Assembly: GCA_020692245.1 (NCBI GenBank)
Contig: JAIMKT010000001.1
Span: 125,173-189,172 of the forward strand
Source: Microcoleus sp. GA_180221_E-2-1-MAG-45_12
GTDB lineage: Bacteria; Cyanobacteriota; Cyanobacteriia; Cyanobacteriales; JAAUUE01
Length of the DNA: 64,000 nt
Direction of reading: 5' to 3'
In this document: piece after piece, positions 1-64,000 of the stretch
How positions within the stretch are numbered: position 1 is the first letter of the stretch
Layout: each line of letters opens with the position of its first letter
Translations under genes and position numbers: made by a program
Notes under the pieces: model-generated
Told to the model about the DNA's origin: nothing
What the model saw: only the letters and a program-made list of their open reading frames with translations
The model's database searches: none

Positions 1-1309
1 TATCGGGGGAAGGAGTTTTAATCTTAAAAGTAGTAATTAACTGCTCTGCCATCTGGCGCATAGCTTTGAGGAATAACCAGAGTCCCTTGGATTGGGGGGG
101 ACGATCGAAAGTCCGTAAAGCCAAATTCTCCGAGACACTCATCTGGGGAACACAGGCATTTTTTAGGGGTTCTTCTGGCAGAGAAAAAACTTGATGTTTT
201 GCCATTTCCTTGCGGGTCGCTGTGTATACTTCCCCGTTAACTAGAATCTTCCCAGCGATCGCCGGGCGCTGACCAGCCAGAACCTCTACCAATTCCCTCT
301 GCCCGTTGCCAGAAACCCCCGCAATCCCCACGATCTCGCCCCGGTGAATAGTTAAATCCACGCCGCCAACGGCTTCTAAACCGTTATCTTTATTGGCTCG
401 AATCCCCTGAATTTCCATGACTGGGATGCGATCGGCAAAGCTAGTCTTCTTGACTTGCTCAGGTTCCCTAGCTTCCCCCAGCATCATCTGCGCCATGTCT
501 TTTACGGAAAGGTCTTTTACCAATCCATGCCCCGCAAATTTGCCCTTCCGCAGTACTGTCACCTCATCGACAAAGGCTGTAATCTCCCGGAATTTGTGGC
601 TGATCATCAACACACTTAAGCGGTTGGCGGTGACTTCTTCCCGAATTAATCCCAGCACTTCATCAGCTTCTTGGGGAGTGAGGACGGAGGTGGGTTCATC
701 GAGGATGAGGATTTTAACTTGGAGATAAAGCTGTTTAATAATTTCTAGTTTTTGCTTTTGACCCGCCGCTAGTTGGGCAACTGGCACATCGAGGGGAACT
801 TGGAAAGGGGATGTATCCATGAAATTTTGGAGGTTTTCCCGCTCCTGTTTCCAGTTGATCACATTAGTCTTATCGAACCGAGATAGCACCAAGTTTTCAG
901 CAACAGTCATGGCAGGAACTGAGGTGAAGTGTTGATAGACCATGCCCAGCCCGTACTGGTGAGCATCTCTCGGGCTATTAATACTTCTTGATTGTTTGTT
1001 AATTAATACATCTCCATGATCGGCATGATAAAAACCCATGACACATTTCACTAGCGTGCTTTTGCCTGCACCGTTTTCCCCCAAAAGGGCATGAAAAGTA
1101 CCGGGCTTGAGGTGGAGAGAAACATTATCTAAGGCAACCATATTCCCAAATTGTTTAGTGACGTTGATCACTTCCATATCTGGCGGCAGGGATTTTTGGA
1201 GAGCGGTGAGGGGGACTGCGGATGAGTTTGAGTCTATTGATCCGGTTGATGCTACAGATTTTACAGAGGATTCTACAGAGGAACTGGGGTTGGAGATAAT
1301 GTCTGTCAT
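1..1309 (-). CDS. ABC transporter ATP-binding protein with two fused ATPase domains (simple-sugar/nucleoside type); C-terminus lies outside the window
   Basis: Own minus-strand translation from ATG at 1309-1307; absent from the ORF track because there is no stop in the window. Reads MTDIISNPSS.... Walker A GENGAGKST, signature AAGQKQKLEI, Walker B ILILDEPT, and second-domain P-loop GVSGNGQRELVE typical of RbsA/MglA-like tandem ATPases. Confidence 0.85.
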   Translation of the reverse strand, partial: MTDIISNPSSSVESSVKSVASTGSIDSNSSAVPLTALQKSLPPDMEVINVTKQFGNMVALDNVSLHLKPGTFHALLGENGAGKSTLVKCVMGFYHADHGDVLINKQSRSINSPRDAHQYGLGMVYQHFTSVPAMTVAENLVLSRFDKTNVINWKQERENLQNFMDTSPFQVPLDVPVAQLAAGQKQKLEIIKQLYLQVKILILDEPTSVLTPQEADEVLGLIREEVTANRLSVLMISHKFREITAFVDEVTVLRKGKFAGHGLVKDLSVKDMAQMMLGEAREPEQVKKTSFADRIPVMEIQGIRANKDNGLEAVGGVDLTIHRGEIVGIAGVSGNGQRELVEVLAGQRPAIAGKILVNGEVYTATRKEMAKHQVFSLPEEPLKNACVPQMSVSENLALRTFDRPPQSKGLWLFLKAMRQMAEQLITTFKIKTPSPD

Positions 1310-1477
1310 GGGCGATCGCCTCCGGGGAAAATAATTAGAAAATATTGCAAGTTGATTGCAAGTTTAATTAGCAAATTGATTGAAATTTCATAGGAAATCT
1401 ACAGAAAGTCTACAGAAGTCTATAGCGGGAAGTTTATAGGGAGTTTACAGGGAACTGAGAGGACGTTTCTTTGTAGT

Positions 1478-1493
1478 TGTGATCGATATCACC
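1478..1493. promoter_or_regulatory. CRP/NtcA-family type palindrome TGTGA-TCGATA-TCACC upstream of small gene 1676..1876
   Basis: 9/10 match to TGTGA-N6-TCACA; also reads as GTG-N8-CAC (GT-N10-AC). Followed after 22 nt by TAATTT (1515-1520), a TAN3T -10 box in class II geometry. Confidence 0.35.
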
Positions 1494-1675
1494 CCTAAAA
1501 GATAACCATGTCACTAATTTTGGGGTTAGTAAGTCACTAAGCGTTGTAGCGATCATCACAAATTCTGGACTTGTCCATCACACAAAACTCCGAGAATTTA
1601 CTGCATACTTTGAAGAGTGAAAGGCAAAACAATCACGCCTTCAACTAAGAGAAATTTAGCCCCAAATTACCAGCC

Positions 1676-1876
1676 ATGTCTATTCTTACTAACTCTGCCC
1701 CCACCACCATTGAGTCTTTGGTTGAACAGATTATGATTACTCGCCAAATCAGCAATATTCATTACGAACAAATTCAATTGATTCTGCTCTACGATACCGT
1801 CAGTGATCAAGAAAAAACTCTGCTCGATCGAGTCCTTTACGGTATTCGTCACGGTTTAGTAAAGCAGGTTGCCTAA
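1676..1876 (+). CDS. Small conserved-looking protein, paralog A (66 aa), unknown function
   Basis: ORF track. Shares ...RQI...Q...TL(L/I)DR(V/I)LYG(I/V)RHG...V with the ORF at 2381..2584. Confidence 0.6.
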   Translation: MSILTNSAPTTIESLVEQIMITRQISNIHYEQIQLILLYDTVSDQEKTLLDRVLYGIRHGLVKQVA

Positions 1877-2248
1877 GGCTGTTAACGACCATTCCAGCCC
1901 TGATCTGATGCTTTTAGTCGTGAAAGCTGACTGCTGAATTTTCCATCAAATTCTCCCTTTTAATCTAAAATTTCAATCACCAATTTAAATCCCAAACTTA
2001 AATCCAAACTTTAAATTAAATATCTCCTCCTTGAGTATTCAAGAGAACCCAAAGGCATACATTGTATATGTCGTTTTTTGTTGAGATTAAATCTTTGTAG
2101 ATATCTTTGTAGTCGCCAATAGTTGAGTTTTTTATGGGGCTAATTAATCATTGAATACAGAGAAATATATCTCTACCACTTTTAGTATTGCTAACTCTCT
2201 CAATCTGGTTTATTTATGGAATATTAAAAAAATATAAAAATCAAAAGA

Positions 2249-2264
2249 AGTGACTTGTATCACC
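2249..2264. promoter_or_regulatory. CRP/NtcA-family type palindrome AGTGA-CTTGTA-TCACC upstream of small gene 2381..2584
   Basis: Core GTGA-N6-TCAC is intact. No good TAN3T at N22; the nearest is TAGCGT at 2294-2299. Confidence 0.3.
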
Positions 2265-2380
2265 AGCTCTGAGAATGTTTATCACGAACAAACTAGCGTT
2301 TCCATCACAATCTGCATCCGTAAACTTGGATAGAAATGTAGTAGTCAAATAATTAACTCGCCGTCACCCAAAACAAAAAT

Positions 2381-2584
2381 ATGTATTCTCAAAGCTTTTC
2401 ACTCCAATTTAGTTTAGAGGAAACCATCACTAGGGTAATCAGTTCTAGGCAAATCACAGCGACGGACAAGCAGCAACTTAAAGATGCTTTCCTTGGTCAT
2501 GAAACCCTAGCTGAAGATGAAATAACTTTGATCGATCGCATCCTCTACGGAGTCCGCCACGGCATCTTAGAGATTGTTGATTAA
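2381..2584 (+). CDS. Small conserved-looking protein, paralog B (67 aa), unknown function
   Basis: ORF track. C-terminal TLIDRILYGVRHGILEIVD aligns with paralog A TLLDRVLYGIRHGLVKQVA. Confidence 0.6.
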   Translation: MYSQSFSLQFSLEETITRVISSRQITATDKQQLKDAFLGHETLAEDEITLIDRILYGVRHGILEIVD

Positions 2585-2615
2585 CCGTAGATTTTAGGGC
2601 GTGGATCAGAAAAAC

Positions 2616-3503
2616 CTAGGCTTCTGAGGAAGGGGAAGACTGGTTCAGGAGAGGCGATAAAAAGGCTACTACTCCTCCCAAAACAAAGCCAAGAATGTTT
2701 CTGACCAAGGGCAACCACTCCGTAGTCCGGGTGAGAACAGGGCCCAAACCAAAGGCAAAGAAGAGAATGCCCCAGAGGGGTGAGAAAATTAAAGCCCACT
2801 GCCAAGCCACAAGCTGCCCCTTCTTGCGGGGGATTGCTGCAAAACCACACACTAGACCGCCAACGACCGAAGTAATTAGTGTCAAAATCCATTGTTCCCT
2901 TGGTAAGCCCGGTACGACTCGGCAGCCACTATCACGTTGGAGACAGGTTTTAATCGATTCTAGGGCTTCGACGATCGAGCCATTTTCGCCATTTTCCCGC
3001 ACAAAGTAGAGATTGCCAAAGCGAGTTTGGAGTTCGACCCAAAAAGTCCGGGGCAGAAGTTTATAGACCGCATCCCCCACGTTGAAATTGAGGATATTGC
3101 CACCACGGGGATCGGCGACTAGTAAGACGCTTTTTTCATTTAAGCCCCAAAATTCCCGAATTGATAAGCCGGGAGTGCGATCGAACTGGGTCAATACCCG
3201 GAGTTTCCAGCCTGTTTCTGCCTCAAAATCTGTTAGGTTCTTGGCAAGATTTTCTTCCTGACCTTTGGGTAAGAAGTTGGCTAAATCAATAACAGGGGTC
3301 GGTTGCTCTGGCAGCAGGTCGGGGTTGTCAAAGGCATAGGCAGCCGGGGTTCCCACTACAGAGATTGTAAACACTGCCAAAAAGATTAAGAGGGAGTGGC
3401 GGAGGGCTTCTGTGTAATTTTGCCAAAGGCTTTGTCCATAGGTTTGCCCGTGAGCTTGCAAATTTTGAGAAGAATTTGAGGGAGGAAAAAGTCTAGATAA
3501 CAT
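2616..3503 (-). CDS. TPM-domain protein (TLP18.3/Psb32-like, putative lumenal phosphatase fold) with C-terminal membrane segments
   Basis: N-terminal signal/TM segment. TPM-like core VIDLANFL...L...ETGWKLRVLT...VLLVADPRGGNILNF. Two C-terminal hydrophobic helices. Confidence 0.65.
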   Translation of the reverse strand: MLSRLFPPSNSSQNLQAHGQTYGQSLWQNYTEALRHSLLIFLAVFTISVVGTPAAYAFDNPDLLPEQPTPVIDLANFLPKGQEENLAKNLTDFEAETGWKLRVLTQFDRTPGLSIREFWGLNEKSVLLVADPRGGNILNFNVGDAVYKLLPRTFWVELQTRFGNLYFVRENGENGSIVEALESIKTCLQRDSGCRVVPGLPREQWILTLITSVVGGLVCGFAAIPRKKGQLVAWQWALIFSPLWGILFFAFGLGPVLTRTTEWLPLVRNILGFVLGGVVAFLSPLLNQSSPSSEA

Positions 3504-3782
3504 TGGCGGGTTTTATAGATTGATTTTATAGGTAGATTTTATGAGGAAGTTGAAAAAATATATTAACTGGAGTGAAGATTTGTGTTACATTTCTTTACTT
3601 TAATCTAATAATAACCACAAATTGAATAAAAATTACGATCGTTTAGCGATCGAGAGCCAACCCCCTAACTATCCTCCTAACTAGGGAGACATGGCAGACC
3701 GGAAGACATGACCTATAATAGGTACTGAATCAAAATCACCTGAATCACTTGATCCAAAATAATCTTAACTTAGCCTAAACCT

Positions 3783-4763
3783 ATGATTCGCCGTCGTTCT
3801 ACTCCTTGGATTCATCGCTGGTCACGCCCAATTATTGGAGCGATTTCGTTAGTAGGGGCGTTGCTAACTGGTTATCTAACTACCGTCAAACTCTCCGGGG
3901 CAGAAGTCGCTGGTTGTACGGCAAACTCCGCCCAAGCGATCGGTAGCTGTGATGCGGTTCTCTCCAGTCCCTACGCTACGGTCTTTGGGTTGCCCTTGGC
4001 ATTATTTGGCTTGCTGGCTTATCTGAGTATGGGCATCATGGCAATGGCTCCCTTAGCAATCAATGGGGATGAGCAGAAAGAACTGCGATCGAACCTAGAG
4101 AGGTGGACACAGTTATTCTTATTTGCTGGAGCGACGGCGATGACAGTATTTAGCGGCTATCTCATGTACGTCTTAGCCTTCCAAATCAAAGCTGTCTGTT
4201 TCTATTGCATTGGCTCGGCAATTTTCTCCCTAAGCCTGTTGGCTTTAACACTTTTTGGTAATACGTGGGAAGATATCGGGCAAATATTATTTACAGGGGT
4301 AATTATTGTCATGGTGACTTTGATCGGGACTCTTGGAGTCTACGCCAATATTGCCAGCCCCGGAGCCACGGGCAGAACCTTAGTCAGCTTGCCCACGACA
4401 CCACCAGCACCGGGTAAGGGTTGGGATATCACCACAACCTCTGGCCCCGCAGAGATTGCCCTCGCCGAACACCTAGCTGCCACAGGAGCCAAAGAATACG
4501 GAGCCTACTGGTGTCCCCACTGTTTCCAACAAAAAGAATTATTTGGAAAAGAAGCCTTTGCCAAGGTTCCCTACGTTGAGTGTGCGCCCGATGGAGTCAA
4601 TCCCCAAACCCAAGCTTGCCAAACGGCGGGAGTTAAAGCCTTCCCCACTTGGGTGATCAATGGTGAAATCCAGTCGGGAGTGAAATCCCTAGAAAAACTA
4701 GCAGAACTATCGGGCTACACAGGCGATCGCAACTTCAAATACACTATGTCTCTTGGGAACTAG
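3783..4763 (+). CDS. Vitamin K epoxide reductase (VKOR) fused to a thioredoxin-like domain (cyanobacterial DsbB analogue)
   Basis: Multi-TM N-terminal domain with loop Cys pair (C..SC) and active-site CFYC. C-terminal Trx-like domain with WCPHC. Confidence 0.9.
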   Translation: MIRRRSTPWIHRWSRPIIGAISLVGALLTGYLTTVKLSGAEVAGCTANSAQAIGSCDAVLSSPYATVFGLPLALFGLLAYLSMGIMAMAPLAINGDEQKELRSNLERWTQLFLFAGATAMTVFSGYLMYVLAFQIKAVCFYCIGSAIFSLSLLALTLFGNTWEDIGQILFTGVIIVMVTLIGTLGVYANIASPGATGRTLVSLPTTPPAPGKGWDITTTSGPAEIALAEHLAATGAKEYGAYWCPHCFQQKELFGKEAFAKVPYVECAPDGVNPQTQACQTAGVKAFPTWVINGEIQSGVKSLEKLAELSGYTGDRNFKYTMSLGN

Positions 4764-4805
4764 AACATAGTAGCTATCAAGATTAACCTAACTACTAAAC
4801 TTAAA

Positions 4806-4847
4806 CCCCCATAGATCTACACAAGAGACTACGGGGGTTGCTTTTTG
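4806..4847. terminator. Stem-loop plus T-run between convergent genes (possible bidirectional terminator)
   Basis: CCCCCATAG (4806-4814) pairs with CTACGGGGG (4829-4837) with one mismatch, followed by TTGCTTTTT. Confidence 0.4.
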
Positions 4848-4881
4848 TCAACTTCTGGTAAGAGCTTAAAGACTGAACAGC

Positions 4882-5415
4882 TTAACGACGTTCTTCCGCA
4901 GCAATACAAGTGCGGAGGGCATTATCCGTCACTAAGTTAATCTGCTGGCTCAAACCCGATACGCAGTCAGCAAAGCGCAGGGGCAGTAGACTCCGCCGAC
5001 AATTATCCATAACCAAATTTGCCGAACTTGCCAGCACGATCGGGTCAGTTCCTTGGGTACGGCTGAAAATATCCACAACACAGGTGGAGAGTTCCACCGG
5101 GCGACGGACTCGGTTGCAAGCAGTCAGAGCATCAATGGCAGCGATCGGGGTGAGACTGCTGATTTTGATGGCGCATAGAGATAGGTCTGGGGGAATCTGG
5201 GCTTGGCTACAGGCGATCGCCACCTGTTCTGGGGCAATATTCTGCTCAAGGAGTTCTCTGGCACAAACGCTGTAGTCTATACCCACACGGCGATTAATTA
5301 CTACCGGATCAATAATATTAGCAGTAGCACCAGAGACGAAGAGAGGTGTTAGGGATGTGACAATACCCCCTAGGGCAGCAAGGCGAAAACCGGAACTGAG
5401 ATTTGGTCTAGACAT
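4882..5415 (-). CDS. Hypothetical secreted Cys-rich protein
   Basis: ORF track. N-terminal hydrophobic signal-like segment. Regularly spaced Cys residues (..VC..., ..AC.., ..LC.., ..AC.., ..TC.., ..NC.., ..DC.., ..TC..). Confidence 0.5.
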   Translation of the reverse strand: MSRPNLSSGFRLAALGGIVTSLTPLFVSGATANIIDPVVINRRVGIDYSVCARELLEQNIAPEQVAIACSQAQIPPDLSLCAIKISSLTPIAAIDALTACNRVRRPVELSTCVVDIFSRTQGTDPIVLASSANLVMDNCRRSLLPLRFADCVSGLSQQINLVTDNALRTCIAAEERR

Positions 5416-5714
5416 AGGTATGAATTAGGATGACTTGGTATGCATAGATATTGACTAAGGATTAATCAATTTTTGCTGGATTTTTTGCTGGATAATGTGG
5501 CTAAATCTACTGCCTCTACTTAAATCTATTCGTTAACTTTTGATCTTGGCTAGTTAACAATTACTTCACAGAACCAATAAATCGCAACAATTATCGCAAC
5601 AATTAGAGTTAATCGGGAAATGATACTTAATATCCAAAAGGATAGCATTTTGATAGATTAAAAGTAATAGGAAAGCAAGGACAATCAATTACTACCGAGA
5701 AATCGGTCAAAGCT

Positions 5715-6227
5715 ATGGCAAATATCTATGGACAGGTTTCGGAATCTAACAGAAGGGACGATCGCACGGCTTCCGCAGTGATGTTAATCCTGACCTTTTG
5801 GCTGAGTAGCAGTTTGATTGTAGATTTAGTGATCATGCCGGGCTTGGCAACCTCAGGAATGACGACCCAACCGGGCTTTGCGGCAGCGGGTTATCTCTTG
5901 TTTGGGGCTTTTAACCATGTGGAATTACTCTGTGGAGCTTTGGTCATGACGGGGTTATTGATTATTAACCATGATCATTGGCGGTCTTTTTCAAGAAGGT
6001 CGATCGTCCTCTCGGCTCTCATGTTGGTAATTAGCCTGATCTATACCTACGTTCTCACCCCAGAAATGAGCGGTTGGGGTCTTCAGCTAGACTTGTTTGA
6101 ACCCGTAAAATCTCTCTCTAGAACTATGATTGGAATGCAATATACCTACTGGGTGTTGGAAGTATGTAAATTAATTGCAGGGACTGTTATTCTGGTAGAG
6201 TTTGAGAATAAAAGAAATCTCAGCTAG
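5715..6227 (+). CDS. Hypothetical integral membrane protein (about 4 TM)
   Basis: ORF track; four hydrophobic stretches; no motif I can name confidently. Confidence 0.5.
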   Translation: MANIYGQVSESNRRDDRTASAVMLILTFWLSSSLIVDLVIMPGLATSGMTTQPGFAAAGYLLFGAFNHVELLCGALVMTGLLIINHDHWRSFSRRSIVLSALMLVISLIYTYVLTPEMSGWGLQLDLFEPVKSLSRTMIGMQYTYWVLEVCKLIAGTVILVEFENKRNLS

Positions 6228-6269
6228 AAATTTGCACAGCAGGGAAGCATTGTATTGATTAAGGTCATA

Positions 6270-6854
6270 ATGAATCCAGAGGTCGAAATTTATCGTCTGT
6301 TTGACCTGATGCCAGCTTCGGGACGAATGGGGATCAAGGTCTTCAGCAAACCGGAGCAGGAGCAGGTTATTTTTGCACCCCAGCCTCTGCCTTGGTCGAG
6401 GGAAAAGCTCATTTATATTAATTTTGATCTGTGGCGTTATTTGTCTGTACCTCAGCAAGATTTATTATTTTTGAGTGTCGTGTGTCGCCTCTTACAAATT
6501 AAATGGCTACAACCCAATTGGTATCAGGTAATGGCAGCAGCAGGTTTGATCGGCGGCTGGGTAGAGTTTAATCAAGGGGATGCGATCGGCATGGTGGTGG
6601 GTAGTGGTTTAGCCTTGGTCGGTTTCAGGAAGCTCTGGGAAAAAAATGATAGTAACCAAGTGTCTGTAGAGGCTGACCAAAAAGCTCTCCAAGTGGCAGC
6701 CCGCAGAAATTACACAGAAACAGAAGCGGCAGAGGCTCTGTATCAAGGCATTGTCCAAGTTGCTGAGATTGAGAAAAAGCGGGGCTTAAATTTTACGGAG
6801 TTGTTGCGGTGTCAAAACCTGAAGTCGATCGCCGGAATTGGGAATCGTTACTAG
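6270..6854 (+). CDS. Conserved cyanobacterial hypothetical protein (resembles DUF3318)
   Basis: MNPEVEIYRLFDLMPASGRM...INFDLWRYLS matches my memory of the DUF3318 N-terminus. ATG at 6270 preferred over the track's TTG at 6255. Confidence 0.5.
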   Translation: MNPEVEIYRLFDLMPASGRMGIKVFSKPEQEQVIFAPQPLPWSREKLIYINFDLWRYLSVPQQDLLFLSVVCRLLQIKWLQPNWYQVMAAAGLIGGWVEFNQGDAIGMVVGSGLALVGFRKLWEKNDSNQVSVEADQKALQVAARRNYTETEAAEALYQGIVQVAEIEKKRGLNFTELLRCQNLKSIAGIGNRY

Positions 6855-7088
6855 TCTGGTGATTTTTGTCTCTGGGGGTAACTTTATCTTGAAGAAAAGG
6901 AGCTAAAGCTATTACTTAAACTTTAGTGCTGAACTTACCGAAGTATAAACTCCCTAGCTCTAGGATTTCGCAGTCCAGCAAAAGCCAACTCCAACTACAA
7001 ATGGGTTTGGCTCTATATGCGTTCAAAAAGGAGCCTAACTGTAGTCAAGCTCCCTAACAATAAATAGTTAATTTGTTTGATCTAGGCT

Positions 7089-9308
7089 CTAGATTGCAAT
7101 TTTGCCGCCATCATTGCGGGTGATCACCACCGTGGCCGATCGAGGACGAGCATCACCGCCATCTGGCCAGTTACTGGTAAACTTGCTAGGATCCGTAGCG
7201 GATTCGCTATTTTCACCGGGGTGTTGGATATTCACAAAAATTACCTTGCCATCGGGAGACTCAGTAATTCCGGTAATCTCGCAATCCCGGGGACCCACCA
7301 AAAAGCGACGCAGCACTGTAGGATTGGCTTGTTGTCCCATGCGAGTCATCACAGTTTGGTCAGCATTATTATTAATGGGTACTGATTTATTTGTCACCAT
7401 CTTGGTTCCACCATCCCCAACGGCTCCGGGGATTGCTGCCAGCATCATGCAGTTGGTAGCATCAGTGATATAACCATCATCAGTTTGCACCCACAGCAGC
7501 CCGGGAGTAGCTTCACTAAACCAGAGACCATCAGGACTAGAGAAATCATTTTCATCTGTCAGCCCCGAAAGATTTACATCAGTCCCAGCAGTTGCTCTAG
7601 CTCCAAAGAGGTAAATATCCCAAGCAAAGGTTGTGGCTGCATGGTTATTGCCTGTTTCTTTCCAGCGAATGATATGACCATTCACATTCCCCCGGCTAGT
7701 TGTAGACCCTTTGGTATCGGCATAGTAACGAGGATTAGAAGCATTGAGAGGAGTCCTCACACCCCGACCACTGCTACTGGAAACGTTATTCGTTAGGGTT
7801 AGATAAACATCACCATTAACAGGATTAACACCGCCCCATTCTGGACGATCCATCTTGGTTGCACCAACAGCATCAGCAGCAATTCGAGCATTCGTCAAAA
7901 TGTCAGCTTGATCAGTAAAGGTATAACCAGCATAGCTAGCAATCTTGGGATTGTTCATGGTCAAGGGCAACCATTCTCCAGTGCCGTCATCATTGAACTT
8001 AGCGGCGTACAAAGTTCCTGCATCTAGATATTTATTTCCTGCGGCAATACCACCAGTGGCATCTCTAGGATCCCATACTGCCGTGGAGACAAACTTATAG
8101 GCATACTCGTTACGATTATCATCGCCTGAGTAGAAAACTAGCGGTTGACCAGCCACAGCCTTAGCGGGCCAGCAGCCTTCGTGGGCAAAGCGACCGATCG
8201 CAGTCCGTTTCTTGGGGGTGACATCAGAATTAAAAGGATCAATCTCTACAACCCAGCCAAAGGTATTCGCCACATTACGGAAATCCTGAGTAGGGGAACT
8301 ACCGGTTTTGCTAGTATCCCAGCGACGGTAGACATCAGTGTTGGTTTTGTCAGCCAGAGACCAATTGTAGCGACCAGAGGTGGCGTTGCCGAGGCCGTAG
8401 CGCTTAAAGGAAGCTACCTCCTTTTCAGTTCTGGCGGTGTCTGCTTCCCGGCGGTGGAAATACCCAGCCCAATTCTCTTCACAGGTCAAGTAGGTTCCCC
8501 AAGGAGTGTAGCCATTGGCACAGTTGTTGAGGGTACCTCTAGTTTTTTCCCCAGTGGGAGAGAAAGCCGTTACCATCATGGAGCTACCTTTAGCAGGACC
8601 AGAAATTTCAAACTCAGTCAAAGCTGTAACGCGGCGATTGTAGCGGGAATCCTTGTTAATTTGGTAAGTAGAACCCTGTTTGGTGATTTCGACGATCGTC
8701 ACCCCGTGGGCGGCTACTTCTTTATCGATTTCGATGGCGGGGCGGGGGCTGGTGCTTTCCTGTCCATAGTTAGTGGGTCCGTTAGGATGGACAAAACCGA
8801 GATCTTCACAAACTTCGTGGTTAATGCAGAGTAAGGCTCGATCGACACCATTCGCATCGAAGCCATTACCCGCTTGGTTCATGCCGAAGTAGTGCATGGC
8901 ATCATGATGATCCCCAACCCGGAGTTCAAAGTCATTATCCGTGCCGTTATTTTTGTAGGGAGTGATATTACTCTTGAGGGGATCTCCTGTAGCGAGTAAA
9001 ACTCTAGCTGTATAGCCAGCCGGAACCGTGAGTGTATCAGCAATACTCTTGGCAACGGGGGCAAAGCTGAGACGGAGATCCGTAGCGGCAGCGGCGACTT
9101 GACCGTCATGTTTGACTGTATCAATCAGAAATGCTAACCCTGTTCCTAACATGGAGGCAGCAGCGAGGGAGGAACTGCCTTTGAGGAAACCCCGACGACC
9201 CATGCGCGCTCGATCGAGAACTTGGGCAAAAGAATCATTAGGGCTAGTGTTGTGGCTGACCTCATCAGGTTCCACGAATCTTCTCTTAGGAGCGTAGTTT
9301 TTCGACAT
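7089..9308 (-). CDS. phoX: PhoX-family alkaline phosphatase (DUF839), Tat-exported
   Basis: 739 aa. Twin-arginine signal RRGFLKGSSSLAAA. PhoX-like blocks DRPEWG, SPDGLWF and NIQHPGE. Confidence 0.9.
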   Translation of the reverse strand: MSKNYAPKRRFVEPDEVSHNTSPNDSFAQVLDRARMGRRGFLKGSSSLAAASMLGTGLAFLIDTVKHDGQVAAAATDLRLSFAPVAKSIADTLTVPAGYTARVLLATGDPLKSNITPYKNNGTDNDFELRVGDHHDAMHYFGMNQAGNGFDANGVDRALLCINHEVCEDLGFVHPNGPTNYGQESTSPRPAIEIDKEVAAHGVTIVEITKQGSTYQINKDSRYNRRVTALTEFEISGPAKGSSMMVTAFSPTGEKTRGTLNNCANGYTPWGTYLTCEENWAGYFHRREADTARTEKEVASFKRYGLGNATSGRYNWSLADKTNTDVYRRWDTSKTGSSPTQDFRNVANTFGWVVEIDPFNSDVTPKKRTAIGRFAHEGCWPAKAVAGQPLVFYSGDDNRNEYAYKFVSTAVWDPRDATGGIAAGNKYLDAGTLYAAKFNDDGTGEWLPLTMNNPKIASYAGYTFTDQADILTNARIAADAVGATKMDRPEWGGVNPVNGDVYLTLTNNVSSSSGRGVRTPLNASNPRYYADTKGSTTSRGNVNGHIIRWKETGNNHAATTFAWDIYLFGARATAGTDVNLSGLTDENDFSSPDGLWFSEATPGLLWVQTDDGYITDATNCMMLAAIPGAVGDGGTKMVTNKSVPINNNADQTVMTRMGQQANPTVLRRFLVGPRDCEITGITESPDGKVIFVNIQHPGENSESATDPSKFTSNWPDGGDARPRSATVVITRNDGGKIAI

Positions 9309-9486
9309 AACAGAATTTTTTTGGATAGGGAAAATTACATGAGTAAAACTCCCTAAAACTTTACAGAGTTAAGGTTATGTCTTAGTTAACAACAGTTTAT
9401 ATAAGCGTTAATTATCTAACTTAAAGTTTGCTTAATAACTATGCCTACTCTCCCCAAGTCATGCTCTCAAAAGCCTAGACTCACCT

Positions 9487-10617
9487 CTAACCAAGGATTT
9501 CGTGAATAATCCAATCGAGGGCGTGGAAGACTCGATCGAGGACGGCTTCGGCTTGGCGGGAAGAGACAAAACAGGTTAAAGATTGGGCATCCTCTACAAT
9601 CCGCATTCCTTGAATTTTTGGGAAGCGTTGCAAGAGTTCCTTGCGTTTTTCTTCTCCTTGGAAGGGGGCGATCGTAATCGGCACACCAAACTGGAGCTTG
9701 AGGTCATTGGTTAACTGGCTCATGGCGACCACCAAAATCGGATGGCTAATGGCTTCCTGCTTGAGAACCACCGAGAAAGAGCCGTCCACTCGCCCAATTC
9801 CCCAATAAATATGCAGTTTTCTTGCCTTTGTCCACTCCAAAATTCTCTGGGTCACGATCGCGCCATCGGTGGCTTTGCGGGTAGTAAGTTCTTGGAGGAA
9901 AGCAACTTCATCCCATTGGTTGCCGGGTCTGGGGTTGATGGCTTTGTGGCGGTTACTAGGGGTAATCCCAATCAGGCGGGGAATGAGAATCTTGGTATTG
10001 TCACTGGTGTATTGATTCACTTCCACAGCAAAAACTTCAGCATTGATCATCTGCTGATTGAGAAATTCCACCAAGTGTTGCAAAGGCTGGGGAATGCGAT
10101 CGCTGATCAACATTAACCGAATTTTGCCTTGGCTCAAGTTTTGTTGCACCTGCTGCCAAAAAATCTCCGTGTCGGTCAGGGAATCCACAGCCAGAAAATC
10201 TTGGAGGACTTCTTCCCAATCATGACCCCGCTTACGACTATAGGTAAAAAATTCATCCTTCAAGGTAGCGATCGACCAATAACTAACGGCATGGGCGGCT
10301 CGATCGAGTACCTGTGTCACCAAAATTTCCCCATGATTATCAGCATGGCTAGTCACCACCTGTACCAAGGTCGGGATGGCATCCTGATCCACAAATAAAT
10401 GATCCACAACGCCCCGTTCTTGATCATAAACTGCCGACGGCACGGGCAACTGAGTCGCGATCGGCAACCAGCGTCGGGGATCGATGGGATCAATCTGCTC
10501 TCCAGCCAGCAGACTAGAGTTATCTGTCAGAATTTGATTCAGGGAGGCGGGGGAATCCCAAGGCTTGGCCTGCATTTCTGTTAGTTGTCCGTTTTCTCTA
10601 ATTTGGTAAATTGCCAT
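9487..10617 (-). CDS. Hypothetical protein with NucS/DUF91-like restriction-endonuclease-fold architecture; catalytic motif appears degenerate
   Basis: MAIYQIRENGQL... N-terminus. The block VDHLFVDQDAIPTLVQVVTSH sits where family members carry D..D-x-(D/E)xK. ATG at 10617 preferred over the track start at 10680. Confidence 0.5.
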   Translation of the reverse strand: MAIYQIRENGQLTEMQAKPWDSPASLNQILTDNSSLLAGEQIDPIDPRRWLPIATQLPVPSAVYDQERGVVDHLFVDQDAIPTLVQVVTSHADNHGEILVTQVLDRAAHAVSYWSIATLKDEFFTYSRKRGHDWEEVLQDFLAVDSLTDTEIFWQQVQQNLSQGKIRLMLISDRIPQPLQHLVEFLNQQMINAEVFAVEVNQYTSDNTKILIPRLIGITPSNRHKAINPRPGNQWDEVAFLQELTTRKATDGAIVTQRILEWTKARKLHIYWGIGRVDGSFSVVLKQEAISHPILVVAMSQLTNDLKLQFGVPITIAPFQGEEKRKELLQRFPKIQGMRIVEDAQSLTCFVSSRQAEAVLDRVFHALDWIIHEILG

Positions 10618-10804
10618 ACTTAGGGAGTTGCTGTGGGGGTGTTTATTAGGGATTTTGGGGTGTTTAGGAAAGCTAATCAAGGAAGTTGGGATGAATTCTT
10701 TAGTTAATTATCTAATAGGTTGGCTGGTTTGGTTGATCTTGTAGATCTTGCTGGTCTGGTTAGAGTTAAATCTCGGCTCTAGATCTTGGCTCTAAATCTT
10801 GGCT

Positions 10805-11659
10805 CTAAATCTCGACACTGCCTGTAAATACGGCTTGGGCAGGCCCTTTCATATAGAGGCGATCGTCCGCTTCTGACCAAGTGATCTGGAGACAACCACC
10901 GGGGAGTTCGACCGTACAAGAGCGATTACTTTTCCCAGTCAAAACTCCGGCAACCACCGTGGCACAGGCTCCAGTCCCACAGGCGAGGGTCGTACCTACC
11001 CCCCTTTCCCACACCCGCATTTTTAGATAATCGGGAGCCACAACTTCAATAAATTCTACATTGGTCTTTTGAGGAAAAACTGGATGATTCTCAAACTGGG
11101 GGCCGATCACGCTCAGATCAATTTTCTGGACATCATCAACAAACACAAGACAGTGGGGGTTGCCCATACTTACACAGGTTGCCAACCAAGACTGGCCTGC
11201 CACGCCCAAGGGTGCTTCAATCACCTTACTCCCTGTAGCTAAGGTTGTGGGAATTTCTTCAGCAATTAGGCGGGGTTTCCCCATATCCACCGTGATATTG
11301 CCATCCCCAAGGATCTCCGGCTTAATGATCCCGGCTAGGGTATGAATTTTGTAGGTAGTGGGGACAATTTTTTCAGGGGTAATATGACCGTCAAGATTGG
11401 CAACAAACTTAGCAAAGCAGCGAATCCCGTTGCCACACATTTCTGGTTCCGAACTGTCAGAATTAAAAATCCGCATGGTGTAATCACTGCCTTCTACGCC
11501 GGGAAGCACGAAGATCACCCCATCACCTCCGACCCCAAAATGGCGATCGCACAGTACCGCCGCCTGCTCTGGAGTGATCAATGGTGTACTAGATTGGCGG
11601 TTATCAATCAACAAAAAATCATTGCCTAAACCGTGATACTTCGTAAAATCAATCTTCAT
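10805..11659 (-). CDS. dapF: Diaminopimelate epimerase
   Basis: [19 protein letters not shown]. Catalytic Cys motifs MCGNGIRC and ACGTGACA. Confidence 0.95.
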
Positions 11660-11835
11660 AAATACTTGTTAAATAAACTTATTAAATAATTTGTTTTGCT
11701 CAAAAGCCAAAGGTATCTTGAGGAGATCGGCAAACTTCTACTATTTTTTGGTCAGGTGTTGCTATTTGTGCGTTCCGCACTGCAATATAATTGTAGTATT
11801 TTCTGGTGTTGACGTGACGAAGAAGGGATGGATTT

Positions 11836-12045
11836 ATGAGTGAATTTGAGACGGGATTGCCTAGTGTGCGCCAAGTTCAAGGCTTTATTAAAGATAAGCA
11901 GGATATTGAACTAAAGTTAACTACCAGTGATGTACTGTCAGGAAAGGTATCTTGGCAGGATCAAAACTGTATTTGTCTGAAAGTATCTGGGCAGCAAGTG
12001 CTAGTCTGGCGGGGAGCGATCGCCTACATTAAGCTCCGGGATTAG
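11836..12045 (+). CDS. hfq: Cyanobacterial Hfq homologue
   Basis: 69 aa. GLPSVRQVQ...IKD...E(I/L)KL...G...WQD...AIAYI pattern as in Synechocystis Ssr3341. Divergent from dapF, as is typical. Confidence 0.85.
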   Translation: MSEFETGLPSVRQVQGFIKDKQDIELKLTTSDVLSGKVSWQDQNCICLKVSGQQVLVWRGAIAYIKLRD

Positions 12046-12077
12046 TCTTTTATCATATTTAGGGGCAGATTTTTTCT

Positions 12078-12902
12078 ATGACCATACCCAAAATTCCTAC
12101 AGCTCTGTCGATCGCTGGTTCTGATAGTGGCGGCGGGGCGGGAATTCAAGCTGATTTGCGGACTTTTGCCTTCCATTGTGTCCACGGTATGAGTGTGCTA
12201 ACTTGCGTTACTGCCCAAAATACCCTAGGGGTGACGAGGGTAGATGCCTTGCCTGTGGAGTCGGTGGTAGCCCAGCTAGAGGCAGTGGTGCAGGATATTG
12301 GGGCGGGAGCCACGAAGACAGGAATGCTCTTGAATCAGGAAATTATCACGGCGGTGGCGGAGCAGGTGAAAATTCTAGGGTTAACGCAGTTGGTGGTAGA
12401 TCCCGTGATGGTATCGAGAACCGGGGCGCAGTTGATTGCGGATGAGGCGATCGCTACCCTGCGAGATTTTTTGATTCCCCAAGCATTGATTGCAACTCCC
12501 AACCGCTATGAGGCTCAACTCTTGGGGGGCTTAGAGATTAATACCCTAGAAGATATGCAAACCGCCGCCAAAAATATTTATCACCTAGGAGCCAAGCATG
12601 TGCTGGTGAAAGGTGGAGCCATGACGGGAGACTTGCGGGGCGTAGATGTGTGGTTTGACGGGCAGGATTTTCAGGTATTGCAGACCACCACCATTGACAC
12701 GAAGCATACCCACGGCACAGGTTGTACTCTCAGTGCTGCGATCGCCGCCAATCTCTCCCTTGGTAAAACTCCCTTAGAAGCAACTAAAGCCGCCAAAGAT
12801 TACGTCACCGCCGCCTTAGATCATGCCCTAGCGATCGGCTCCGGCACTGGTCCCGTTGGGCATTTTTACCCCTTGTTAGATCTACGGTTAAATCATGGCT
12901 AA
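12078..12902 (+). CDS. thiD: Hydroxymethylpyrimidine/phosphomethylpyrimidine kinase
   Basis: ALSIAGSDSGGGAGIQADLRTF, KTGML and HGTGCTLSAAIAA motifs. Confidence 0.9.
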   Translation: MTIPKIPTALSIAGSDSGGGAGIQADLRTFAFHCVHGMSVLTCVTAQNTLGVTRVDALPVESVVAQLEAVVQDIGAGATKTGMLLNQEIITAVAEQVKILGLTQLVVDPVMVSRTGAQLIADEAIATLRDFLIPQALIATPNRYEAQLLGGLEINTLEDMQTAAKNIYHLGAKHVLVKGGAMTGDLRGVDVWFDGQDFQVLQTTTIDTKHTHGTGCTLSAAIAANLSLGKTPLEATKAAKDYVTAALDHALAIGSGTGPVGHFYPLLDLRLNHG

Positions 12903-13709
12903 ATGTACGATAATATCTGTAAACTCCTCGCTGAAACCTTTCCTGCTGACTTTGCCAGTTGGATTCTCGGCGAACCAATTCCCCTCACCAAGCTGGAACC
13001 CTCGGAACTCTCGATCGAACCCATCCGGGCTGATTCCCTGATATTTCTAGAATCTTCAGCCCTGATCCTCCATCTAGAATTTCAAACCAGAACCGAAGAA
13101 AATATGCCCCTACGGATGCTGGATTACTGGCTACGACTATACCGGAAGTTTCCTCTCAAACAAATTCACCAGACAGTAATTTATCTCAAACCCACAACTT
13201 CTCCCCTCGCCTATCAAAATAATTTCGTCTCAGTCTCTGGTCAGACTCAACACCAATTCAACACCATCAGACTCTGGGAGCAACCGACAGCCATATTTCA
13301 GCAGTACCAAGGGCTATTACCCTTCGTTACTCTTTCTCAGACCGATGATCCAGAGGAAGCCCTGAGACAAGCTGCTCAACAAATTGAAGCCATAAATGAC
13401 CAAACTATGCAAGCAAATCTTGCCGCCGCTACCTCGATTATTTCTGGGTTAAAATTAGACCTAGAGATAATTCAGAGAATAATCAGGAGAGACATTATGA
13501 AAGAATCTGTTACTTATCAAGCAATTTTGCAAGAGGGTTTGACTGAAGGTCGGGCTGAAGGTAAGGCTGAGGCTGTTAATCAAATTGCCTTAAATATGCT
13601 CAACTCCGCTATTTCTATGGATTTAATTATTCAATTTACGGGTTTGTCCTTGGAGCAAATTCAGCAACTACAACAGCAAAATAGAGAAAACATCTCTAAA
13701 TCAAACTAA
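12903..13709 (+). CDS. Rpn-family recombination-promoting nuclease / putative transposase-like protein (PD-(D/E)XK, DUF4351-type C-terminus)
   Basis: N-terminus MYDNICKLLAE.FP.DFASW and ...R(A)DSLIFL...LHLEFQT.. are typical of the multi-copy cyanobacterial family. Starts immediately after the thiD stop codon. Confidence 0.65.
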   Translation: MYDNICKLLAETFPADFASWILGEPIPLTKLEPSELSIEPIRADSLIFLESSALILHLEFQTRTEENMPLRMLDYWLRLYRKFPLKQIHQTVIYLKPTTSPLAYQNNFVSVSGQTQHQFNTIRLWEQPTAIFQQYQGLLPFVTLSQTDDPEEALRQAAQQIEAINDQTMQANLAAATSIISGLKLDLEIIQRIIRRDIMKESVTYQAILQEGLTEGRAEGKAEAVNQIALNMLNSAISMDLIIQFTGLSLEQIQQLQQQNRENISKSN

Positions 13710-13772
13710 CTCTAGTGGTGTAATTTATCTAGAGTGATATATTATCCAGATGAAATATAGTATGAGTAGTAT

Positions 13773-14189
13773 CTAAGGCTCTTGATAAAAAATAAATCTG
13801 ACTAGGGAAACTACCAAATAGCTCAAGATAGTATAGGCAACCATCGCCACTATCACATTGAGATCAAAAATATTTGTCCCCTCATTTGCCGTTGGACTGA
13901 TAAATAGCGTAGAAAATGGGGCGACAAAAGGTGCAGATAAATTATTAATTATTTGAGCAAAGTCATTTTCGGGGTTGGCTCCAAATAATCGGAGTGAAAA
14001 TCTGATAGCAAGAAGTATTTCCAGCATTCCTGCTAACCAGAAAATACTATTAACTATCCATTTATACGTGTTACCCCGTCTCGCAACTTCTAGACGTTTT
14101 TCCTCTTGCCGTAGCTGAAAAGCTTCTTTTTCCTGTTGTAGTTCTTGTTTGCGGACAAAGTTAGCATCATTATCCCGATCGTGAGTCAT
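13773..14189 (-). CDS. YggT-like membrane protein with charged coiled N-terminus
   Basis: IRFSLRLFGANPENDFAQIINNLSAPFVAPF resembles the YGGT repeat. Two TM helices. Confidence 0.45.
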   Translation of the reverse strand: MTHDRDNDANFVRKQELQQEKEAFQLRQEEKRLEVARRGNTYKWIVNSIFWLAGMLEILLAIRFSLRLFGANPENDFAQIINNLSAPFVAPFSTLFISPTANEGTNIFDLNVIVAMVAYTILSYLVVSLVRFIFYQEP

Positions 14190-14541
14190 TTCTGAACCTC
14201 AGAATTAATATTTCTATTAATATTTCCACCAATATTTGCAAGTCTAGATACAGCAGTTATAAAAAAGTTATGACTAAAAAATCACAAGTAAGGCTTGTAA
14301 TAGATTTTATATTTTTATTTTGTGTTTTTATCTGAGGGGTATTTGGAACTTATATCTGTTGTCAGAAATAGTAGGTGCAAAAAGCTCACCTTAACGGGGT
14401 CTATTTCATCAAAAAACATGAAATTCTCTTCTCCCTCAGATTTAGGGAACACAGTTTGCTACTTACAAATTTCCCCTAAACTAGGATTTTTTTAGGTTTT
14501 GTAAGATATTTTAATTACTTGACGAAAAATGCTAAAGATTT

Positions 14542-14724
14542 CTAGTCAATGGTTTTTTTGACTTCATCCTTGATGTTTTCGACAGTATGCTGAATTTTTG
14601 CCTCTACTTGCTTTGCCTGACCCTCCGCTTGGGCTTGGGGATCTCCACTCAGGTCGCCTAGGGCTTCTTGGACTTTGCCTTCGATATTTTTAGCGGTTGC
14701 CTTAACTCTATCTTCTAAGCTCAT
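14542..14724 (-). CDS. CsbD-family stress protein
   Basis: 60 aa. K.AKNIEGKVQEALG.L.GD...QAEG..KQ pattern. Confidence 0.8.
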   Translation of the reverse strand: MSLEDRVKATAKNIEGKVQEALGDLSGDPQAQAEGQAKQVEAKIQHTVENIKDEVKKTID

Positions 14725-14983
14725 GATCTGTAACCTCTAAAATTTGTTGGTTGAATTTGAGAATTAGTTACCTACAATTGATTGAATAACTCAAACAATC
14801 TTGGCTCCTACATTTGTAAGTGTGACAGATGATTATTTTATTTCCTGATTAAATTGCTTGATTTGATTGATTTCGATACAAAAAGTAACATGATTTTAAA
14901 TACTTAATTCCGTCATTTCCACCTTAGCTAATGCGGAGAATTTGTGAATTTTTCTACTTTTAACTATATTTTCAACTCTATTT

Positions 14984-15949
14984 TTAACTATAGAGTCCCG
15001 CAACGTATTCTGCGTAGCCATTGAAGGGAAGAGTAGGACGAGTTTCCCAAAGTAAACTGGGGGCATCACTAACCATTCGTTCGGTAGCTTGAGACCAACG
15101 GGGATGGGGTTGGAAGGGATTAACATTTGCCTCGAAACCGTACTCGTTGGCATTGATCGTATTCCAAAAAGTGGCGGGTTGCGTGGGCAGAAATTCTATT
15201 TTGACGATCGACTTTGCGCCCTTAAAACCATATTTCCATGGAATCACCATCCGCAGGGGAGCGCCGTTTTGCTTGGGTAAAGGTTTGCCATGAATCCCTG
15301 TTGCAAAAAATGCTAATTCATTATTCATTTCCTCAATCCGTAAGCTCTCGGTGTAAGGCCAGGGACGAGAGCCTAATAAACTGCCACCTTTAGTGATCTT
15401 CGGATCATAGAAAGAGGTAAAGCGGACAAACTTTGCTTCATTAGTGGGCTGTACATCTTGCACCAAAAGCCGCATGGGGAAACCCGCCCAAGGCACAACC
15501 ATTGCCCAAGCTTCCACACACCGAAACCGATAGATGCGCTCCTCGATCGGGAATTTGCGTTGAATTTCATCCAAATCATAGGTGCGGGGATTACTTACCA
15601 AACCTGTAACTTCAATTTTCCAATTTTCTAGGGGTAAGGCTTGAGCAGCTCGCCACACAGATTTGCCAGTGCCAAATTCATAGAAGTTATTGTAGGTAGA
15701 AGTGAGGTGTTCCGCCGTGATGGGTCTACCGACATCGACAAAGCTGGGGTTCTTAATTAGGTTTGTGTAGGTGGCTTCTTTGTTAGTAGTGGAGTCGGGG
15801 CTGGCACAGGCAGTGAGGGGTAGAGTTGTGGCGGCTAATCCAGTGGCGATCGCTCCCTGCAAAAACCGACGACGATTCAGAAATACTGCTTCGGGAGTAA
15901 CTTGACTTTCTGGCAGTTGCCAAGAGGGCGGGATTCTAATCAGGGTCAT
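14984..15949 (-). CDS. msrP: Protein-methionine-sulfoxide reductase catalytic subunit (molybdopterin, YedY/MsrP), Tat signal
   Basis: RRRFLQGAIATG Tat motif. YNNFYEFG and CVE(A)W blocks. ATG at 15949 preferred over the TTG at 15985. Confidence 0.85.
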   Translation of the reverse strand: MTLIRIPPSWQLPESQVTPEAVFLNRRRFLQGAIATGLAATTLPLTACASPDSTTNKEATYTNLIKNPSFVDVGRPITAEHLTSTYNNFYEFGTGKSVWRAAQALPLENWKIEVTGLVSNPRTYDLDEIQRKFPIEERIYRFRCVEAWAMVVPWAGFPMRLLVQDVQPTNEAKFVRFTSFYDPKITKGGSLLGSRPWPYTESLRIEEMNNELAFFATGIHGKPLPKQNGAPLRMVIPWKYGFKGAKSIVKIEFLPTQPATFWNTINANEYGFEANVNPFQPHPRWSQATERMVSDAPSLLWETRPTLPFNGYAEYVAGLYS

Positions 15950-15998
15950 GGAGTTAGCAAATTTTTTAATAGGTATAAAATACAAACACTACATTTAC

Positions 15999-16027
15999 TT
16001 GACATTTCTCAAGGGCAAATTTATTAT
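15999..16027 (+). promoter_or_regulatory. Near-consensus sigma70-type promoter for the TetR gene
   Basis: TTGACA (15999-16004), then 17 nt, then TATTAT (16022-16027). Lies 37 nt upstream of the ATG at 16064. Confidence 0.5.
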
Positions 16028-16063
16028 ATAACAAGCAGTCGATATAAAATAACTTGTGGATTC

Positions 16064-16642
16064 ATGCCGAAGATTGTTGATCATGATCAGTACCGAAAAG
16101 AACTTCTTGCCAAGAGTTTTGACCTGTTCGCAGAGAAAGGCTATGCTGCCATCACCATGCGAGAGGTAGCTCAGGGCATTGGGGTTTCCACAGGTACACT
16201 TTACCACTACTTCCCTAGCAAAGAAGAATTGTTTGGGCAACTGATCGAGCAATCTTGTCAGGAAAAACTATTAATTGTTAAAGGCAGAGTCAAAAATGCC
16301 CAAACCCTTAAGGAGCGAATCGCTTTAGTTGCTCAATATATTGAGGAACAAGAAGACCATATGATGAAACAAACTCATCTGTGGATGGATTTTTGTAAGC
16401 ACCATCCCGCCGAGCCAAATGAGCTGAGTCTTTGGCAACGGATCAATCACCACCATGAGCAAGCAGCAATAGATATTTTGGAAATTACCAACCCAGAAAT
16501 CATTAAGCTATTTGGTTGCCTCATTGACGGTATTGTTCTAGAGCGGATTTTGGGCGATCGAGAAGTTAGCTTCGTGAAGCAACTAGCCTTATTTGGTGAA
16601 ATTCTTGATGTCTATTTAGAAAAATCTCAAGAAAAATCTTAA
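16064..16642 (+). CDS. TetR/AcrR-family transcriptional regulator
   Basis: HTH ITMREVAQGIGVSTGTLYHYFPSKEELF. The start is moved to the ATG at 16064 because the track's N-terminal extension overlaps msrP and contains the promoter. Confidence 0.85.
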   Translation: MPKIVDHDQYRKELLAKSFDLFAEKGYAAITMREVAQGIGVSTGTLYHYFPSKEELFGQLIEQSCQEKLLIVKGRVKNAQTLKERIALVAQYIEEQEDHMMKQTHLWMDFCKHHPAEPNELSLWQRINHHHEQAAIDILEITNPEIIKLFGCLIDGIVLERILGDREVSFVKQLALFGEILDVYLEKSQEKS

Positions 16643-16682
16643 CCGATCGCAAGTATAGAGTTTCCAGCAAGGAGGAAAATTT

Positions 16683-17555
16683 ATGACATTGAGAATGCCC
16701 CAGTTATCGAATCCACAATTAATGGGTTTGCTGGTGGGGACAATGATGGCGACTGGGGGAATTGTTTTTTATGGGGTGTCACACTTTTCTGTGGGCAGTA
16801 CCTCAGAATCTACACCAACGGTTAGGCCGATCAATAAAATTGCTGCCCTAGGACGACTGGAACCAGAATCCGCAGTTCTGAAATTAGCACCTCCCTTGGC
16901 TTTGGATGGCGATCGCATTGCTGAAGTCCTTGTCCAAGCAGGAGATACCGTTCAGGCGGGGCAGGTGATTGCAGTATTAGATGCTAAAGCTCGCCTTGAA
17001 GATGAAGTTCTCCAAGCTCAGGAGCAGGTGAAAGTTACCCAAGCAAAACTAGCTCAGGTGATGGCGGAGACAAAAACTGGAGAAATCCAAGCTCCCATCC
17101 CAACTCTAACCCAAGCCCAAGCAGAAGTAGAGGGGGCGATCGCCGTCCTTGAAAGAGCCGAAGCTGTCCTCGATCGAGCCTTTATCCGGGCGCCCATTAC
17201 CGGGCAGGTACTAAAAATCTATGCCAAGGTAGGGGAAAAGCCGGGAGATGAAGGGATTGCTGATCTGGGGCGGACTGATCAGATGGTGGCGGTTGCAGAA
17301 GTTGCTCAAACTGACATTGGCAAGGTCAAGATTGGTCAAGAAGCCTTAGTAACAGCCTCAGCCTTTACTGGAGAACTTAAGGGAAAAGTTACCTACATTG
17401 ATTTGCAAGTTAATCCGCAGAAAGTATTTAGTAGCCAACCAGAGGAAAATCTCGATCGACGGGTGGTGGAAGTCAAAATCCGCCTCAGCCCCGAAGATAG
17501 CCAAAAAGTTAGTTCCTTAACTAATCTCCTAGTGCGATCGGTGATCTTTCCCTAG
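16683..17555 (+). CDS. DevB-like membrane fusion protein (HlyD family) with a shortened coiled-coil hairpin
   Basis: ALGRLEPES..LKLAPP...GDRIAEVLVQAGD.VQAGQVIAVLD and C-terminal RVVEVKIRL...SSLTNL match DevB-type MFPs. Only 290 aa. Confidence 0.8.
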   Translation: MTLRMPQLSNPQLMGLLVGTMMATGGIVFYGVSHFSVGSTSESTPTVRPINKIAALGRLEPESAVLKLAPPLALDGDRIAEVLVQAGDTVQAGQVIAVLDAKARLEDEVLQAQEQVKVTQAKLAQVMAETKTGEIQAPIPTLTQAQAEVEGAIAVLERAEAVLDRAFIRAPITGQVLKIYAKVGEKPGDEGIADLGRTDQMVAVAEVAQTDIGKVKIGQEALVTASAFTGELKGKVTYIDLQVNPQKVFSSQPEENLDRRVVEVKIRLSPEDSQKVSSLTNLLVRSVIFP

Positions 17556-17564
17556 GATTTATCC

Positions 17565-17599
17565 CCATATTTACCGCCATATTTACCGCCATATTTAAC
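17565..17599. repeat. 12-bp tandem repeat CCATATTTACCG, about 2.9 copies
   Basis: Read directly from the sequence. Confidence 0.9.
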
Positions 17600-17647
17600 T
17601 CAAGTATTCACCCAAACCCGTCCTAAAATTTACAGATTTGTTTCCTT

Positions 17648-17705
17648 ATTGCATAACGACTGGTTGATATAGATTCCATTGCATAACGACTGATTGATAT
17701 AAATT
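17648..17705. repeat. 30-bp tandem duplication ATTGCATAACGACTG(G/A)TTGATATA(G/A)ATT
   Basis: Copy 1 at 17648-17675 and copy 2 at 17678-17705, with 2 mismatches. Confidence 0.9.
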
Positions 17706-17832
17706 ATTTGCTCGGTATTTGCCAAGAAATTAGAACGAGCCGACCTAACGACAATTTCTAATTCACCCGACTTACCCAAATAATTTTCGATAAAACTCAC
17801 CCATACCTACCAACACAATACCAAGCAAAGCT

Positions 17833-18603
17833 ATGCAAGCTATCCTCTGTGACCCCGCCTCCTCTGCTGTGATTACCCGTGAACCCGTAGCTAAGGCTGC
17901 GCCGATTATTGCGGCTAATCAACTCAACCATTACTTTGGAGACGGAAATTTACGAAAACAAGCTCTTTTTGATGTTGACCTAGAAATTAATCGTGGAGAA
18001 ATTATTATTATGACTGGGCCCTCTGGTTCTGGGAAAACTACCCTGTTGAGCCTGATGGGGGGATTACGTTCTGCCCAAGAGGGGAGCCTGAAGATTTTGG
18101 GGCAGGAAATTTGTGGCGCAAATAAAGGACAACTTGCCAAACTCCGCTTAAACATTGGCTATATTTTCCAAGCTCACAACTTGATGACTTTTTTAACTGC
18201 CAAGGAAAATGTGCGGATGTCCCTAGAACTCCATCAAAAACGTTTTCAGGGTGAAGATTTGAATGCTAAGGCGGTTGCCATGCTAGAAACCGTAGGGCTA
18301 GGGGAGCGGGCGGAATATTATCCAGATAGTATGTCTGGGGGGCAGAAACAACGGGTAGCGATCGCCCGGGCTTTGATTAGTGAACCGCAAATTGTCCTCG
18401 CTGATGAACCCACGGCAGCCTTGGATAAGAAATCTGGGCGGGATGTGGTAGAACTGATGCAAAAATTAGCAAAGGAGCAGGGCTGTACGATTTTACTTGT
18501 CACCCACGATAACCGGATCCTCGATATTGCCGATCGCATTGTTTACATGGAGGATGGGCATCTGATTAGTGATGGTATTGATGCTGCGGCAAAAGTACAC
18601 TAG
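17833..18603 (+). CDS. DevA-like ABC exporter ATP-binding protein (MacB/LolD-type ATPase)
   Basis: Walker A GPSGSGKTTLL, signature [15 protein letters not shown], Walker B VLADEPTAALD, H-loop VTHD. Confidence 0.85.
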   Translation: MQAILCDPASSAVITREPVAKAAPIIAANQLNHYFGDGNLRKQALFDVDLEINRGEIIIMTGPSGSGKTTLLSLMGGLRSAQEGSLKILGQEICGANKGQLAKLRLNIGYIFQAHNLMTFLTAKENVRMSLELHQKRFQGEDLNAKAVAMLETVGLGERAEYYPDSMSGGQKQRVAIARALISEPQIVLADEPTAALDKKSGRDVVELMQKLAKEQGCTILLVTHDNRILDIADRIVYMEDGHLISDGIDAAAKVH

Positions 18604-18837
18604 TCAGGGGGGATGTTTCTGGAAATATTTCCACCGTCGACCCAAGGCATATATCAATTTTGGCAAACCTGTAGGAAAATATACTAGCAATATTTACCAA
18701 AAACTAAGTTAAAGGGCGTTTAGCACCTAACAATAGACTCTGTAAATGCTCAAGATTAAATTCTAAAGAGTAGATTCTAGAAATTAAGTTCTAGAGGTTA
18801 GGTTCTAGAATTAAACCAAATTCAACGTAAAGGATTT

Positions 18838-20661
18838 ATGCGAAGTTTTCCCCTGTTTGTAGCGATCACTACTGTCACTCTCCTGTCTACAACCGTAGTC
18901 AATGCTACTGATAATGATTTCAATGGTAGTGCTGATGGGAGTACCAATATAGTTGTTAGTGGTGAGAATTTTGGTACTGAAAATCTTGGAAATAGCACTC
19001 TATCGGGAGAAGTTGTTGCCGGGGAAACCTTTACCTCGATCGTCAATAATCCAGTGAATAATGCGGAAGCATGTGGGTCTCTGCAAACTGTATTGCTTAA
19101 TCAAGCTAATCAAGCTAATCAAGCTAATCAAGTAAATTCCTGTGCTGCTCTGGGTCAGTTAGCGCAGGCTGATACTCTCCTCAATCCTTCCCCAAATTTA
19201 CCTGATTCCCAAAATACTACCCAAAACGCTACTCCAAGTATTACCCAAGCACCACCCCTAGCTGCCCCCACCAATACGGGTTTGACCACTAGCTTAACTA
19301 CAGGTATTCCCGGATTTGCTCCCCCAGACTTTCTCAATCCTAGTAATAATCCGCTTCTATTCCCAACGATTCCTGAGGAGGTACTAGTCGATATCAATGA
19401 GCCTATTACCCTAGAACAGGCAGTAATTCTGGCAAGACGTAATAACCCTTTGGTTAATCAAGCTCAATTGGCGATCGAGCGAGCTGAAGCCCGGTTAAGA
19501 GAAACCTACGCCAGCGAATTTCCTACAGGTACAGTCACTTTTGATTTCACTCGATCGGAATCTGCCTCAGCGAGACTTGCAGCCGATCGTCAAGCTGAAA
19601 TTACCGGAGTGCGGCAAGGAGTAGGTAGTACGTCCGCTCAGGCAAATCTCCAACTCGACTACAATCTCTACACTGGTGGGCGCCGTCCAGCCACCATCAG
19701 CCTTGCTGCTGCCCAACTCCGCAATGCCCAGCTAGCTCTGGAAACCCAGTTAGTGCAGTTACGCCTTGATGTTGCCAACGATTACTACAGTCTGCAACAG
19801 GCAGATTCTCAGCTAATTATTACTATTGCCTCTGAAGAGCAGGCTCAAATTAGTTTACGGGATGCTACAAACCGAGAGCGGGCGGGGGTCGGGACTCGTT
19901 TTGAAGTTCTGCAAGCGGAGGTAGCCTTGGCAAATGCTATCCAAGATAGACGCAATGCTGAAGCCCAACAGTTGATCAACCGCCGCCAACTTGCCCAAAG
20001 ATTAAATCTGCCCCAAACTGCCACGGTAGTTACTGCTGATGCGATCAATGTCCTCGGAGACTGGCCCCTGAACCTAGAAGACAGTATTGTCCTTGCCTTC
20101 AAGAATCGAGCCGAAATTGAACAGCAACTCCTCGAAATTGAGCAATCTGAAGCCCAGCAACGCATTGCAACGGCAGACACTCTACCCCAAGTGAACCTGT
20201 TTGCTAACTATGGAGTGATCGGCAATTTGGGGGATGGGGCAAATACTGCCGGGGGTGGAAGTATTGGGATTCGAGCGCAGTGGACATTTTTTGATGCGGG
20301 AGCGGCTCGATCGAGGATTGCTCAACAGGAGGCAAATATTCTGGTTGCCCAGAGTGGATTTACAATCCAGCGCAATCAAATCCGGTTTCAAGTAGAGCAA
20401 GCCTTTTACAATCTCCAAGCCAACAAAGCAAACCTCGCTACTACAGCCCAAGCAGAGAACAGTGCGACAGAAGGGCTAAGATTGGCAAGACTCCGGTTTC
20501 AGGCGGGGGTAGGAACCCAAAGTGAAGTAATCACAGCCCAGACGGAACTTACTAGGGCGCAGGTAAATCGCCTAAATGCGATCGTCGGTTTTAATCGTTC
20601 CCTAGCGAATCTCGAAAGAAGTGTTAGCAATCTAGATGGTCAGTTGTTCGATCGACCCTAA
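18838..20661 (+). CDS. TolC-family outer membrane efflux protein (HgdD-like) with a low-complexity N-terminal extension
   Basis: Signal peptide. (NQA)n tract from a 9-bp repeat. Two OEP repeats (LTLEQAVILARRNNP...; LEDSIVLAFKNRAEIEQ...). Confidence 0.85.
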   Translation: MRSFPLFVAITTVTLLSTTVVNATDNDFNGSADGSTNIVVSGENFGTENLGNSTLSGEVVAGETFTSIVNNPVNNAEACGSLQTVLLNQANQANQANQVNSCAALGQLAQADTLLNPSPNLPDSQNTTQNATPSITQAPPLAAPTNTGLTTSLTTGIPGFAPPDFLNPSNNPLLFPTIPEEVLVDINEPITLEQAVILARRNNPLVNQAQLAIERAEARLRETYASEFPTGTVTFDFTRSESASARLAADRQAEITGVRQGVGSTSAQANLQLDYNLYTGGRRPATISLAAAQLRNAQLALETQLVQLRLDVANDYYSLQQADSQLIITIASEEQAQISLRDATNRERAGVGTRFEVLQAEVALANAIQDRRNAEAQQLINRRQLAQRLNLPQTATVVTADAINVLGDWPLNLEDSIVLAFKNRAEIEQQLLEIEQSEAQQRIATADTLPQVNLFANYGVIGNLGDGANTAGGGSIGIRAQWTFFDAGAARSRIAQQEANILVAQSGFTIQRNQIRFQVEQAFYNLQANKANLATTAQAENSATEGLRLARLRFQAGVGTQSEVITAQTELTRAQVNRLNAIVGFNRSLANLERSVSNLDGQLFDRP

Positions 20662-20941
20662 CTCCCTAAATTAATTCATCACCACCTTAAATTTATAATC
20701 AACTTAAATGAGAGATGTATTAAGAAGTTTAGCGGTTCATCAAGAGATAATTTGGTTGCTAAATTTATTATGAATTTTTAGGGTTTGAGGGAAAATCTGT
20801 GAGATGAAGATTATGCATAGCAAAATTTTGCAAGATTTCAGATAGTAGAATTCAACAGCTTTGGCAATATCTAAATCTTAGATTTAATATCTAGTTAGAT
20901 AAATCTAGGAAACTAATCTAGGACACAAGGAGGCAACACAA

Positions 20942-21592
20942 ATGACAAGCAATTTACAAGAGCCGGAACTTAGATCTGTCACTCCCGGAGCATCAGTCTC
21001 CCTACAGCAAGGACAGCGCATCTCTCTCTCCCAAGCAGTGCCTACCCTAGAAAAAATCATGTGCGGCTTAGGCTGGGATATTCCTAGTCACTCACCGGGG
21101 GGGTTATTTAGTGGTGGTCATGAAGAGCCAAGCAATTGTGATTTAGATGCTTCGGTGATTTGCTTGGATAGCGAAGGGACGATCGACAATCCCGAAAATA
21201 TTGTCTATTTTGACAACCTCAAACATCGATCGGGCGGTATTACTCACTTAGGCGACAACAAAACCGGAGCGGGGATTGGAGATGATGAGCAGATCATCGT
21301 GGAATTGGGCAAAATTCCCCCAGAAATCACTAAGCTAGTATTTACCGTCAATATCTATGAGTGTAGTCTCAAGCAACAGGATTTTGGGCGCATTGAAAAC
21401 GCCTACGTCCGTCTAGTAGATATGGCAACCAACCTCGAATTTGCCCGCTATAATCTCTCAGGACAGGGAGGGATCACAGGGATGATCATGGCAGAAATTT
21501 ATCGAGAAGAAGATGATTGGTACATGGAGGCGATCGGTCGAGGCGTTCAAGTCAACAACCTCGAGGAGTTAGTCCGTTCCTACGCTGCCTAG
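20942..21592 (+). CDS. TerD-family stress response protein
   Basis: GLGWD...DLDASVICLD...VYF.NL....GITHLGDN.TG.G.GDDEQI.V.L. Strong AAGGAGG ribosome-binding site. Confidence 0.9.
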   Translation: MTSNLQEPELRSVTPGASVSLQQGQRISLSQAVPTLEKIMCGLGWDIPSHSPGGLFSGGHEEPSNCDLDASVICLDSEGTIDNPENIVYFDNLKHRSGGITHLGDNKTGAGIGDDEQIIVELGKIPPEITKLVFTVNIYECSLKQQDFGRIENAYVRLVDMATNLEFARYNLSGQGGITGMIMAEIYREEDDWYMEAIGRGVQVNNLEELVRSYAA

Positions 21593-21610
21593 TAGCAATA
21601 AATTTCAATC

Positions 21611-21641
21611 TGTAGGGGCGTAAGGCTTTACGCCCTCTGTC
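21611..21641. repeat. 31-bp hairpin element TGTAGGGGCGTAAGGCTTTACGCCCTCTGTC (copy 1)
   Basis: Perfect 8-bp stem GGGCGTAA/TTACGCCC with a 4-nt loop. An inverted, diverged copy lies at 45264-45294. Confidence 0.7.
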
Positions 21642-21731
21642 CCGGTTTTCCTTCGACTCCGCTCAGTACAAGTCCGCTCAGGGAACTTATCCAGGCTTAG
21701 GTTCAGGGCTTTTTCTTAAACCGAACTCATG

Positions 21732-22652
21732 TTAATTATGATAATTATTCGTGTATTTAATTCTTGCCCCCGCCCATTGTAATTTTTCTCGGAGGGTCTG
21801 ATAGAAAGAATAATTTTCTCGGAGTAATACAAACTTTCCTTGGCAATCTGCCATGCGAATATCAACCCTTTGACCGGGATAAATAGACGTACCGATCGCC
21901 CCATCAGTCCAGAGCTTATTATTGGTTTCAAAATCTCCCAATGGCCAAACACTCACCACCGAACCCGCAGGCAAAATCAACGTCCGACTCGATAAACTCA
22001 GGGGACAAATCGGCGTGACGGTAATCGCTTCCATGCCGGGGTGCATGATCGGACCATTGGCAGAAGCTGTATAACAGGTAGAACCCGTAGGCGTGGCAAC
22101 TAGTAGCCCATCCCCTTGGTATTGATCCACCACTTCTCCGTCTACTTCCATCTCAATAATTGCTGTAGGCATTCGATCGATACTAGCGGGTTTAACACAC
22201 ATCTCATTGAGACAATAGAAGCGATCGCTCACCGCATCTCCCTCCTCCCGGTCTCCCTCAAATACCATCGCCTCCAGCATCATCCGCCGTTGAATGGCAT
22301 AGCGGTCTTCCTGCAATCGTCGCCAGACCCCCATAGTATCTGTAAATTCCTCTATCGGTTCCGTCAAAAAACCCAAATGCCCACCAATATTAATCGCCAA
22401 TAGGGGAATCCCCTCTGGAGCCAAATGGCGAGCCGCCGCCAATACCGTGCCATCACCCCCCAGGACAATACACAGATCAATGGGTGGTGTCGAAGAAGCG
22501 AGAAATACTGGATAGGGGTTATCTTTAATGCCACTTGGCCCCACCAGTACATGACAGCCGAGCTGCTCCAACTCCCTTGCACAGCGTTCTGCCCATTTTT
22601 GACTTTGTTTGTCTCTAGCTTTGTAGGCAATGATTACTTGTTTTAACTGCAC
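21732..22652 (-). CDS. nadK: NAD(+) kinase
   Basis: VLGGDGTVL, GHLGFL and GDGLLVATPTGSTCY motifs. Confidence 0.9.
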   Translation of the reverse strand: MQLKQVIIAYKARDKQSQKWAERCARELEQLGCHVLVGPSGIKDNPYPVFLASSTPPIDLCIVLGGDGTVLAAARHLAPEGIPLLAINIGGHLGFLTEPIEEFTDTMGVWRRLQEDRYAIQRRMMLEAMVFEGDREEGDAVSDRFYCLNEMCVKPASIDRMPTAIIEMEVDGEVVDQYQGDGLLVATPTGSTCYTASANGPIMHPGMEAITVTPICPLSLSSRTLILPAGSVVSVWPLGDFETNNKLWTDGAIGTSIYPGQRVDIRMADCQGKFVLLRENYSFYQTLREKLQWAGARIKYTNNYHN

Positions 22653-22686
22653 TATGATTCACCAAGATAATTTACCAAGATTTTGG

Positions 22687-23613
22687 TTAAGAAAAAATTT
22701 GTAAGGTATTAATACTTTTCTCGAAGATGGGTAGGTATCGATCGAAACCCTGCGCCAAAGTAGTATAGGTAATTACCCATAATTTTTTGTGGGCAGCATC
22801 AGGAACTAAATAAAATAATTGCTGAATTTGTAGATTGTCTTGAGTCTCCGGTGTCTGAGCGATCGCTGAGGCGGTGCTAGTCACCATGGTATTTGCCCCA
22901 GTAGTTGCTGATGTTGTTGTCGATGTAGTTGATGTTGTTGAATTAGTGACTGGATTAGTTACAGGATTAATTCCTAACCCACTATTAATATCAACTTTAG
23001 CTGTAGGTTTAGAGGTCGCAATGGTAGCGATGATCTTAACTATCTCTTGCTCTTGGATGGTAATTACTTGTTGCTGGAGAATTTGATAGCCGCCTAGGGA
23101 ATTACTGGAGCTATTGGTGATTTGTTGGACTCCCATTTCTAGGAGAGATTTAGCTTTGGCATCTTTGGGCAGAGATTGACTAGTAATATTGACATTGGTA
23201 GCTGCCGGAATTTTAGGATTAGAGGCTTGATTCCCTTGGGAACTATTTCCCTGAGTATCGAAGGCTACCAGAGCCACGCTTGTGGGATTTTGGCTTACTG
23301 CCCGGAGTTTCTTTTCCGAGTCTGGGTCGATCGCCCCCAGTTGAGCTTGGATATCTGTCAATTCTCGCCCCGGATTACCGCCGATAAAACCCATCGGTAA
23401 GGATAGAGCCACGCCTTCGCCCCGAATTGCCACCCAATCTCCCGGTGGACTTGCCAACACCTTAGAAATTTTCTGCTCACACCCACTCAAACTGATCACT
23501 AAACACAAACAGGCAAAGGCTGTCACTAATCTTAGGAATATTCTAATAAATACTTGCTTAAATATATTTGGTTGGATATTTGGCTGCATAAAAAATAATT
23601 CAAAATAGTTCAA
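22687..23613 (-). CDS. Hypothetical lipoprotein with Thr/Ser/Asn-rich linker
   Basis: Signal peptide plus lipobox LSGC. Low-complexity tract NPVTNPVTNSTTSTTSTTTSATT. Confidence 0.5.
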   Translation of the reverse strand: MNYFELFFMQPNIQPNIFKQVFIRIFLRLVTAFACLCLVISLSGCEQKISKVLASPPGDWVAIRGEGVALSLPMGFIGGNPGRELTDIQAQLGAIDPDSEKKLRAVSQNPTSVALVAFDTQGNSSQGNQASNPKIPAATNVNITSQSLPKDAKAKSLLEMGVQQITNSSSNSLGGYQILQQQVITIQEQEIVKIIATIATSKPTAKVDINSGLGINPVTNPVTNSTTSTTSTTTSATTGANTMVTSTASAIAQTPETQDNLQIQQLFYLVPDAAHKKLWVITYTTLAQGFDRYLPIFEKSINTLQIFS

Positions 23614-23630
23614 AATAATTCAACACCTAA

Positions 23631-24560
23631 TCAGGCTAGATAAAATGGCTTAATTGCTTTGACGATCGCTTCAGCAGCTTGCATATTTTCATCAGGTTCC
23701 TGAAGATTATTAGCAATGACTTGGAGTTGAGATTCCAACTGTTCTAGACTCGAAAATTTCTGAAAAGCCTCCGTCAGCAGTTCATCCAGATTCCTCGATC
23801 GAAGTTTCAGCCAGCTTCCCTGATTAAAAATAACTTGCTCTTCCACAATACAAAGCAATAACATTTTTGCCCGTAGAGGGTTACTATACTTCATGATTGC
23901 TAGTCTGACGGCAAAGGGATCGTAGCGCAGATTCCCTTGTAGACTGCCGTGGACACTAGCCGCAGGTGGAGATTGGTTTTCTTGGTGGTGTTTAACAGAT
24001 TGATTATCAATAAATTGATGATTAGATTGATGATTAGATTGATGATTAGATTGATGATTAGATTGACTAATGGGACTATCGACAATCGCCCTATCCTTAG
24101 GGGAACTATCTTCAAGGGCTTGAATCTCATCAGTCGGAACTTTGATATTGGTGATAGTATCGATTCCCGATTCTCTGGGGGCAACTCTGGCTGGTACGGG
24201 CTGGGAATAAATAGCCGGAGGTTGACTGGGACTAGCCCGATAAACCATCTCTGTTTTTGGCTCTTCATCAGGATATAGATTAGCCAACTTAGTTAAGATG
24301 ATTTCGGCAACTATTGCGTACTCATCCTTTTTGTTGAGAGTATTCACAATATTGAACAAGGCAGCCCGTAGTTGCCCTGGCGTAGTAGCCTTGCTAACTA
24401 ATTCCTGAAGAATATTAGTCAGGGGAAATCTATTGATCAAGCCGAGGTCATTTTCCCAGCGATTTTTCCAAGTTGCAAAAATCAACTTTTTGATGCGTGC
24501 AGAATTTCCGTGCTGCTCCAGCTCTTGAGCCGCCTCGGAGATTAGGAGTAGGTTTTCCAT
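23631..24560 (-). CDS. Hypothetical protein with related N- and C-terminal helical domains and an (SNHQ)4 repeat
   Basis: ORF track. The repeat is encoded by the 12-bp tandem array at 24015-24065. Confidence 0.5.
   Translation of the reverse strand: MENLLLISEAAQELEQHGNSARIKKLIFATWKNRWENDLGLINRFPLTNILQELVSKATTPGQLRAALFNIVNTLNKKDEYAIVAEIILTKLANLYPDEEPKTEMVYRASPSQPPAIYSQPVPARVAPRESGIDTITNIKVPTDEIQALEDSSPKDRAIVDSPISQSNHQSNHQSNHQSNHQFIDNQSVKHHQENQSPPAASVHGSLQGNLRYDPFAVRLAIMKYSNPLRAKMLLLCIVEEQVIFNQGSWLKLRSRNLDELLTEAFQKFSSLEQLESQLQVIANNLQEPDENMQAAEAIVKAIKPFYLA
24015..24065. repeat. 12-bp tandem repeat TTGATGATTAGA, about 4.3 copies, in-frame within a CDS
   Basis: Read directly. Encodes SNHQSNHQSNHQSNHQ on the minus strand. 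Confidence 0.9.
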
Positions 24561-24818
24561 AACTTATCCTCGAAATTATTTAAGTAGATTGCACCGATCG
24601 CGTGACTAAGGGAGATTATGCCCAAGGGAAAACTCTTGGGTCTATTTTAGTATGTTCTTAGCCGAAAATCCCTAGGGATTAGAGATTGATGGAGATTGAG
24701 TGACTAGCAATCTGCGGATTGGGGCTGGTGATTATTACTTTTCGCAATCTTGTTCGCAATCTTTGAGGATATTTACTTGACATGGTTGACTACAGACGCA
24801 ACTACGGTTGATAAAGCC

Positions 24819-24968
24819 CTAAATTTTTTTAATGATTTTTTTAATGATTTTTTTAATCTGCCTTGAGTTTATGCTGGTAGAGGAGGGTTTTGTCGTAACG
24901 ACTTTAGCCACTAGAAGTTTTTTAGACATCTTCTCAGCTTTGTTGTTAAGCTCCTCAGCTAAGTTCAT
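24819..24968 (-). CDS. Candidate 49-aa small protein with a C-terminal (IKK)n amphipathic basic tail
   Basis: Own translation; below the ORF-track size cutoff. MNLAEELNNKAEKMSKKLLVAKVVTTKPSSTSINSRQIKKIIKKIIKKI*. GAGGAG lies 8 nt upstream of the ATG. Confidence 0.3.
   Translation of the reverse strand: MNLAEELNNKAEKMSKKLLVAKVVTTKPSSTSINSRQIKKIIKKIIKKI
24824..24859. repeat. 12-bp tandem repeat TTTTTTTAATGA, 3 copies
   Basis: Read directly. Encodes the IKKIIKKIIKKI tail on the minus strand. Confidence 0.9.
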
Positions 24969-25036
24969 TAGTGAAGCTCCTCAATTAAGCTCTCAGTAAA
25001 ATACGATCTACCCAATAAAATATCAAGGAGAAAATT

Positions 25037-25297
25037 ATGGCTCGAATAAATCCCTACAATTTACAAATGCAAATCACTCGCCTTTTTCAAGAAGGACAGG
25101 GAATTTTTGCCCCTATAAAAGTTCAAGATTGGCTGAGATCAAACAATCATAACCCAGAGGAATATGATATTTTATTTCACAAAAAACCAGCCCCGCCCGG
25201 CTCTCAGTTAGTGATGATCATCGAAATTGAACTACGGCGTAAAGATGATCAACCAGTAGATCCTTGGCTGCAAGAACAAGTAAATTTACGGAGTTGA
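25037..25297 (+). CDS. Hypothetical 86-aa protein
   Basis: ORF track. Strong AAGGAG ribosome-binding site 8 nt upstream. Confidence 0.55.
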   Translation: MARINPYNLQMQITRLFQEGQGIFAPIKVQDWLRSNNHNPEEYDILFHKKPAPPGSQLVMIIEIELRRKDDQPVDPWLQEQVNLRS

Positions 25298-25607
25298 TTC
25301 GATTAGTTTCTAAGGGCTAGGTTAAGGTTTGATTAAGTAGATTAAGAGGCTACATTTCCAGATAAATGTGTTAGGATTTGATCACAATTCTAGATATAAA
25401 TTGGCTCGTGAATAATTAACTATTTAGTTTAGACGGTTAATTGATAAGTTAATCTTGCTAATTTAAATTACCACTTCAAATAGAAGTGCTTCCATCCGTG
25501 AGTCAGGCTTGCAAGACTAAGCTAAATCTTTGATCTAATTTTAGAGTTCATAATGTTTCCTTAACCATATTTCTACTTCTTACAACTTTTTTATAATTTT
25601 TATAGTT

Positions 25608-26993
25608 ATGAATACCATAAACCCTGCGATCGCCCCCGTCATGGAAAACTTACCCACAGACACAACAATTCTTGCACCTATTTCTGATCCCCCCAATCAA
25701 GAAATTTGTCTAGATTCTACCCTAGAGGCATTGTGGCTTTATAAAGTCCATGTAGAAATTACCGAGACTGGCAGGTATGTGGGAGAACTTCTTGATAACA
25801 ATCCGCTCCTGCCGGGAGTAATCTTGGTACAGGATGGCAACTTTTTGGGAGTAATTTCTCGCAATCTATTCTGGGAATATCTCAGCCGTCCCTTTGGTCG
25901 ATCGCTATTTCTCAAGCGTTCCGTGGCAGCTCTTCATGCAGTTGTGGATAACAGTATGTTGATTTTACCCAGAGAAACTTTGATTGCAGATGCAGCTCGA
26001 TCGGCCCTGATGCGTTCTCCCAAGGAGCGTTATGAACCAGTGGTAGTAAGGTTATCAGCCAAGGATTACCGTTTGGTAGATGTTCATCAACTCTTAATCG
26101 CTCAATCTCAAATTCAAGAACTAAGCACTATCCTCATCCGCCAACAGACCCAGCAACAGATGATGCAGACTGAAAAAATGGCAATTCTGGGACAAATGGT
26201 GGCAGGAGTTGCCCACGAAATTAGAAACCCAGTGAATACGATCGTTGGTAATCTCCAATATCTCCGTAATTATTCCCAATCTCTCATTGAACTAACTTCC
26301 GCCTATAGCGATGCATATCCCCAAGATACTCCGGCAATTCAACACATCAAAGAAGAAGTGGAGTTAGAGTTTATTTTTGAAGATTTACCTATCTTGCTCC
26401 AGAGTGTAGAATTAGCTTCCGAAAGGGTAAAAGAATTAGTGAATGGTTTACGGACTTTTTCCCATGTGGGGGAAGCCAAGAAAAAAGAAACTGACATTCA
26501 TGAGTGTATTGATAACACTTTATTGCTAATTAAGAGTCGGCTAAAGTATGGGATTGAAGTTGTTAAAAATTATGGAAAAATTCCTGAAGTTAATTGTTTT
26601 TCTGGGCAGCTAAGTCAGGTATTTATGAATATTCTGAACAATGCGATCGATGCCCTCGAAGAAAAGAAAACCAAAGAACAAGCTAAAGGTTCTCTTTGGA
26701 CAACTCCCCGGTTAACCATTACAACTACTGTAATTAGTCCTCAAGAACTTTCGATTAAAATTGCTGATAATGCTGATGGTGTGCCGCCAGAGATTCAAGA
26801 AAAAATCTTTGAAATGTTTTTTACTACCAAGTCTGCTGAAAAAGGAACTGGTTTGGGTTTAGCCATAAGTTACCAAATTATCACCGAAAAACATGGCGGC
26901 AAATTGCAGATGAATTCTACACCAAGTAAGGGTACAGAGTTTGAAATCATTCTTCCTTTAGAGATAACTATTCCAGAAGTAGAGGAAGAATAA
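25608..26993 (+). CDS. Sensor histidine kinase (cytoplasmic, N-terminal CBS-like sensor region)
   Basis: H-box VAGVAHEIRNPVN, N-box NILNNAIDA, G-boxes DNADGV and GTGLGLAIS. Confidence 0.85.
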   Translation: MNTINPAIAPVMENLPTDTTILAPISDPPNQEICLDSTLEALWLYKVHVEITETGRYVGELLDNNPLLPGVILVQDGNFLGVISRNLFWEYLSRPFGRSLFLKRSVAALHAVVDNSMLILPRETLIADAARSALMRSPKERYEPVVVRLSAKDYRLVDVHQLLIAQSQIQELSTILIRQQTQQQMMQTEKMAILGQMVAGVAHEIRNPVNTIVGNLQYLRNYSQSLIELTSAYSDAYPQDTPAIQHIKEEVELEFIFEDLPILLQSVELASERVKELVNGLRTFSHVGEAKKKETDIHECIDNTLLLIKSRLKYGIEVVKNYGKIPEVNCFSGQLSQVFMNILNNAIDALEEKKTKEQAKGSLWTTPRLTITTTVISPQELSIKIADNADGVPPEIQEKIFEMFFTTKSAEKGTGLGLAISYQIITEKHGGKLQMNSTPSKGTEFEIILPLEITIPEVEEE

Positions 26994-27099
26994 ATATTTC
27001 TCCTAGGTAAAGCAATTACTAATTAGGATAGATATCACTCAAATCTCCTGAAATTAAAATAAACTAGTAGTATACTCAAGTAATTCATCCACAATAAAT

Positions 27100-29379
27100 T
27101 TGAAGTTTACTTTGACTATACTGATTAGGAAACTTAGCCTGCCCTTTCAGCAAGCTGCTCAGAGGCTGCCCGTAAGGTGGGCTGTAGTCATTCCTTTTGT
27201 TGCTCAATTAACTCTAATTGTCGGCTTGACAAGTTGGCTATCTTTTCGGAGTGGGGAAGAAGCTGTTAGAACTCTCGCCTATCAACTCCAAGCGGAAACT
27301 ACTAAACGAGTTACAGCTAATTTAAATAAATACCAAACAATTCCCCATCAAATTAATCTCCTAAATAGAAGCCAAATTGAGTTGGGATTTCTTAATTTGC
27401 AAAATTTGTCTGCTTGGGAAAGGTATCTCTGGCAGCAAGTACAAATCTTTCCAGAAATTAACTTGGTGGCGATCTCAAGTAATCAGGGAGATCAGGTGAA
27501 AGTATCCAATTTGGATGACACAGGTCTTCTGATGTCAATCATCTACCGAGATGTTTCTCCTGATTTGATTACTTATCAAACGAACTCCCTAGGTGAAAAA
27601 ACTACGATCGCAAATACAACTCCTAACTATGATCCTCGTCAACTTCCTTCGTATCAAAAGGCGGTAGTATCTGGGAAGGCTAGCTGGAGTGATATCTATT
27701 TGAATTTTGTCGATCGAACTCCCCAAATTAGTGCGGTGTTACCTTTTTATGATCAAGAAAAACGTTTACTCGGTGTGGGGACTACTGTAGTTCGTCTGCA
27801 AGCCCTCAGTGATTTTCTTGCTACCCTACAGGTAGGAAAAACTGGACAGGTATTAATTATTGAACCCGATGGTGACATGATTGCCACTTCTACGGGAGAG
27901 TCTTTATCTCGTCAAGTTGATAATGAATTGAAGAGAATTAATATTATCAACAGTACCAACTCCATTACCCAAGCTGTAGGTAAACATTTACAAAAAATAT
28001 TTATAGAAAATCAATCTGCAAATAATAACTCTAGCAGAGCTGATCGGGAGACTTTCCAAATAGGCTTAGTAAAAAATATTGAGATAATCTTGGGCGATCG
28101 AACTTATTTTACTGAGGTAATTCAAGTTCCAGATGAAAATGGTTTAGATTGGCAAGTTGTAGTTATTATTTCTGAAGAAGAATTTCTAGAACAAATCATT
28201 ATAAATAATCAAAGAACTCTACTAATTTGTATCTTTGCTCTGTTAGCGGCAATTTTCTTTGGAATTAAGACCTCCAGATGGATTGTTAAACCCATTGAGT
28301 CTTTAAGTTTAGCAACTAATCAGATTGCCAAAGGTGATCTAGACCAAAAAGTTTTAGTAAAAGGTAATCGAGAGTTGCGAACTCTGGCAGCTAACTTTAA
28401 TCAAATGATTACTAAATTACAGTCGTCTCGGTCTAATCTTGAGAGCTATAATCATCAACTAGAAACCACTTTAGAAGAATTAAAAAATACCCAATTGCAA
28501 CTAATTCAGAATGAAAAAATGTCCAGCCTTGGGCAGTTAGTTGCTGGGGTTGCCCACGAGATTAATAATCCTGTGAATTTTATTGCCGGAAATGTTTCCC
28601 ATGCTCAATCCTATGTAGAAGATTTGATCTTGACTTTACAAATCTATCAAAATTATCACCAAAATTATCACGGTGATACTCCAGAGGAAATCACCACAGA
28701 GATTGATCGACAGGATATTGACTTAGATTTTATTCAAGGGGATATTCTCAAGGTTTTGAGGTCAATGAAAGTGGGAGCCGATCGCATTCAAGGCATAGTA
28801 AAATCTTTGCGGAATTTCTCTAGATTAGATGAATCAGAAGTGAAATCTGCCGATATTCATGAAGGTATTGATAGTACTCTGCTGATTTTGCAAGGCAAGT
28901 TACAAATGAAGGGCGATCGCCCAATGATCAAAGTAGATAAACATTATGGTGATTTACCTCCTATAGAATGTTATCCGGGGCAGTTGAATCAGGTTTTTAT
29001 GAATTTATTGGTTAATGCGATCGATGCCCTTGAAGATAAATTTTGCAAGCAAAAAGTTAGTAAGAGTAATCAAAGTAGTTCACCTAAAATCACTATTACT
29101 ACTGAACTGATTACCCAACAAAAAGTTGTTAAGATTATAATTGCGGATAATGCTGATGGCATCACTGAAGCAGTTCAGAATAGAATTTTCGATCCTTTTT
29201 TTACTACCAAGGAGGTAGGCAAAGGTACAGGTTTGGGTTTAGCTATTAGTTATAAAATCATTACTGAAAAACACCAAGGACAATTAGATTGTATTTCTCG
29301 ACTCGATCAAGGTACTGAATTTATCATCACTTTGCCAACAGATTTATCACAGGGGTTGACACTTTCCGGCTCGGATTAA
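27100..29379 (+). CDS. Membrane sensor histidine kinase (periplasmic Cache-like domain, HAMP, HisKA, HATPase)
   Basis: Two TM segments flank a domain of about 300 aa. HAMP-like IAKGDLDQKV. H-box VAGVAHEINNPVN; DNADGI; GTGLGLAIS. TTG start as in the track. Confidence 0.85.
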   Translation: MKFTLTILIRKLSLPFQQAAQRLPVRWAVVIPFVAQLTLIVGLTSWLSFRSGEEAVRTLAYQLQAETTKRVTANLNKYQTIPHQINLLNRSQIELGFLNLQNLSAWERYLWQQVQIFPEINLVAISSNQGDQVKVSNLDDTGLLMSIIYRDVSPDLITYQTNSLGEKTTIANTTPNYDPRQLPSYQKAVVSGKASWSDIYLNFVDRTPQISAVLPFYDQEKRLLGVGTTVVRLQALSDFLATLQVGKTGQVLIIEPDGDMIATSTGESLSRQVDNELKRINIINSTNSITQAVGKHLQKIFIENQSANNNSSRADRETFQIGLVKNIEIILGDRTYFTEVIQVPDENGLDWQVVVIISEEEFLEQIIINNQRTLLICIFALLAAIFFGIKTSRWIVKPIESLSLATNQIAKGDLDQKVLVKGNRELRTLAANFNQMITKLQSSRSNLESYNHQLETTLEELKNTQLQLIQNEKMSSLGQLVAGVAHEINNPVNFIAGNVSHAQSYVEDLILTLQIYQNYHQNYHGDTPEEITTEIDRQDIDLDFIQGDILKVLRSMKVGADRIQGIVKSLRNFSRLDESEVKSADIHEGIDSTLLILQGKLQMKGDRPMIKVDKHYGDLPPIECYPGQLNQVFMNLLVNAIDALEDKFCKQKVSKSNQSSSPKITITTELITQQKVVKIIIADNADGITEAVQNRIFDPFFTTKEVGKGTGLGLAISYKIITEKHQGQLDCISRLDQGTEFIITLPTDLSQGLTLSGSD

Positions 29380-29541
29380 CCCCACTCGTTTGGCGATCGC
29401 TTCCCCTCGACTACTAAAACCACCCCATTGTTCTAAAATGTCTGCGGTGGGGATATCCTTTAATTTTTGATCAGAAATAATTTCACAGGTTCGATCGAGC
29501 TTTTTCACAATATACCAAGTAGTTTCTGTGGTTTCTGCCAT
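29347..29541 (-). CDS. Hypothetical 64-aa protein
   Basis: ORF track. Overlaps the convergent kinase 3' end by 33 nt. Confidence 0.4.
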   Translation of the reverse strand: MAETTETTWYIVKKLDRTCEIISDQKLKDIPTADILEQWGGFSSRGEAIAKRVGLIRAGKCQPL

Positions 29542-29613
29542 TGTTCTTGTAGTAGCGGTTTTAACCGCCTTAGATAAGTAAATTAATAAACTTATTTTGA
29601 GGTTATTTTGAAG

Positions 29614-30201
29614 TTATTTTGAGTAATTTGTTTGATCTATCACCCATACCAAAAAATCGAGGGCAGTCATAGGAATTCTTGGAATTTGATTAGAGGTGAC
29701 TTGCCAGCCGGGGCAGGTGTGGGGCGATCGCCAGATTTGTAAATGCTCTACAGGAGGATCCGCATAAAAATTAATTTCTCCCGTTCCCAACAGTGCCGAA
29801 CTCCAATGGGTAAAATAATCATGACTCAGACGATAGACCGGAAAATTCCCCACCATTGGGACTCCCCAGCCATCGATCGCTACCAGACCCGCCACTTTTC
29901 CCCCCTCTAGTTGCCAAAAATTTAACGCCGGAATTGCCCCCGCCACCCCAGCACTAAAAGCAATTACCAGAATTGGAGTCGATCGAATGGTGATTCTGTC
30001 CCGGAAAAACCCTAGAATAGAAACCGAAGAGTAGGCGGGACTCTCTGCCGTGGTGGAGAAAGTGTAAATCTCCTGAGGCGTTATCGATCGTTGCAGTGCT
30101 GCCAAAAACTCCTCAGTAAATTGCTGACAGTGTACTCCGGGCAAAATTACTAACGGTACTGGTGATGCTACTTGTAACGGTATCTGGCTACTCCCCGGCA
30201 A
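29614..30201 (-). CDS. Hypothetical protein, possibly alpha/beta-hydrolase-like
   Basis: VIAFSAGVAG resembles a nucleophile elbow. Otherwise unassigned. Confidence 0.4.
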   Translation of the reverse strand: MPGSSQIPLQVASPVPLVILPGVHCQQFTEEFLAALQRSITPQEIYTFSTTAESPAYSSVSILGFFRDRITIRSTPILVIAFSAGVAGAIPALNFWQLEGGKVAGLVAIDGWGVPMVGNFPVYRLSHDYFTHWSSALLGTGEINFYADPPVEHLQIWRSPHTCPGWQVTSNQIPRIPMTALDFLVWVIDQTNYSK

Positions 30202-30255
30202 ATTCTTGCCCCCCTATTCTGATAAAATTTTTAAGGATTCTATCAATACTGACTC

Positions 30256-31290
30256 ATGGGATCAACTCGCGCAAGGATAGCAATTGATGCAATGGGGGGA
30301 GATCACGCTCCCGCCGAAATAGTTACAGGCGCCATCCGGGCCGCCGCCGAACTGGATATAGAAGTAATTTTGGTGGGCGATCCCCAGCAAATTCGTGCTT
30401 CTGTTGCTCACCAAGGGCAGTCCTTTCCGTTAGAAATTGTCACGGCTGAAGATGTGGTTGCCATGGATGAGGAACCCCTTGCTGTCCGCCGCAAGCCCAA
30501 GGCATCTATCAATGTCGCCATGGATTTGGTGAAAAATAAACGAGCTGATGCAGTGGTATCCGCCGGACACTCTGGGGCAGTGATGGCCGCCGCCTTACTC
30601 CGTCTGGGCAGACTCAAAGGGATCGATCGACCAGCGATCGGGGCGGTATTTCCTACCCAAATTGCTGGCAAACCTGTTCTTGTCCTCGATGTGGGGGCAA
30701 ATGTTGATTGCAAGCCCAAATATCTTGATCAATTTGCAGTCATGGGTTCCGTCTATAGCCAGTACGTTTTAGGTACTCCCGCTCCTAAGGTTGGTCTACT
30801 CAATATTGGCGAAGAAGAATCCAAGGGCGATGATCTGGCTCTTCGTACCTACGAACTCTTGACCAAAAATCCCCGGATTGAATTCATTGGTAACGCCGAG
30901 GGGCGGGATGTGCTGACGGGACAGTTTGATGTCATTGTCTGTGATGGCTTTGTGGGGAATGTATTACTCAAATTTGCGGAAGCCGTGGGCAATGCCGTCC
31001 TACAAATTCTTAAGGAAGAACTTCCCCAAGGTTTACATGGACTCGTTGGCACAGCCCTTTTGAAGCCGAATCTGAAACGAATTAAGCAACGGGTAGATCA
31101 TGCCGAACACGGTGGGGGACTACTCCTAGGTGTTGCCGGGGTCTGTATCATCAGCCATGGTAGCTCCCAATCTCCCTCAATTTACAACGCTATTCGTCTT
31201 GCCAAGGAAGCCGTAGATAACCAAGTTTCCGAAAGGATTCAAGGAGTCTTGACAAACAGTGAACAGTTAACAGTTAACAGTGAGCAATGA
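30256..31290 (+). CDS. plsX: Phosphate acyltransferase PlsX
   Basis: IAIDAMGGDHAP, GHSGA and DGFVGNV motifs. The last roughly 12 codons are encoded by a heptamer array. Confidence 0.95.
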   Translation: MGSTRARIAIDAMGGDHAPAEIVTGAIRAAAELDIEVILVGDPQQIRASVAHQGQSFPLEIVTAEDVVAMDEEPLAVRRKPKASINVAMDLVKNKRADAVVSAGHSGAVMAAALLRLGRLKGIDRPAIGAVFPTQIAGKPVLVLDVGANVDCKPKYLDQFAVMGSVYSQYVLGTPAPKVGLLNIGEEESKGDDLALRTYELLTKNPRIEFIGNAEGRDVLTGQFDVIVCDGFVGNVLLKFAEAVGNAVLQILKEELPQGLHGLVGTALLKPNLKRIKQRVDHAEHGGGLLLGVAGVCIISHGSSQSPSIYNAIRLAKEAVDNQVSERIQGVLTNSEQLTVNSEQ

Positions 31291-31370
31291 ACAGTAAACA
31301 TTAAGAGGGGATAATCGATACTTCTACTACGCTCAGTACGAGTGGCTGATAACTGATAACTGTTAACTGA
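31255..31370. repeat. CAGT-core heptamer arrays forming an inverted pair around the plsX stop codon
   Basis: Left arm CAGTTAACAGTTAACAG (31264-31280) pairs with right arm CTGATAACTGTTAACTG (31353-31369): 17 nt, 1 mismatch. The core contains CTACGCTCAGTACGAG. Confidence 0.85.
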
Positions 31371-31386
31371 ATAGGGGAGAAATATT

Positions 31387-32382
31387 TTGAATCAAACAGG
31401 GCTGGGTTTGGCAATTATTGGTTGTGGTTCGGCGACTCCTCAGGGAGTAATCACCAATGACCATTTAACAACTTTAGTAGATACCTCCGATGAGTGGATT
31501 AGTACCAGAACGGGGATTCGATCGCGCCGGGTCATCTCCGAGACAGAATCCCTCAGTCAGCTTGCCCACCAAGCAGCGATCGCCGCCCTAGAAATGGCAA
31601 AGATCACCCCAGAGGATCTAGACCTAATTATCCTCGCTACTTCTACCCCTGATGATTTATTTGGTAGCGCGAACCAAATTCAGGCAAGTTTGGGGGCAAC
31701 CCATGCGGTAGCTTTTGATCTGACGGCGGCTTGTTCGGGGTTTGTGTTTGGCTTGGTGACGGCAGCGCAGTTCATGCGGACAGGGGTGTATCGTCGGGTA
31801 TTGTTGATCGGGGCAGATGTGTTGTCTCGCTGGGTAGACTGGAACGATCGAGGCAGTTGTATTCTCTTTGGGGATGGAGCCGGAGCCGTAGTCCTAGAAC
31901 AGCGATCAACCGATCAACTTTTGGGATTTGAACTCCGCAGCGATGGAAGCAAACGGCAGGATTTGACCCTTGGTTATCAATCCCAGCCCCAGATTCTTTC
32001 CCCAGAGATCACCGTGCAGCAGGGAGGTTATACAAAAATATTCATGAATGGCAAGGAAGTTTATAAATTTGCAGTACAGCAAGTTCCAGAAATTATTGAA
32101 AAAGCTCTATTCCGGGCAAATATTACCGTAGATCAAGTAGATTGGCTTCTGCTCCATCAGGCTAACCAAAGAATTCTCGATGCGGTGAGCGATCGACTCA
32201 AAATTCCCTCTAGTAAAGTGCTCAGCAACCTCCGCCACTACGGCAATACTTCCGCCGCCTCCATCCCCCTTGCCCTCGATGAAGCTGTCCGATCGGGAAA
32301 GATCAAGCCCGGAGATGTGATTGCCACCGCCGGATTTGGGGCAGGGTTAACTTGGGGAGCCGCAATATTTAAGTGGGGCTAG
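31387..32382 (+). CDS. fabH: 3-oxoacyl-ACP synthase III
   Basis: Active-site AACSGF, HQANQRI and GNTSAAS. TTG start. Confidence 0.9.
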   Translation: MNQTGLGLAIIGCGSATPQGVITNDHLTTLVDTSDEWISTRTGIRSRRVISETESLSQLAHQAAIAALEMAKITPEDLDLIILATSTPDDLFGSANQIQASLGATHAVAFDLTAACSGFVFGLVTAAQFMRTGVYRRVLLIGADVLSRWVDWNDRGSCILFGDGAGAVVLEQRSTDQLLGFELRSDGSKRQDLTLGYQSQPQILSPEITVQQGGYTKIFMNGKEVYKFAVQQVPEIIEKALFRANITVDQVDWLLLHQANQRILDAVSDRLKIPSSKVLSNLRHYGNTSAASIPLALDEAVRSGKIKPGDVIATAGFGAGLTWGAAIFKWG

Positions 32383-32417
32383 AGCAATTTAGCTTAGATA
32401 AATAAGATTAAAGAAAT

Positions 32418-33083
32418 TTAAGTAAATTGTTGGCTAAGAGCCACGGGATTGTGGACGGTGATCCGTTTTTTGTGAATGGAGATCATTTTATCTTGGCGTA
32501 AATCTCCTAAAAGCCTTGTCACCGTGACTCTAGTAGAACCAATAGCTTCAGCGATCGCCTGATGGGATAATTTCAAATCCACCATAATTCCCTCCGCCGT
32601 AGGAATCCCAAAATCCCGACACAGAATAAGTAAGAAACTTACCAACCGTGAACCCATATCCCGGTGTGCCAGAGTTTCAATCATCATTTCTGTTTGCAAA
32701 ATCCGTGAAGACAAACCCCGCAACATTAGGGTAGATAGTTCAGCATTTTCTCGGAGAGCTTGCTCCACTTGGTCAATGGGGGCCGAGAGCAATTCCACCG
32801 AAGTAAAAGCCACGGCATGATAGAAGCGATCGGACTTATGCCCCGTAATTAGAGACAATACACCAAAAACACTATTTTCCCGCAACAAAGCCACGGTAAT
32901 CTCTTCCCCTGCCTCATAGACCCGCGAAAGTTTCACTGCCCCTTTCAATAAAAAATATACCCGTTCGGCGGGATCACCGGGGAAGAAAATAGTTTTCCCA
33001 CGCTCAAAGGTTTCTGTCACTGGAGGAAAAGCTCCCCCTCCCATCTGCCGAAATACGAGTGATAAAGGTCTATCCTGCTGCAT
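32418..33083 (-). CDS. ntcA: Global nitrogen regulator NtcA (CRP/FNR family)
   Basis: Near-identical blocks to known NtcA: [82 protein letters not shown] at 33083 preferred. Confidence 0.95.
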
Positions 33084-33160
33084 TAATCTTTTACCTTGAT
33101 TCAACCAGAAAAGTTACTCATGTAACAAAATTACTAAACCTAAGTTTACCAAACTTTTTT

Positions 33161-33174
33161 GTATCATCATGTAC
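33161..33174. promoter_or_regulatory. Canonical NtcA-box GTATCATCATGTAC (GTA-N8-TAC) in the ntcA/sppA divergent region
   Basis: Exact GTA-N8-TAC, 78 nt upstream of the ntcA ATG. The -10 on the ntcA side is only approximate (TAGTAAT). Confidence 0.4.
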
Positions 33175-33512
33175 CTTCTTTCTAAAGTCCCTCAAAATAT
33201 ACCCAAAACCTTGATTTGGCAGGTAAGCTAGGGCGATCGACTCTAGACAATTACCACAAAACTGACAGGTAATTCATGGATTATCCCCATTTTCTAGACA
33301 GGCAAAAAACTTTCGCTAACCTCATATATTTTGATTAGTCTCAACTACAGAATAGAATAGAAGAGCTTTTATCGTTGCTCAGAGCCTTGAGGGCTGGGCG
33401 GCTATTTCATGAAAATTGTTTCGACTATAATTAGTTTAGTTAAAAAAATTAGCTCTGAAATTAAAAATCAAGCACTACAAAATATCAAAAAATAGCAAGA
33501 ATATTAAAAATT

Positions 33513-34325
33513 ATGGGATGGTTCTTTGGTTCTCGGTTTCGGAAGCAAATTGCACGGATTGAAGTGAATGGGGCGATCTTTGGGGAAACTCGCAAGAAGG
33601 TATTGGGATACCTAAAAACAGTGGAAGAGAAGAAGTTTCCGGCTCTGTTGTTGAGAATTGATAGCCCCGGCGGGACTGTTGGGGATTCTCAGGAAATCTA
33701 TAGCGCCCTGCTCCGACTCCAAGAAAAAAAGGTGAAAATAGTTGCCAGCTTTGGAAATATTTCTGCCTCTGGTGGGGTCTACATTGGCATGGGGGCGCAA
33801 CATATTGTGGCAAATCCGGGGACAATTACGGGCAGTATTGGGGTGATTCTCCGGGGTAATAATCTGGAACGCTTGCTGGATAAGGTGGGAGTATCTTTTA
33901 AGGTGATTAAATCTGGTCCCTATAAAGATATCCTAGCCTTCGATCGACACCTCACGGAACCAGAGGAAGAAATTCTCCAGCAATTAATTGATACTAGCTA
34001 CCAGCAATTTGTGCAAACTGTCGCCGATGCTCGGAAGTTATCTGTGGAAACGGTGAAGACCTTTGCCGATGGGCGGATTTTTACTGGGGAACAGGCTCTA
34101 GCCTTGGGGGTGATCGATCGCCTCGGTACTGAAGAAGATGCCCGCCGTTGGACAGCCGAGTTAGTTGGGCTTGATCCAGACAAAACCCAGTGTTATAACT
34201 TTGAAGAACGGAAGCCTCTATTTAACCGACTAGTGGGCGGCGGTGCGGCTTTATCTACGGGAATGCATTGGCTAGAGTTTGAAGTGATGACTTCAGGGCA
34301 ACCTCTGTGGTTATTCCGACCCTGA
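33513..34325 (+). CDS. sppA: Signal peptide peptidase SppA (36K type)
   Basis: LLRIDSPGGTV, ASGGVYI and TGSIGV blocks. Confidence 0.9.
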   Translation: MGWFFGSRFRKQIARIEVNGAIFGETRKKVLGYLKTVEEKKFPALLLRIDSPGGTVGDSQEIYSALLRLQEKKVKIVASFGNISASGGVYIGMGAQHIVANPGTITGSIGVILRGNNLERLLDKVGVSFKVIKSGPYKDILAFDRHLTEPEEEILQQLIDTSYQQFVQTVADARKLSVETVKTFADGRIFTGEQALALGVIDRLGTEEDARRWTAELVGLDPDKTQCYNFEERKPLFNRLVGGGAALSTGMHWLEFEVMTSGQPLWLFRP

Positions 34326-34381
34326 GGGTGATTAAAAAATAAACTAAAAATAAATTAGAAATAAACTTGAGGGGGTTGAGA

Positions 34382-34771
34382 GTGAATTGGCGAGTTAGAG
34401 CAATTCGAGGAGCAACAACCGCGGCGGCGAATACGATCCCAGCCATTACCGAAGCGGTGACAGAGTTATTAGATGAACTAGAAGCACATAACCAGCTTGA
34501 TCATCAAGAAATTGTCAGCGTCATGTTTACAACTACTCAGGATTTGGATGCAATTTTTCCGGCAGCCATCGCCCGGCAGCGTCCTCACTGGTCAGATATT
34601 ATCCTGTTAGATGTTCAACAAATGCACGTCCCCGGTAGCCTCGATCGCTGTATCCGCTTTTTGATTCACTTCAATACTCCTTACCCCGAACAAAAAATTT
34701 ATCATCCCTACCTCCGCCACGCAAGGAACCTCCGACCCGATCGAGTCTTGGAAAATTTGAGCTATCGTTAG
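34382..34771 (+). CDS. aroH: Chorismate mutase, AroH class
   Basis: VRAIRGATT..N....I...V.ELL; FTTTQDL.A.FPA; GSL.RCIR. GTG at 34382 preferred as the start. Confidence 0.8.
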   Translation: MNWRVRAIRGATTAAANTIPAITEAVTELLDELEAHNQLDHQEIVSVMFTTTQDLDAIFPAAIARQRPHWSDIILLDVQQMHVPGSLDRCIRFLIHFNTPYPEQKIYHPYLRHARNLRPDRVLENLSYR

Positions 34772-34866
34772 GAGTTAACAGGAGGTACAAGGAGGTAGAG
34801 GAGATACAGGGAGGTACAGGGAGGTACAGGGAGGTAGAGTTATCAGTTATCAAAGAACAGTTACTC
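34771..34866. repeat. GGAGGTACA / CAGGGAGGTA tandem array followed by CAGT-core heptamers
   Basis: (CAGGGAGGTA)x3 at about 34807-34836, then GTTATCAGTTATCAAAGAACAGTTAC. The reverse-complement motif recurs at 45368-45395. Confidence 0.85.
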
Positions 34867-34900
34867 GGCATTTATGGATCAGGTATTCAGGTATTGATTG

Positions 34901-35902
34901 ATGTCTGAACTACGCCAGAACATTATCACTAGGGATTGGGTAATTATTGCCCCCGAACGGGCGAAACGTCCCCATGAGTATGGACTAGAAGATCGTAGAA
35001 AGAATCTGCTACCTAACTATCGCCCTGACTGTCCTTTTTGTGTGGGCAATGAGGAAAGTACTGGGGAAGAAACCCTGCGTTGGAGTGATGAACGGGGCTG
35101 GCGAGTCCGGGCTGTACTAAATAAATATTCTGCTCTCTCCTCTACGGGCGATCGAGTCCGCCATGTGCAGGGAATCCATCGATCGATCTCTGGGGTTGGA
35201 GCCCATGAAGTAATCATTGAGCATCCCTGCCATGACCTCACCACTGCCCTCCTTGAAATTGCCGACGTTGCCAATATTATCCGGGTCTATCAACAACGTT
35301 ACCTCCATTTCAAAACCGATCCCCGCATTGAAGCAATTATTATTTTTAAGAATCATGGCAAGGGTGCTGGAACTTCCCTCGAACATCCCCATTCCCAGAT
35401 CGCTGCTACTCCGGTGGTTCCCTATCAGTTCCGCAGTCGAATCGATGGGGCCATTCGCTACTTTGATGATCAGGGCTATTGTGTATTTTGTGAAACCTTG
35501 CAGGATGAATTGGCAAGTGGGACAAGGATAATTTTTGAGAATACCCATTTTGTCGCTTTTATTCCCTACGCTGCCCTGTCACCTTTTCATATCTGGATTT
35601 TCCCCCGCCGCCATTCTTCCTGCTTTGAGCAAATTACAGAGCCAGAAATTCTCGGCTTAGCTGAAGCCTTACAAATCGTGTTAGCAAAACTCTATTACGG
35701 CTTAGATAACCCCGATTACAACTACACCATCCGTTCTCTCCCCAGCAAGCAGGAACAAGCTCCCTACTTTCATTGGTATATTGCGATCGTCCCTCGGCTT
35801 ACCCAGACTGCCGGATTTGAGATGGGCAGCGGCATGTATATTAATGCTTCGCAACCAGAGGAAAGTGCGGAATATCTACGATTAATTACTATCCCTTCTT
35901 GA
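34901..35902 (+). CDS. galT: Galactose-1-phosphate uridylyltransferase-like HIT-family nucleotidyltransferase (GalT/ADP-glucose phosphorylase type)
   Basis: CPFC zinc motif. Active-site HPHSQI. Two half-barrel repeats. Confidence 0.75.
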   Translation: MSELRQNIITRDWVIIAPERAKRPHEYGLEDRRKNLLPNYRPDCPFCVGNEESTGEETLRWSDERGWRVRAVLNKYSALSSTGDRVRHVQGIHRSISGVGAHEVIIEHPCHDLTTALLEIADVANIIRVYQQRYLHFKTDPRIEAIIIFKNHGKGAGTSLEHPHSQIAATPVVPYQFRSRIDGAIRYFDDQGYCVFCETLQDELASGTRIIFENTHFVAFIPYAALSPFHIWIFPRRHSSCFEQITEPEILGLAEALQIVLAKLYYGLDNPDYNYTIRSLPSKQEQAPYFHWYIAIVPRLTQTAGFEMGSGMYINASQPEESAEYLRLITIPS

Positions 35903-36013
35903 TTAGAAAAATTTTCTAGAAAATCTTCGTAAAGATATAGACGTATAGACAAAATCTAGATATGCAATAAGTGCATATACTTAATGCGTTTGCGTAATAT
36001 AAATTAACAATCT

Positions 36014-36055
36014 GTATATCTAAACACATTTAATCCCTAAGCTAACCCTTATCTT
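36014..36055 (+). promoter_or_regulatory. Putative NtcA-activated promoter of nirA: GTATATCTAAACAC (GTA-N8-CAC), N22, TATCTT
   Basis: One mismatch to GTA-N8-TAC. Exactly 22 nt to a TAN3T -10 box (36050-36055). Lies 82 nt upstream of the nirA ATG. Confidence 0.4.
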
Positions 36056-36136
36056 GGCATTATTCAAGTAGCCTAGATTGCCTAATTACAGAGATATTTT
36101 CTTTGTTCTGGCAATAAAACCCCAAGGGATTCACCA

Positions 36137-37681
36137 ATGACTAGCGCAGCTACCGTGCCGATCGCAGGCATGAACAAATTTGAAAAATTCAAAGCTGAAA
36201 AAGATGGTCTAGCGGTCAAAGCAGAAATCGATCACTTTGCCAAAATTGGCTGGGAAGCCATGGATGAAACCGATCGAATCCACCGTCTCAAATGGCTAGG
36301 GATTTTCTTCCGTCCCGTCACTCCCGGCAAGTTCATGATGCGCCTCCGCCTGCCCAGTGGAATCATCACCAGCACCCAAATGCGGACTCTCGCTGGCATC
36401 ATTGCCCAGTACGGCGACGACGGCAGTGCCGATATTACTACCCGCCAGAATATCCAACTCCGGGGCATCCGCATCGAGGATATTCCCGATATCTTCCAGA
36501 AAATGCACCAAGTGGGCTTAACCAGTATTCAGTCGGGGATGGATAATGTGCGAAATATCACTGGTTCCCCGGTGGCAGGTATTGATGCCCACGAACTTAT
36601 GGACACACGGGAGTTAATCCAACAAGTCCAAGATATGATCACCAATCAGGGAGAAGGCAACCCAGAATTTAGCAACCTGCCCCGTAAATTCAATATTGCG
36701 ATCGGCGGCTGTCCAGACAACTCTATCCATGCCGAAATTAACGACATTGCCTTTGTCCCTGCCTACCAAGATGCAGCCAAACAGACCTTTGGTTTCAACG
36801 TCCTTGTGGGCGGATTTTTCTCAGCCAAGCGTTGCGAAGCAGCCATTCCCCTCAATGCCTGGGTGACTCCCGATCGAGTGGTAGAACTATGCCGAGTTAT
36901 TCTCACAGTCTACCGAGACCACGGACTCCGGGCAAACCGCCAAAAATCCCGGCTGATGTGGCTCATTGATGAACTGGGATTAGACGTATTTCGAGCCAAA
37001 GTCCAAGCACAACTTAGTTTTACCCTAGCTGAGGCTGCACCCAAGGACGAGATCAACTGGGAAAAACGAGATCACCTAGGAGTCTATCCCCAAAAACAGC
37101 CCGGACTCAACTACGTGGGGTTACATATTCCCGTTGGCAAACTCCTTGCCCCAGACATGTTTACCTTGGCTCGGTTAGCAGAGGTCTACGGCAGGGGGGA
37201 AATGCGTCTCACGGTGGAACAAAACGTGATTATTCCCCACGTCCCAACGGAAAACCTAGAGACTTTACTAGAGGAGCCATGCCTCCAGAAGTTTTCAGCC
37301 AATCCCGGAGCCTTAGTTAAAGGTTTAGTTTCCTGCACTGGCGCTCAATTTTGTAACTTTGCCCTCATCGAAACCAAAAATCGTGCCTTAGCCTTGATCC
37401 AAGAACTAGAAGCCGAAGTCACCCTGACTCGTCCGGTACGAATTCACTGGACTGGTTGTCCCAACTCCTGTGGTCAACCTCAAGTTGCCGATATTGGCTT
37501 GATGGGAACCAAAGTTCGCAAAGACGGCACAATGCAGGAAGGCGTAGATATCTACACAGGGGGAAAAGTCGGCAAAGATGCTCACCTTGGTACTTGCACT
37601 ACTCCCGGTGTCGCCTGTGTCGATCTCAAATCTGTATTGCTCGATATGCTGGTCAATCAGTTTGGGGCGATCGTCAAATAA
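36137..37681 (+). CDS. nirA: Ferredoxin-nitrite reductase
   Basis: Siroheme/4Fe-4S cysteines CTGAQFCNFA and TGCPNSCGQ. Full-length similarity to cyanobacterial NirA. Confidence 0.95.
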   Translation: MTSAATVPIAGMNKFEKFKAEKDGLAVKAEIDHFAKIGWEAMDETDRIHRLKWLGIFFRPVTPGKFMMRLRLPSGIITSTQMRTLAGIIAQYGDDGSADITTRQNIQLRGIRIEDIPDIFQKMHQVGLTSIQSGMDNVRNITGSPVAGIDAHELMDTRELIQQVQDMITNQGEGNPEFSNLPRKFNIAIGGCPDNSIHAEINDIAFVPAYQDAAKQTFGFNVLVGGFFSAKRCEAAIPLNAWVTPDRVVELCRVILTVYRDHGLRANRQKSRLMWLIDELGLDVFRAKVQAQLSFTLAEAAPKDEINWEKRDHLGVYPQKQPGLNYVGLHIPVGKLLAPDMFTLARLAEVYGRGEMRLTVEQNVIIPHVPTENLETLLEEPCLQKFSANPGALVKGLVSCTGAQFCNFALIETKNRALALIQELEAEVTLTRPVRIHWTGCPNSCGQPQVADIGLMGTKVRKDGTMQEGVDIYTGGKVGKDAHLGTCTTPGVACVDLKSVLLDMLVNQFGAIVK

Positions 37682-37848
37682 AAGGGATCAAGCTGCCTCT
37701 ATAGCGGGGAGTTTTTAGCCTAGACAAGGTGGCTTAGGGGTTGAGATTTACCAGCACAACTTAAGCCAATGGTTTAGTTCAATCCCTTACTCCTGCTACT
37801 GATCAACTGATCCCTAGTTCAAATTAACTCAAATTCCAGAATAACACT

Positions 37849-39171
37849 ATGTCTAGACTTTCTCGCCGGAAATTTATCCTCAATGCTGGAGCTACCACCG
37901 TCGGAGCCTTAGTTCTCAATAGCTGTAGCCAAAGCACTCCCACCACTTCTGCCTCTCCTGCTAGCTCTCCTGCTCCGGCGGCGAACGTGACAGCGGCGGA
38001 TGCTCCCGAAGTCACCACGGCGAAATTGGGTTTCATTGCCCTCACTGATGCGGTGCCGCTAATTGTTGCCAAGGAAAAAGGGCTTTTTGCTAAATACGGG
38101 ATGCCTGATGTGGAAGTTGCCAAGCAGGCTTCGTGGGGAGCAACCCGTGACAATATTGTCCTTGGTTCTGCTGGGGGTGGCATTGATGGTGCCCATATTC
38201 TTTCACCCTTTCCCTACCAAATTTCTACAGGGAAAGTCACCGATGGCAAGAAAGTACCCATGTACATCTTGGCAAGATTAAACACGAATGGTCAGGGAAT
38301 CCAACTAGCCAATACTTACAAAGAATTAAAGATCGGTGCAGATAGTTCTGCTCTGAAGGAAGCCTTTGCTAAACAGAAGGCAGAAGGAAAAGATATAAAA
38401 ATTGCCATGACTTTTCCCGGTGGCACCCATGATATGTGGATTCGTTACTGGCTGGCGGCAGGGGGCATCAATCCCGATACAGATGTTTCCCTAATTGTTG
38501 TTCCACCACCGCAGATGGTTGCCAATGTCAAGGTCGGGGGCATGGAAGCCTTCTGTGTGGGCGAGCCTTGGCCGTTGCAAACTGTGAATCAGTCTGTAGG
38601 TGTGGGAGCGATTACCACTGGGGAGATGTGGAAAGATCACCCAGAGAAATCTTTTGCCATGCGGGCGGAGTGGGTGGACAAAAATCCCAAGGCTACCAAG
38701 GCTTTGTTAATGGCAGTACAGGAAGCGCAAGTGTGGTGTGACAAGGCTGAAAATGTCAAGGAAATGTGTGAAATTCTCGCCAAACGGGAATGGTTGAAAG
38801 TCCCTGTGGAAGATATTCTCGATCGATCCAGTGGTAAATTCGACTTTGGGAATGGACGGACTCTCGATAACCCCGCCTTGAAGCAAAAATACTGGAGCGA
38901 TGCAGCTTCCTATCCCTTCAAGAGCCATGACCTGTGGTTCCTCACCGAGCATGAACGCTGGGGCATGTTACCCGAAGACGTTGATAAAAAACAATTAGTT
39001 GATGCTGTCAACCGGGAAGATATCTGGAAAGAAGCGGCGAAGGCGATCGGGCAGGAGGCAGCCATTCCCAAGAGTACCTCCCGTGGGGTGGAAACTTTCT
39101 TTGATGGTGTGAAATTCGACCCAGAAAATCCGACAGCCTACCTCAATGCCCTGAAAATCAAAAAGGCTTAG
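37849..39171 (+). CDS. nrtA: Nitrate/nitrite ABC transporter substrate-binding lipoprotein
   Basis: RRKFILNAGATTVGALVLNSCS signal. KLGFI.LTD..P...A.EKG.F.KYG blocks. Confidence 0.95.
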   Translation: MSRLSRRKFILNAGATTVGALVLNSCSQSTPTTSASPASSPAPAANVTAADAPEVTTAKLGFIALTDAVPLIVAKEKGLFAKYGMPDVEVAKQASWGATRDNIVLGSAGGGIDGAHILSPFPYQISTGKVTDGKKVPMYILARLNTNGQGIQLANTYKELKIGADSSALKEAFAKQKAEGKDIKIAMTFPGGTHDMWIRYWLAAGGINPDTDVSLIVVPPPQMVANVKVGGMEAFCVGEPWPLQTVNQSVGVGAITTGEMWKDHPEKSFAMRAEWVDKNPKATKALLMAVQEAQVWCDKAENVKEMCEILAKREWLKVPVEDILDRSSGKFDFGNGRTLDNPALKQKYWSDAASYPFKSHDLWFLTEHERWGMLPEDVDKKQLVDAVNREDIWKEAAKAIGQEAAIPKSTSRGVETFFDGVKFDPENPTAYLNALKIKKA

Positions 39172-39290
39172 GTAATTCTCTAATTCACCAATGAACTCGA
39201 TCGACCTAGTAGTTAATTGTAGGGTGGGCATCGCCCACCATTATCCCGCCATCTAGGTACTGACTTTAATCAACAAATCCTGCCAAATTT

Positions 39291-40133
39291 ATGACAGCGA
39301 CTACCCCCAACTCTCCAAATTTTTTAGCTGCCTTAGCCATGTCCTTTGTGGGCAATTTCCAGAAAAATGCTCGGAAACTCCTGACCTCGGCGATCGCCAT
39401 TTTGATCGTCTTAGCTGTGTGGCAACTTCTTTGTTCGGGAGAAAACCCAGCCCTACCCCCACCTTCTAAGGTTATTGATGATACTTGGGATTTGATTGTT
39501 GATCCCTTCTTCGATCGAGGCGGCACAGATAAGGGATTATTTCTCCATCTAGCGGCTAGTTTGATGCGAGTTGCCCAAGGATTTCTCCTCGCTGCGATCG
39601 TGGGCATTGGGGTCGGTATTGTGATCGGCAGTAATATTTTTGTGTACGATGCTGTGGATCCGATCTTTCAAGTCCTCCGCACCGTTCCGCCTCTGGCTTG
39701 GCTACCCATTTCCCTCGCCGCCTTCAAAGACAGTCAACCCTCAGCAATTTTCGTAATTTTTATTACTTCTGTTTGGCCAGTCCTCATCAACACCGCCGTA
39801 GGTGTCCAACAGGTTCCCCAAGACTACAAAAACGTCGCCAAGGTCTTGCAACTTTCCAAGTTTGAGTATTTTGTCAGTGTCCTATTTCCGGCGATCGTCC
39901 CTTACGTTTTCACGGGTCTCCGCATCGGTGTCGGTCTATCTTGGCTAGCGATCGTGGCAGCAGAAATGCTGATTGGTGGGGTCGGCATCGGCTTTTTCAT
40001 CTGGGACTCCTGGAATAGTTCCCTGATCAGCGAAATCATCATTGCCCTCATCTACGTGGGTATAGTCGGCTTACTTCTAGATAAACTTGTGGTCTTCCTC
40101 GGTAGTTTGGTACTGCCCCCAGAACAGAAATAA
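39291..40133 (+). CDS. nrtB: Nitrate/nitrite ABC transporter permease
   Basis: Multi-TM with an EAA-like loop, located between nrtA and nrtC. Confidence 0.9.
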   Translation: MTATTPNSPNFLAALAMSFVGNFQKNARKLLTSAIAILIVLAVWQLLCSGENPALPPPSKVIDDTWDLIVDPFFDRGGTDKGLFLHLAASLMRVAQGFLLAAIVGIGVGIVIGSNIFVYDAVDPIFQVLRTVPPLAWLPISLAAFKDSQPSAIFVIFITSVWPVLINTAVGVQQVPQDYKNVAKVLQLSKFEYFVSVLFPAIVPYVFTGLRIGVGLSWLAIVAAEMLIGGVGIGFFIWDSWNSSLISEIIIALIYVGIVGLLLDKLVVFLGSLVLPPEQK

Positions 40134-40156
40134 ATTCCTCTTACCTCCTCAAACCT

Positions 40157-42139
40157 ATGCTCTCCTTTGTTGAAATTGATCACGTAGATAAGGTTTTTCC
40201 GTTAGCCAATGGAGCTAAATATATTGCCCTGAAAAATGTTGACTTAAATATCCAAAAGGGCGAGTTTATTACTTTGATCGGTCACTCTGGTTGTGGAAAA
40301 TCTACCCTGCTGAATATGGTGGCGGGGTTAGAACAGCCCAGCGCTGGTGGCGTAATCCTTGAAGGAAAACTGGTAACGGCTCCAGGCCCAGAACGGATGG
40401 TGGTCTTTCAAAATTATTCCCTGCTGCCGTGGATGACTGTGCGCCAGAATATTGCCCTAGCAGTGAATCGAGTATTTCGTAATCTGTCTAAGGGAGAACG
40501 TCGGGGGATTGTTGAACAACACATTGACCTGGTAAGCCTTCGTCCTGCTGCTGACAAACTTCCTGCCCAACTTTCTGGAGGCATGAAACAACGGGTGGCG
40601 ATCGCCCGGGCCTTGGCTATTCGTCCGAAGATGTTACTTTTGGATGAACCTTTTGGGGCTTTGGATGCCTTGACTAGGGGAGGTTTACAGGAACAATTGA
40701 TGAAAATCTGTCAAGAGAGCAAAGTAACTTGCTTGATGGTGACTCATGATGTGGATGAAGCTCTGTTGTTGTCCGATCGCATTGTGATGTTGACTAACGG
40801 GCCAGAAGCGCAAATTGGGCAAATTTTAGAAGTGCCAATTCCTCGTCCCCGCGATCGACATTCTGTAGTCAATCATCCCAGCTACTACAGCCTGCGGAGT
40901 GAAATGATCTACTTCCTCGATCAGCAAAAACGCTCTAAGCACAGAAAGTCTATCAAGGCAACCGCCATCGCCAGTCATGGTTTAGAGAAGATCAATCTAT
41001 CCCTCGGATTTATTCCCCTCACAGACTGCGCTCCCTTGGTAGTTGCCAAGGAAAAAGGCTTTTTTGCTAAGTATGGCTTAACCGAAGTTAGCCTGAATCG
41101 GGAGCCAAGCTGGAAAGCAGTGATGGAAGGAGTAGCCGATGGTCGTCTGGATGGAGCGCAGATGGTTACAGGAATGCCGATCGCCATGACCCTAGGGGCG
41201 GGGATCAAGGAGCCTGTCACGATCGAAACTGCTCTGACCCTCTCTCGCCAAGGCAACGCCATCACTTTTAGCAAACAACTCTATCAACAGGGGATCAAAA
41301 CCCTCGCCGACTTAAAGGGATTGATCGATCGTACTGCTGATAAAATTTACACCCTCGGCACTGTGCATCCCACTTCTATGCACAATCTCTTACTCCGTTA
41401 CTGGTTAGCTAGTGGTGGCATTGATCCAGATACCGATGTCAGCTTGCTAGTGATTCCACCGCCCCAAATGATGGCAAACCTCAAGGCAGGAAATATTATC
41501 GGTTATTGTAGTGGCGAACCTTGGAACACCAGAGCAGTGGCAGAAGGAGTCGGTACAATCCTTGCTACCAGTGGGGAACTATGGGCGGGGCATCCCGAAA
41601 AAGTCCTCGGAGTCCAACAAGCTTGGGCGCAAACCTACCCTAAAACCTACGTGGCACTGGTGACAGCTCTCCTGGAAGCCTGTGAATACTGCGATGACCA
41701 CCGCAACCGGGGTGAAATTGCAACTCTTCTCAGTCAGTCTCAATACTTAGGTTTAGAAGCTGAGTACATCCGACCCGGTTTCCTTGATCCCTACGATTAT
41801 GGAAATGGAGAGGAACCAGAAGCAATGCCCCGATTTATGCAGTTCCATGTCAACCAATCCAACTGTCCCGATCGAACAGAAATGCTCTGGGTGATGACTC
41901 AAATGGCAAGGTGGGGAGTGATTGATTTTCCCAAAAACTGGCTAGAAATCCTCGATCAGGTCTGTCAACTCCAAGTCTTTGGGGAAGCTGCCCGGAATTT
42001 AGAATTCCCAGAGTTCAAACGGGAAGAAACCCACATTAAGCTCTTTGATGAAGTCAGCTTTAACCCCAACGATCCCCTTGGCTACCTAGACAAAGTGGAG
42101 ATCAAGAAGCCGATCAAAGTTGTAGAAATGAGACGCTAA
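40157..42139 (+). CDS. nrtC: Nitrate/nitrite ABC transporter ATPase with C-terminal NrtA-like regulatory domain
   Basis: [27 protein letters not shown] and [11 protein letters not shown]. The C-terminal 380 aa are paralogous to NrtA ([25 protein letters not shown]). Confidence 0.9.
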
Positions 42140-42163
42140 ATCTATTCTCCCCTAATTAAACCT

Positions 42164-42991
42164 ATGCAAACTCTAGACTTGAAAACTAACTCTGCCCCTA
42201 CTACCACTGCTCCTTTCTTGACGATCGAAAATATCTCCAAGGTTTATCCCACTCCCCAAGGAGAATACACAGTCTTGGAAAACGTTAATCTCAGTATTCA
42301 AGAAGGAGAATTTGTTTGTATTATTGGTCACTCTGGCTGTGGCAAATCTACTTTGTTGAATCTTGTTGCCGGATTTTCCCAAGCTACTACCGGGGAAGTC
42401 CGGCTGCCGACGGGATTAATCACCAAGCCGGGGCCCGATCGTATGGTCGTCTTCCAAAACTATTCCCTGCTGCCCTGGAAAACTGCCTTTGAAAATGTCT
42501 TTCTGGGCGTGAAGTCAGTGTATGGTCAGAAATCTAAAAAAGAACAAATCGAAATTACCAACCATTATCTGCATTTGGTGGGACTGGATGAAGCCATGCA
42601 CAAAAAGCCGGGGCAGCTTTCGGGGGGGATGAAGCAACGGGTGGCGATCGCGCGAGCTTTGGCAATTTCTCCCCAAGTCTTGATTCTGGATGAACCCTTT
42701 GGCGCTCTAGACCCCATGACCAGAGAAGACCTCCAAGAAGAACTCCTGAGTATCTGGAGAGATAACCAAGTTACGGTTTTGATGATTACCCACGATATTG
42801 ATGAGGCTCTATTTTTGAGCGATCGAGTGGTGATGATGACCAATGGGCCTGCTGCCACGATCGGGGAAGTGCTAGAGATTCCCTTTTCCCGCCCCCGCAA
42901 TCGTAGCCAAATTATGGAAGACCCCCGCTACTACGATCTCCGTAATCATGCCCTAGAGTTCTTGTTCGATCGCTATGCCCATATGGACTAA
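42164..42991 (+). CDS. nrtD: Nitrate/nitrite ABC transporter ATPase
   Basis: [27 protein letters not shown] and [10 protein letters not shown]. Confidence 0.9.
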   Translation: MQTLDLKTNSAPTTTAPFLTIENISKVYPTPQGEYTVLENVNLSIQEGEFVCIIGHSGCGKSTLLNLVAGFSQATTGEVRLPTGLITKPGPDRMVVFQNYSLLPWKTAFENVFLGVKSVYGQKSKKEQIEITNHYLHLVGLDEAMHKKPGQLSGGMKQRVAIARALAISPQVLILDEPFGALDPMTREDLQEELLSIWRDNQVTVLMITHDIDEALFLSDRVVMMTNGPAATIGEVLEIPFSRPRNRSQIMEDPRYYDLRNHALEFLFDRYAHMD

Positions 42992-43085
42992 TTTTATGAA
43001 ATTTAATCCGTAAATTAGCAAAAGATTCGTAAAAGATTAGCGAAAAAATTAACCCCAGAATCAAAATCCGCCGAGGTTTTTCCCA

Positions 43086-43454
43086 ATGTTATCTTCCCTT
43101 GTTCCTCAACAGACAGGTTCCCCAACCCAGACAACTCCTAGACCCGGATCATCAATCCTCTGCTACTACACCAATGTTAGTTCCTCTGTCCAGATTCTCC
43201 GCTTAACCAATTCCTTGGAACTAGATTTGATCCCAAATTCGATCGCAAATACAAGGTCTAACTCAATACCAAAATCAATTCCAGATTTCACCCCAGCTTG
43301 GTCAGACAAAGTGGTATTTCCCGGTCAAAGATTTTTATTTCAGGCTTTACCCACAGCCAAATTGCAAATTTTTGTTAGTGAGGAGGGTAATGAAAGATTT
43401 ATTGACCAGATTCAATGTCAGCATTTGCGAGTCTCCCAAGGTAATGAGCAATAA
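43086..43454 (+). CDS. DUF1830-like protein carrying a low-complexity insertion
   Basis: ILCYYTN.SS.VQILR and KVVFPGQRFLFQALP.AKLQI match my memory of DUF1830 (ILCCY.N....IQI.RI....ERVVFPGQRLLFEA). About 28 extra residues (LELDLIPNSIANTRSNSIPKSIPDFTPA) lie between the two blocks. Confidence 0.5.
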   Translation: MLSSLVPQQTGSPTQTTPRPGSSILCYYTNVSSSVQILRLTNSLELDLIPNSIANTRSNSIPKSIPDFTPAWSDKVVFPGQRFLFQALPTAKLQIFVSEEGNERFIDQIQCQHLRVSQGNEQ

Positions 43455-43540
43455 TTCTAGCAAGACGAAAAAATCCAAAAAAATACATCACCGCTCTTGA
43501 GTTAAAATGGTTCATAAACAATTTTTCGATATGAATCACT

Positions 43541-43906
43541 ATGACTACGACAGAATCTAGTAAATTGTCTAGCGAGAAAAGCCTAGAGGCGATGAAGAAC
43601 TTTGCAGAAACCTATGCCAAGCGGACGGGGACTTATTTTTGTGTAGACCCTTCGGTGACGGCGGTGGTAATTGAGGGTTTGGCAAAGCATAAAGACGATC
43701 TTGGTGCGCCTCTATGTCCTTGTCGCCACTATGAAGATAAAGAAGCAGAAGTCAAAGCTACTTTTTGGAATTGCCCTTGTATTCCCATGCGGGAGCGGAA
43801 GGAATGCCACTGTATGCTGTTTTTGACCCCAGACAATGAATTTGCAGGACAGGAGCAGGATATTCCCATGTCAGAACTCGAAGCAGTCCGGGCAACTTTA
43901 GCTTAG
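43541..43906 (+). CDS. ftrC: Ferredoxin-thioredoxin reductase catalytic subunit
   Basis: CPCRHYEDKEAE....WNCPCIPMRERKECHCMLF cysteine pattern. Confidence 0.9.
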   Translation: MTTTESSKLSSEKSLEAMKNFAETYAKRTGTYFCVDPSVTAVVIEGLAKHKDDLGAPLCPCRHYEDKEAEVKATFWNCPCIPMRERKECHCMLFLTPDNEFAGQEQDIPMSELEAVRATLA

Positions 43907-43943
43907 AAACGATTAAAAGCTAGGTAAAGGCAGGAGTAATTTC

Positions 43944-44444
43944 ATGATCGATCGACTGCCTCCAGAGTTTTGGCTAGGGGTTGAGGAATTTAACCAGCGA
44001 GCCTTCTACGAGTGCCACGATACCCTAGAGGCTTTGTGGATCGAAGCAATGGAACCAGAAAAACGCTTTTATCAAGGGGTCTTACAAATAGCTGTAGCTT
44101 GCCATCACCTGAGTAATCTCAACTGGCGGGGTGCAGTGATGCTGTTGGGGGAAGGGATTAGGCGCTTGGAAGATTACGTTCCTGATGACTACGGGGTAGA
44201 TGTGACTGGATTAGTGGATCAAAGTATGGCTCTGTTGGTGGCTCTCCAGCAAGCCGGGATCGAAAAAGTCGAGGAATTTGCCTATTTATTTAACGATGAA
44301 TCTCAGGACGAATCTAATAAATCTAATCCAAATCTCCCAAGCCCAGATTCTCCAAGCCCTCAGATACTCAGTCTAGTCGATCGAGTTAATCTAGTTAATT
44401 TACCCAAAATTGATTCCTGCCCTGGGAAAGAAACTTTTGGATAA
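43944..44444 (+). CDS. DUF309-domain protein
   Basis: FN.RAFYECHD.LE.LW......EK.FYQG.LQIAVA.HH pattern. Confidence 0.7.
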   Translation: MIDRLPPEFWLGVEEFNQRAFYECHDTLEALWIEAMEPEKRFYQGVLQIAVACHHLSNLNWRGAVMLLGEGIRRLEDYVPDDYGVDVTGLVDQSMALLVALQQAGIEKVEEFAYLFNDESQDESNKSNPNLPSPDSPSPQILSLVDRVNLVNLPKIDSCPGKETFG

Positions 44445-44649
44445 GTCTACAAATTAATTGGTGGTGTATTGCCCACCCTACTCTGGATAAATCTTTGGGG
44501 AAACTTAGGGGAAATACTATCGGTCATGGTGTTTATATTTATTGGGGCATCAGAATATTAGTAAGTATTAGTAAATTATCAGCAAGTTCTTTTGCAAAGT
44601 CTCTCACCAAATCTTTTAATTGCCATCGCCTACACCTAGAAAAACTCCT

Positions 44650-45258
44650 ATGAAAATCCCTTGCCAACTCAATAAATTTAATTTGAGATTTAGCCCTAGA
44701 ATTAACTCTAAATTTAACTCTGGATTTGGCTCTAGATTCACTCCTAGACTTTATTACTTTAGTTTTCTCAAAGGTTGGCGATCGATCCTCCTTGCCTCTG
44801 CTTCCCTATTTGGAACACTATTAATCCCCGGAATGCTGGCTAATGCTCAACTTCAACCCCCGGCTCCGGGAGACGGTCGAGCCTTGGTGGTGCGATCGGA
44901 TATCCAAGAAGCCAACAGTCAAACCGGGGTGGTCACGGCGAGGGGGAATGTCCAGATTGATTACCCAGCCCGGCAGATCCGAGCAACGGCGGCTCAAGCC
45001 CAGTATTTCAGTAATGAACGGCGGATTATTTTAAGCGGCAATGTCTTTGTCCTCCAAAATGGGAATAGCTTGCGGGGTGAAACCATTACTTATTTGATTG
45101 ATGAAGGACGTTTTGTGGCTCTACCAAGGGCCGATCGCCAAGTAGAATCTACCTACCTTGTCAACGATCCCGCCGCCCCCCCTACTCCCGTCGCCCCCGC
45201 CGCCGACACGACACCTTTCAACCCCAAGCCAGAGTTCAAAGAACCCACCTCCGAGTAA
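44650..45258 (+). CDS. LptA/OstA-N-like periplasmic LPS transport protein
   Basis: OstA-like beta-jellyroll repeats (V.ARGNV.I......I.A..A.Y....R...L.GNV.......SLRGE.I.Y). Located upstream of lptB. ATG at 44650 preferred. The N-terminus is repeat-encoded. Confidence 0.65.
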   Translation: MKIPCQLNKFNLRFSPRINSKFNSGFGSRFTPRLYYFSFLKGWRSILLASASLFGTLLIPGMLANAQLQPPAPGDGRALVVRSDIQEANSQTGVVTARGNVQIDYPARQIRATAAQAQYFSNERRIILSGNVFVLQNGNSLRGETITYLIDEGRFVALPRADRQVESTYLVNDPAAPPTPVAPAADTTPFNPKPEFKEPTSE

Positions 45259-45263
45259 AATTA

Positions 45264-45294
45264 CAGAGAGGGCGTAAAGCCTTGCACCCCTACA
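45264..45294. repeat. 31-bp hairpin element, inverted diverged copy 2
   Basis: CAGAGAGGGCGTAAAGCCTTGCACCCCTACA compared with the reverse complement of 21611-21641: about 28/31 identical. Confidence 0.7.
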
Positions 45295-45414
45295 AAAATC
45301 TATTTAGATCAGGCTCTTAGTAAAATGGGGTAACTCTATCTACTAACTTTTTTCTCTAAAAGCTTCTTTACCTCCCTGTACCTCCTCTACCTCCCTTCCC
45401 CTATCTACCCCTCC

Positions 45415-46143
45415 ATGAAAATCGTCCTCGAAAATATCCACAAATCCTATGGCAAGCGATCAATCGTGAATCGGGTGCATTTATCTGTGGCGCAGGGAGA
45501 AATTGTCGGCTTGTTGGGACCTAATGGGGCGGGGAAAACGACGACTTTTTATATTGCCACGGGGTTAGAGCGCCCGAACCAAGGGAAGGTATGGCTGGAC
45601 GAGATGGATATTACGGAGCTTTCGATTAATCAACGATCGCATCTCGGTATTGGTTATCTAACCCAAGAAGCCAGCATTTTTCGGAATCTGACGGTACAGG
45701 AAAATATTATGGTGTCTCTGCAACAAACCGGAGTCCCACGGGAGCGGTGGCGATCGAGGTTACAATTTTTATTGCAGGAATTCCGCCTCGAAAAAGTCGC
45801 AAGAACCAAGGGAAATCAGGTTTCTGGCGGGGAGCGGCGCAGGACAGAACTGGCGAGAGCCTTGGCAGTGGGGGAGTATGGTCCTAAATTTATGCTGCTA
45901 GATGAACCCTTTGCTGGGGTTGATCCGATCGCTGTTTCGGAAATTCAAAAAATTGTTGCTGCCCTCCGAGATCAACAGGTCGGAATCTTAATCACTGACC
46001 ACAACGTCCGGGAAACCCTCGCCATTACCGATCGAGCCTATATTATGCGGGATGGACAAATTCTTGCCTCTGGGAGTGCAGAAGAACTTTATAATAATCC
46101 TCTAGTCCGTCAATATTATCTAGGTGATGAGTTCCAGAGATAG
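45415..46143 (+). CDS. lptB: LPS export ABC transporter ATP-binding protein
   Basis: GPNGAGKTTTFY, VSGGERRRTELARAL, LLDEPFAGVDP, ITDHNVRETL. Confidence 0.9.
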   Translation: MKIVLENIHKSYGKRSIVNRVHLSVAQGEIVGLLGPNGAGKTTTFYIATGLERPNQGKVWLDEMDITELSINQRSHLGIGYLTQEASIFRNLTVQENIMVSLQQTGVPRERWRSRLQFLLQEFRLEKVARTKGNQVSGGERRRTELARALAVGEYGPKFMLLDEPFAGVDPIAVSEIQKIVAALRDQQVGILITDHNVRETLAITDRAYIMRDGQILASGSAEELYNNPLVRQYYLGDEFQR

Positions 46144-46229
46144 TTAAAAGCCTTAGTTAAAACCTCCGAGAGTAGACCTCTATGATGAAATTCAAATCTC
46201 CTCCAGACTTTTCCCTAGGGATATCGATT

Positions 46230-47342
46230 ATGGATCGGTATATTCTCACGGAATTGTTAGTGCCGTTCCTATTTGGAGTGGGGTTATTTTCTTCGGTGGC
46301 GGTGGCGATCGGGTCGGTATTTGACCTCGTGAGACGGATTGCCGAATCGGGACTATTAATCGAACTGGCCCTGCGGGTATTACTGCTGAAAATGCCCGAG
46401 TTCATTGTCTATGCCTTTCCCATGTCGATGGTGCTGGCTTCCTTGATGGCTTATAGTCGCTTGAGTAGTGATAGTGAAATTGTGGCTCTCCGTAGTTGTG
46501 GGGTAAGCGTGTATCGCCTCGTGGTTCCGGCGCTGGTGATGGGGGTAATTGTCACGATCGTCACCTTTGCTTTCTATGAATCCGTAGTTCCGGCGGCTAA
46601 TTACCAAGCCTCTTTAATCCTCGAAAAGGCAGCTAACGAGGAGCGTCCCCTATTTCAAGAGCGGAATATTGTTTATCCAGAATACACCGAAGTTCTAGAA
46701 GCCGACGGCAAAAAGACCCGGACTCTAAAACGCTTGTTTTATGCCGACAGTTTCAACGGTAGGGAAATGCAAAACCTGACAATTTTGGACTGGTCACAGC
46801 AGGGCTTGAATCAAATCATTGCGGCGCAACAGGCAGTATGGAATCCCCAAGAGGGTTTATGGGATTTTTCCAATGGCACGATCTACATGGTTTCTGCCGA
46901 TGGTTCCTACCGAAATATTCTCCGCTTTCAAAACCAGCAACTCCAACTCCCCCGGACTCCCCTAGATTTGGCTGGCCGAAGGCTAGATTACACGGAAATG
47001 AACATTGCCCAGTCTCAAGAGGCTCTCCAATTGGCGATCGCTAGTGGGGATGAACCAAGAGCCTTGAAACTCCAAGTCCGCATTCAACAAAGAATTTCCC
47101 TACCGTTTATTTGCTTAGTCTTTGGTCTGGTGGGTTCGGCTCTGGGTATTCAACCCCGAAAAACCGGGAAAGCTACTAGTTTTGGGATCAGCGTGGTGAT
47201 TATTTTCACCTACTATATTTCTTCTTTCATCACCGGAGCTATGGCTCAAGTGGGAGTGTTGACACCTTTCTGGGGTGCGTGGTTGCCCAATGTATTTGGA
47301 TTGGTATCGGGGATAATTTTATTGATTCGATCGGCTCGTTAG
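46230..47342 (+). CDS. LptF/LptG-family (YjgP/YjgQ) LPS export permease
   Basis: MDRYILTELLVPFLFGVG start. Six TM segments with a large periplasmic loop. Adjacent to lptB. Confidence 0.8.
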   Translation: MDRYILTELLVPFLFGVGLFSSVAVAIGSVFDLVRRIAESGLLIELALRVLLLKMPEFIVYAFPMSMVLASLMAYSRLSSDSEIVALRSCGVSVYRLVVPALVMGVIVTIVTFAFYESVVPAANYQASLILEKAANEERPLFQERNIVYPEYTEVLEADGKKTRTLKRLFYADSFNGREMQNLTILDWSQQGLNQIIAAQQAVWNPQEGLWDFSNGTIYMVSADGSYRNILRFQNQQLQLPRTPLDLAGRRLDYTEMNIAQSQEALQLAIASGDEPRALKLQVRIQQRISLPFICLVFGLVGSALGIQPRKTGKATSFGISVVIIFTYYISSFITGAMAQVGVLTPFWGAWLPNVFGLVSGIILLIRSAR

Positions 47343-47383
47343 CAGATTTTGCAAATTTTAGAGTTTTTAGAGATATTTGATAG

Positions 47384-48085
47384 ATGCCAATAATGACAAA
47401 TAAATATGGCTTGGCTCTCCACACTACCAGCCCCCAATTAGGAATAGTTTTAGATAATTTTCAAGGTGCTAGCCAGAGTCAGGTTTGGGATTTGGGGCAT
47501 GAAATGGGCAATCAATTACATTTAAAGATGATGGAAATCATGGGGACTCGAACTTGGCAGGATTTGAGTTTTCTGGCGGTGGCGATCGGCCCCGGTAGTT
47601 TTACAGGAACTCGTCTTGGTGTAGTGACAGCCCGCACCCTTGCCCAACAGTTAGACCTGCCTTTAATCGGCATTTCCAGCTTTGCTGCCTTTGCTTGGTG
47701 GTGGTTCTATGAACATACCCTAGAGTTTGGACAAATTCTCGCCCTCCATACTCCTGCCCAACGTGATCAATTATTTGTGGGGATTTATCAATTAACTAAC
47801 AGTCCCGAAAATCCTCTCAAAACTCTCCTTCCAGACACGGTGATGACTCCCCCAGAGTGGCAAGAAAAACTCCAAAGTTTAGACTTAAGCAATCTAGAAT
47901 CAACACAGCCAGTAATTTCCCCAGTAATTTCCTTAGAGGTTCCCCAAAATCTGGGGATGACCGCCCCTAGTCTTTTGGACTTAGCCTACAAGCAAGGATG
48001 CTTCAAGGGAGCAGCGACCCTAACGGAAGGTGATTTTCCTTGGTCTTTAGTTTTGCCGTTTTATGGTCAGCATCCAGTGGCTTAA
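47384..48085 (+). CDS. tsaB: tRNA t6A biosynthesis protein TsaB (YeaZ)
   Basis: LALHTTS..LG......; AVAIGPGSFTGTRLGVVTARTLAQ.L.LPL.GISS. Confidence 0.8.
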   Translation: MPIMTNKYGLALHTTSPQLGIVLDNFQGASQSQVWDLGHEMGNQLHLKMMEIMGTRTWQDLSFLAVAIGPGSFTGTRLGVVTARTLAQQLDLPLIGISSFAAFAWWWFYEHTLEFGQILALHTPAQRDQLFVGIYQLTNSPENPLKTLLPDTVMTPPEWQEKLQSLDLSNLESTQPVISPVISLEVPQNLGMTAPSLLDLAYKQGCFKGAATLTEGDFPWSLVLPFYGQHPVA

Positions 48086-48204
48086 AAAGATCGATCCGCT
48101 ATCTGTTACCAGTGGTATTCTGGAAATAGTTAAATCAAGCACATTTATTGACCGTAGCTAGTTTGTCTCTAAGCCTAGTAAATAATCCTGAGTAAGTAGT
48201 AATT

Positions 48205-48687
48205 ATGACAACCCCAAATTTAGAAGCCCCAGAAACTGCCCTGAGTGATCATGATGTTAATGAAGCGATCGAGGCAATTCCGGTGAACCATGTAGACGTA
48301 ATTGAAACGGTGATTGGCAGTCTAGATAGCAATGACTCTGCTATGGTCAGTCAGACTGAGGGTAGATACCTATGGAAATTTCAGTACGGCAGTGCTGAGG
48401 TGTTTGTGCAGTTAAGTGGGGTGACGGAGGAAGATACCTTGACGGTGTGGTCGGTGGTGTTGCAATTGCCAGCCAAGAATGAAGCGGAGCTGATGAAAAA
48501 ACTGTTGACGATGAATTGGCAGGATACCTTAGAGGCAAGATTTGCGATCCTAGAAAATCAAGTTGTGGTGGTGGCAAGTCGCAGTGTGGCAGACATGGAA
48601 GCGGGGGAAATTTCTCGATCGATCACGATCGTGGCAACTACAGCAGATAATAATGATGATATTTTACAAGCTGAGTTTGGTCTCTAA
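48205..48687 (+). CDS. YbjN-like (putative sensory transduction regulator/chaperone fold) protein
   Basis: Pattern W.F.YGS.EVFV.L........L.VWS.V...P......L...LL..N matches the YbjN-type fold. Low certainty. Confidence 0.45.
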   Translation: MTTPNLEAPETALSDHDVNEAIEAIPVNHVDVIETVIGSLDSNDSAMVSQTEGRYLWKFQYGSAEVFVQLSGVTEEDTLTVWSVVLQLPAKNEAELMKKLLTMNWQDTLEARFAILENQVVVVASRSVADMEAGEISRSITIVATTADNNDDILQAEFGL

Positions 48688-49490
48688 TGGTTGTTAGGTC
48701 TTCTTCTCAACCCCTTTCGATCATCACTCCAGCCCAAGGCGCAGAAATCAAGGCGAGGATCAAGTTAATTGCCACAGATATGGATGGGACAATTACTAAT
48801 AATGGGAAATTTAGTCCTCTTCTCTGGGAATCTTTGGCAACTTTGGCAGCTATAGGGATCAAGGTGGTGGTGACAACGGGGCGATCGGCGGGCTGGGTGC
48901 AAGGGATTTTCCATTACTTACCAGAGGTTCCTGTGGTGGGGGCGATCGCCGAAAATGGGGGTTTATACTATCCTTCTAGCCTTGCCCATCCCCAATTTCT
49001 CAGCCCCCTTGCGGATATTCAGACTCACCGTCAAAACCTCGCTACAACTTTTCAGCACCTTTGCCAACAATTTCCCCAGCTAGCAGAATCTAGCGACAAT
49101 CTCTTTCGCCTCAGTGATTGGACTTTTGATGTGACAGGGCTAAGTTTGGAGGAGTTGACTACCCTAGAAACCCTCTGCCATCAACAAGATTGGGGATTCA
49201 CCTACAGTAATGTCCAATGTCATATCAAGCCCCAAGGACAAGATAAGGCAAGGGGAATCCAGCAAGTTCTTGCCCAATATTTTCCAGAGTTGCAGCCTGA
49301 TCAAATCCTAACCATTGGGGACAGCATCAATGATGAATCAATGTTTAATCCTCAAGAATTTCTCCTCTCGATCGGTGTGGCAAATATTCATCATTACCTA
49401 TCGGCACTAAAATATCACCCCAAGTACATCACCACCCACCCAGAAATTGCTGGATTTGCGGAACTCGTGAACTTCCTCAAAAATTCCTAG
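48687..49490 (+). CDS. HAD-superfamily hydrolase, subfamily IIB (Cof/sucrose-phosphatase-like)
   Basis: Motif I IATDMDGTIT, motif II VVTTGR, motif III/IV K...GDS.ND. Its ATG overlaps the upstream stop (TAATG). Confidence 0.75.
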   Translation: MVVRSSSQPLSIITPAQGAEIKARIKLIATDMDGTITNNGKFSPLLWESLATLAAIGIKVVVTTGRSAGWVQGIFHYLPEVPVVGAIAENGGLYYPSSLAHPQFLSPLADIQTHRQNLATTFQHLCQQFPQLAESSDNLFRLSDWTFDVTGLSLEELTTLETLCHQQDWGFTYSNVQCHIKPQGQDKARGIQQVLAQYFPELQPDQILTIGDSINDESMFNPQEFLLSIGVANIHHYLSALKYHPKYITTHPEIAGFAELVNFLKNS

Positions 49491-49493
49491 GGA

Positions 49494-51146
49494 TTATTTT
49501 TCTGGCTGGAGTTGGATAGACAGGTCGAAGCGAAGGAGGCGATCGCTGTCTACTTGGGTGGTCATGCCAATGGTAGAAATCGACTTAGCAGTAGTCCGCC
49601 AATCCTTGGGTAGTTGGGGAAGGGGCAGATTATTACCATTAATCGCTGTGTCTACATTGATAAAAAACTTGCCATTGTGGGGTTGATTCATTCCCGGTAG
49701 AGAGCGTTGAAACTGATTACTACTAGCGAGGGCTTCCCGTGGTTGGGGGACAATACCGGGGGCGATCGGCGCACCAAAAGTCAAAAAAGCCACATTGCCA
49801 TCTAACCAACCATGACTGATATTTAAGCCCACCAAGGGGGAAACCCAGTTTGTTACAGGCTGCCCATTCAGTTGGTTTGATTCTACTTGGAACTGATAAT
49901 TATTAGCCGCAATTTCATCCAGACGCTTTAAGGTTTTTTCTGCCTTGGGTCGATCGCTCGCCTGCACCATCACCACAACCCCCGCCTTCAATCGTGAGGT
50001 AACATTAGCCGCCGAAGGAACCAGAGCTACCGTAAATTCTCCCTGCATCCAATCAAGGATATCTGCATCCAAATCGAGACTAGTAAAAGACTTTAGACCC
50101 GATCGCACCACTTCGGGGGAAATGGGGAGGAGGGGATTGCCTTGACCGTCAATATAGTCGACCCAGAACTTTTGGAAGCTACTGCCAGAAAACATCAAAA
50201 ATGTATCCGCAGGCAGGCGCTGGGGCATAATTTTGGCATCATTCTTGGGCTGAAATTTTTGTTTGCTATCCGGGCGTAGCCAAGAAATACCTTGGAGTCT
50301 TAGCCCTTGGGGTTCTAGGTCAATATTCGTGGCAATTCCTTGATACTGCTGTTGGGGCGGTGCGGGTTGGGTACTGACGGCTTTTGTCGAATCCGCAGCT
50401 AGCATGGTACTGATTGCGGGAAGATTTAGGTACAAACGTCCGGCGGGTTGCCCTGCATTGAGTTTCCCTAGAGCTTGGCTATAACCGGGGAGATTGACGA
50501 TCGCCTGCTTGTCTTGGTAAGCATCTACTACTTGTTCCATCGATCGAGGATTATTCGTCACCACTACAGAATTATCTAACACAGTAACGGAAATCGGATT
50601 TTTGCTATCCTTGGGGCTTTCTTGAATTTTTACTCCTTGATAGGTACGCCCTTGGAGATTACCGACCCCAGACTCAATTTGTTTGGCTATCTGGGAAGTG
50701 AACAGGGGCTGGCTCACTGGCATCACTAATATCAAAGTATCGTTAATTTCTGAGGTTTTGGCTTGGTCTGGAGTAGTCGCTTCTGGAGTATTTGCTGGGG
50801 TCAAGGGTAGATAAGCAACGGTGGCTTCGCTGCCAATCCATGGCTGGATATCCCGTTGGTAATCAAACCCATTGGTCGTCAGAAATTCCTGCTGGAGAGT
50901 TTGAATCTGTTGGGCGATCGCTGCTTTAGTTTCTGGGGTTCCAGTTTGCTGGAGTTGCTGCCACTGCTGGGGATCGGTAGACACAGAAAGAGTTGCTAGA
51001 GCTGTTTTGGGAATCAACCTTGATCCCGGTGGATTGTAGCCAGCAAAGAAATTATTTTGAGCTAACCAGTAAGCCCCCGCCCCTCCAGCAATTACCACAG
51101 AAGCCCCGATCATCACTAATCCCACAGTCTTATTTTTTAACAGCAT
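49494..51146 (-). CDS. Conserved cyanobacterial secreted/membrane-anchored protein (DUF3352-like)
   Basis: 550 aa with an N-terminal TM anchor. Size and overall pattern resemble DUF3352; not verified. Confidence 0.55.
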   Translation of the reverse strand: MLLKNKTVGLVMIGASVVIAGGAGAYWLAQNNFFAGYNPPGSRLIPKTALATLSVSTDPQQWQQLQQTGTPETKAAIAQQIQTLQQEFLTTNGFDYQRDIQPWIGSEATVAYLPLTPANTPEATTPDQAKTSEINDTLILVMPVSQPLFTSQIAKQIESGVGNLQGRTYQGVKIQESPKDSKNPISVTVLDNSVVVTNNPRSMEQVVDAYQDKQAIVNLPGYSQALGKLNAGQPAGRLYLNLPAISTMLAADSTKAVSTQPAPPQQQYQGIATNIDLEPQGLRLQGISWLRPDSKQKFQPKNDAKIMPQRLPADTFLMFSGSSFQKFWVDYIDGQGNPLLPISPEVVRSGLKSFTSLDLDADILDWMQGEFTVALVPSAANVTSRLKAGVVVMVQASDRPKAEKTLKRLDEIAANNYQFQVESNQLNGQPVTNWVSPLVGLNISHGWLDGNVAFLTFGAPIAPGIVPQPREALASSNQFQRSLPGMNQPHNGKFFINVDTAINGNNLPLPQLPKDWRTTAKSISTIGMTTQVDSDRLLRFDLSIQLQPEK

Positions 51147-51898
51147 AAAATTTCGTTTAACCAGTCTTCAATAAATTTGTGAACCATCTCCCCAAGCATC
51201 TTTTCAAGAAAGGTCACACCTATCTAATACTACGTTTAAAAATACTAAACTTCCGAAAGCAAGCCCATATAAATTATAGAAAACCCCGTAAAACCCACGA
51301 TGCTCTAGCCGTGGGATATAAGGCGGGTTAGCGTAGGTACGTAGCTAACCAATTATTTCTCAAGCATTAATATTCAAATAAGCAAAGTACTGATAAGATT
51401 ATGGCAAGCAAGTAAGTACATCTGTCTACGTGTTGAACCATTCTAGTATCGGAGCAATCCCGGCACAGTAAGTCACTACTACCTTTGAGTAGCAAGCCTA
51501 TACAACTGACAAGCAAAGGCAGAATGGGAAGCGTACCGAATTGGCTGAGTGACAGACCCAGAAAGCAAAGAAAAAAGGTAATCACAAGAACAATACTGGA
51601 AGGTAGTTGTATTGAGTGAGTAGGGGCGAATTGACAACGCCTTTAAGTTTTGATATTCAAAATCTTAAGAATCTCATGCTCTTTAGACGTGGGAGTGTCA
51701 AATCCAAGAATTTTCCTAACCCAAAAGTCAAATTTTCCCCTAGCAGCCTGATATTCTTACAGGATTACCGCTCTTCCCAAGTTCCTGCTTAATAACGGTC
51801 ACACAATCTCTCTGGACGATCATCACTCTTTTTTAGGCAGTTGCCTTGTCAGTAACAGATTTCTCTACAACAACGGTAACGGAAATAATATGGTTAAA

Positions 51899-52162
51899 TT
51901 AGGCAATCTCGAAAAGACCAGTTTCATTCTGTGCTACGAATGGTTGTTGATGTAAGACAATCAGTTGTTGTAGTGCTAAAGTTTCCATGGCATAAGGAAT
52001 TCCATCTCGCCCAGCAAATTCAACTTCAAACATATTATTTCCTAATTCCATAACAACGGTTCCAACCTGTCCTTGCTGAAGTAATATGACTTCGCCTGTT
52101 TCAAAGTGTTTAGTAATTCGAGTTTCAGTTAAGACAACAATATCTAGTTCTTTAATTTGCAT
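51899..52162 (-). CDS. DUF4926-domain protein
   Basis: ELD.VVL.........G..G.VV........EVEF....G...A...L...QL pattern. Confidence 0.5.
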   Translation of the reverse strand: MQIKELDIVVLTETRITKHFETGEVILLQQGQVGTVVMELGNNMFEVEFAGRDGIPYAMETLALQQLIVLHQQPFVAQNETGLFEIA

Positions 52163-52225
52163 TCTTACCTAACTTTTTTACAGGATAGCAACTAACCAAC
52201 CGAGGTTTTGAAAATTGGTACTAAA

Positions 52226-53395
52226 TCACTCAAAATTTACAATTTTATAGAGGGTGTCTCGTTGTTGATAGGGTCGATCGAGGGAACTGATAGCTGCCTG
52301 TAGTTGTTCGGGTTCTAGGCATGTGCCGCCCTTTGCCCCCGCCATGGTCGTAATGTGTTCTTCCATCAAGGTTCCCCCTAGGTCATTGCAACCCCAATTT
52401 AGGGCTGTCGTTGCCCCGGCTAACCCTAATTTCACCCAACTAGGTTGATGATTGGGAATCCAGTTACCTAAGAATATTCTTGCCACCGCTGTGAGTAATA
52501 GATTATCTTCAAGGATGGGTTGATCTCGCCCGACTCGACTCCGTAAGGGTTTGGGGGCTGATTCACCAACGAAGGGAAGGATGATAAATTCGGTGATTCT
52601 GGCGGGATAGTTTGCCTCGATCGCGCGCTGTTGGAGGCTGCGGAGTTGTTGGAGGTGGGCGGCTTGGTGGTGGGGTTTTTCGATGTGTCCAGAGAGCATG
52701 GTGCTGGTGGTGAACATGCCAAGGCTGTGGGCGGTGCTAACAATTTCTAGCCAAGTGGCACTATCTAGTTTTTCTGGGCAGAGGATTTGCCGGAGGCGAT
52801 CGTCCAAAATTTCGGCTGCTGTCCCCGGCATGGAACCCACCCCAGACCCTTGGAGAGATTGGATCACTTGGGCATAGCTTAAGCCATCTTCTCTGGCAAT
52901 AAACTGGATTTCTTGGGGAGAAAAGGCGTGGAGATGAATCTGGGGAAAGTTTCCTTTAATCGTCTCGACTACTTTTTGATAGTAAGCCAGACTAGAATTA
53001 TTAATTTTTGCTTGGAGATTTAAGCCTCCCTGCATACAAATTTCGGTCGCACCTCTAGCTACTGCCTCTGTGGTCTTGGCAAGAATTTCTTCAAACTCTA
53101 GCCAAAAAGCCCCCGGTTGGTCTGCATCTCGGCGAAAAGCACAGAAACTACAGTGCTGCTCACAGATATTGGTGAAGTTGATATTCCGGTTGATGACGTA
53201 GGTAACTCGATCGCCCACCTGTTGCTGGCGTAGTCGATCGGCTGTCGATCGGATTTCTTCTACCATCTCCGGCTGGGTTTGCTGCAACAAAATCACCGCC
53301 TCTTCGGGGGTAATGTCTGCTCCTGCCAAAGCCTGCTCCAGAATCATCCTGACCACATCTGAGCTAACACTTGATCCAACATTCAGAGTATGCAA
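52226..53395 (-). CDS. cofH: Radical SAM FO (7,8-didemethyl-8-hydroxy-5-deazariboflavin) synthase subunit CofH
   Basis: [26 protein letters not shown] radical-SAM cluster motif and CofH-like length. MqnC/MqnE-type paralogy cannot be excluded without a search. Confidence 0.7.
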
Positions 53396-53501
53396 AGTAT
53401 CTCAAACTCCTTGATCTGTATCGAAATCTTAATTAAAATCTTCACCGAAAATTAAGTTAGGGGAAATTTTTCATCCCCAAGCAACAAGAACTCAAGCTAA
53501 C

Positions 53502-53855
53502 CTACATTTCCATATCGTTATAACCACCACTCTCTGCATCCCGCTTCGAGCCTAATAATTCTAGCTTAGTTACTCGAACGATTGGCTTAGAACGGTTAGC
53601 TCCTGTATTTTTATCAGTCCAAGTTTCCAATTTGAGAGAACCTTCTACCCCAATTTGACCACCTTTACGGACATAATTAGCAGCAAATTCTGCGGATTTA
53701 CCCCAAACTTCGATATCAAACCAATCAGTCTCTTTATTTCGTGTTGGTCTGTTAACAGCTAAGGTAAATTTACATAGCACACTGCCTGATTCAAAATACT
53801 TCACTTCTGGATCTTGACCAGCTCGCCCGACTAGGTTTATTGAGTTTAAGGACAT
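53502..53855 (-). CDS. ssb: Single-stranded DNA-binding protein
   Basis: MSLNSINLVGRAGQDPEVKYF.SG......FTLAVNR........DWF..E.WGK.AE. Confidence 0.9.
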   Translation of the reverse strand: MSLNSINLVGRAGQDPEVKYFESGSVLCKFTLAVNRPTRNKETDWFDIEVWGKSAEFAANYVRKGGQIGVEGSLKLETWTDKNTGANRSKPIVRVTKLELLGSKRDAESGGYNDMEM

Positions 53856-53982
53856 AGCTTTCCTCCTGCAAATTCCTACAAAACTATTATTGATTGATAT
53901 ACCTAATTATCCCTCAGAAATATGGATTGTGAAGTAATAACTTAGGGATTTTGGCACAACATATAAAATCAATTTTGCTGAA

Positions 53983-54840
53983 CTACTTAGGATTAATTTC
54001 TAGGGTGTAGGTCATGGTCGATCGACCACCGGGATACCGCAGACTGCCAGCAACGGGGGTCGCCTCTTGGGGTAGGGCAGCGGCAGCAAGAGGAATGTGC
54101 TGATCAGCCACTACCAAGCCTAGGGTAGGGTCAAAACCCCGCCAACCACCCCCCGGTAAATAGACCTCTGCCCAAGCATGGAGATATTTTGTCGCCTTGG
54201 GTTCTCCCTCAGTGTAGCCACTTACAAACCGGGTTGCCAGCCCCACCGATCGACACACCGCCATAAACAAAACAGTAAAATCTCGGCAAGAACCAGTTTT
54301 ATTTTGCCAAGTAATCCCCGGAACTTGGGGTCTTCCCGTTTCCCGAATTTGGTAGGTGCAGCGATCGTAAATCCGTTGGGTCAGGGTAGTGAGAAATAAA
54401 CCCACATTGTGATCTACTTCCTGTTGGATGGTCGCCGCTAATTCTCCTACGAGAGGATCAGGGGATGAAACTAAGCCCAAGGGAGCCAAATAACCCTGCA
54501 ATTGCGAAAGAAGAGAGGCGGGATAATCTAAGGGAAATTCTACAGCCCAAGGTTCTAGGATATAGTCAAAGGGATTTTGGCGGTGGGTGATCACCTCTGT
54601 AGTAGCAGTAATTTCGAGGGAGGTGATTAACTGCTCTGGGGGAAACCAGATTTGGGTGACAGTGTTTCCTGCCACATCAAGGGAGAGACTAGTATTCAAG
54701 GGCTGGGGATTGATCACCAGTTGGTGCTGCCGAATAGATTGATCACCACTAGCACGGGGATGGAGGCGAAGGAGATGGGGAGCCAGAGCCACGGGTCGAT
54801 CGTAGTTGTAGGTAGTGCGGTGGCAGATATGGTAGTGCAT
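53983..54840 (-). CDS. Transglutaminase-family protein (N-terminal Bact_transglu_N plus transglutaminase core)
   Basis: Y.I.H.T.Y.Y..PV start. Catalytic GSCRDF, HAW.EVY and FDPT. Confidence 0.85.
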   Translation of the reverse strand: MHYHICHRTTYNYDRPVALAPHLLRLHPRASGDQSIRQHQLVINPQPLNTSLSLDVAGNTVTQIWFPPEQLITSLEITATTEVITHRQNPFDYILEPWAVEFPLDYPASLLSQLQGYLAPLGLVSSPDPLVGELAATIQQEVDHNVGLFLTTLTQRIYDRCTYQIRETGRPQVPGITWQNKTGSCRDFTVLFMAVCRSVGLATRFVSGYTEGEPKATKYLHAWAEVYLPGGGWRGFDPTLGLVVADQHIPLAAAALPQEATPVAGSLRYPGGRSTMTYTLEINPK

Positions 54841-54872
54841 GGGGTTTCGATCGCCAGTTTTGATAACTAATT

Positions 54873-55520
54873 TTAGTCTTCAGGACGATCGCTATTTTGA
54901 TCCCTATTTTTATAGTTATTTTTATTACCAATGAGTTTCCAAGTTGTCGGTAACAATCCTGCGGCTAAACTTGCCTTAATGAGGCTACCGGGTAGGAAGG
55001 GAATCACGCCCATCATTAATACACCCCAAACACCGGGAAATTTGCCCCCCAAGGAGAGCCAAACCCCTAACCATAAAGCTCCGAGGCTGAAGGTGATCAC
55101 ATCTCCTGCCAACATTGAAAATAGGGTAGAGAAAAACTTGCGATCGGCCCCATACTTTTCTACCAAGAAACCAATCAAGGCAGCCGCAAAGGGAAAAGCA
55201 ACGAGATATCCGCCTGTTGGCCCCAAGATTTTTGCCAAGCCAAAGCCCCCGGCGGAAAAAACTGGTAGTCCTGCCAATCCTTCTACTAGATAAGTCACCA
55301 CGGTTAAAAACCCTAATTTTCTGCCCAGGGATGCCCCAATCAGAGCCACACCCAAGGATTGACCAGTGATGGGAACGGGGGTAAAGGGAAGAATAATACT
55401 CACCTGAGCTAATAGACCCAGAAAGAGACTGCCGAGGAGTACCAAAAGGACGGGCTGGAAGGTGGTTCGCTGGGGAAATAGGGTTTTGAGGAGGGGAGGA
55501 TAGGAAGTAGTGGTCTGCAT
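54873..55520 (-). CDS. bioY: Biotin transporter BioY
   Basis: PVPITGQSLGV.L.G..LG and GPTGGYL..F blocks. Six TM segments. Confidence 0.85.
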   Translation of the reverse strand: MQTTTSYPPLLKTLFPQRTTFQPVLLVLLGSLFLGLLAQVSIILPFTPVPITGQSLGVALIGASLGRKLGFLTVVTYLVEGLAGLPVFSAGGFGLAKILGPTGGYLVAFPFAAALIGFLVEKYGADRKFFSTLFSMLAGDVITFSLGALWLGVWLSLGGKFPGVWGVLMMGVIPFLPGSLIKASLAAGLLPTTWKLIGNKNNYKNRDQNSDRPED

Positions 55521-55796
55521 TTTTTGGATAACCTATAATTTAGGGAATTGATTTAGCTAATTAATTTAGTTTTGGATTTAACTTTTTTAGGGAAATTCTG
55601 TAGGGGAATTTGGGGGGAAATCTTCAAAGAACGTTGAGGTAAATTCTAAGAAAAGCTATGGTAGCAGGTTTCTGCAATCAAATTAACAAACTATCACAAT
55701 TTTTCTCATACTTTCAGTTCGATCCATGCACCCATCCAGTCTTTGGGGCATTCAGTATTTATTCAACATCCTAGTTTTCTGGTAATTACCACAAAT

Positions 55797-57986
55797 ATGG
55801 CTAAACTCCCTCAGCATGATGGTGACAGGAAAAATTCTCGACTTGTTGAGCAGCAGAGGCAACAAGAATTTCAGCAACAAACTCAGCAAGCAATCCACCA
55901 CATCATCCTCGGTCATACCCGTGGTAATTGTCAGGGTAATCAAGGTAATCGGGGTAATCATCAAAGCTGGCAGCTTTTGACGGAATTAGCATCCTATCTT
56001 CGATCGAGCTTTGGGGTAGATTTTTGCTTGCTCTGCCCACCCCAACAGGGGAATGGAATTCTGGTTACTGCTGATGAGAGCTACTCTTGTTGTCGATCGC
56101 CCCTCATTTCATGGTTAGTAGCCTCAGAACTGTTAGTCCCGTCGGGAGAGATGATCGCTGTTCAGAACCTTCAAAACTTTCAAAACTTGCCAGAGATCGA
56201 TCGAACTTCCTTACCCCCATCCTTCAGGGATATGGTTAGTTTACTAGGGATAGAAACCCCCACTAGTGAAGATTTAACTAATAATAATGAGAGCTTAACT
56301 GGGAGTTTAACTAGAAATTTAGCGGAGAATTTAGCAGAGAATTCAACCGGAGAATGGATCATATCGGGAGGACTAGTGCTGCTGGGATGTTGTCAGGAGC
56401 AGAACTGGACGCAGGGACAGCAGGAATTACTCCGCACCCTCGTTCCCCTAGTGGCGATCGCTCTCCACCAGAGCCAAATTCAACATCAGCTAGATATCTG
56501 TTATCCCTACCAAAAACTAGTTAATCAAATTACCCAAGCGATTCGAGACCACGAAGAAATTAATCAAATTCTCCAGCAGGCGATCACGGCGATCGGACAA
56601 ACCCTTGGGGCTACAACGGGGACAATTCTCCTGTTGAAATACAAAGAACCTGCCTGGAAAAGAGCCGATCGAAAATCCTTAGAAATGATCACAGCTCACA
56701 AAGCTGCTCAGTGGTCAGCCCCCCAAAATTTTTCACCCCTCCTTCCCCAGAAAGTTAGCTTTTCCCTTGCCCTTTCTCCCCTCTGCGGTCAAGCTTTCCA
56801 ACAAGCTCCCCAACCCTTGATGATGACGACCAATCCGGGGGGGGTGATATTTCCTTTAATGGGAGCGATGGGTCATGCTCATCCGGCAAGAGTGCTGGGG
56901 TTTTTAGTATTGGAATACCACCCTGTGCGGCAGTTACTGGAGGGTGAGTTGGAGTTAATTAGCTCTGTGAGTAATCAAATTAGCTACGCCCTGATCCAAG
57001 ACCAAACCCTGCGCCAAGTGAAGGCGATCGTCGATGACCGGACAGCCCAACTCCAAACCAGTCTAGAAGTGCAAGGGCGGCTCTACGAAAAAATTCGCCA
57101 TCAGGTAGATCAACTGCGGCAGTTAAATCAGATCAAAGATGAGTTTATCAGTGCCATCAGCCACGAACTCCGCACCCCCTTAACCAGCATGAGTCTGGCG
57201 ATTCGGATGCTCCGAGAAGAAACCCTCACCCCCGCCAAGCAAGCCAAGTATCTGGAAGTATTGGAAGAGCAGTGTCAGCAGGAAATTTTGTTGATTAATG
57301 ACCTCCTCGCCCTCCAGCAACTAGAAGAAAATTCGCCCCTAATTAGCCTAGAGACGATCGATCTCCAGCCACTTCTGCAACAACTAGCCCAAACTTTCCA
57401 TAGACATTGGACAACCAAGGCTCTCACCCTAGAATTAGAAATAGTTACTGTCCCCGCCCCAAATTCTAAAGCTGGTAATGTTAAGGTTGCAAATACTAAA
57501 GCTGGAAATTCCAAAGCAGAAACTTCTCATCCTAAATCAATCAAAGTCGTTACCGATGAAAATACCTTTGGTGCATCTCCCTTGCCCGCAATCTCCCTAA
57601 TCACCCACCCCGACAGTCTCCAGCGCATCTTAGCAGAACTGTTGACTAATGCTGGAAAATATTCCGATCCAGACACCACCGTCCGCCTCCGCATCGAACA
57701 GGCAGCAGCAGAAACTATCTTTAAAATTGTCAATGAAGGGGATGGGATTGCCCCAGAGGAGCAGGACTTGATCTTTGAAAAGTTTCATCGTACTAAAACT
57801 GCCGTTAAGAAGACGATCGCTGGCACTGGGTTGGGTTTGGCTCTGGTTAAGCCCCTTGTGAAACACCTCCGAGGCAAGATTAGTGTATCGAGTAAACCCC
57901 AGGACGATCGACCCACTTGGGTAACTTGCTTCACGGTCAAGCTGCCACATCTTCAAGTTGATGATACAGTGAACAGTAAGCAGTGA
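55797..57986 (+). CDS. GAF-domain sensor histidine kinase
   Basis: H-box FISAISHELRTPLTSM, N-box LLTNAGKYS, G-boxes NEGDGI and GTGLGLALV. ATG at 55797 preferred. The C-terminal VNSKQ* is encoded by a heptamer array. Confidence 0.8.
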   Translation: MAKLPQHDGDRKNSRLVEQQRQQEFQQQTQQAIHHIILGHTRGNCQGNQGNRGNHQSWQLLTELASYLRSSFGVDFCLLCPPQQGNGILVTADESYSCCRSPLISWLVASELLVPSGEMIAVQNLQNFQNLPEIDRTSLPPSFRDMVSLLGIETPTSEDLTNNNESLTGSLTRNLAENLAENSTGEWIISGGLVLLGCCQEQNWTQGQQELLRTLVPLVAIALHQSQIQHQLDICYPYQKLVNQITQAIRDHEEINQILQQAITAIGQTLGATTGTILLLKYKEPAWKRADRKSLEMITAHKAAQWSAPQNFSPLLPQKVSFSLALSPLCGQAFQQAPQPLMMTTNPGGVIFPLMGAMGHAHPARVLGFLVLEYHPVRQLLEGELELISSVSNQISYALIQDQTLRQVKAIVDDRTAQLQTSLEVQGRLYEKIRHQVDQLRQLNQIKDEFISAISHELRTPLTSMSLAIRMLREETLTPAKQAKYLEVLEEQCQQEILLINDLLALQQLEENSPLISLETIDLQPLLQQLAQTFHRHWTTKALTLELEIVTVPAPNSKAGNVKVANTKAGNSKAETSHPKSIKVVTDENTFGASPLPAISLITHPDSLQRILAELLTNAGKYSDPDTTVRLRIEQAAAETIFKIVNEGDGIAPEEQDLIFEKFHRTKTAVKKTIAGTGLGLALVKPLVKHLRGKISVSSKPQDDRPTWVTCFTVKLPHLQVDDTVNSKQ

Positions 57987-58107
57987 ACAGTAAACAGTGA
58001 ACAGTGAACAGTGAAGAATCTTGATTAGTCTTTCGTAACTGAATCAATAACTATCCACTATCCACTCAATAACTGATAACTGATAACTGATAACTGATAA
58101 CTGATAG
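57967..58107. repeat. CAGT-core heptamer arrays: (CAGTGAA/CAGTAAA)n left, (AACTGAT)5 right
   Basis: Left array at 57967-58015. Five perfect AACTGAT units at 58071-58105, ending 5 nt before the ABC1 kinase ATG. Confidence 0.9.
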
Positions 58108-58111
58108 CCCA

Positions 58112-59791
58112 ATGTTGAGCAAAATTACACAGCCAGAGTCTTTTCGCTGGCAAAAATCTAATGCATCTGCCTTGGGGCGACAACGGGATATTTTCTTAGC
58201 CGCTACCCAGTGGATTTCCTACCTGTGGTGGGATAGTATTTTTCCCAAAAATTCCTCTGCCCATCGCTACAAACGGGCTAAATGGGTAGTGAGCAAGCTC
58301 CTAGATTTGGGGCCAACATTTATCAAGATTGGGCAGGCTCTGTCTACCCGTAGTGATATTTTGCCTTTGGAGTATGTAGAAGAGTTGGCGATGTTGCAGG
58401 ATAACGTACCACCTTTTGGTTCGGGGCTGGCGATCGCCGTCATTGAGGCAGATTTGGGCAAATCAATTTATGCGATCTATCGAGATTTTGATCCGATGCC
58501 GATCGCTGCGGCTAGTTTGGGGCAGGTTCATCGAGCGAGGCTACACACCGGGGAAGAAGTTGTGGTCAAAGTCCAGCGTCCGGGATTAAAGCAATTATTT
58601 GATCTAGATGTACAGGCTTTGCAGAAATTAGTTAATTTTTGTTATCGCTATTTCCCTTGGGCAAAAAAGTATGAATTACAAGCTATTTATGAAGAATTTG
58701 TCAGTGTTTTATATCAGGAAATAGACTATACGATCGAGGGCAAGAATGCCGATCGCTTCCGAGAAAATTTCCAAGATTATCCGGGGGTAATTGTCCCAAA
58801 ATTATTCTGGCAGTACAGTAGTAAAAGAATATTAACTATTGAATACGTACCGGGAATTAAAATTAATGATTGTGTCGCTCTCGAAGCTCAAGGCATTAAT
58901 CTCAAGGAACTAAATCTAGTCGGGGTCAGTTGCTATCTCAAGCAATTACTAATTGATGGTTTTTTTCAAGCCGATCCCCATCCGGGCAACATGGCAGTAA
59001 GTGATGACGGTCAGATTATTTTCTATGATTTTGGGATGATGATCGAGATGCAATCCCTCGATCGAGAGCAGATGATTAAAACTTTTTTTGCTGTCCTCAA
59101 GAAAGATACTAATGCGGTGATTGATTCTCTGGTTTTAATGGGGTTAATTGAGCCAGTCCCAGATATGACTCCCGTGCGGCGGTTGATGGATTTTATCCTC
59201 CAAGAGTTTACCGAAAAACCCCTAGAATTACCTTCTCTAAAGCAAATGGGTGGCGAAATTTATGAGATTTTTGAGGAGCAACCCTTTCGACTCCCAGCAA
59301 AAATGACGTTTATTATCAAAGCCCTCACGACTCTAGATGGCATTGCTCGCACCCTCGATCCCAAATATAATCCCATTGCCTGTGCCAAGCCTTTTGTTAA
59401 GAGTTTTACTAACGATCAAAGTAAGAGTAGTTTATTCAAAACTATTGCTAATCAAGCAAGAGAACTAGTAGTTAGTCGTTGGAATCAACCCAGTAAAACA
59501 GAGTTATTATGGCAGCGTTTGGAAGAAAGATTGGAACGGGGCGAACTGCAATTACGGGTAAAATCTCTGGAGAGCGATCGCACTCTAAAAAGAATTAATA
59601 TTGCCCTCAAAGCCATTATTTATGCTTGTCTTAGTGGTTTTACTCTTCTCACTGGAGTTGTCCTCCTGATGGGCAGCTATGCAGGTTGGGCGTATCTACC
59701 TTTTACTATTTCATGTATCAGCTTTTTTATATTTTTTTGGCACATGTTTAATCTAGGAGTTAAAGAAAAATTGGATAAGCTAGCGAAGTAA
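58112..59791 (+). CDS. ABC1/UbiB-family atypical protein kinase
   Basis: GPTFIK.GQ.LSTR.D.LP..Y..EL..LQD.VPPF; AAASLGQVHRA; HADPHPGN. Two C-terminal TM segments. Confidence 0.9.
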   Translation: MLSKITQPESFRWQKSNASALGRQRDIFLAATQWISYLWWDSIFPKNSSAHRYKRAKWVVSKLLDLGPTFIKIGQALSTRSDILPLEYVEELAMLQDNVPPFGSGLAIAVIEADLGKSIYAIYRDFDPMPIAAASLGQVHRARLHTGEEVVVKVQRPGLKQLFDLDVQALQKLVNFCYRYFPWAKKYELQAIYEEFVSVLYQEIDYTIEGKNADRFRENFQDYPGVIVPKLFWQYSSKRILTIEYVPGIKINDCVALEAQGINLKELNLVGVSCYLKQLLIDGFFQADPHPGNMAVSDDGQIIFYDFGMMIEMQSLDREQMIKTFFAVLKKDTNAVIDSLVLMGLIEPVPDMTPVRRLMDFILQEFTEKPLELPSLKQMGGEIYEIFEEQPFRLPAKMTFIIKALTTLDGIARTLDPKYNPIACAKPFVKSFTNDQSKSSLFKTIANQARELVVSRWNQPSKTELLWQRLEERLERGELQLRVKSLESDRTLKRINIALKAIIYACLSGFTLLTGVVLLMGSYAGWAYLPFTISCISFFIFFWHMFNLGVKEKLDKLAK

Positions 59792-59827
59792 TCAGTTATC
59801 AGTGAACAGTTATCAGTTATCAATGAG
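59791..59827. repeat. CAGT-core heptamer array (ATCAGTTATCAGTGAACAGTTATCAGTTATCA), inverted relative to 58075-58105
   Basis: The reverse complement matches the upstream (AACTGAT)n array at 29/31 positions. Begins within the stop codon of the kinase gene. Confidence 0.9.
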
Positions 59828-59857
59828 AGAATATTTGTAAAAGTTTAATTTCTGATT

Positions 59858-60370
59858 TTAGAGGGTTTCTTTTTGTTGAATTAGGGCTTGCCATTCCACA
59901 ACAACTGCGGCGGGAATTGTTAGAAGACGCTTTTCTTGGGTGAGGGGAAGACTCAAAATTAGGTTCTGATCTTTTGGTAGTTGATCTGTTAAGGGATTAA
60001 TATCAAACTGCCCCACATTATCTGCGGGGGATTTCTTGATAAATTCATCTTCAGCGATTAATTGCTGACCATTGACAAGGTTAATTTCTAGATTGCCGGG
60101 ATGAGTAAATTTATCTCGATCGGGAAAGCCGACTAATCTTAGTTCTAGTTGATCTTTATGGGCAAACAATACTACTTGCCAAGGAGATTTTTGGTCATCT
60201 TTGAGAGTCTGTCGAGATTGGATCATGATTTGTCCGGGGGCTTCTTCCATCGATCTAATTGCTGCCTCGGCGGGTGAGATTTACCATAGCTGACTAACCA
60301 TTAAAGAAAGAGTGAAAATTATGACAGTTATCAGAGAGAAGGCGTAGATTTTGTTTATTTTATAGAGCAT
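59858..60370 (-). pseudogene. Secreted conserved cyanobacterial protein (possibly DUF3122-like) interrupted by an in-frame TAA between signal peptide and mature domain
   Basis: Own translation: MLYKINKIYAFSLITVIIFTLSLMVSQLW-TAA(60283-60281)-ISPAEAAIRSMEEAPGQ.... This is the same frame as the track ORF 59858..60250. Confidence 0.5.
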
Positions 60371-60409
60371 TTTTAGAACCTAGGATTTTAGAGTTTTAGA
60401 GCTTAGAAT

Positions 60410-60733
60410 TTAGTCTTCGCAGGAGGATATATTCTCGATCGAGAGATTAGATATTTCTATTAAAGATTGAGCGCAGAGGCTGAGATACTTGACATCGGCT
60501 AAAAAGTAGATGCGATTATTTCCTTCCTTCCGACAGGCCACTACCCCCGCCATCCGCAGCATTTGGAGGTGTTTAGAAACATTTGCTTGGCTTAAGCCTG
60601 TGGTCACACAAATTTGCCCGACATTTTGTTCTTCCTGACAAATACACCAGAGAATGTACAAGCGACTAGGGTCACTGAGGATCTTAAATAATTCTGCAAG
60701 GCGATCGAAGTCTGGTTGAGTTTTTACAGGCAT
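60410..60733 (-). CDS. ArsR/SmtB-family metalloregulator-type repressor
   Basis: LFKILSDPSRLYILW and wHTH GLSQANVSKHLQMLRMAGVV. Cys cluster CICQE...QIC. Lies 17 nt downstream of sqr. Confidence 0.85.
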   Translation of the reverse strand: MPVKTQPDFDRLAELFKILSDPSRLYILWCICQEEQNVGQICVTTGLSQANVSKHLQMLRMAGVVACRKEGNNRIYFLADVKYLSLCAQSLIEISNLSIENISSCED

Positions 60734-60750
60734 GGAAAATAAAAAGTTAG

Positions 60751-62073
60751 TTATGAATTAGTCACAGGAATTTGTGTTGGAGATGTTTGGGGTGACAACA
60801 CCGGGGAAGAGAGCTTTAGCCCAAAAAGTAGTCTTAATCCTAATTTTTCAAACCAAGGTAATCCTAACCCCAAACGCATTTTCCATAGGAAATATAGCTC
60901 AAAGGCAATTTTTGCCCAGTTTACCCAAATTCCTTGGGCAGCGTAGGAGTAGCGTCGTTTCCCGGTGACAGGATCGGCAACCACAGGGGCAGCAATATAG
61001 GCAATACCTGTATTCCCAAACTCAGCAAAACAGATAGCTTCTAGGGTCGGAGTTTCTAGGGGTTTATGGATTATTCCTAATTCTACAGCGATATTATGGG
61101 CGGCAACCATTGCCATCGCTTCTACCATTTGTCCACTTTTGGGCATCCCGATGGGAACAGGGGTTTTATCTGGTTGCTCTAGCTGGACACTCACGCCTAC
61201 GCCATAGATGCGATCGTGATCTCGGTGGCGCTGGGTTGGCAAGATGGGCAGGAACCCCTTTTCATTTCCAAGTCCCGATGCTTGAACAAATTTGGCTCCC
61301 CGAAAGGACGGTAAAATCATACTATAACCGGAGGCAAACGCCCGACCATCCCGGAGATAAACTGTATTGGGGGTAAGTCCGGCGATCGCTGCATTGGTAA
61401 TAGTCTCAATGCCCCGGAACCGCATTAATTCCTCAGTCAATTCCTGCGCCCGATGCACCTCCGCAATTCCTAAATGTCCAATATAGGGTTCTGGGGTGAT
61501 GTAGGTGATCTTGACTTGATCTCGGAGTCCTTTTTGGCGTAGCTCCCAATCAGCCAAGAGTAAAAATTCGTAGGCGGGGCCAAAACATCCGGCTCCCGGA
61601 GCGGCTCCTACAACTAGATCGGTCGGGTTTTGCAAAAATTCTTCCCAAGCTGTGTGGGCTGCCAAAGCATGGTGAGGGTTACAAACTGAATGACCATACT
61701 CACCTAATCCGGGAACTAGGTCGGTGGCTAATTCCGCACCACTGGCAATGACTAAATAATCATAATCAATCTGCTGTCCTTCCTTTGTCATCACTAGGCG
61801 TTGCTCTGGATTAATCAACTCTACTTTTCCTTGGAGCCATTCCAGCCCGTGCCGCCGACTCAGAGTAGCCATATCTAGCTGAATATGCTCTAGGGGAATA
61901 TGTCCCAGCCCTACCTGAATTAGACCGGGAATAAACGTAAATTTGGGGGAGTCTGACAATAGGGTGACTTGGTACTGCGCTCCGAGGTGTTGTTTGAGTT
62001 CATAGGCGGCGGGTAATCCTCCTAATCCTGCTCCAATGATTAACACTCGACCTTGCTGGTTGGTTTTATGCAT
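60751..62073 (-). CDS. sqr: Sulfide:quinone oxidoreductase, type I-like
   Basis: FAD fold VLIIGAGLGGLPAAYEL. All three SQR cysteines are in context (GHSVCNPHHA, GAGCFGPAYE, LEAICFAEFG; compare Aquifex SQR C124/C156/C347). C-terminal amphipathic membrane helices FELYFLWKMRLG. ATG at 62073 with an AAGAGGA ribosome-binding site. Confidence 0.85.
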   Translation of the reverse strand: MHKTNQQGRVLIIGAGLGGLPAAYELKQHLGAQYQVTLLSDSPKFTFIPGLIQVGLGHIPLEHIQLDMATLSRRHGLEWLQGKVELINPEQRLVMTKEGQQIDYDYLVIASGAELATDLVPGLGEYGHSVCNPHHALAAHTAWEEFLQNPTDLVVGAAPGAGCFGPAYEFLLLADWELRQKGLRDQVKITYITPEPYIGHLGIAEVHRAQELTEELMRFRGIETITNAAIAGLTPNTVYLRDGRAFASGYSMILPSFRGAKFVQASGLGNEKGFLPILPTQRHRDHDRIYGVGVSVQLEQPDKTPVPIGMPKSGQMVEAMAMVAAHNIAVELGIIHKPLETPTLEAICFAEFGNTGIAYIAAPVVADPVTGKRRYSYAAQGIWVNWAKIAFELYFLWKMRLGLGLPWFEKLGLRLLFGLKLSSPVLSPQTSPTQIPVTNS

Positions 62074-62116
62074 AAAGTCCTCTTGGTAAATTTTTTTGTA
62101 AAATCTTTTCAACAAA

Positions 62117-62132
62117 ATAACTAAATAGTTAT
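62117..62132. promoter_or_regulatory. 6-4-6 palindrome ATAACT-AAAT-AGTTAT in the sqr / DUF302 divergent promoter region (candidate ArsR-type operator)
   Basis: Perfect inverted repeat read directly. Lies 44 nt upstream of the sqr ATG and 61 nt upstream of the DUF302 ATG. Confidence 0.35.
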
Positions 62133-62192
62133 ATACTTATGCTAGTACACTAACACATAGTTTAATAACGTTCAATATTACAGAGAAATAAA

Positions 62193-62591
62193 ATGTATCA
62201 TTTCAGCAAAAAACTGCCCGTTACTTTTGAAGAAGCGATTCCCCTAGTTAAAACTGCCCTCCAGCAGGAAGGATTGGGAGTGTTGACAGAAATTGATGTC
62301 CAAGCGGCTTTTCAGAAAAAACTCGATCGCAGCTTTCACCGTTATCTAATTTTGGGAGCCTGTCATCCCCATGTTGCCTACGATATGTTGCAAATCGATG
62401 ATAAAGCCGGGGTCATGTATCCCTGTAATGTGGTGGTGCAGGAACATACCGATGGAGTGGTAGAAGTTTCTGCCGTTGATCCCCTTGTGATGTTTTTGAT
62501 GGTGCATAGCCCCCAAGCCAAGGAGATCGCCCTCAAAGCCAGTGCCATGATGCAGAGAGTCATTGCCAGCTTACCTAGTAGGGAGGGTTAG
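62193..62591 (+). CDS. DUF302-domain protein
   Basis: F.EA...V...L...G.GVLTEIDV......KL.......Y.ILGACHP..A...L......G...PCNVVV.E pattern. Confidence 0.8.
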   Translation: MYHFSKKLPVTFEEAIPLVKTALQQEGLGVLTEIDVQAAFQKKLDRSFHRYLILGACHPHVAYDMLQIDDKAGVMYPCNVVVQEHTDGVVEVSAVDPLVMFLMVHSPQAKEIALKASAMMQRVIASLPSREG

Positions 62592-62594
62592 ATC

Positions 62595-63587
62595 ATGTGG
62601 AGAGTACTGCTATTTTTGCAACGTCAATTAGTCTGGTCTGTGCCTGCCTGTATGGTGGCGGGGATTACCTTGGGCTATTTCTTTGATCTAAGTTTTCTCA
62701 AAAGTACGATCGTCCCCTTTACCTTTTTGATGGTTTATCCCATGATGGTGAATCTGCAATTTGGGAAACTTTTAGCGGGGGGCAGTTGGAAATTACAAGG
62801 GATCGCCCAAGGGATTAATTTTCTGGTGATTCCTTTTCTGTCCTACGGTGTGGGCTGGCTATTTTTTCGAGATCAACCCCTAATTTGGTTAGGTTTACTC
62901 TTGACTGGCTTACTCCCCACCAGTGGCATGACCATTTCTTGGACGGGTTTTGCCAAGGGAAATCTGAATGCAGCAATTCAAATGACGGTGATTGGTTTAA
63001 TTGCTGGTTCTCTAGCTACGCCTCTCTACGCCAAAATGTTACTGGGGCGGGCGGTGGAAATTCCCCTAGGGGAGACTTTTAAGCAGATTGCGATCGTCGT
63101 ATTTCTGCCCATGATCCTTGGCTTTCTGACCAAACGAGGATTACTACTTTTTTATAGCAAAGAGAGGTATGACAAACAACTCAAGCAAAAATTTCCCGTA
63201 TTCTCGACTCTAGGAGTATTAGGTATTGTCTTTGTGGCGATGGCTCTCAAGGCTAAGGATGTGGCAAGTAACCCTCTAGTTGTCCTTTCCTATTTTGTCC
63301 CCCTGAGCATTATTTATGGAGTAAACTTTGGTTTAAGCACGATCGTCGGTAAATATCTCTTTAATAGAGAAGACGGGATTGCTCTAGTTTATGGCACAGT
63401 GATGCGAAATCTCTCCATTGCCCTAGCGATCGCCATGACCGCCTTCGGCAAGGAACAGGGTTCAGAAATTGCCCTAATTATTGCCATGTCCTATATTATT
63501 CAGGTTCAAGCCGCCGCCTGGTATGTGAAATTTAGTGATTATTTCTTTGGGAAACCAAAACAATTAGCAGAGGATGGTCAAGGGTGA
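62595..63587 (+). CDS. BASS/SBF-family permease related to ACR3 arsenite transporters
   Basis: About 10 TM segments. MVYPMM.NL... and LLPTSGMTISWTGFAKGNLNAAI blocks. Lacks the RC(I/V)AMV Cys motif of bona fide ACR3. Confidence 0.65.
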   Translation: MWRVLLFLQRQLVWSVPACMVAGITLGYFFDLSFLKSTIVPFTFLMVYPMMVNLQFGKLLAGGSWKLQGIAQGINFLVIPFLSYGVGWLFFRDQPLIWLGLLLTGLLPTSGMTISWTGFAKGNLNAAIQMTVIGLIAGSLATPLYAKMLLGRAVEIPLGETFKQIAIVVFLPMILGFLTKRGLLLFYSKERYDKQLKQKFPVFSTLGVLGIVFVAMALKAKDVASNPLVVLSYFVPLSIIYGVNFGLSTIVGKYLFNREDGIALVYGTVMRNLSIALAIAMTAFGKEQGSEIALIIAMSYIIQVQAAAWYVKFSDYFFGKPKQLAEDGQG

Positions 63588-64000
63588 ATCAACTTAAAAG
63601 CTGGGGATTTTCTGCCCAATGGTGGAAGGGAGAACGGGGCGAATATTGGGTAATTGGTCAGGGACTACTGTTTCTGGGAATTATCCTCCTGCCTGTTTAC
63701 CCTCTGGCAAGTATTGTAACCAGTATTGTTAACAGTTTCCCCGGTAGCTCGATCGACCCATCAGCTCCAATTTGGCAATACACAAGCTGGGGATTAACTG
63801 GTTTATTTGGGACGATAGCCGCAGTATTTTTGTTAGGAGGCAGCATTAATTTGGGGACAAACCTGACCCCCCTGCCCCACCCCAAGGATGAGAGCCACCT
63901 AGTCACGGCGGGAGTCTATAGCCTAGTGCGGCATCCCATCTATAGTGGGGTAATTTTTCTGACTCTTGCCTATGGTTGTTGGCAGGGGAGCTTATCCCAT
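63584..64000 (+). CDS. ICMT/PEMT-like membrane methyltransferase (partial; continues beyond the window)
   Basis: Own translation from GTG at 63584 (GTGA overlap with the upstream stop): VNQLKSWGFSAQWWKGERGEYWV...LVTAGVYSLVRHPIYSGVIFLTLAY. Confidence 0.65.
   Translation, partial: MNQLKSWGFSAQWWKGERGEYWVIGQGLLFLGIILLPVYPLASIVTSIVNSFPGSSIDPSAPIWQYTSWGLTGLFGTIAAVFLLGGSINLGTNLTPLPHPKDESHLVTAGVYSLVRHPIYSGVIFLTLAYGCWQGSLSH

Follow-up and report, generated by a model that had tools for sequence, protein, structure and literature searches.

A suo-type sqr-arsR divergon with an SBF-family permease and an ICMT-like membrane methyltransferase

Introduction

Does a divergent gene cluster that joins a type I SQR and an ArsR-type repressor to DUF302, permease, and methyltransferase genes represent a new system, or is it a version of one already described? 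We asked this of a locus at the end of a 64,000-nucleotide stretch of DNA, the whole of which is referred to here as the window. The point of reference is suo (suoS-suoR / suoC-suoT; sll5036-sll5035 / slr5037-slr5038), a divergon on plasmid pSYSM of Synechocystis sp. PCC 6803, which Nagy et al. in 2014 reportedly found to be induced roughly 200-fold by sulfide or arsenite. A first-pass annotation of the window placed the sqr, arsR, DUF302, permease, and methyltransferase ORFs exactly where we find them (Table 1). We conclude that the locus is of the Synechocystis suo type, with an unrelated permease in place of the transporter and an additional small membrane methyltransferase, which makes it a variant of a known system rather than a new one. 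Taken together, the evidence is best explained by a suo-type divergon that would be inducible by sulfide and probably by arsenite too, a reading in which we have moderate confidence.

Table 1. Features of the divergon and its flank, in window coordinates
Feature	Position	Strand	Basis or remark
DUF3122 gene	59858-60370	-	PF11320, 131.9 bits
arsR repressor gene	60410-60733	-	HTH_5 and HTH_metalloreg profiles; SuoR orthologue
sqr gene, type I SQR	60751-62073	-	structure alignments; SuoS orthologue
Shared control region of both divergent arms	62074-62192	.	119 bp
Promoter-like site of the DUF302 operon	62109-62137	+	TCAACA-17 nt-TATACT
Palindrome, predicted SuoR operator	62117-62132	.	ATAACTA-AA-TAGTTAT
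DUF302 gene, SuoC orthologue	62193-62591	+	PF03625, 77.9 bits
SBF/BART-superfamily permease gene	62595-63587	+	PF01758 SBF, 98 bits
ICMT/PEMT-fold membrane methyltransferase gene	63584-64000	+	first 139 of 183 codons inside the window

Results and Discussion

A type I SQR and its repressor

The window SQR could be aligned over its whole length with the type I structure 3HYV (E 5.6e-83) and with the 3T2Z-type SQR of A. ferrooxidans (E 1.7e-80), which bears out its earlier assignment to type I. The three catalytic cysteines reported for it are indeed present: C131, C163, and C348 stand opposite C124, C156, and C347 of the Aquifex enzyme. It shares 68% identity with SuoS and 53% with the type I SQR of PCC 7002 (PMC7042703). 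A longer sqr ORF beginning at a TTG at 62115 was set aside in favor of the ATG start because homologues begin at the Rossmann fold.

The repressor gene follows sqr after 17 nt, a spacing that agrees with the earlier figure. Its product matched the Pfam HTH_5 model, scored 79.6 bits with the NCBIfam model HTH_metalloreg (NF033788; cut-off 55), and is 72% identical to SuoR. The parallel to suoS-suoR that had been drawn is supported. Four of its cysteines, C32, C42, C67, and C87, are nearly invariant: when 18 ArsR proteins linked to sqr are compared, each of these columns is kept in 16-17 of them. A DUF3122 gene lies 39 nt downstream of arsR, syntenic with pSYSM, and probably belongs to the sqr arm as its third gene; the order SQR-ArsR-(Tll0287-like)-DUF3122 was found again in pSYSM and in many other loci. 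Codon 30 of this gene reads as a TAA stop in the window, owing to a single base (60282) that is at odds with the public assembly.

A conserved palindrome between the two arms

The control region shared by the two arms contains the palindrome ATAACT-N4-AGTTAT exactly as annotated, and this proves on inspection to be a 7-2-7 repeat. The perfect palindrome occurs once in the 64 kb, against 0.01 copies in shuffles. Among 182 fetched loci there are eight perfect copies, and every one of them (8/8) is placed between sqr and DUF302. With up to two mismatches allowed, it reaches 0.92 sites per kb in the sequence upstream of sqr, as against 0.075 per kb elsewhere. Related copies were found in pSYSM and in loci L006, L011, L012, L014, L017, and L031. 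Four other loci (L086, L087, L102, and L112) keep the gene arrangement and have no palindrome within two mismatches, so the operator is not universal. From this pattern of conservation, we predict that the palindrome is a conserved operator for a SuoR-type repressor.

The promoter-like site of the DUF302 operon has 9/12 matches, in a scan that by itself is not above chance. The palindrome occupies the spacer of this site and abuts its -10 hexamer, and a like layout, TTGACG-16 nt-TATATT, surrounds the palindrome in pSYSM and L006. Because the palindrome thus sits in the rightward promoter and also just upstream of sqr, one operator would shut both arms. [quoted passage not shown]

The right arm opens with a SuoC orthologue

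The first gene of the divergent operon encodes a protein 72% identical to SuoC (slr5037). The first-pass annotation overlooked this match and held the divergent trio to be different from suo. Because the DUF302 protein is a SuoC orthologue, the locus has the architecture of suo and two of its three conserved components, and the transporter alone has been replaced. The protein is soluble, with no transmembrane segment predicted, and both of its conserved cysteines (C57 and C78) are aligned in a match to TT1751 (1J3M; E 5e-20). DUF302 is also present in sox clusters (PMC5037610, PMC11034169).

The arrangement is also less rare than had been implied. Among the cyanobacterial loci examined, sqr divergent from DUF302-(PetC/rhodanese)-SBF permease is the commoner layout, the SBF/ACR3-like permease being found with sqr-DUF302 more often than the SuoT type. 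It occurs in L010, L012, L014, L017, L031, and L089, in S. elongatus (L086 and L087), in the metagenome loci L102, L110, L112, and L122, and in Cyanobacterium sp. (L088), where a rhodanese sits between DUF302 and the permease. It has been seen before, with the permease labelled 'arsB' (PMC5061849, PMC11304991). The methyltransferase gene is found behind that of the permease only in the clade to which the window belongs (L090, L091, and L178); the other 78 metagenomic permease loci lack it.

A permease related to ACR3 but distinct from it

The permease was first described as ACR3-related and lacking the ACR3 cysteine, and this description is accurate. It scored 91 bits against the acr3 model TIGR00832 (cut-off 282.8) and 49.5 bits against the BASS model TIGR00841 (cut-off 326), and showed no similarity to the ChrA-like SuoT (E 1.4). 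The ACR3 motif 'ARCIAMV' lies opposite 'LPTSGMT' in the permease, which puts Thr in place of the ACR3 Cys, and the conserved ACR3 Glu ('LVEVP') lies opposite Gln; both replacements are found throughout the permease clade. At 65% identity or more, its relatives number at least 120 protein clusters, of which those that carry names are cyanobacterial.

Could the right arm nonetheless handle arsenic, not sulfur? The permease would then move arsenite or thioarsenate (As(III) plus SQR-derived sulfane sulfur), the methyltransferase and a TIGR04282 protein would modify the arsenical, and the ArsR protein would be primarily an arsenite sensor. The better fit of the permease to the ACR3 model than to the BASS model would agree with this, and surveys speak of 'arsenic-related sqr clusters' (PMC11304991). 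As summarized in PMC4307280, PMC5061849, and bioRxiv 10.64898/2026.06.23.733971, SuoR reportedly responds to both sulfide and arsenite, and SuoT reportedly imports arsenite. In near-identical genomes, the operon runs on with a signal-peptide rhodanese gene and then a gene of the TIGR04282 'arsenosugar biosynthesis glycosyltransferase' family (203.6 bits, cut-off 134), and in L097, L100, and L110 the permease is followed by a non-homologous class I methyltransferase that scores best against ArsM models. These ArsM matches are, however, far under threshold (63 against 263 bits), just as the permease reaches one third of the TIGR00832 cut-off. Both the Cys and the Glu of ACR3 are needed for arsenite transport, and it is these two residues that the permease clade has replaced. 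Across 120 related loci (1.13 Mb), we found no ordinary ars operon, no true ACR3 (identity threshold 35%), and no ArsC, ArsH, ArsD, ArsO, or ArsN; weak ars-type matches there were limited to a single ArsA-like and a single ArsC-like protein. The wider permease family, in bacteria and archaea, adjoins thiol and persulfide genes: DUF302 (about 10 loci), thioredoxin (9), SQR (6), DsrE (5), rhodanese, and persulfide-type flavoproteins, including CoADR-rhodanese (8), along with sigma54-PAS activators (10). Halorubrum, too, has the DUF302-permease pair, adjoining a CoADR-rhodanese flavoprotein. We consider an arsenic-handling right arm unlikely.

The permease could alternatively be an importer rather than an exporter, one that supplies SQR-driven electron flow with HS- or thiosulfate. 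This would mirror the role reported for SuoT, which holds the same position in Synechocystis and is described as an uptake transporter (PMC5061849). In L010, L014, L031, L102, and L110, a gene for an alternative Rieske (PetC) paralogue separates the DUF302 and permease genes; this points the same way, suggesting an electron-transport role and not detoxification alone. The signal-peptide rhodanese downstream, on the other hand, fits product handling outside the cytoplasm. H2S crosses membranes freely, so its import is not obviously needed. The direction of transport is not readable from sequence alone, and on this balance we judge import to be quite unlikely.

A small membrane methyltransferase

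The GTG start of the methyltransferase gene overlaps the permease TGA as GTGA, as had been annotated, and the L006 homologue begins at the same residue. The full-length protein (183 aa; L001:10990-11541) scored 30.1 bits against PF04191, 26.4 bits against PF04140, and 50.4 bits against NF040696, whose cut-off is 160. It also matched Ma-ICMT (4A2N; E 2.2e-6) in an alignment that brings the RHPxY and EE motifs into register, in keeping with the ICMT/PEMT fold proposed for it.

Members of this family were found in sulfide-oxidation clusters in five of the seven lineages examined. One homologue comes after suoT (L006); another shares an ATGA overlap with the gene for an SQR-like flavoprotein (L179); a third lies less than 6 kb from sqr and has, 41 nt upstream of it, a site that resembles the palindrome (L180); and L181 has the order ArsR-NMO-MT-rhodanese. 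The contexts in L093 and L182 have no link to sulfur. If the functional unit were sqr-arsR plus DUF302-permease only, with the methyltransferase a housekeeping passenger for membrane lipid or protein carboxyl methylation, this would fit its restriction to one clade, the generic ICMT and PEMT models that match it best, and these last two contexts, but the 4-nt overlap, the recurrence in sulfide-oxidation clusters, and the unrelated methyltransferases that occupy the same position in three loci make such a role decidedly improbable.

A proposed mechanism

We favor the reading of the locus as a sulfide-inducible suo-type divergon, and would picture its operation as follows. In the left arm, sqr-suoR(-DUF3122), the type I SQR would oxidize H2S to sulfane sulfur, reducing plastoquinone, and the ArsR-family repressor, with its four conserved cysteines, would regulate its own synthesis. 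The repressor is predicted to sit on the 7-2-7 palindrome and may be released through thiol modification by sulfide-derived polysulfide or persulfide, or by As(III). The right arm, comprising suoC, the permease gene, and the methyltransferase gene, with rhodanese and TIGR04282 genes added in relatives, would handle SQR products or substrates. Here the DUF302 protein may be the soluble partner of the permease, which would move a small sulfur anion such as thiosulfate, sulfite, polysulfide, or HS-, and the membrane methyltransferase could, by analogy with MddA, methylate a thiol or sulfide species. The gene context makes it plausible that, as first suggested, sulfide oxidation is coupled to exporting or methylating a product that contains sulfur or a metalloid.

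Comparison with known systems

Judged by sequence, the locus is orthologous to the pSYSM suo divergon. In both, a type I SQR gene is followed by that of an ArsR-type repressor and then by DUF3122, the divergent operon opens with DUF302, and a control region of 117-119 bp holds the same palindrome (ACAACTATGTAGTTAT in pSYSM). They differ in that pSYSM has the ChrA-like SuoT and the window an unrelated SBF-family permease. The window also has the added ICMT-like methyltransferase, of which no remnant was found in pSYSM, and its close relatives add the rhodanese and TIGR04282 genes; conversely, pSYSM has a Tll0287-like gene that is absent from the window. The pSYSM cluster is plasmid-borne and close to transposase genes, whereas the flanking gene order of the window cluster is kept in three relatives, one of them a 4.9-Mb contig.

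BigR and SqrR are likewise ArsR-family repressors that govern sqr-containing sulfide-oxidation genes via cysteine chemistry, and the window ArsR matched their structures 3PQJ and 6O8K in a PDB search. Its score against the BigR model was 44 bits (cut-off 155), and its four cysteines do not coincide with BigR C42 and C108, which in the ungapped register of the PDB match would fall on W29 and S95.

The permease shares a superfamily fold and about 25% identity over its full length with ACR3 (TIGR00832; TCDB 2.A.59), and automated pipelines name it 'arsenic resistance protein' or 'ACR3 family'. Unlike ACR3 permeases, the window family was never inside an ars operon among the loci examined.

In the YeeE/YeeD (TsuA/TsuB) thiosulfate uptake pair, too, the permease gene adjoins one for a small, soluble protein that contains Cys, and YeeE depends on this partner, YeeD. 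The pair is a possible model for DUF302-permease cooperation; the analogy is purely organizational, and the window proteins have no sequence relationship to it. In Sulfitobacter sox clusters, DUF302 adjoins YeeE-family genes (PMC11034169).

The methyltransferase, finally, resembles MddA (NF045656) in being a small integral-membrane SAM-dependent enzyme of the ICMT-like superfamily. Its C-terminal 78 residues alone match the MddA model (21.7 bits, cut-off 270), it is 183 aa long against 238 model positions, and it is closer to prokaryotic ICMT (4A2N, NF040696) than to MddA. MddA itself is a membrane H2S/MeSH S-methyltransferase with cyanobacteria among its hosts (PMC11445057, PMC12904073), and so provides a precedent for sulfide methylation by an ICMT-like membrane enzyme.

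Gene content of the locus

The sqr-arsR arm of the locus (left arm) is transcribed away from a second arm encoding a DUF302 protein, an SBF-family permease and an ICMT-like methyltransferase (right arm), with a 119-bp control region between them. All of the coordinates in a first-pass annotation, made from the sequence alone, were reproduced from the raw sequence and its ORFs in six frames, and the family assignments of the genes were confirmed with Pfam and NCBIfam. An alternative TTG start for sqr at 62115 amounts to an upstream extension without homologue support.

Features of the sqr locus and its surroundings (window positions)
Feature	Position	Strand	Remarks
arsR	60410-60733	-	from ORF list and raw sequence
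sqr	ATG at 62073, end 60751	-	440 aa; ends 17 nt before the ArsR start codon
DUF302 gene	62193-62591	+	from ORF list; Pfam PF03625
Permease gene	62595-63587	+	SBF family; starts 3 nt past the DUF302 stop
Methyltransferase gene	GTG at 63584, runs off the window	+	overlaps the permease TGA as GTGA
Palindrome	62117-62132		exact; really a 7-2-7 repeat
Promoter-like site of DUF302 operon, TCAACA-17-TATACT		+	spacer filled by the palindrome
ACAGTGA x7	57966-58015		
ATAACTG x5.4	58069-58106		contains operator half-site ATAACT
AGTTATC x5	59787-59822		contains operator half-site AGTTAT

The complete methyltransferase, 183 aa long, was taken from locus L001 of GCA_017973935.1, a public assembly matching the window, whose contig stops 132 bp past the gene, short of further operon genes. 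A 4.9-Mb contig (L178), whose SQR, DUF302 and methyltransferase homologues fall in the window's 90%-identity clusters, continues past the methyltransferase gene with a rhodanese of 194 aa whose N-terminus bears a hydrophobic segment, then a DUF2064 protein, and then a convergent gene. The same rhodanese and DUF2064 continuation is found in the related loci L091/L092 (L178:10629-11941; L091:7564-8855), and the full right-arm unit probably comprises five genes. The DUF2064 protein passes the threshold of TIGR04282, "arsenosugar biosynthesis glycosyltransferase".

Over 11,406 overlapping bases, the window and the public assembly differ at a single base, 60282, which is T in the window and G in the assembly. 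The change converts TCA (Ser) to a TAA stop at codon 30 of the DUF3122 gene, in the signal-peptide region, where L178 and L091 both encode Ser. Genuine variation, a pseudogene and an error in the sequence are all possible explanations, and an internal ATG at 60250 could give a 130-aa DUF3122 product without a signal peptide.

The SQR had been called a type I enzyme with three catalytic cysteines, and its full-length alignments to two type I structures, 3HYV of Aquifex aeolicus (E 5.6e-83) and 3T2Z of Acidithiobacillus ferrooxidans (E 1.7e-80), bear this out. C131, C163 and C348 lie opposite the Aquifex catalytic residues C124, C156 and C347, and the FAD Rossmann motif GAGLGG is present. The enzymes of Acidianus (1.6e-28) and human (type II, 1e-14) match far more weakly. 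The three redox cysteines, the FAD motif and the closest similarity all place the protein in type I. It is the orthologue of SuoS (68% identity over 92% of its length) and is 53% identical to the SQR of PCC 7002, which was classed as type I by its authors (PMC7042703). In PCC 7002, the other cyanobacterium whose SQR has been studied, the pAQ7 locus encodes sqr and a PetC paralogue, without DUF302, permease or methyltransferase, and so offers no functional data on the module.

Conservation of the arrangement

We surveyed the arrangement by scanning one genome per species for SQR and annotating 80 loci by tblastn and ORF calls. Most of the cyanobacterial loci whose type I SQR is about 55% identical or more, and whose sequence reaches far enough upstream, have a divergent DUF302 gene. 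In five loci (L010, L012, L014, L017 and L031) the gene after DUF302 encodes the same SBF-type permease (62-67% identity), except that in three of the five a PetC (Rieske) paralogue stands between the two. ChrA follows DUF302 in only two of the surveyed loci, both from Synechocystis (L003 and L006). The full arrangement was also present in all three loci reached from permease homologues, namely those of Synechococcus elongatus (L086), a MAG (L087) and Cyanobacterium sp. Dongsha4 (L088), the last of which has a rhodanese gene between DUF302 and permease.

The divergent pairing of sqr with DUF302 and an SBF permease thus recurs across cyanobacterial loci. The first-pass annotation had implied that it was rare; given its conservation in the surveyed loci, the window's version is instead the commoner one among those examined, and no oddity. 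This suggests that the mainstream cyanobacterial version uses a permease other than SuoT. The same arrangement has been seen in published surveys, where the permease is called "arsB" (PMC5061849, PMC11304991).

Several further genes recur at these loci. A full-length paralogue of PetC, the Rieske protein of cytochrome b6f (289 bits; cut-off 250), lies in or beside sulfide loci: between DUF302 and permease in L010, L014, L031, L102 and L110, and also in L094, L179 and L181. It often comes after a YgaP-like/DUF2892 gene, preceded by a palindrome-like site, which suggests that the regulon includes an alternative b6f subunit. A divergent psbA-like gene (L110:4357-5259; TIGR01151, 487 bits, below the cut-off of 596) sits inside a DUF302-PetC-...-rhodanese-permease operon on a metagenomic cyanobacterial contig, reminiscent of reports that sqr lies near atypical D1 genes. 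Downstream of sqr, the space between arsR and DUF3122 is usually taken by a Tll0287-like (DUF3365) protein carrying a CxxCH haem motif (L003:3519-4142; L007, L008, L010, L011, L016, L031, L087, L180 and L181); its gene is absent from the entire 64-kb window and from the window's close relatives. Finally, a protein of about 900 aa with cNMP-binding, sigma54-interaction and Fer4_5 domains recurs together with a CysK-like PALP enzyme, and in filamentous cyanobacteria this pair adjoins the permease or methyltransferase (L008:4771-8507; L012:1829-5503; L118; L179; L180). This may represent a second, activator-type regulatory layer.

The permease and the DUF302 protein

The permease reaches the threshold of only one broad domain, Pfam SBF (98.4 bits against 24.3). 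It falls well short of the models for ACR3 (TIGR00832, 91.1 bits against 282.8) and BASS (TIGR00841, 49.5 bits against 326.3). Its relatives form at least 120 protein clusters at 65% identity or more, of which the named ones are all cyanobacterial, and annotation pipelines label these clusters "arsenic resistance protein", "bile acid:sodium symporter" or "ACR3". When aligned with two bona fide ACR3 proteins from real ars operons, the permease has Thr, within an invariant PTSGM motif, in place of the Cys of ARCIAMV, in agreement with the earlier reading that the ACR3 Cys motif is missing, and Gln in place of the Glu of LVEVP. Its cyanobacterial and archaeal relatives share Thr and Gln in these columns.

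A role of the right arm in arsenic or thioarsenic handling is the less probable reading, though a conceivable one. Across 120 related loci (1.13 Mb) we found no ArsC, ArsH, ArsD, ArsO or ArsN, two weak matches aside, and no true ACR3 at 35% identity or more; none of these loci holds an ordinary ars operon, the setting that, together with clustering among true ACR3 proteins, would have overturned the initial interpretation. Its neighbours, collected by a metagenome scan with the permease followed by neighbour clustering and Pfam scans, are of a different kind. Recurrent among them are sigma54/PAS activators (10 loci), thioredoxin (9), CoA-disulfide-reductase-type flavoproteins fused to rhodanese (8), canonical or divergent DUF302 (about 10), SQR (6), DsrE (5), Tll0287-like proteins (5), SLAC1/TehA-type channels (4) and OsmC (3). 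The gene context, with its thiol and persulfide proteins, points to reactive sulfur species, not arsenic.

The DUF302 protein scores 77.9 bits against a Pfam gathering score of 23 (PF03625) and matches TT1751 (1J3M) at E 5e-20. For it and the permease, the only PDB matches are structural-genomics entries and distant ASBT homologues, none of them informative about function. On a Halorubrum megaplasmid, DUF302 and permease genes adjoin a flavoprotein-rhodanese fusion. A literature search on ACR3, sqr and persulfide returned nothing relevant. What is new here is that the permease clade is distinct from ACR3 and has sulfur-redox genes as neighbours, and that the DUF302-permease pair extends to archaea.

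The methyltransferase

The ICMT/PEMT-like assignment of the third gene holds: its product reaches two Pfam gathering thresholds (PF04191, 30.1 bits against 25; PF04140, 26.4 against 24), matches the Methanosarcina ICMT structure 4A2N over its whole length (E 2.2e-6), and has C-terminal SAM-binding motifs, RHPIY and KEE, that align with RHPMY and KEE of 4A2N. Its hydrophobic segments fit a membrane protein. It falls short of the Ste14-type equivalog (NF040696, 50.4 bits against 160) and is not MddA (NF045656, 21.7 bits against 270, with a match to the C-terminal third only).

In the window's clade the gene follows the permease (L090, L091/L092 and L178), and a Synechocystis MAG (L006) carries a 48%-identical copy after suoT; in pSYSM, a methyltransferase remnant was sought downstream of suoT and not found. 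Elsewhere, a homologue in Leptolyngbya sp. 'hensonii' (L179) shares an ATGA overlap with an SQR-like flavoprotein gene near DUF302-PetC, one of Alkalinema type (L180) lies within 6 kb of sqr, DUF302 and Tll0287-like/DUF3122 genes, and one in Stenomitos (L181) stands in the order ArsR-NMO-MT-rhodanese. Two contexts, L093 and L182, are without sulfur genes, and in L093 a TehB-like methyltransferase follows. The Leptolyngbya flavoprotein (L179:4841-6513) is a second, SQR-like protein of 387 aa, just 28% identical to type I SQR, with a Lactamase_B protein nearby.

Three further loci (L097, L100 and L110) have in its place, after the permease, a class I methyltransferase that is not homologous to it; matches of the class I enzymes beside the permease to ArsM, UbiE and Mdd-type models all fall far below cut-off. 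Since both homologues and non-homologous class I enzymes occur at such loci, methylation looks like a recurrent accessory of sqr/permease loci. MddA, a membrane enzyme that methylates H2S and MeSH, offers a precedent (PMC11445057, PMC12904073). The tracking of cyanobacterial sulfide clusters by an ICMT-like methyltransferase family is likewise a new observation.

Repressor and operator

We compared 18 ArsR proteins encoded directly downstream of cyanobacterial type I sqr. Four Cys residues are near-invariant (C32, C42, C67 and C87 in window numbering), while C30 and C105 are confined to the Synechocystis/window clade. As a BigR/SqrR persulfide sensor the window ArsR scores 44 bits against 155 (NF040642), and its conserved Cys lie elsewhere than the alpha2/alpha5 Cys pair of those proteins. 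In an ungapped HMMER register for 3PQJ, the BigR pair C42/C108 falls on W29 and S95 of the window ArsR, so the sensing site presumably differs from that of BigR/SqrR.

The perfect palindrome reported in the control region is exact and has no second perfect copy in the 64 kb, where chance would give 0.01. In the orthologous intergenic region of pSYSM it reads ACAACTATGTAGTTAT; it also occurs in those of L006, L011 and L017, and twice in each of L012, L014 and L031. Across 27 loci, copies with at most two mismatches number 0.92 per kb within 750 nt upstream of sqr and 0.075 per kb elsewhere, and all eight perfect palindromes in 182 loci lie between sqr and DUF302. Four loci with the same gene order (L086, L087, L102 and L112) have no copy within two mismatches. 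Related sites precede YgaP-like/DUF2892-PetC operons, Tll0287-like/DUF3122 genes and the methyltransferase gene of L180. A sigma-70 promoter scan returned 8 sites versus 7.9 in shuffled sequence, and the promoter-like site of the window was used only jointly with cross-species conservation; pSYSM and L006 have TTGACG-16-TATATT around their palindrome copies. The conserved operator points to a small predicted regulon of sqr, DUF302, the alternative PetC, Tll0287-like/DUF3122 and the membrane methyltransferase.

Heptamer tandem arrays flank an ABC1/UbiB kinase gene in the window. The ATAACTG and AGTTATC arrays are mutually inverted, L091 and L178 have similar sequence at the corresponding position, and the arrays are probably an STRR-type repeat.

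Possible functions and relation to the suo system

The functions of the right-arm genes are assignments that we infer. One specific proposal, which we consider rather unlikely, is that the ICMT-like protein represents a family of membrane S-methyltransferases, so far uncharacterised, within the SQR regulon of cyanobacteria, converting sulfide, or polysulfide derived from SQR, to volatile methylated sulfur compounds as a functional analogue, not an orthologue, of MddA, and that DUF302 and the permease form a reactive-sulfur-anion transporter of two components, widespread in bacteria and archaea. If true, the proposal would give a function to DUF302, an orphan domain for 20 years. A recurrent annotation error, the labelling of the permease as "arsB" or "arsenic resistance protein", is corrected, and three orphan families (DUF302, the permease clade and the methyltransferase) are opened to cheap direct experiments. 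In cyanobacteria, tolerance of sulfide and anoxygenic photosynthesis driven by it depend on SQR loci, a trait on which models of Proterozoic oceans and of present-day sulfidic mats draw.

To our knowledge, the plasmid-borne suo cluster of Synechocystis, with its ChrA-like transporter, is the only experimentally studied version of such a locus. Its repressor, SuoR, is reported to bind the shared promoter (PMC4307280), and both of its arms are reportedly induced by sulfide and arsenite. This version has shaped the view of such loci as "arsenic-related" clusters.

In pSYSM the gene order is DUF3122 - Tll0287-like - ArsR - SQR, divergent from DUF302 - ChrA. The best tblastn match of the window's DUF302 protein among plasmids is pSYSM (slr5037, 72% identity), and its gene has the same position and orientation as suoC; Grim and Dick also identified a suo-operon gene as DUF302 (PMC5061849). 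An ArsR-type repressor directly follows sqr in both loci, after a 17-nt gap in the window, and the palindrome is conserved in the two orthologous control regions. Because the window ArsR is 72% identical to SuoR (sll5035) and DUF3122 lies downstream of ArsR in both loci, we identify the locus as a suo divergon. The interpretation put forward in the first-pass annotation therefore stands in one part and falls in another. The predicted bidirectional regulon with a shared operator is well backed by comparison, but the divergent arm is not "different" from suo, as its DUF302 protein is the SuoC orthologue. The one replacement concerns the transporter: suoC is followed by the ChrA-like SuoT in pSYSM, whereas the window has at that place an SBF-family permease with no similarity to SuoT (slr5038; E 1.4). 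The locus is thus a member of the known suo type in which the transporter is the sole replaced component.
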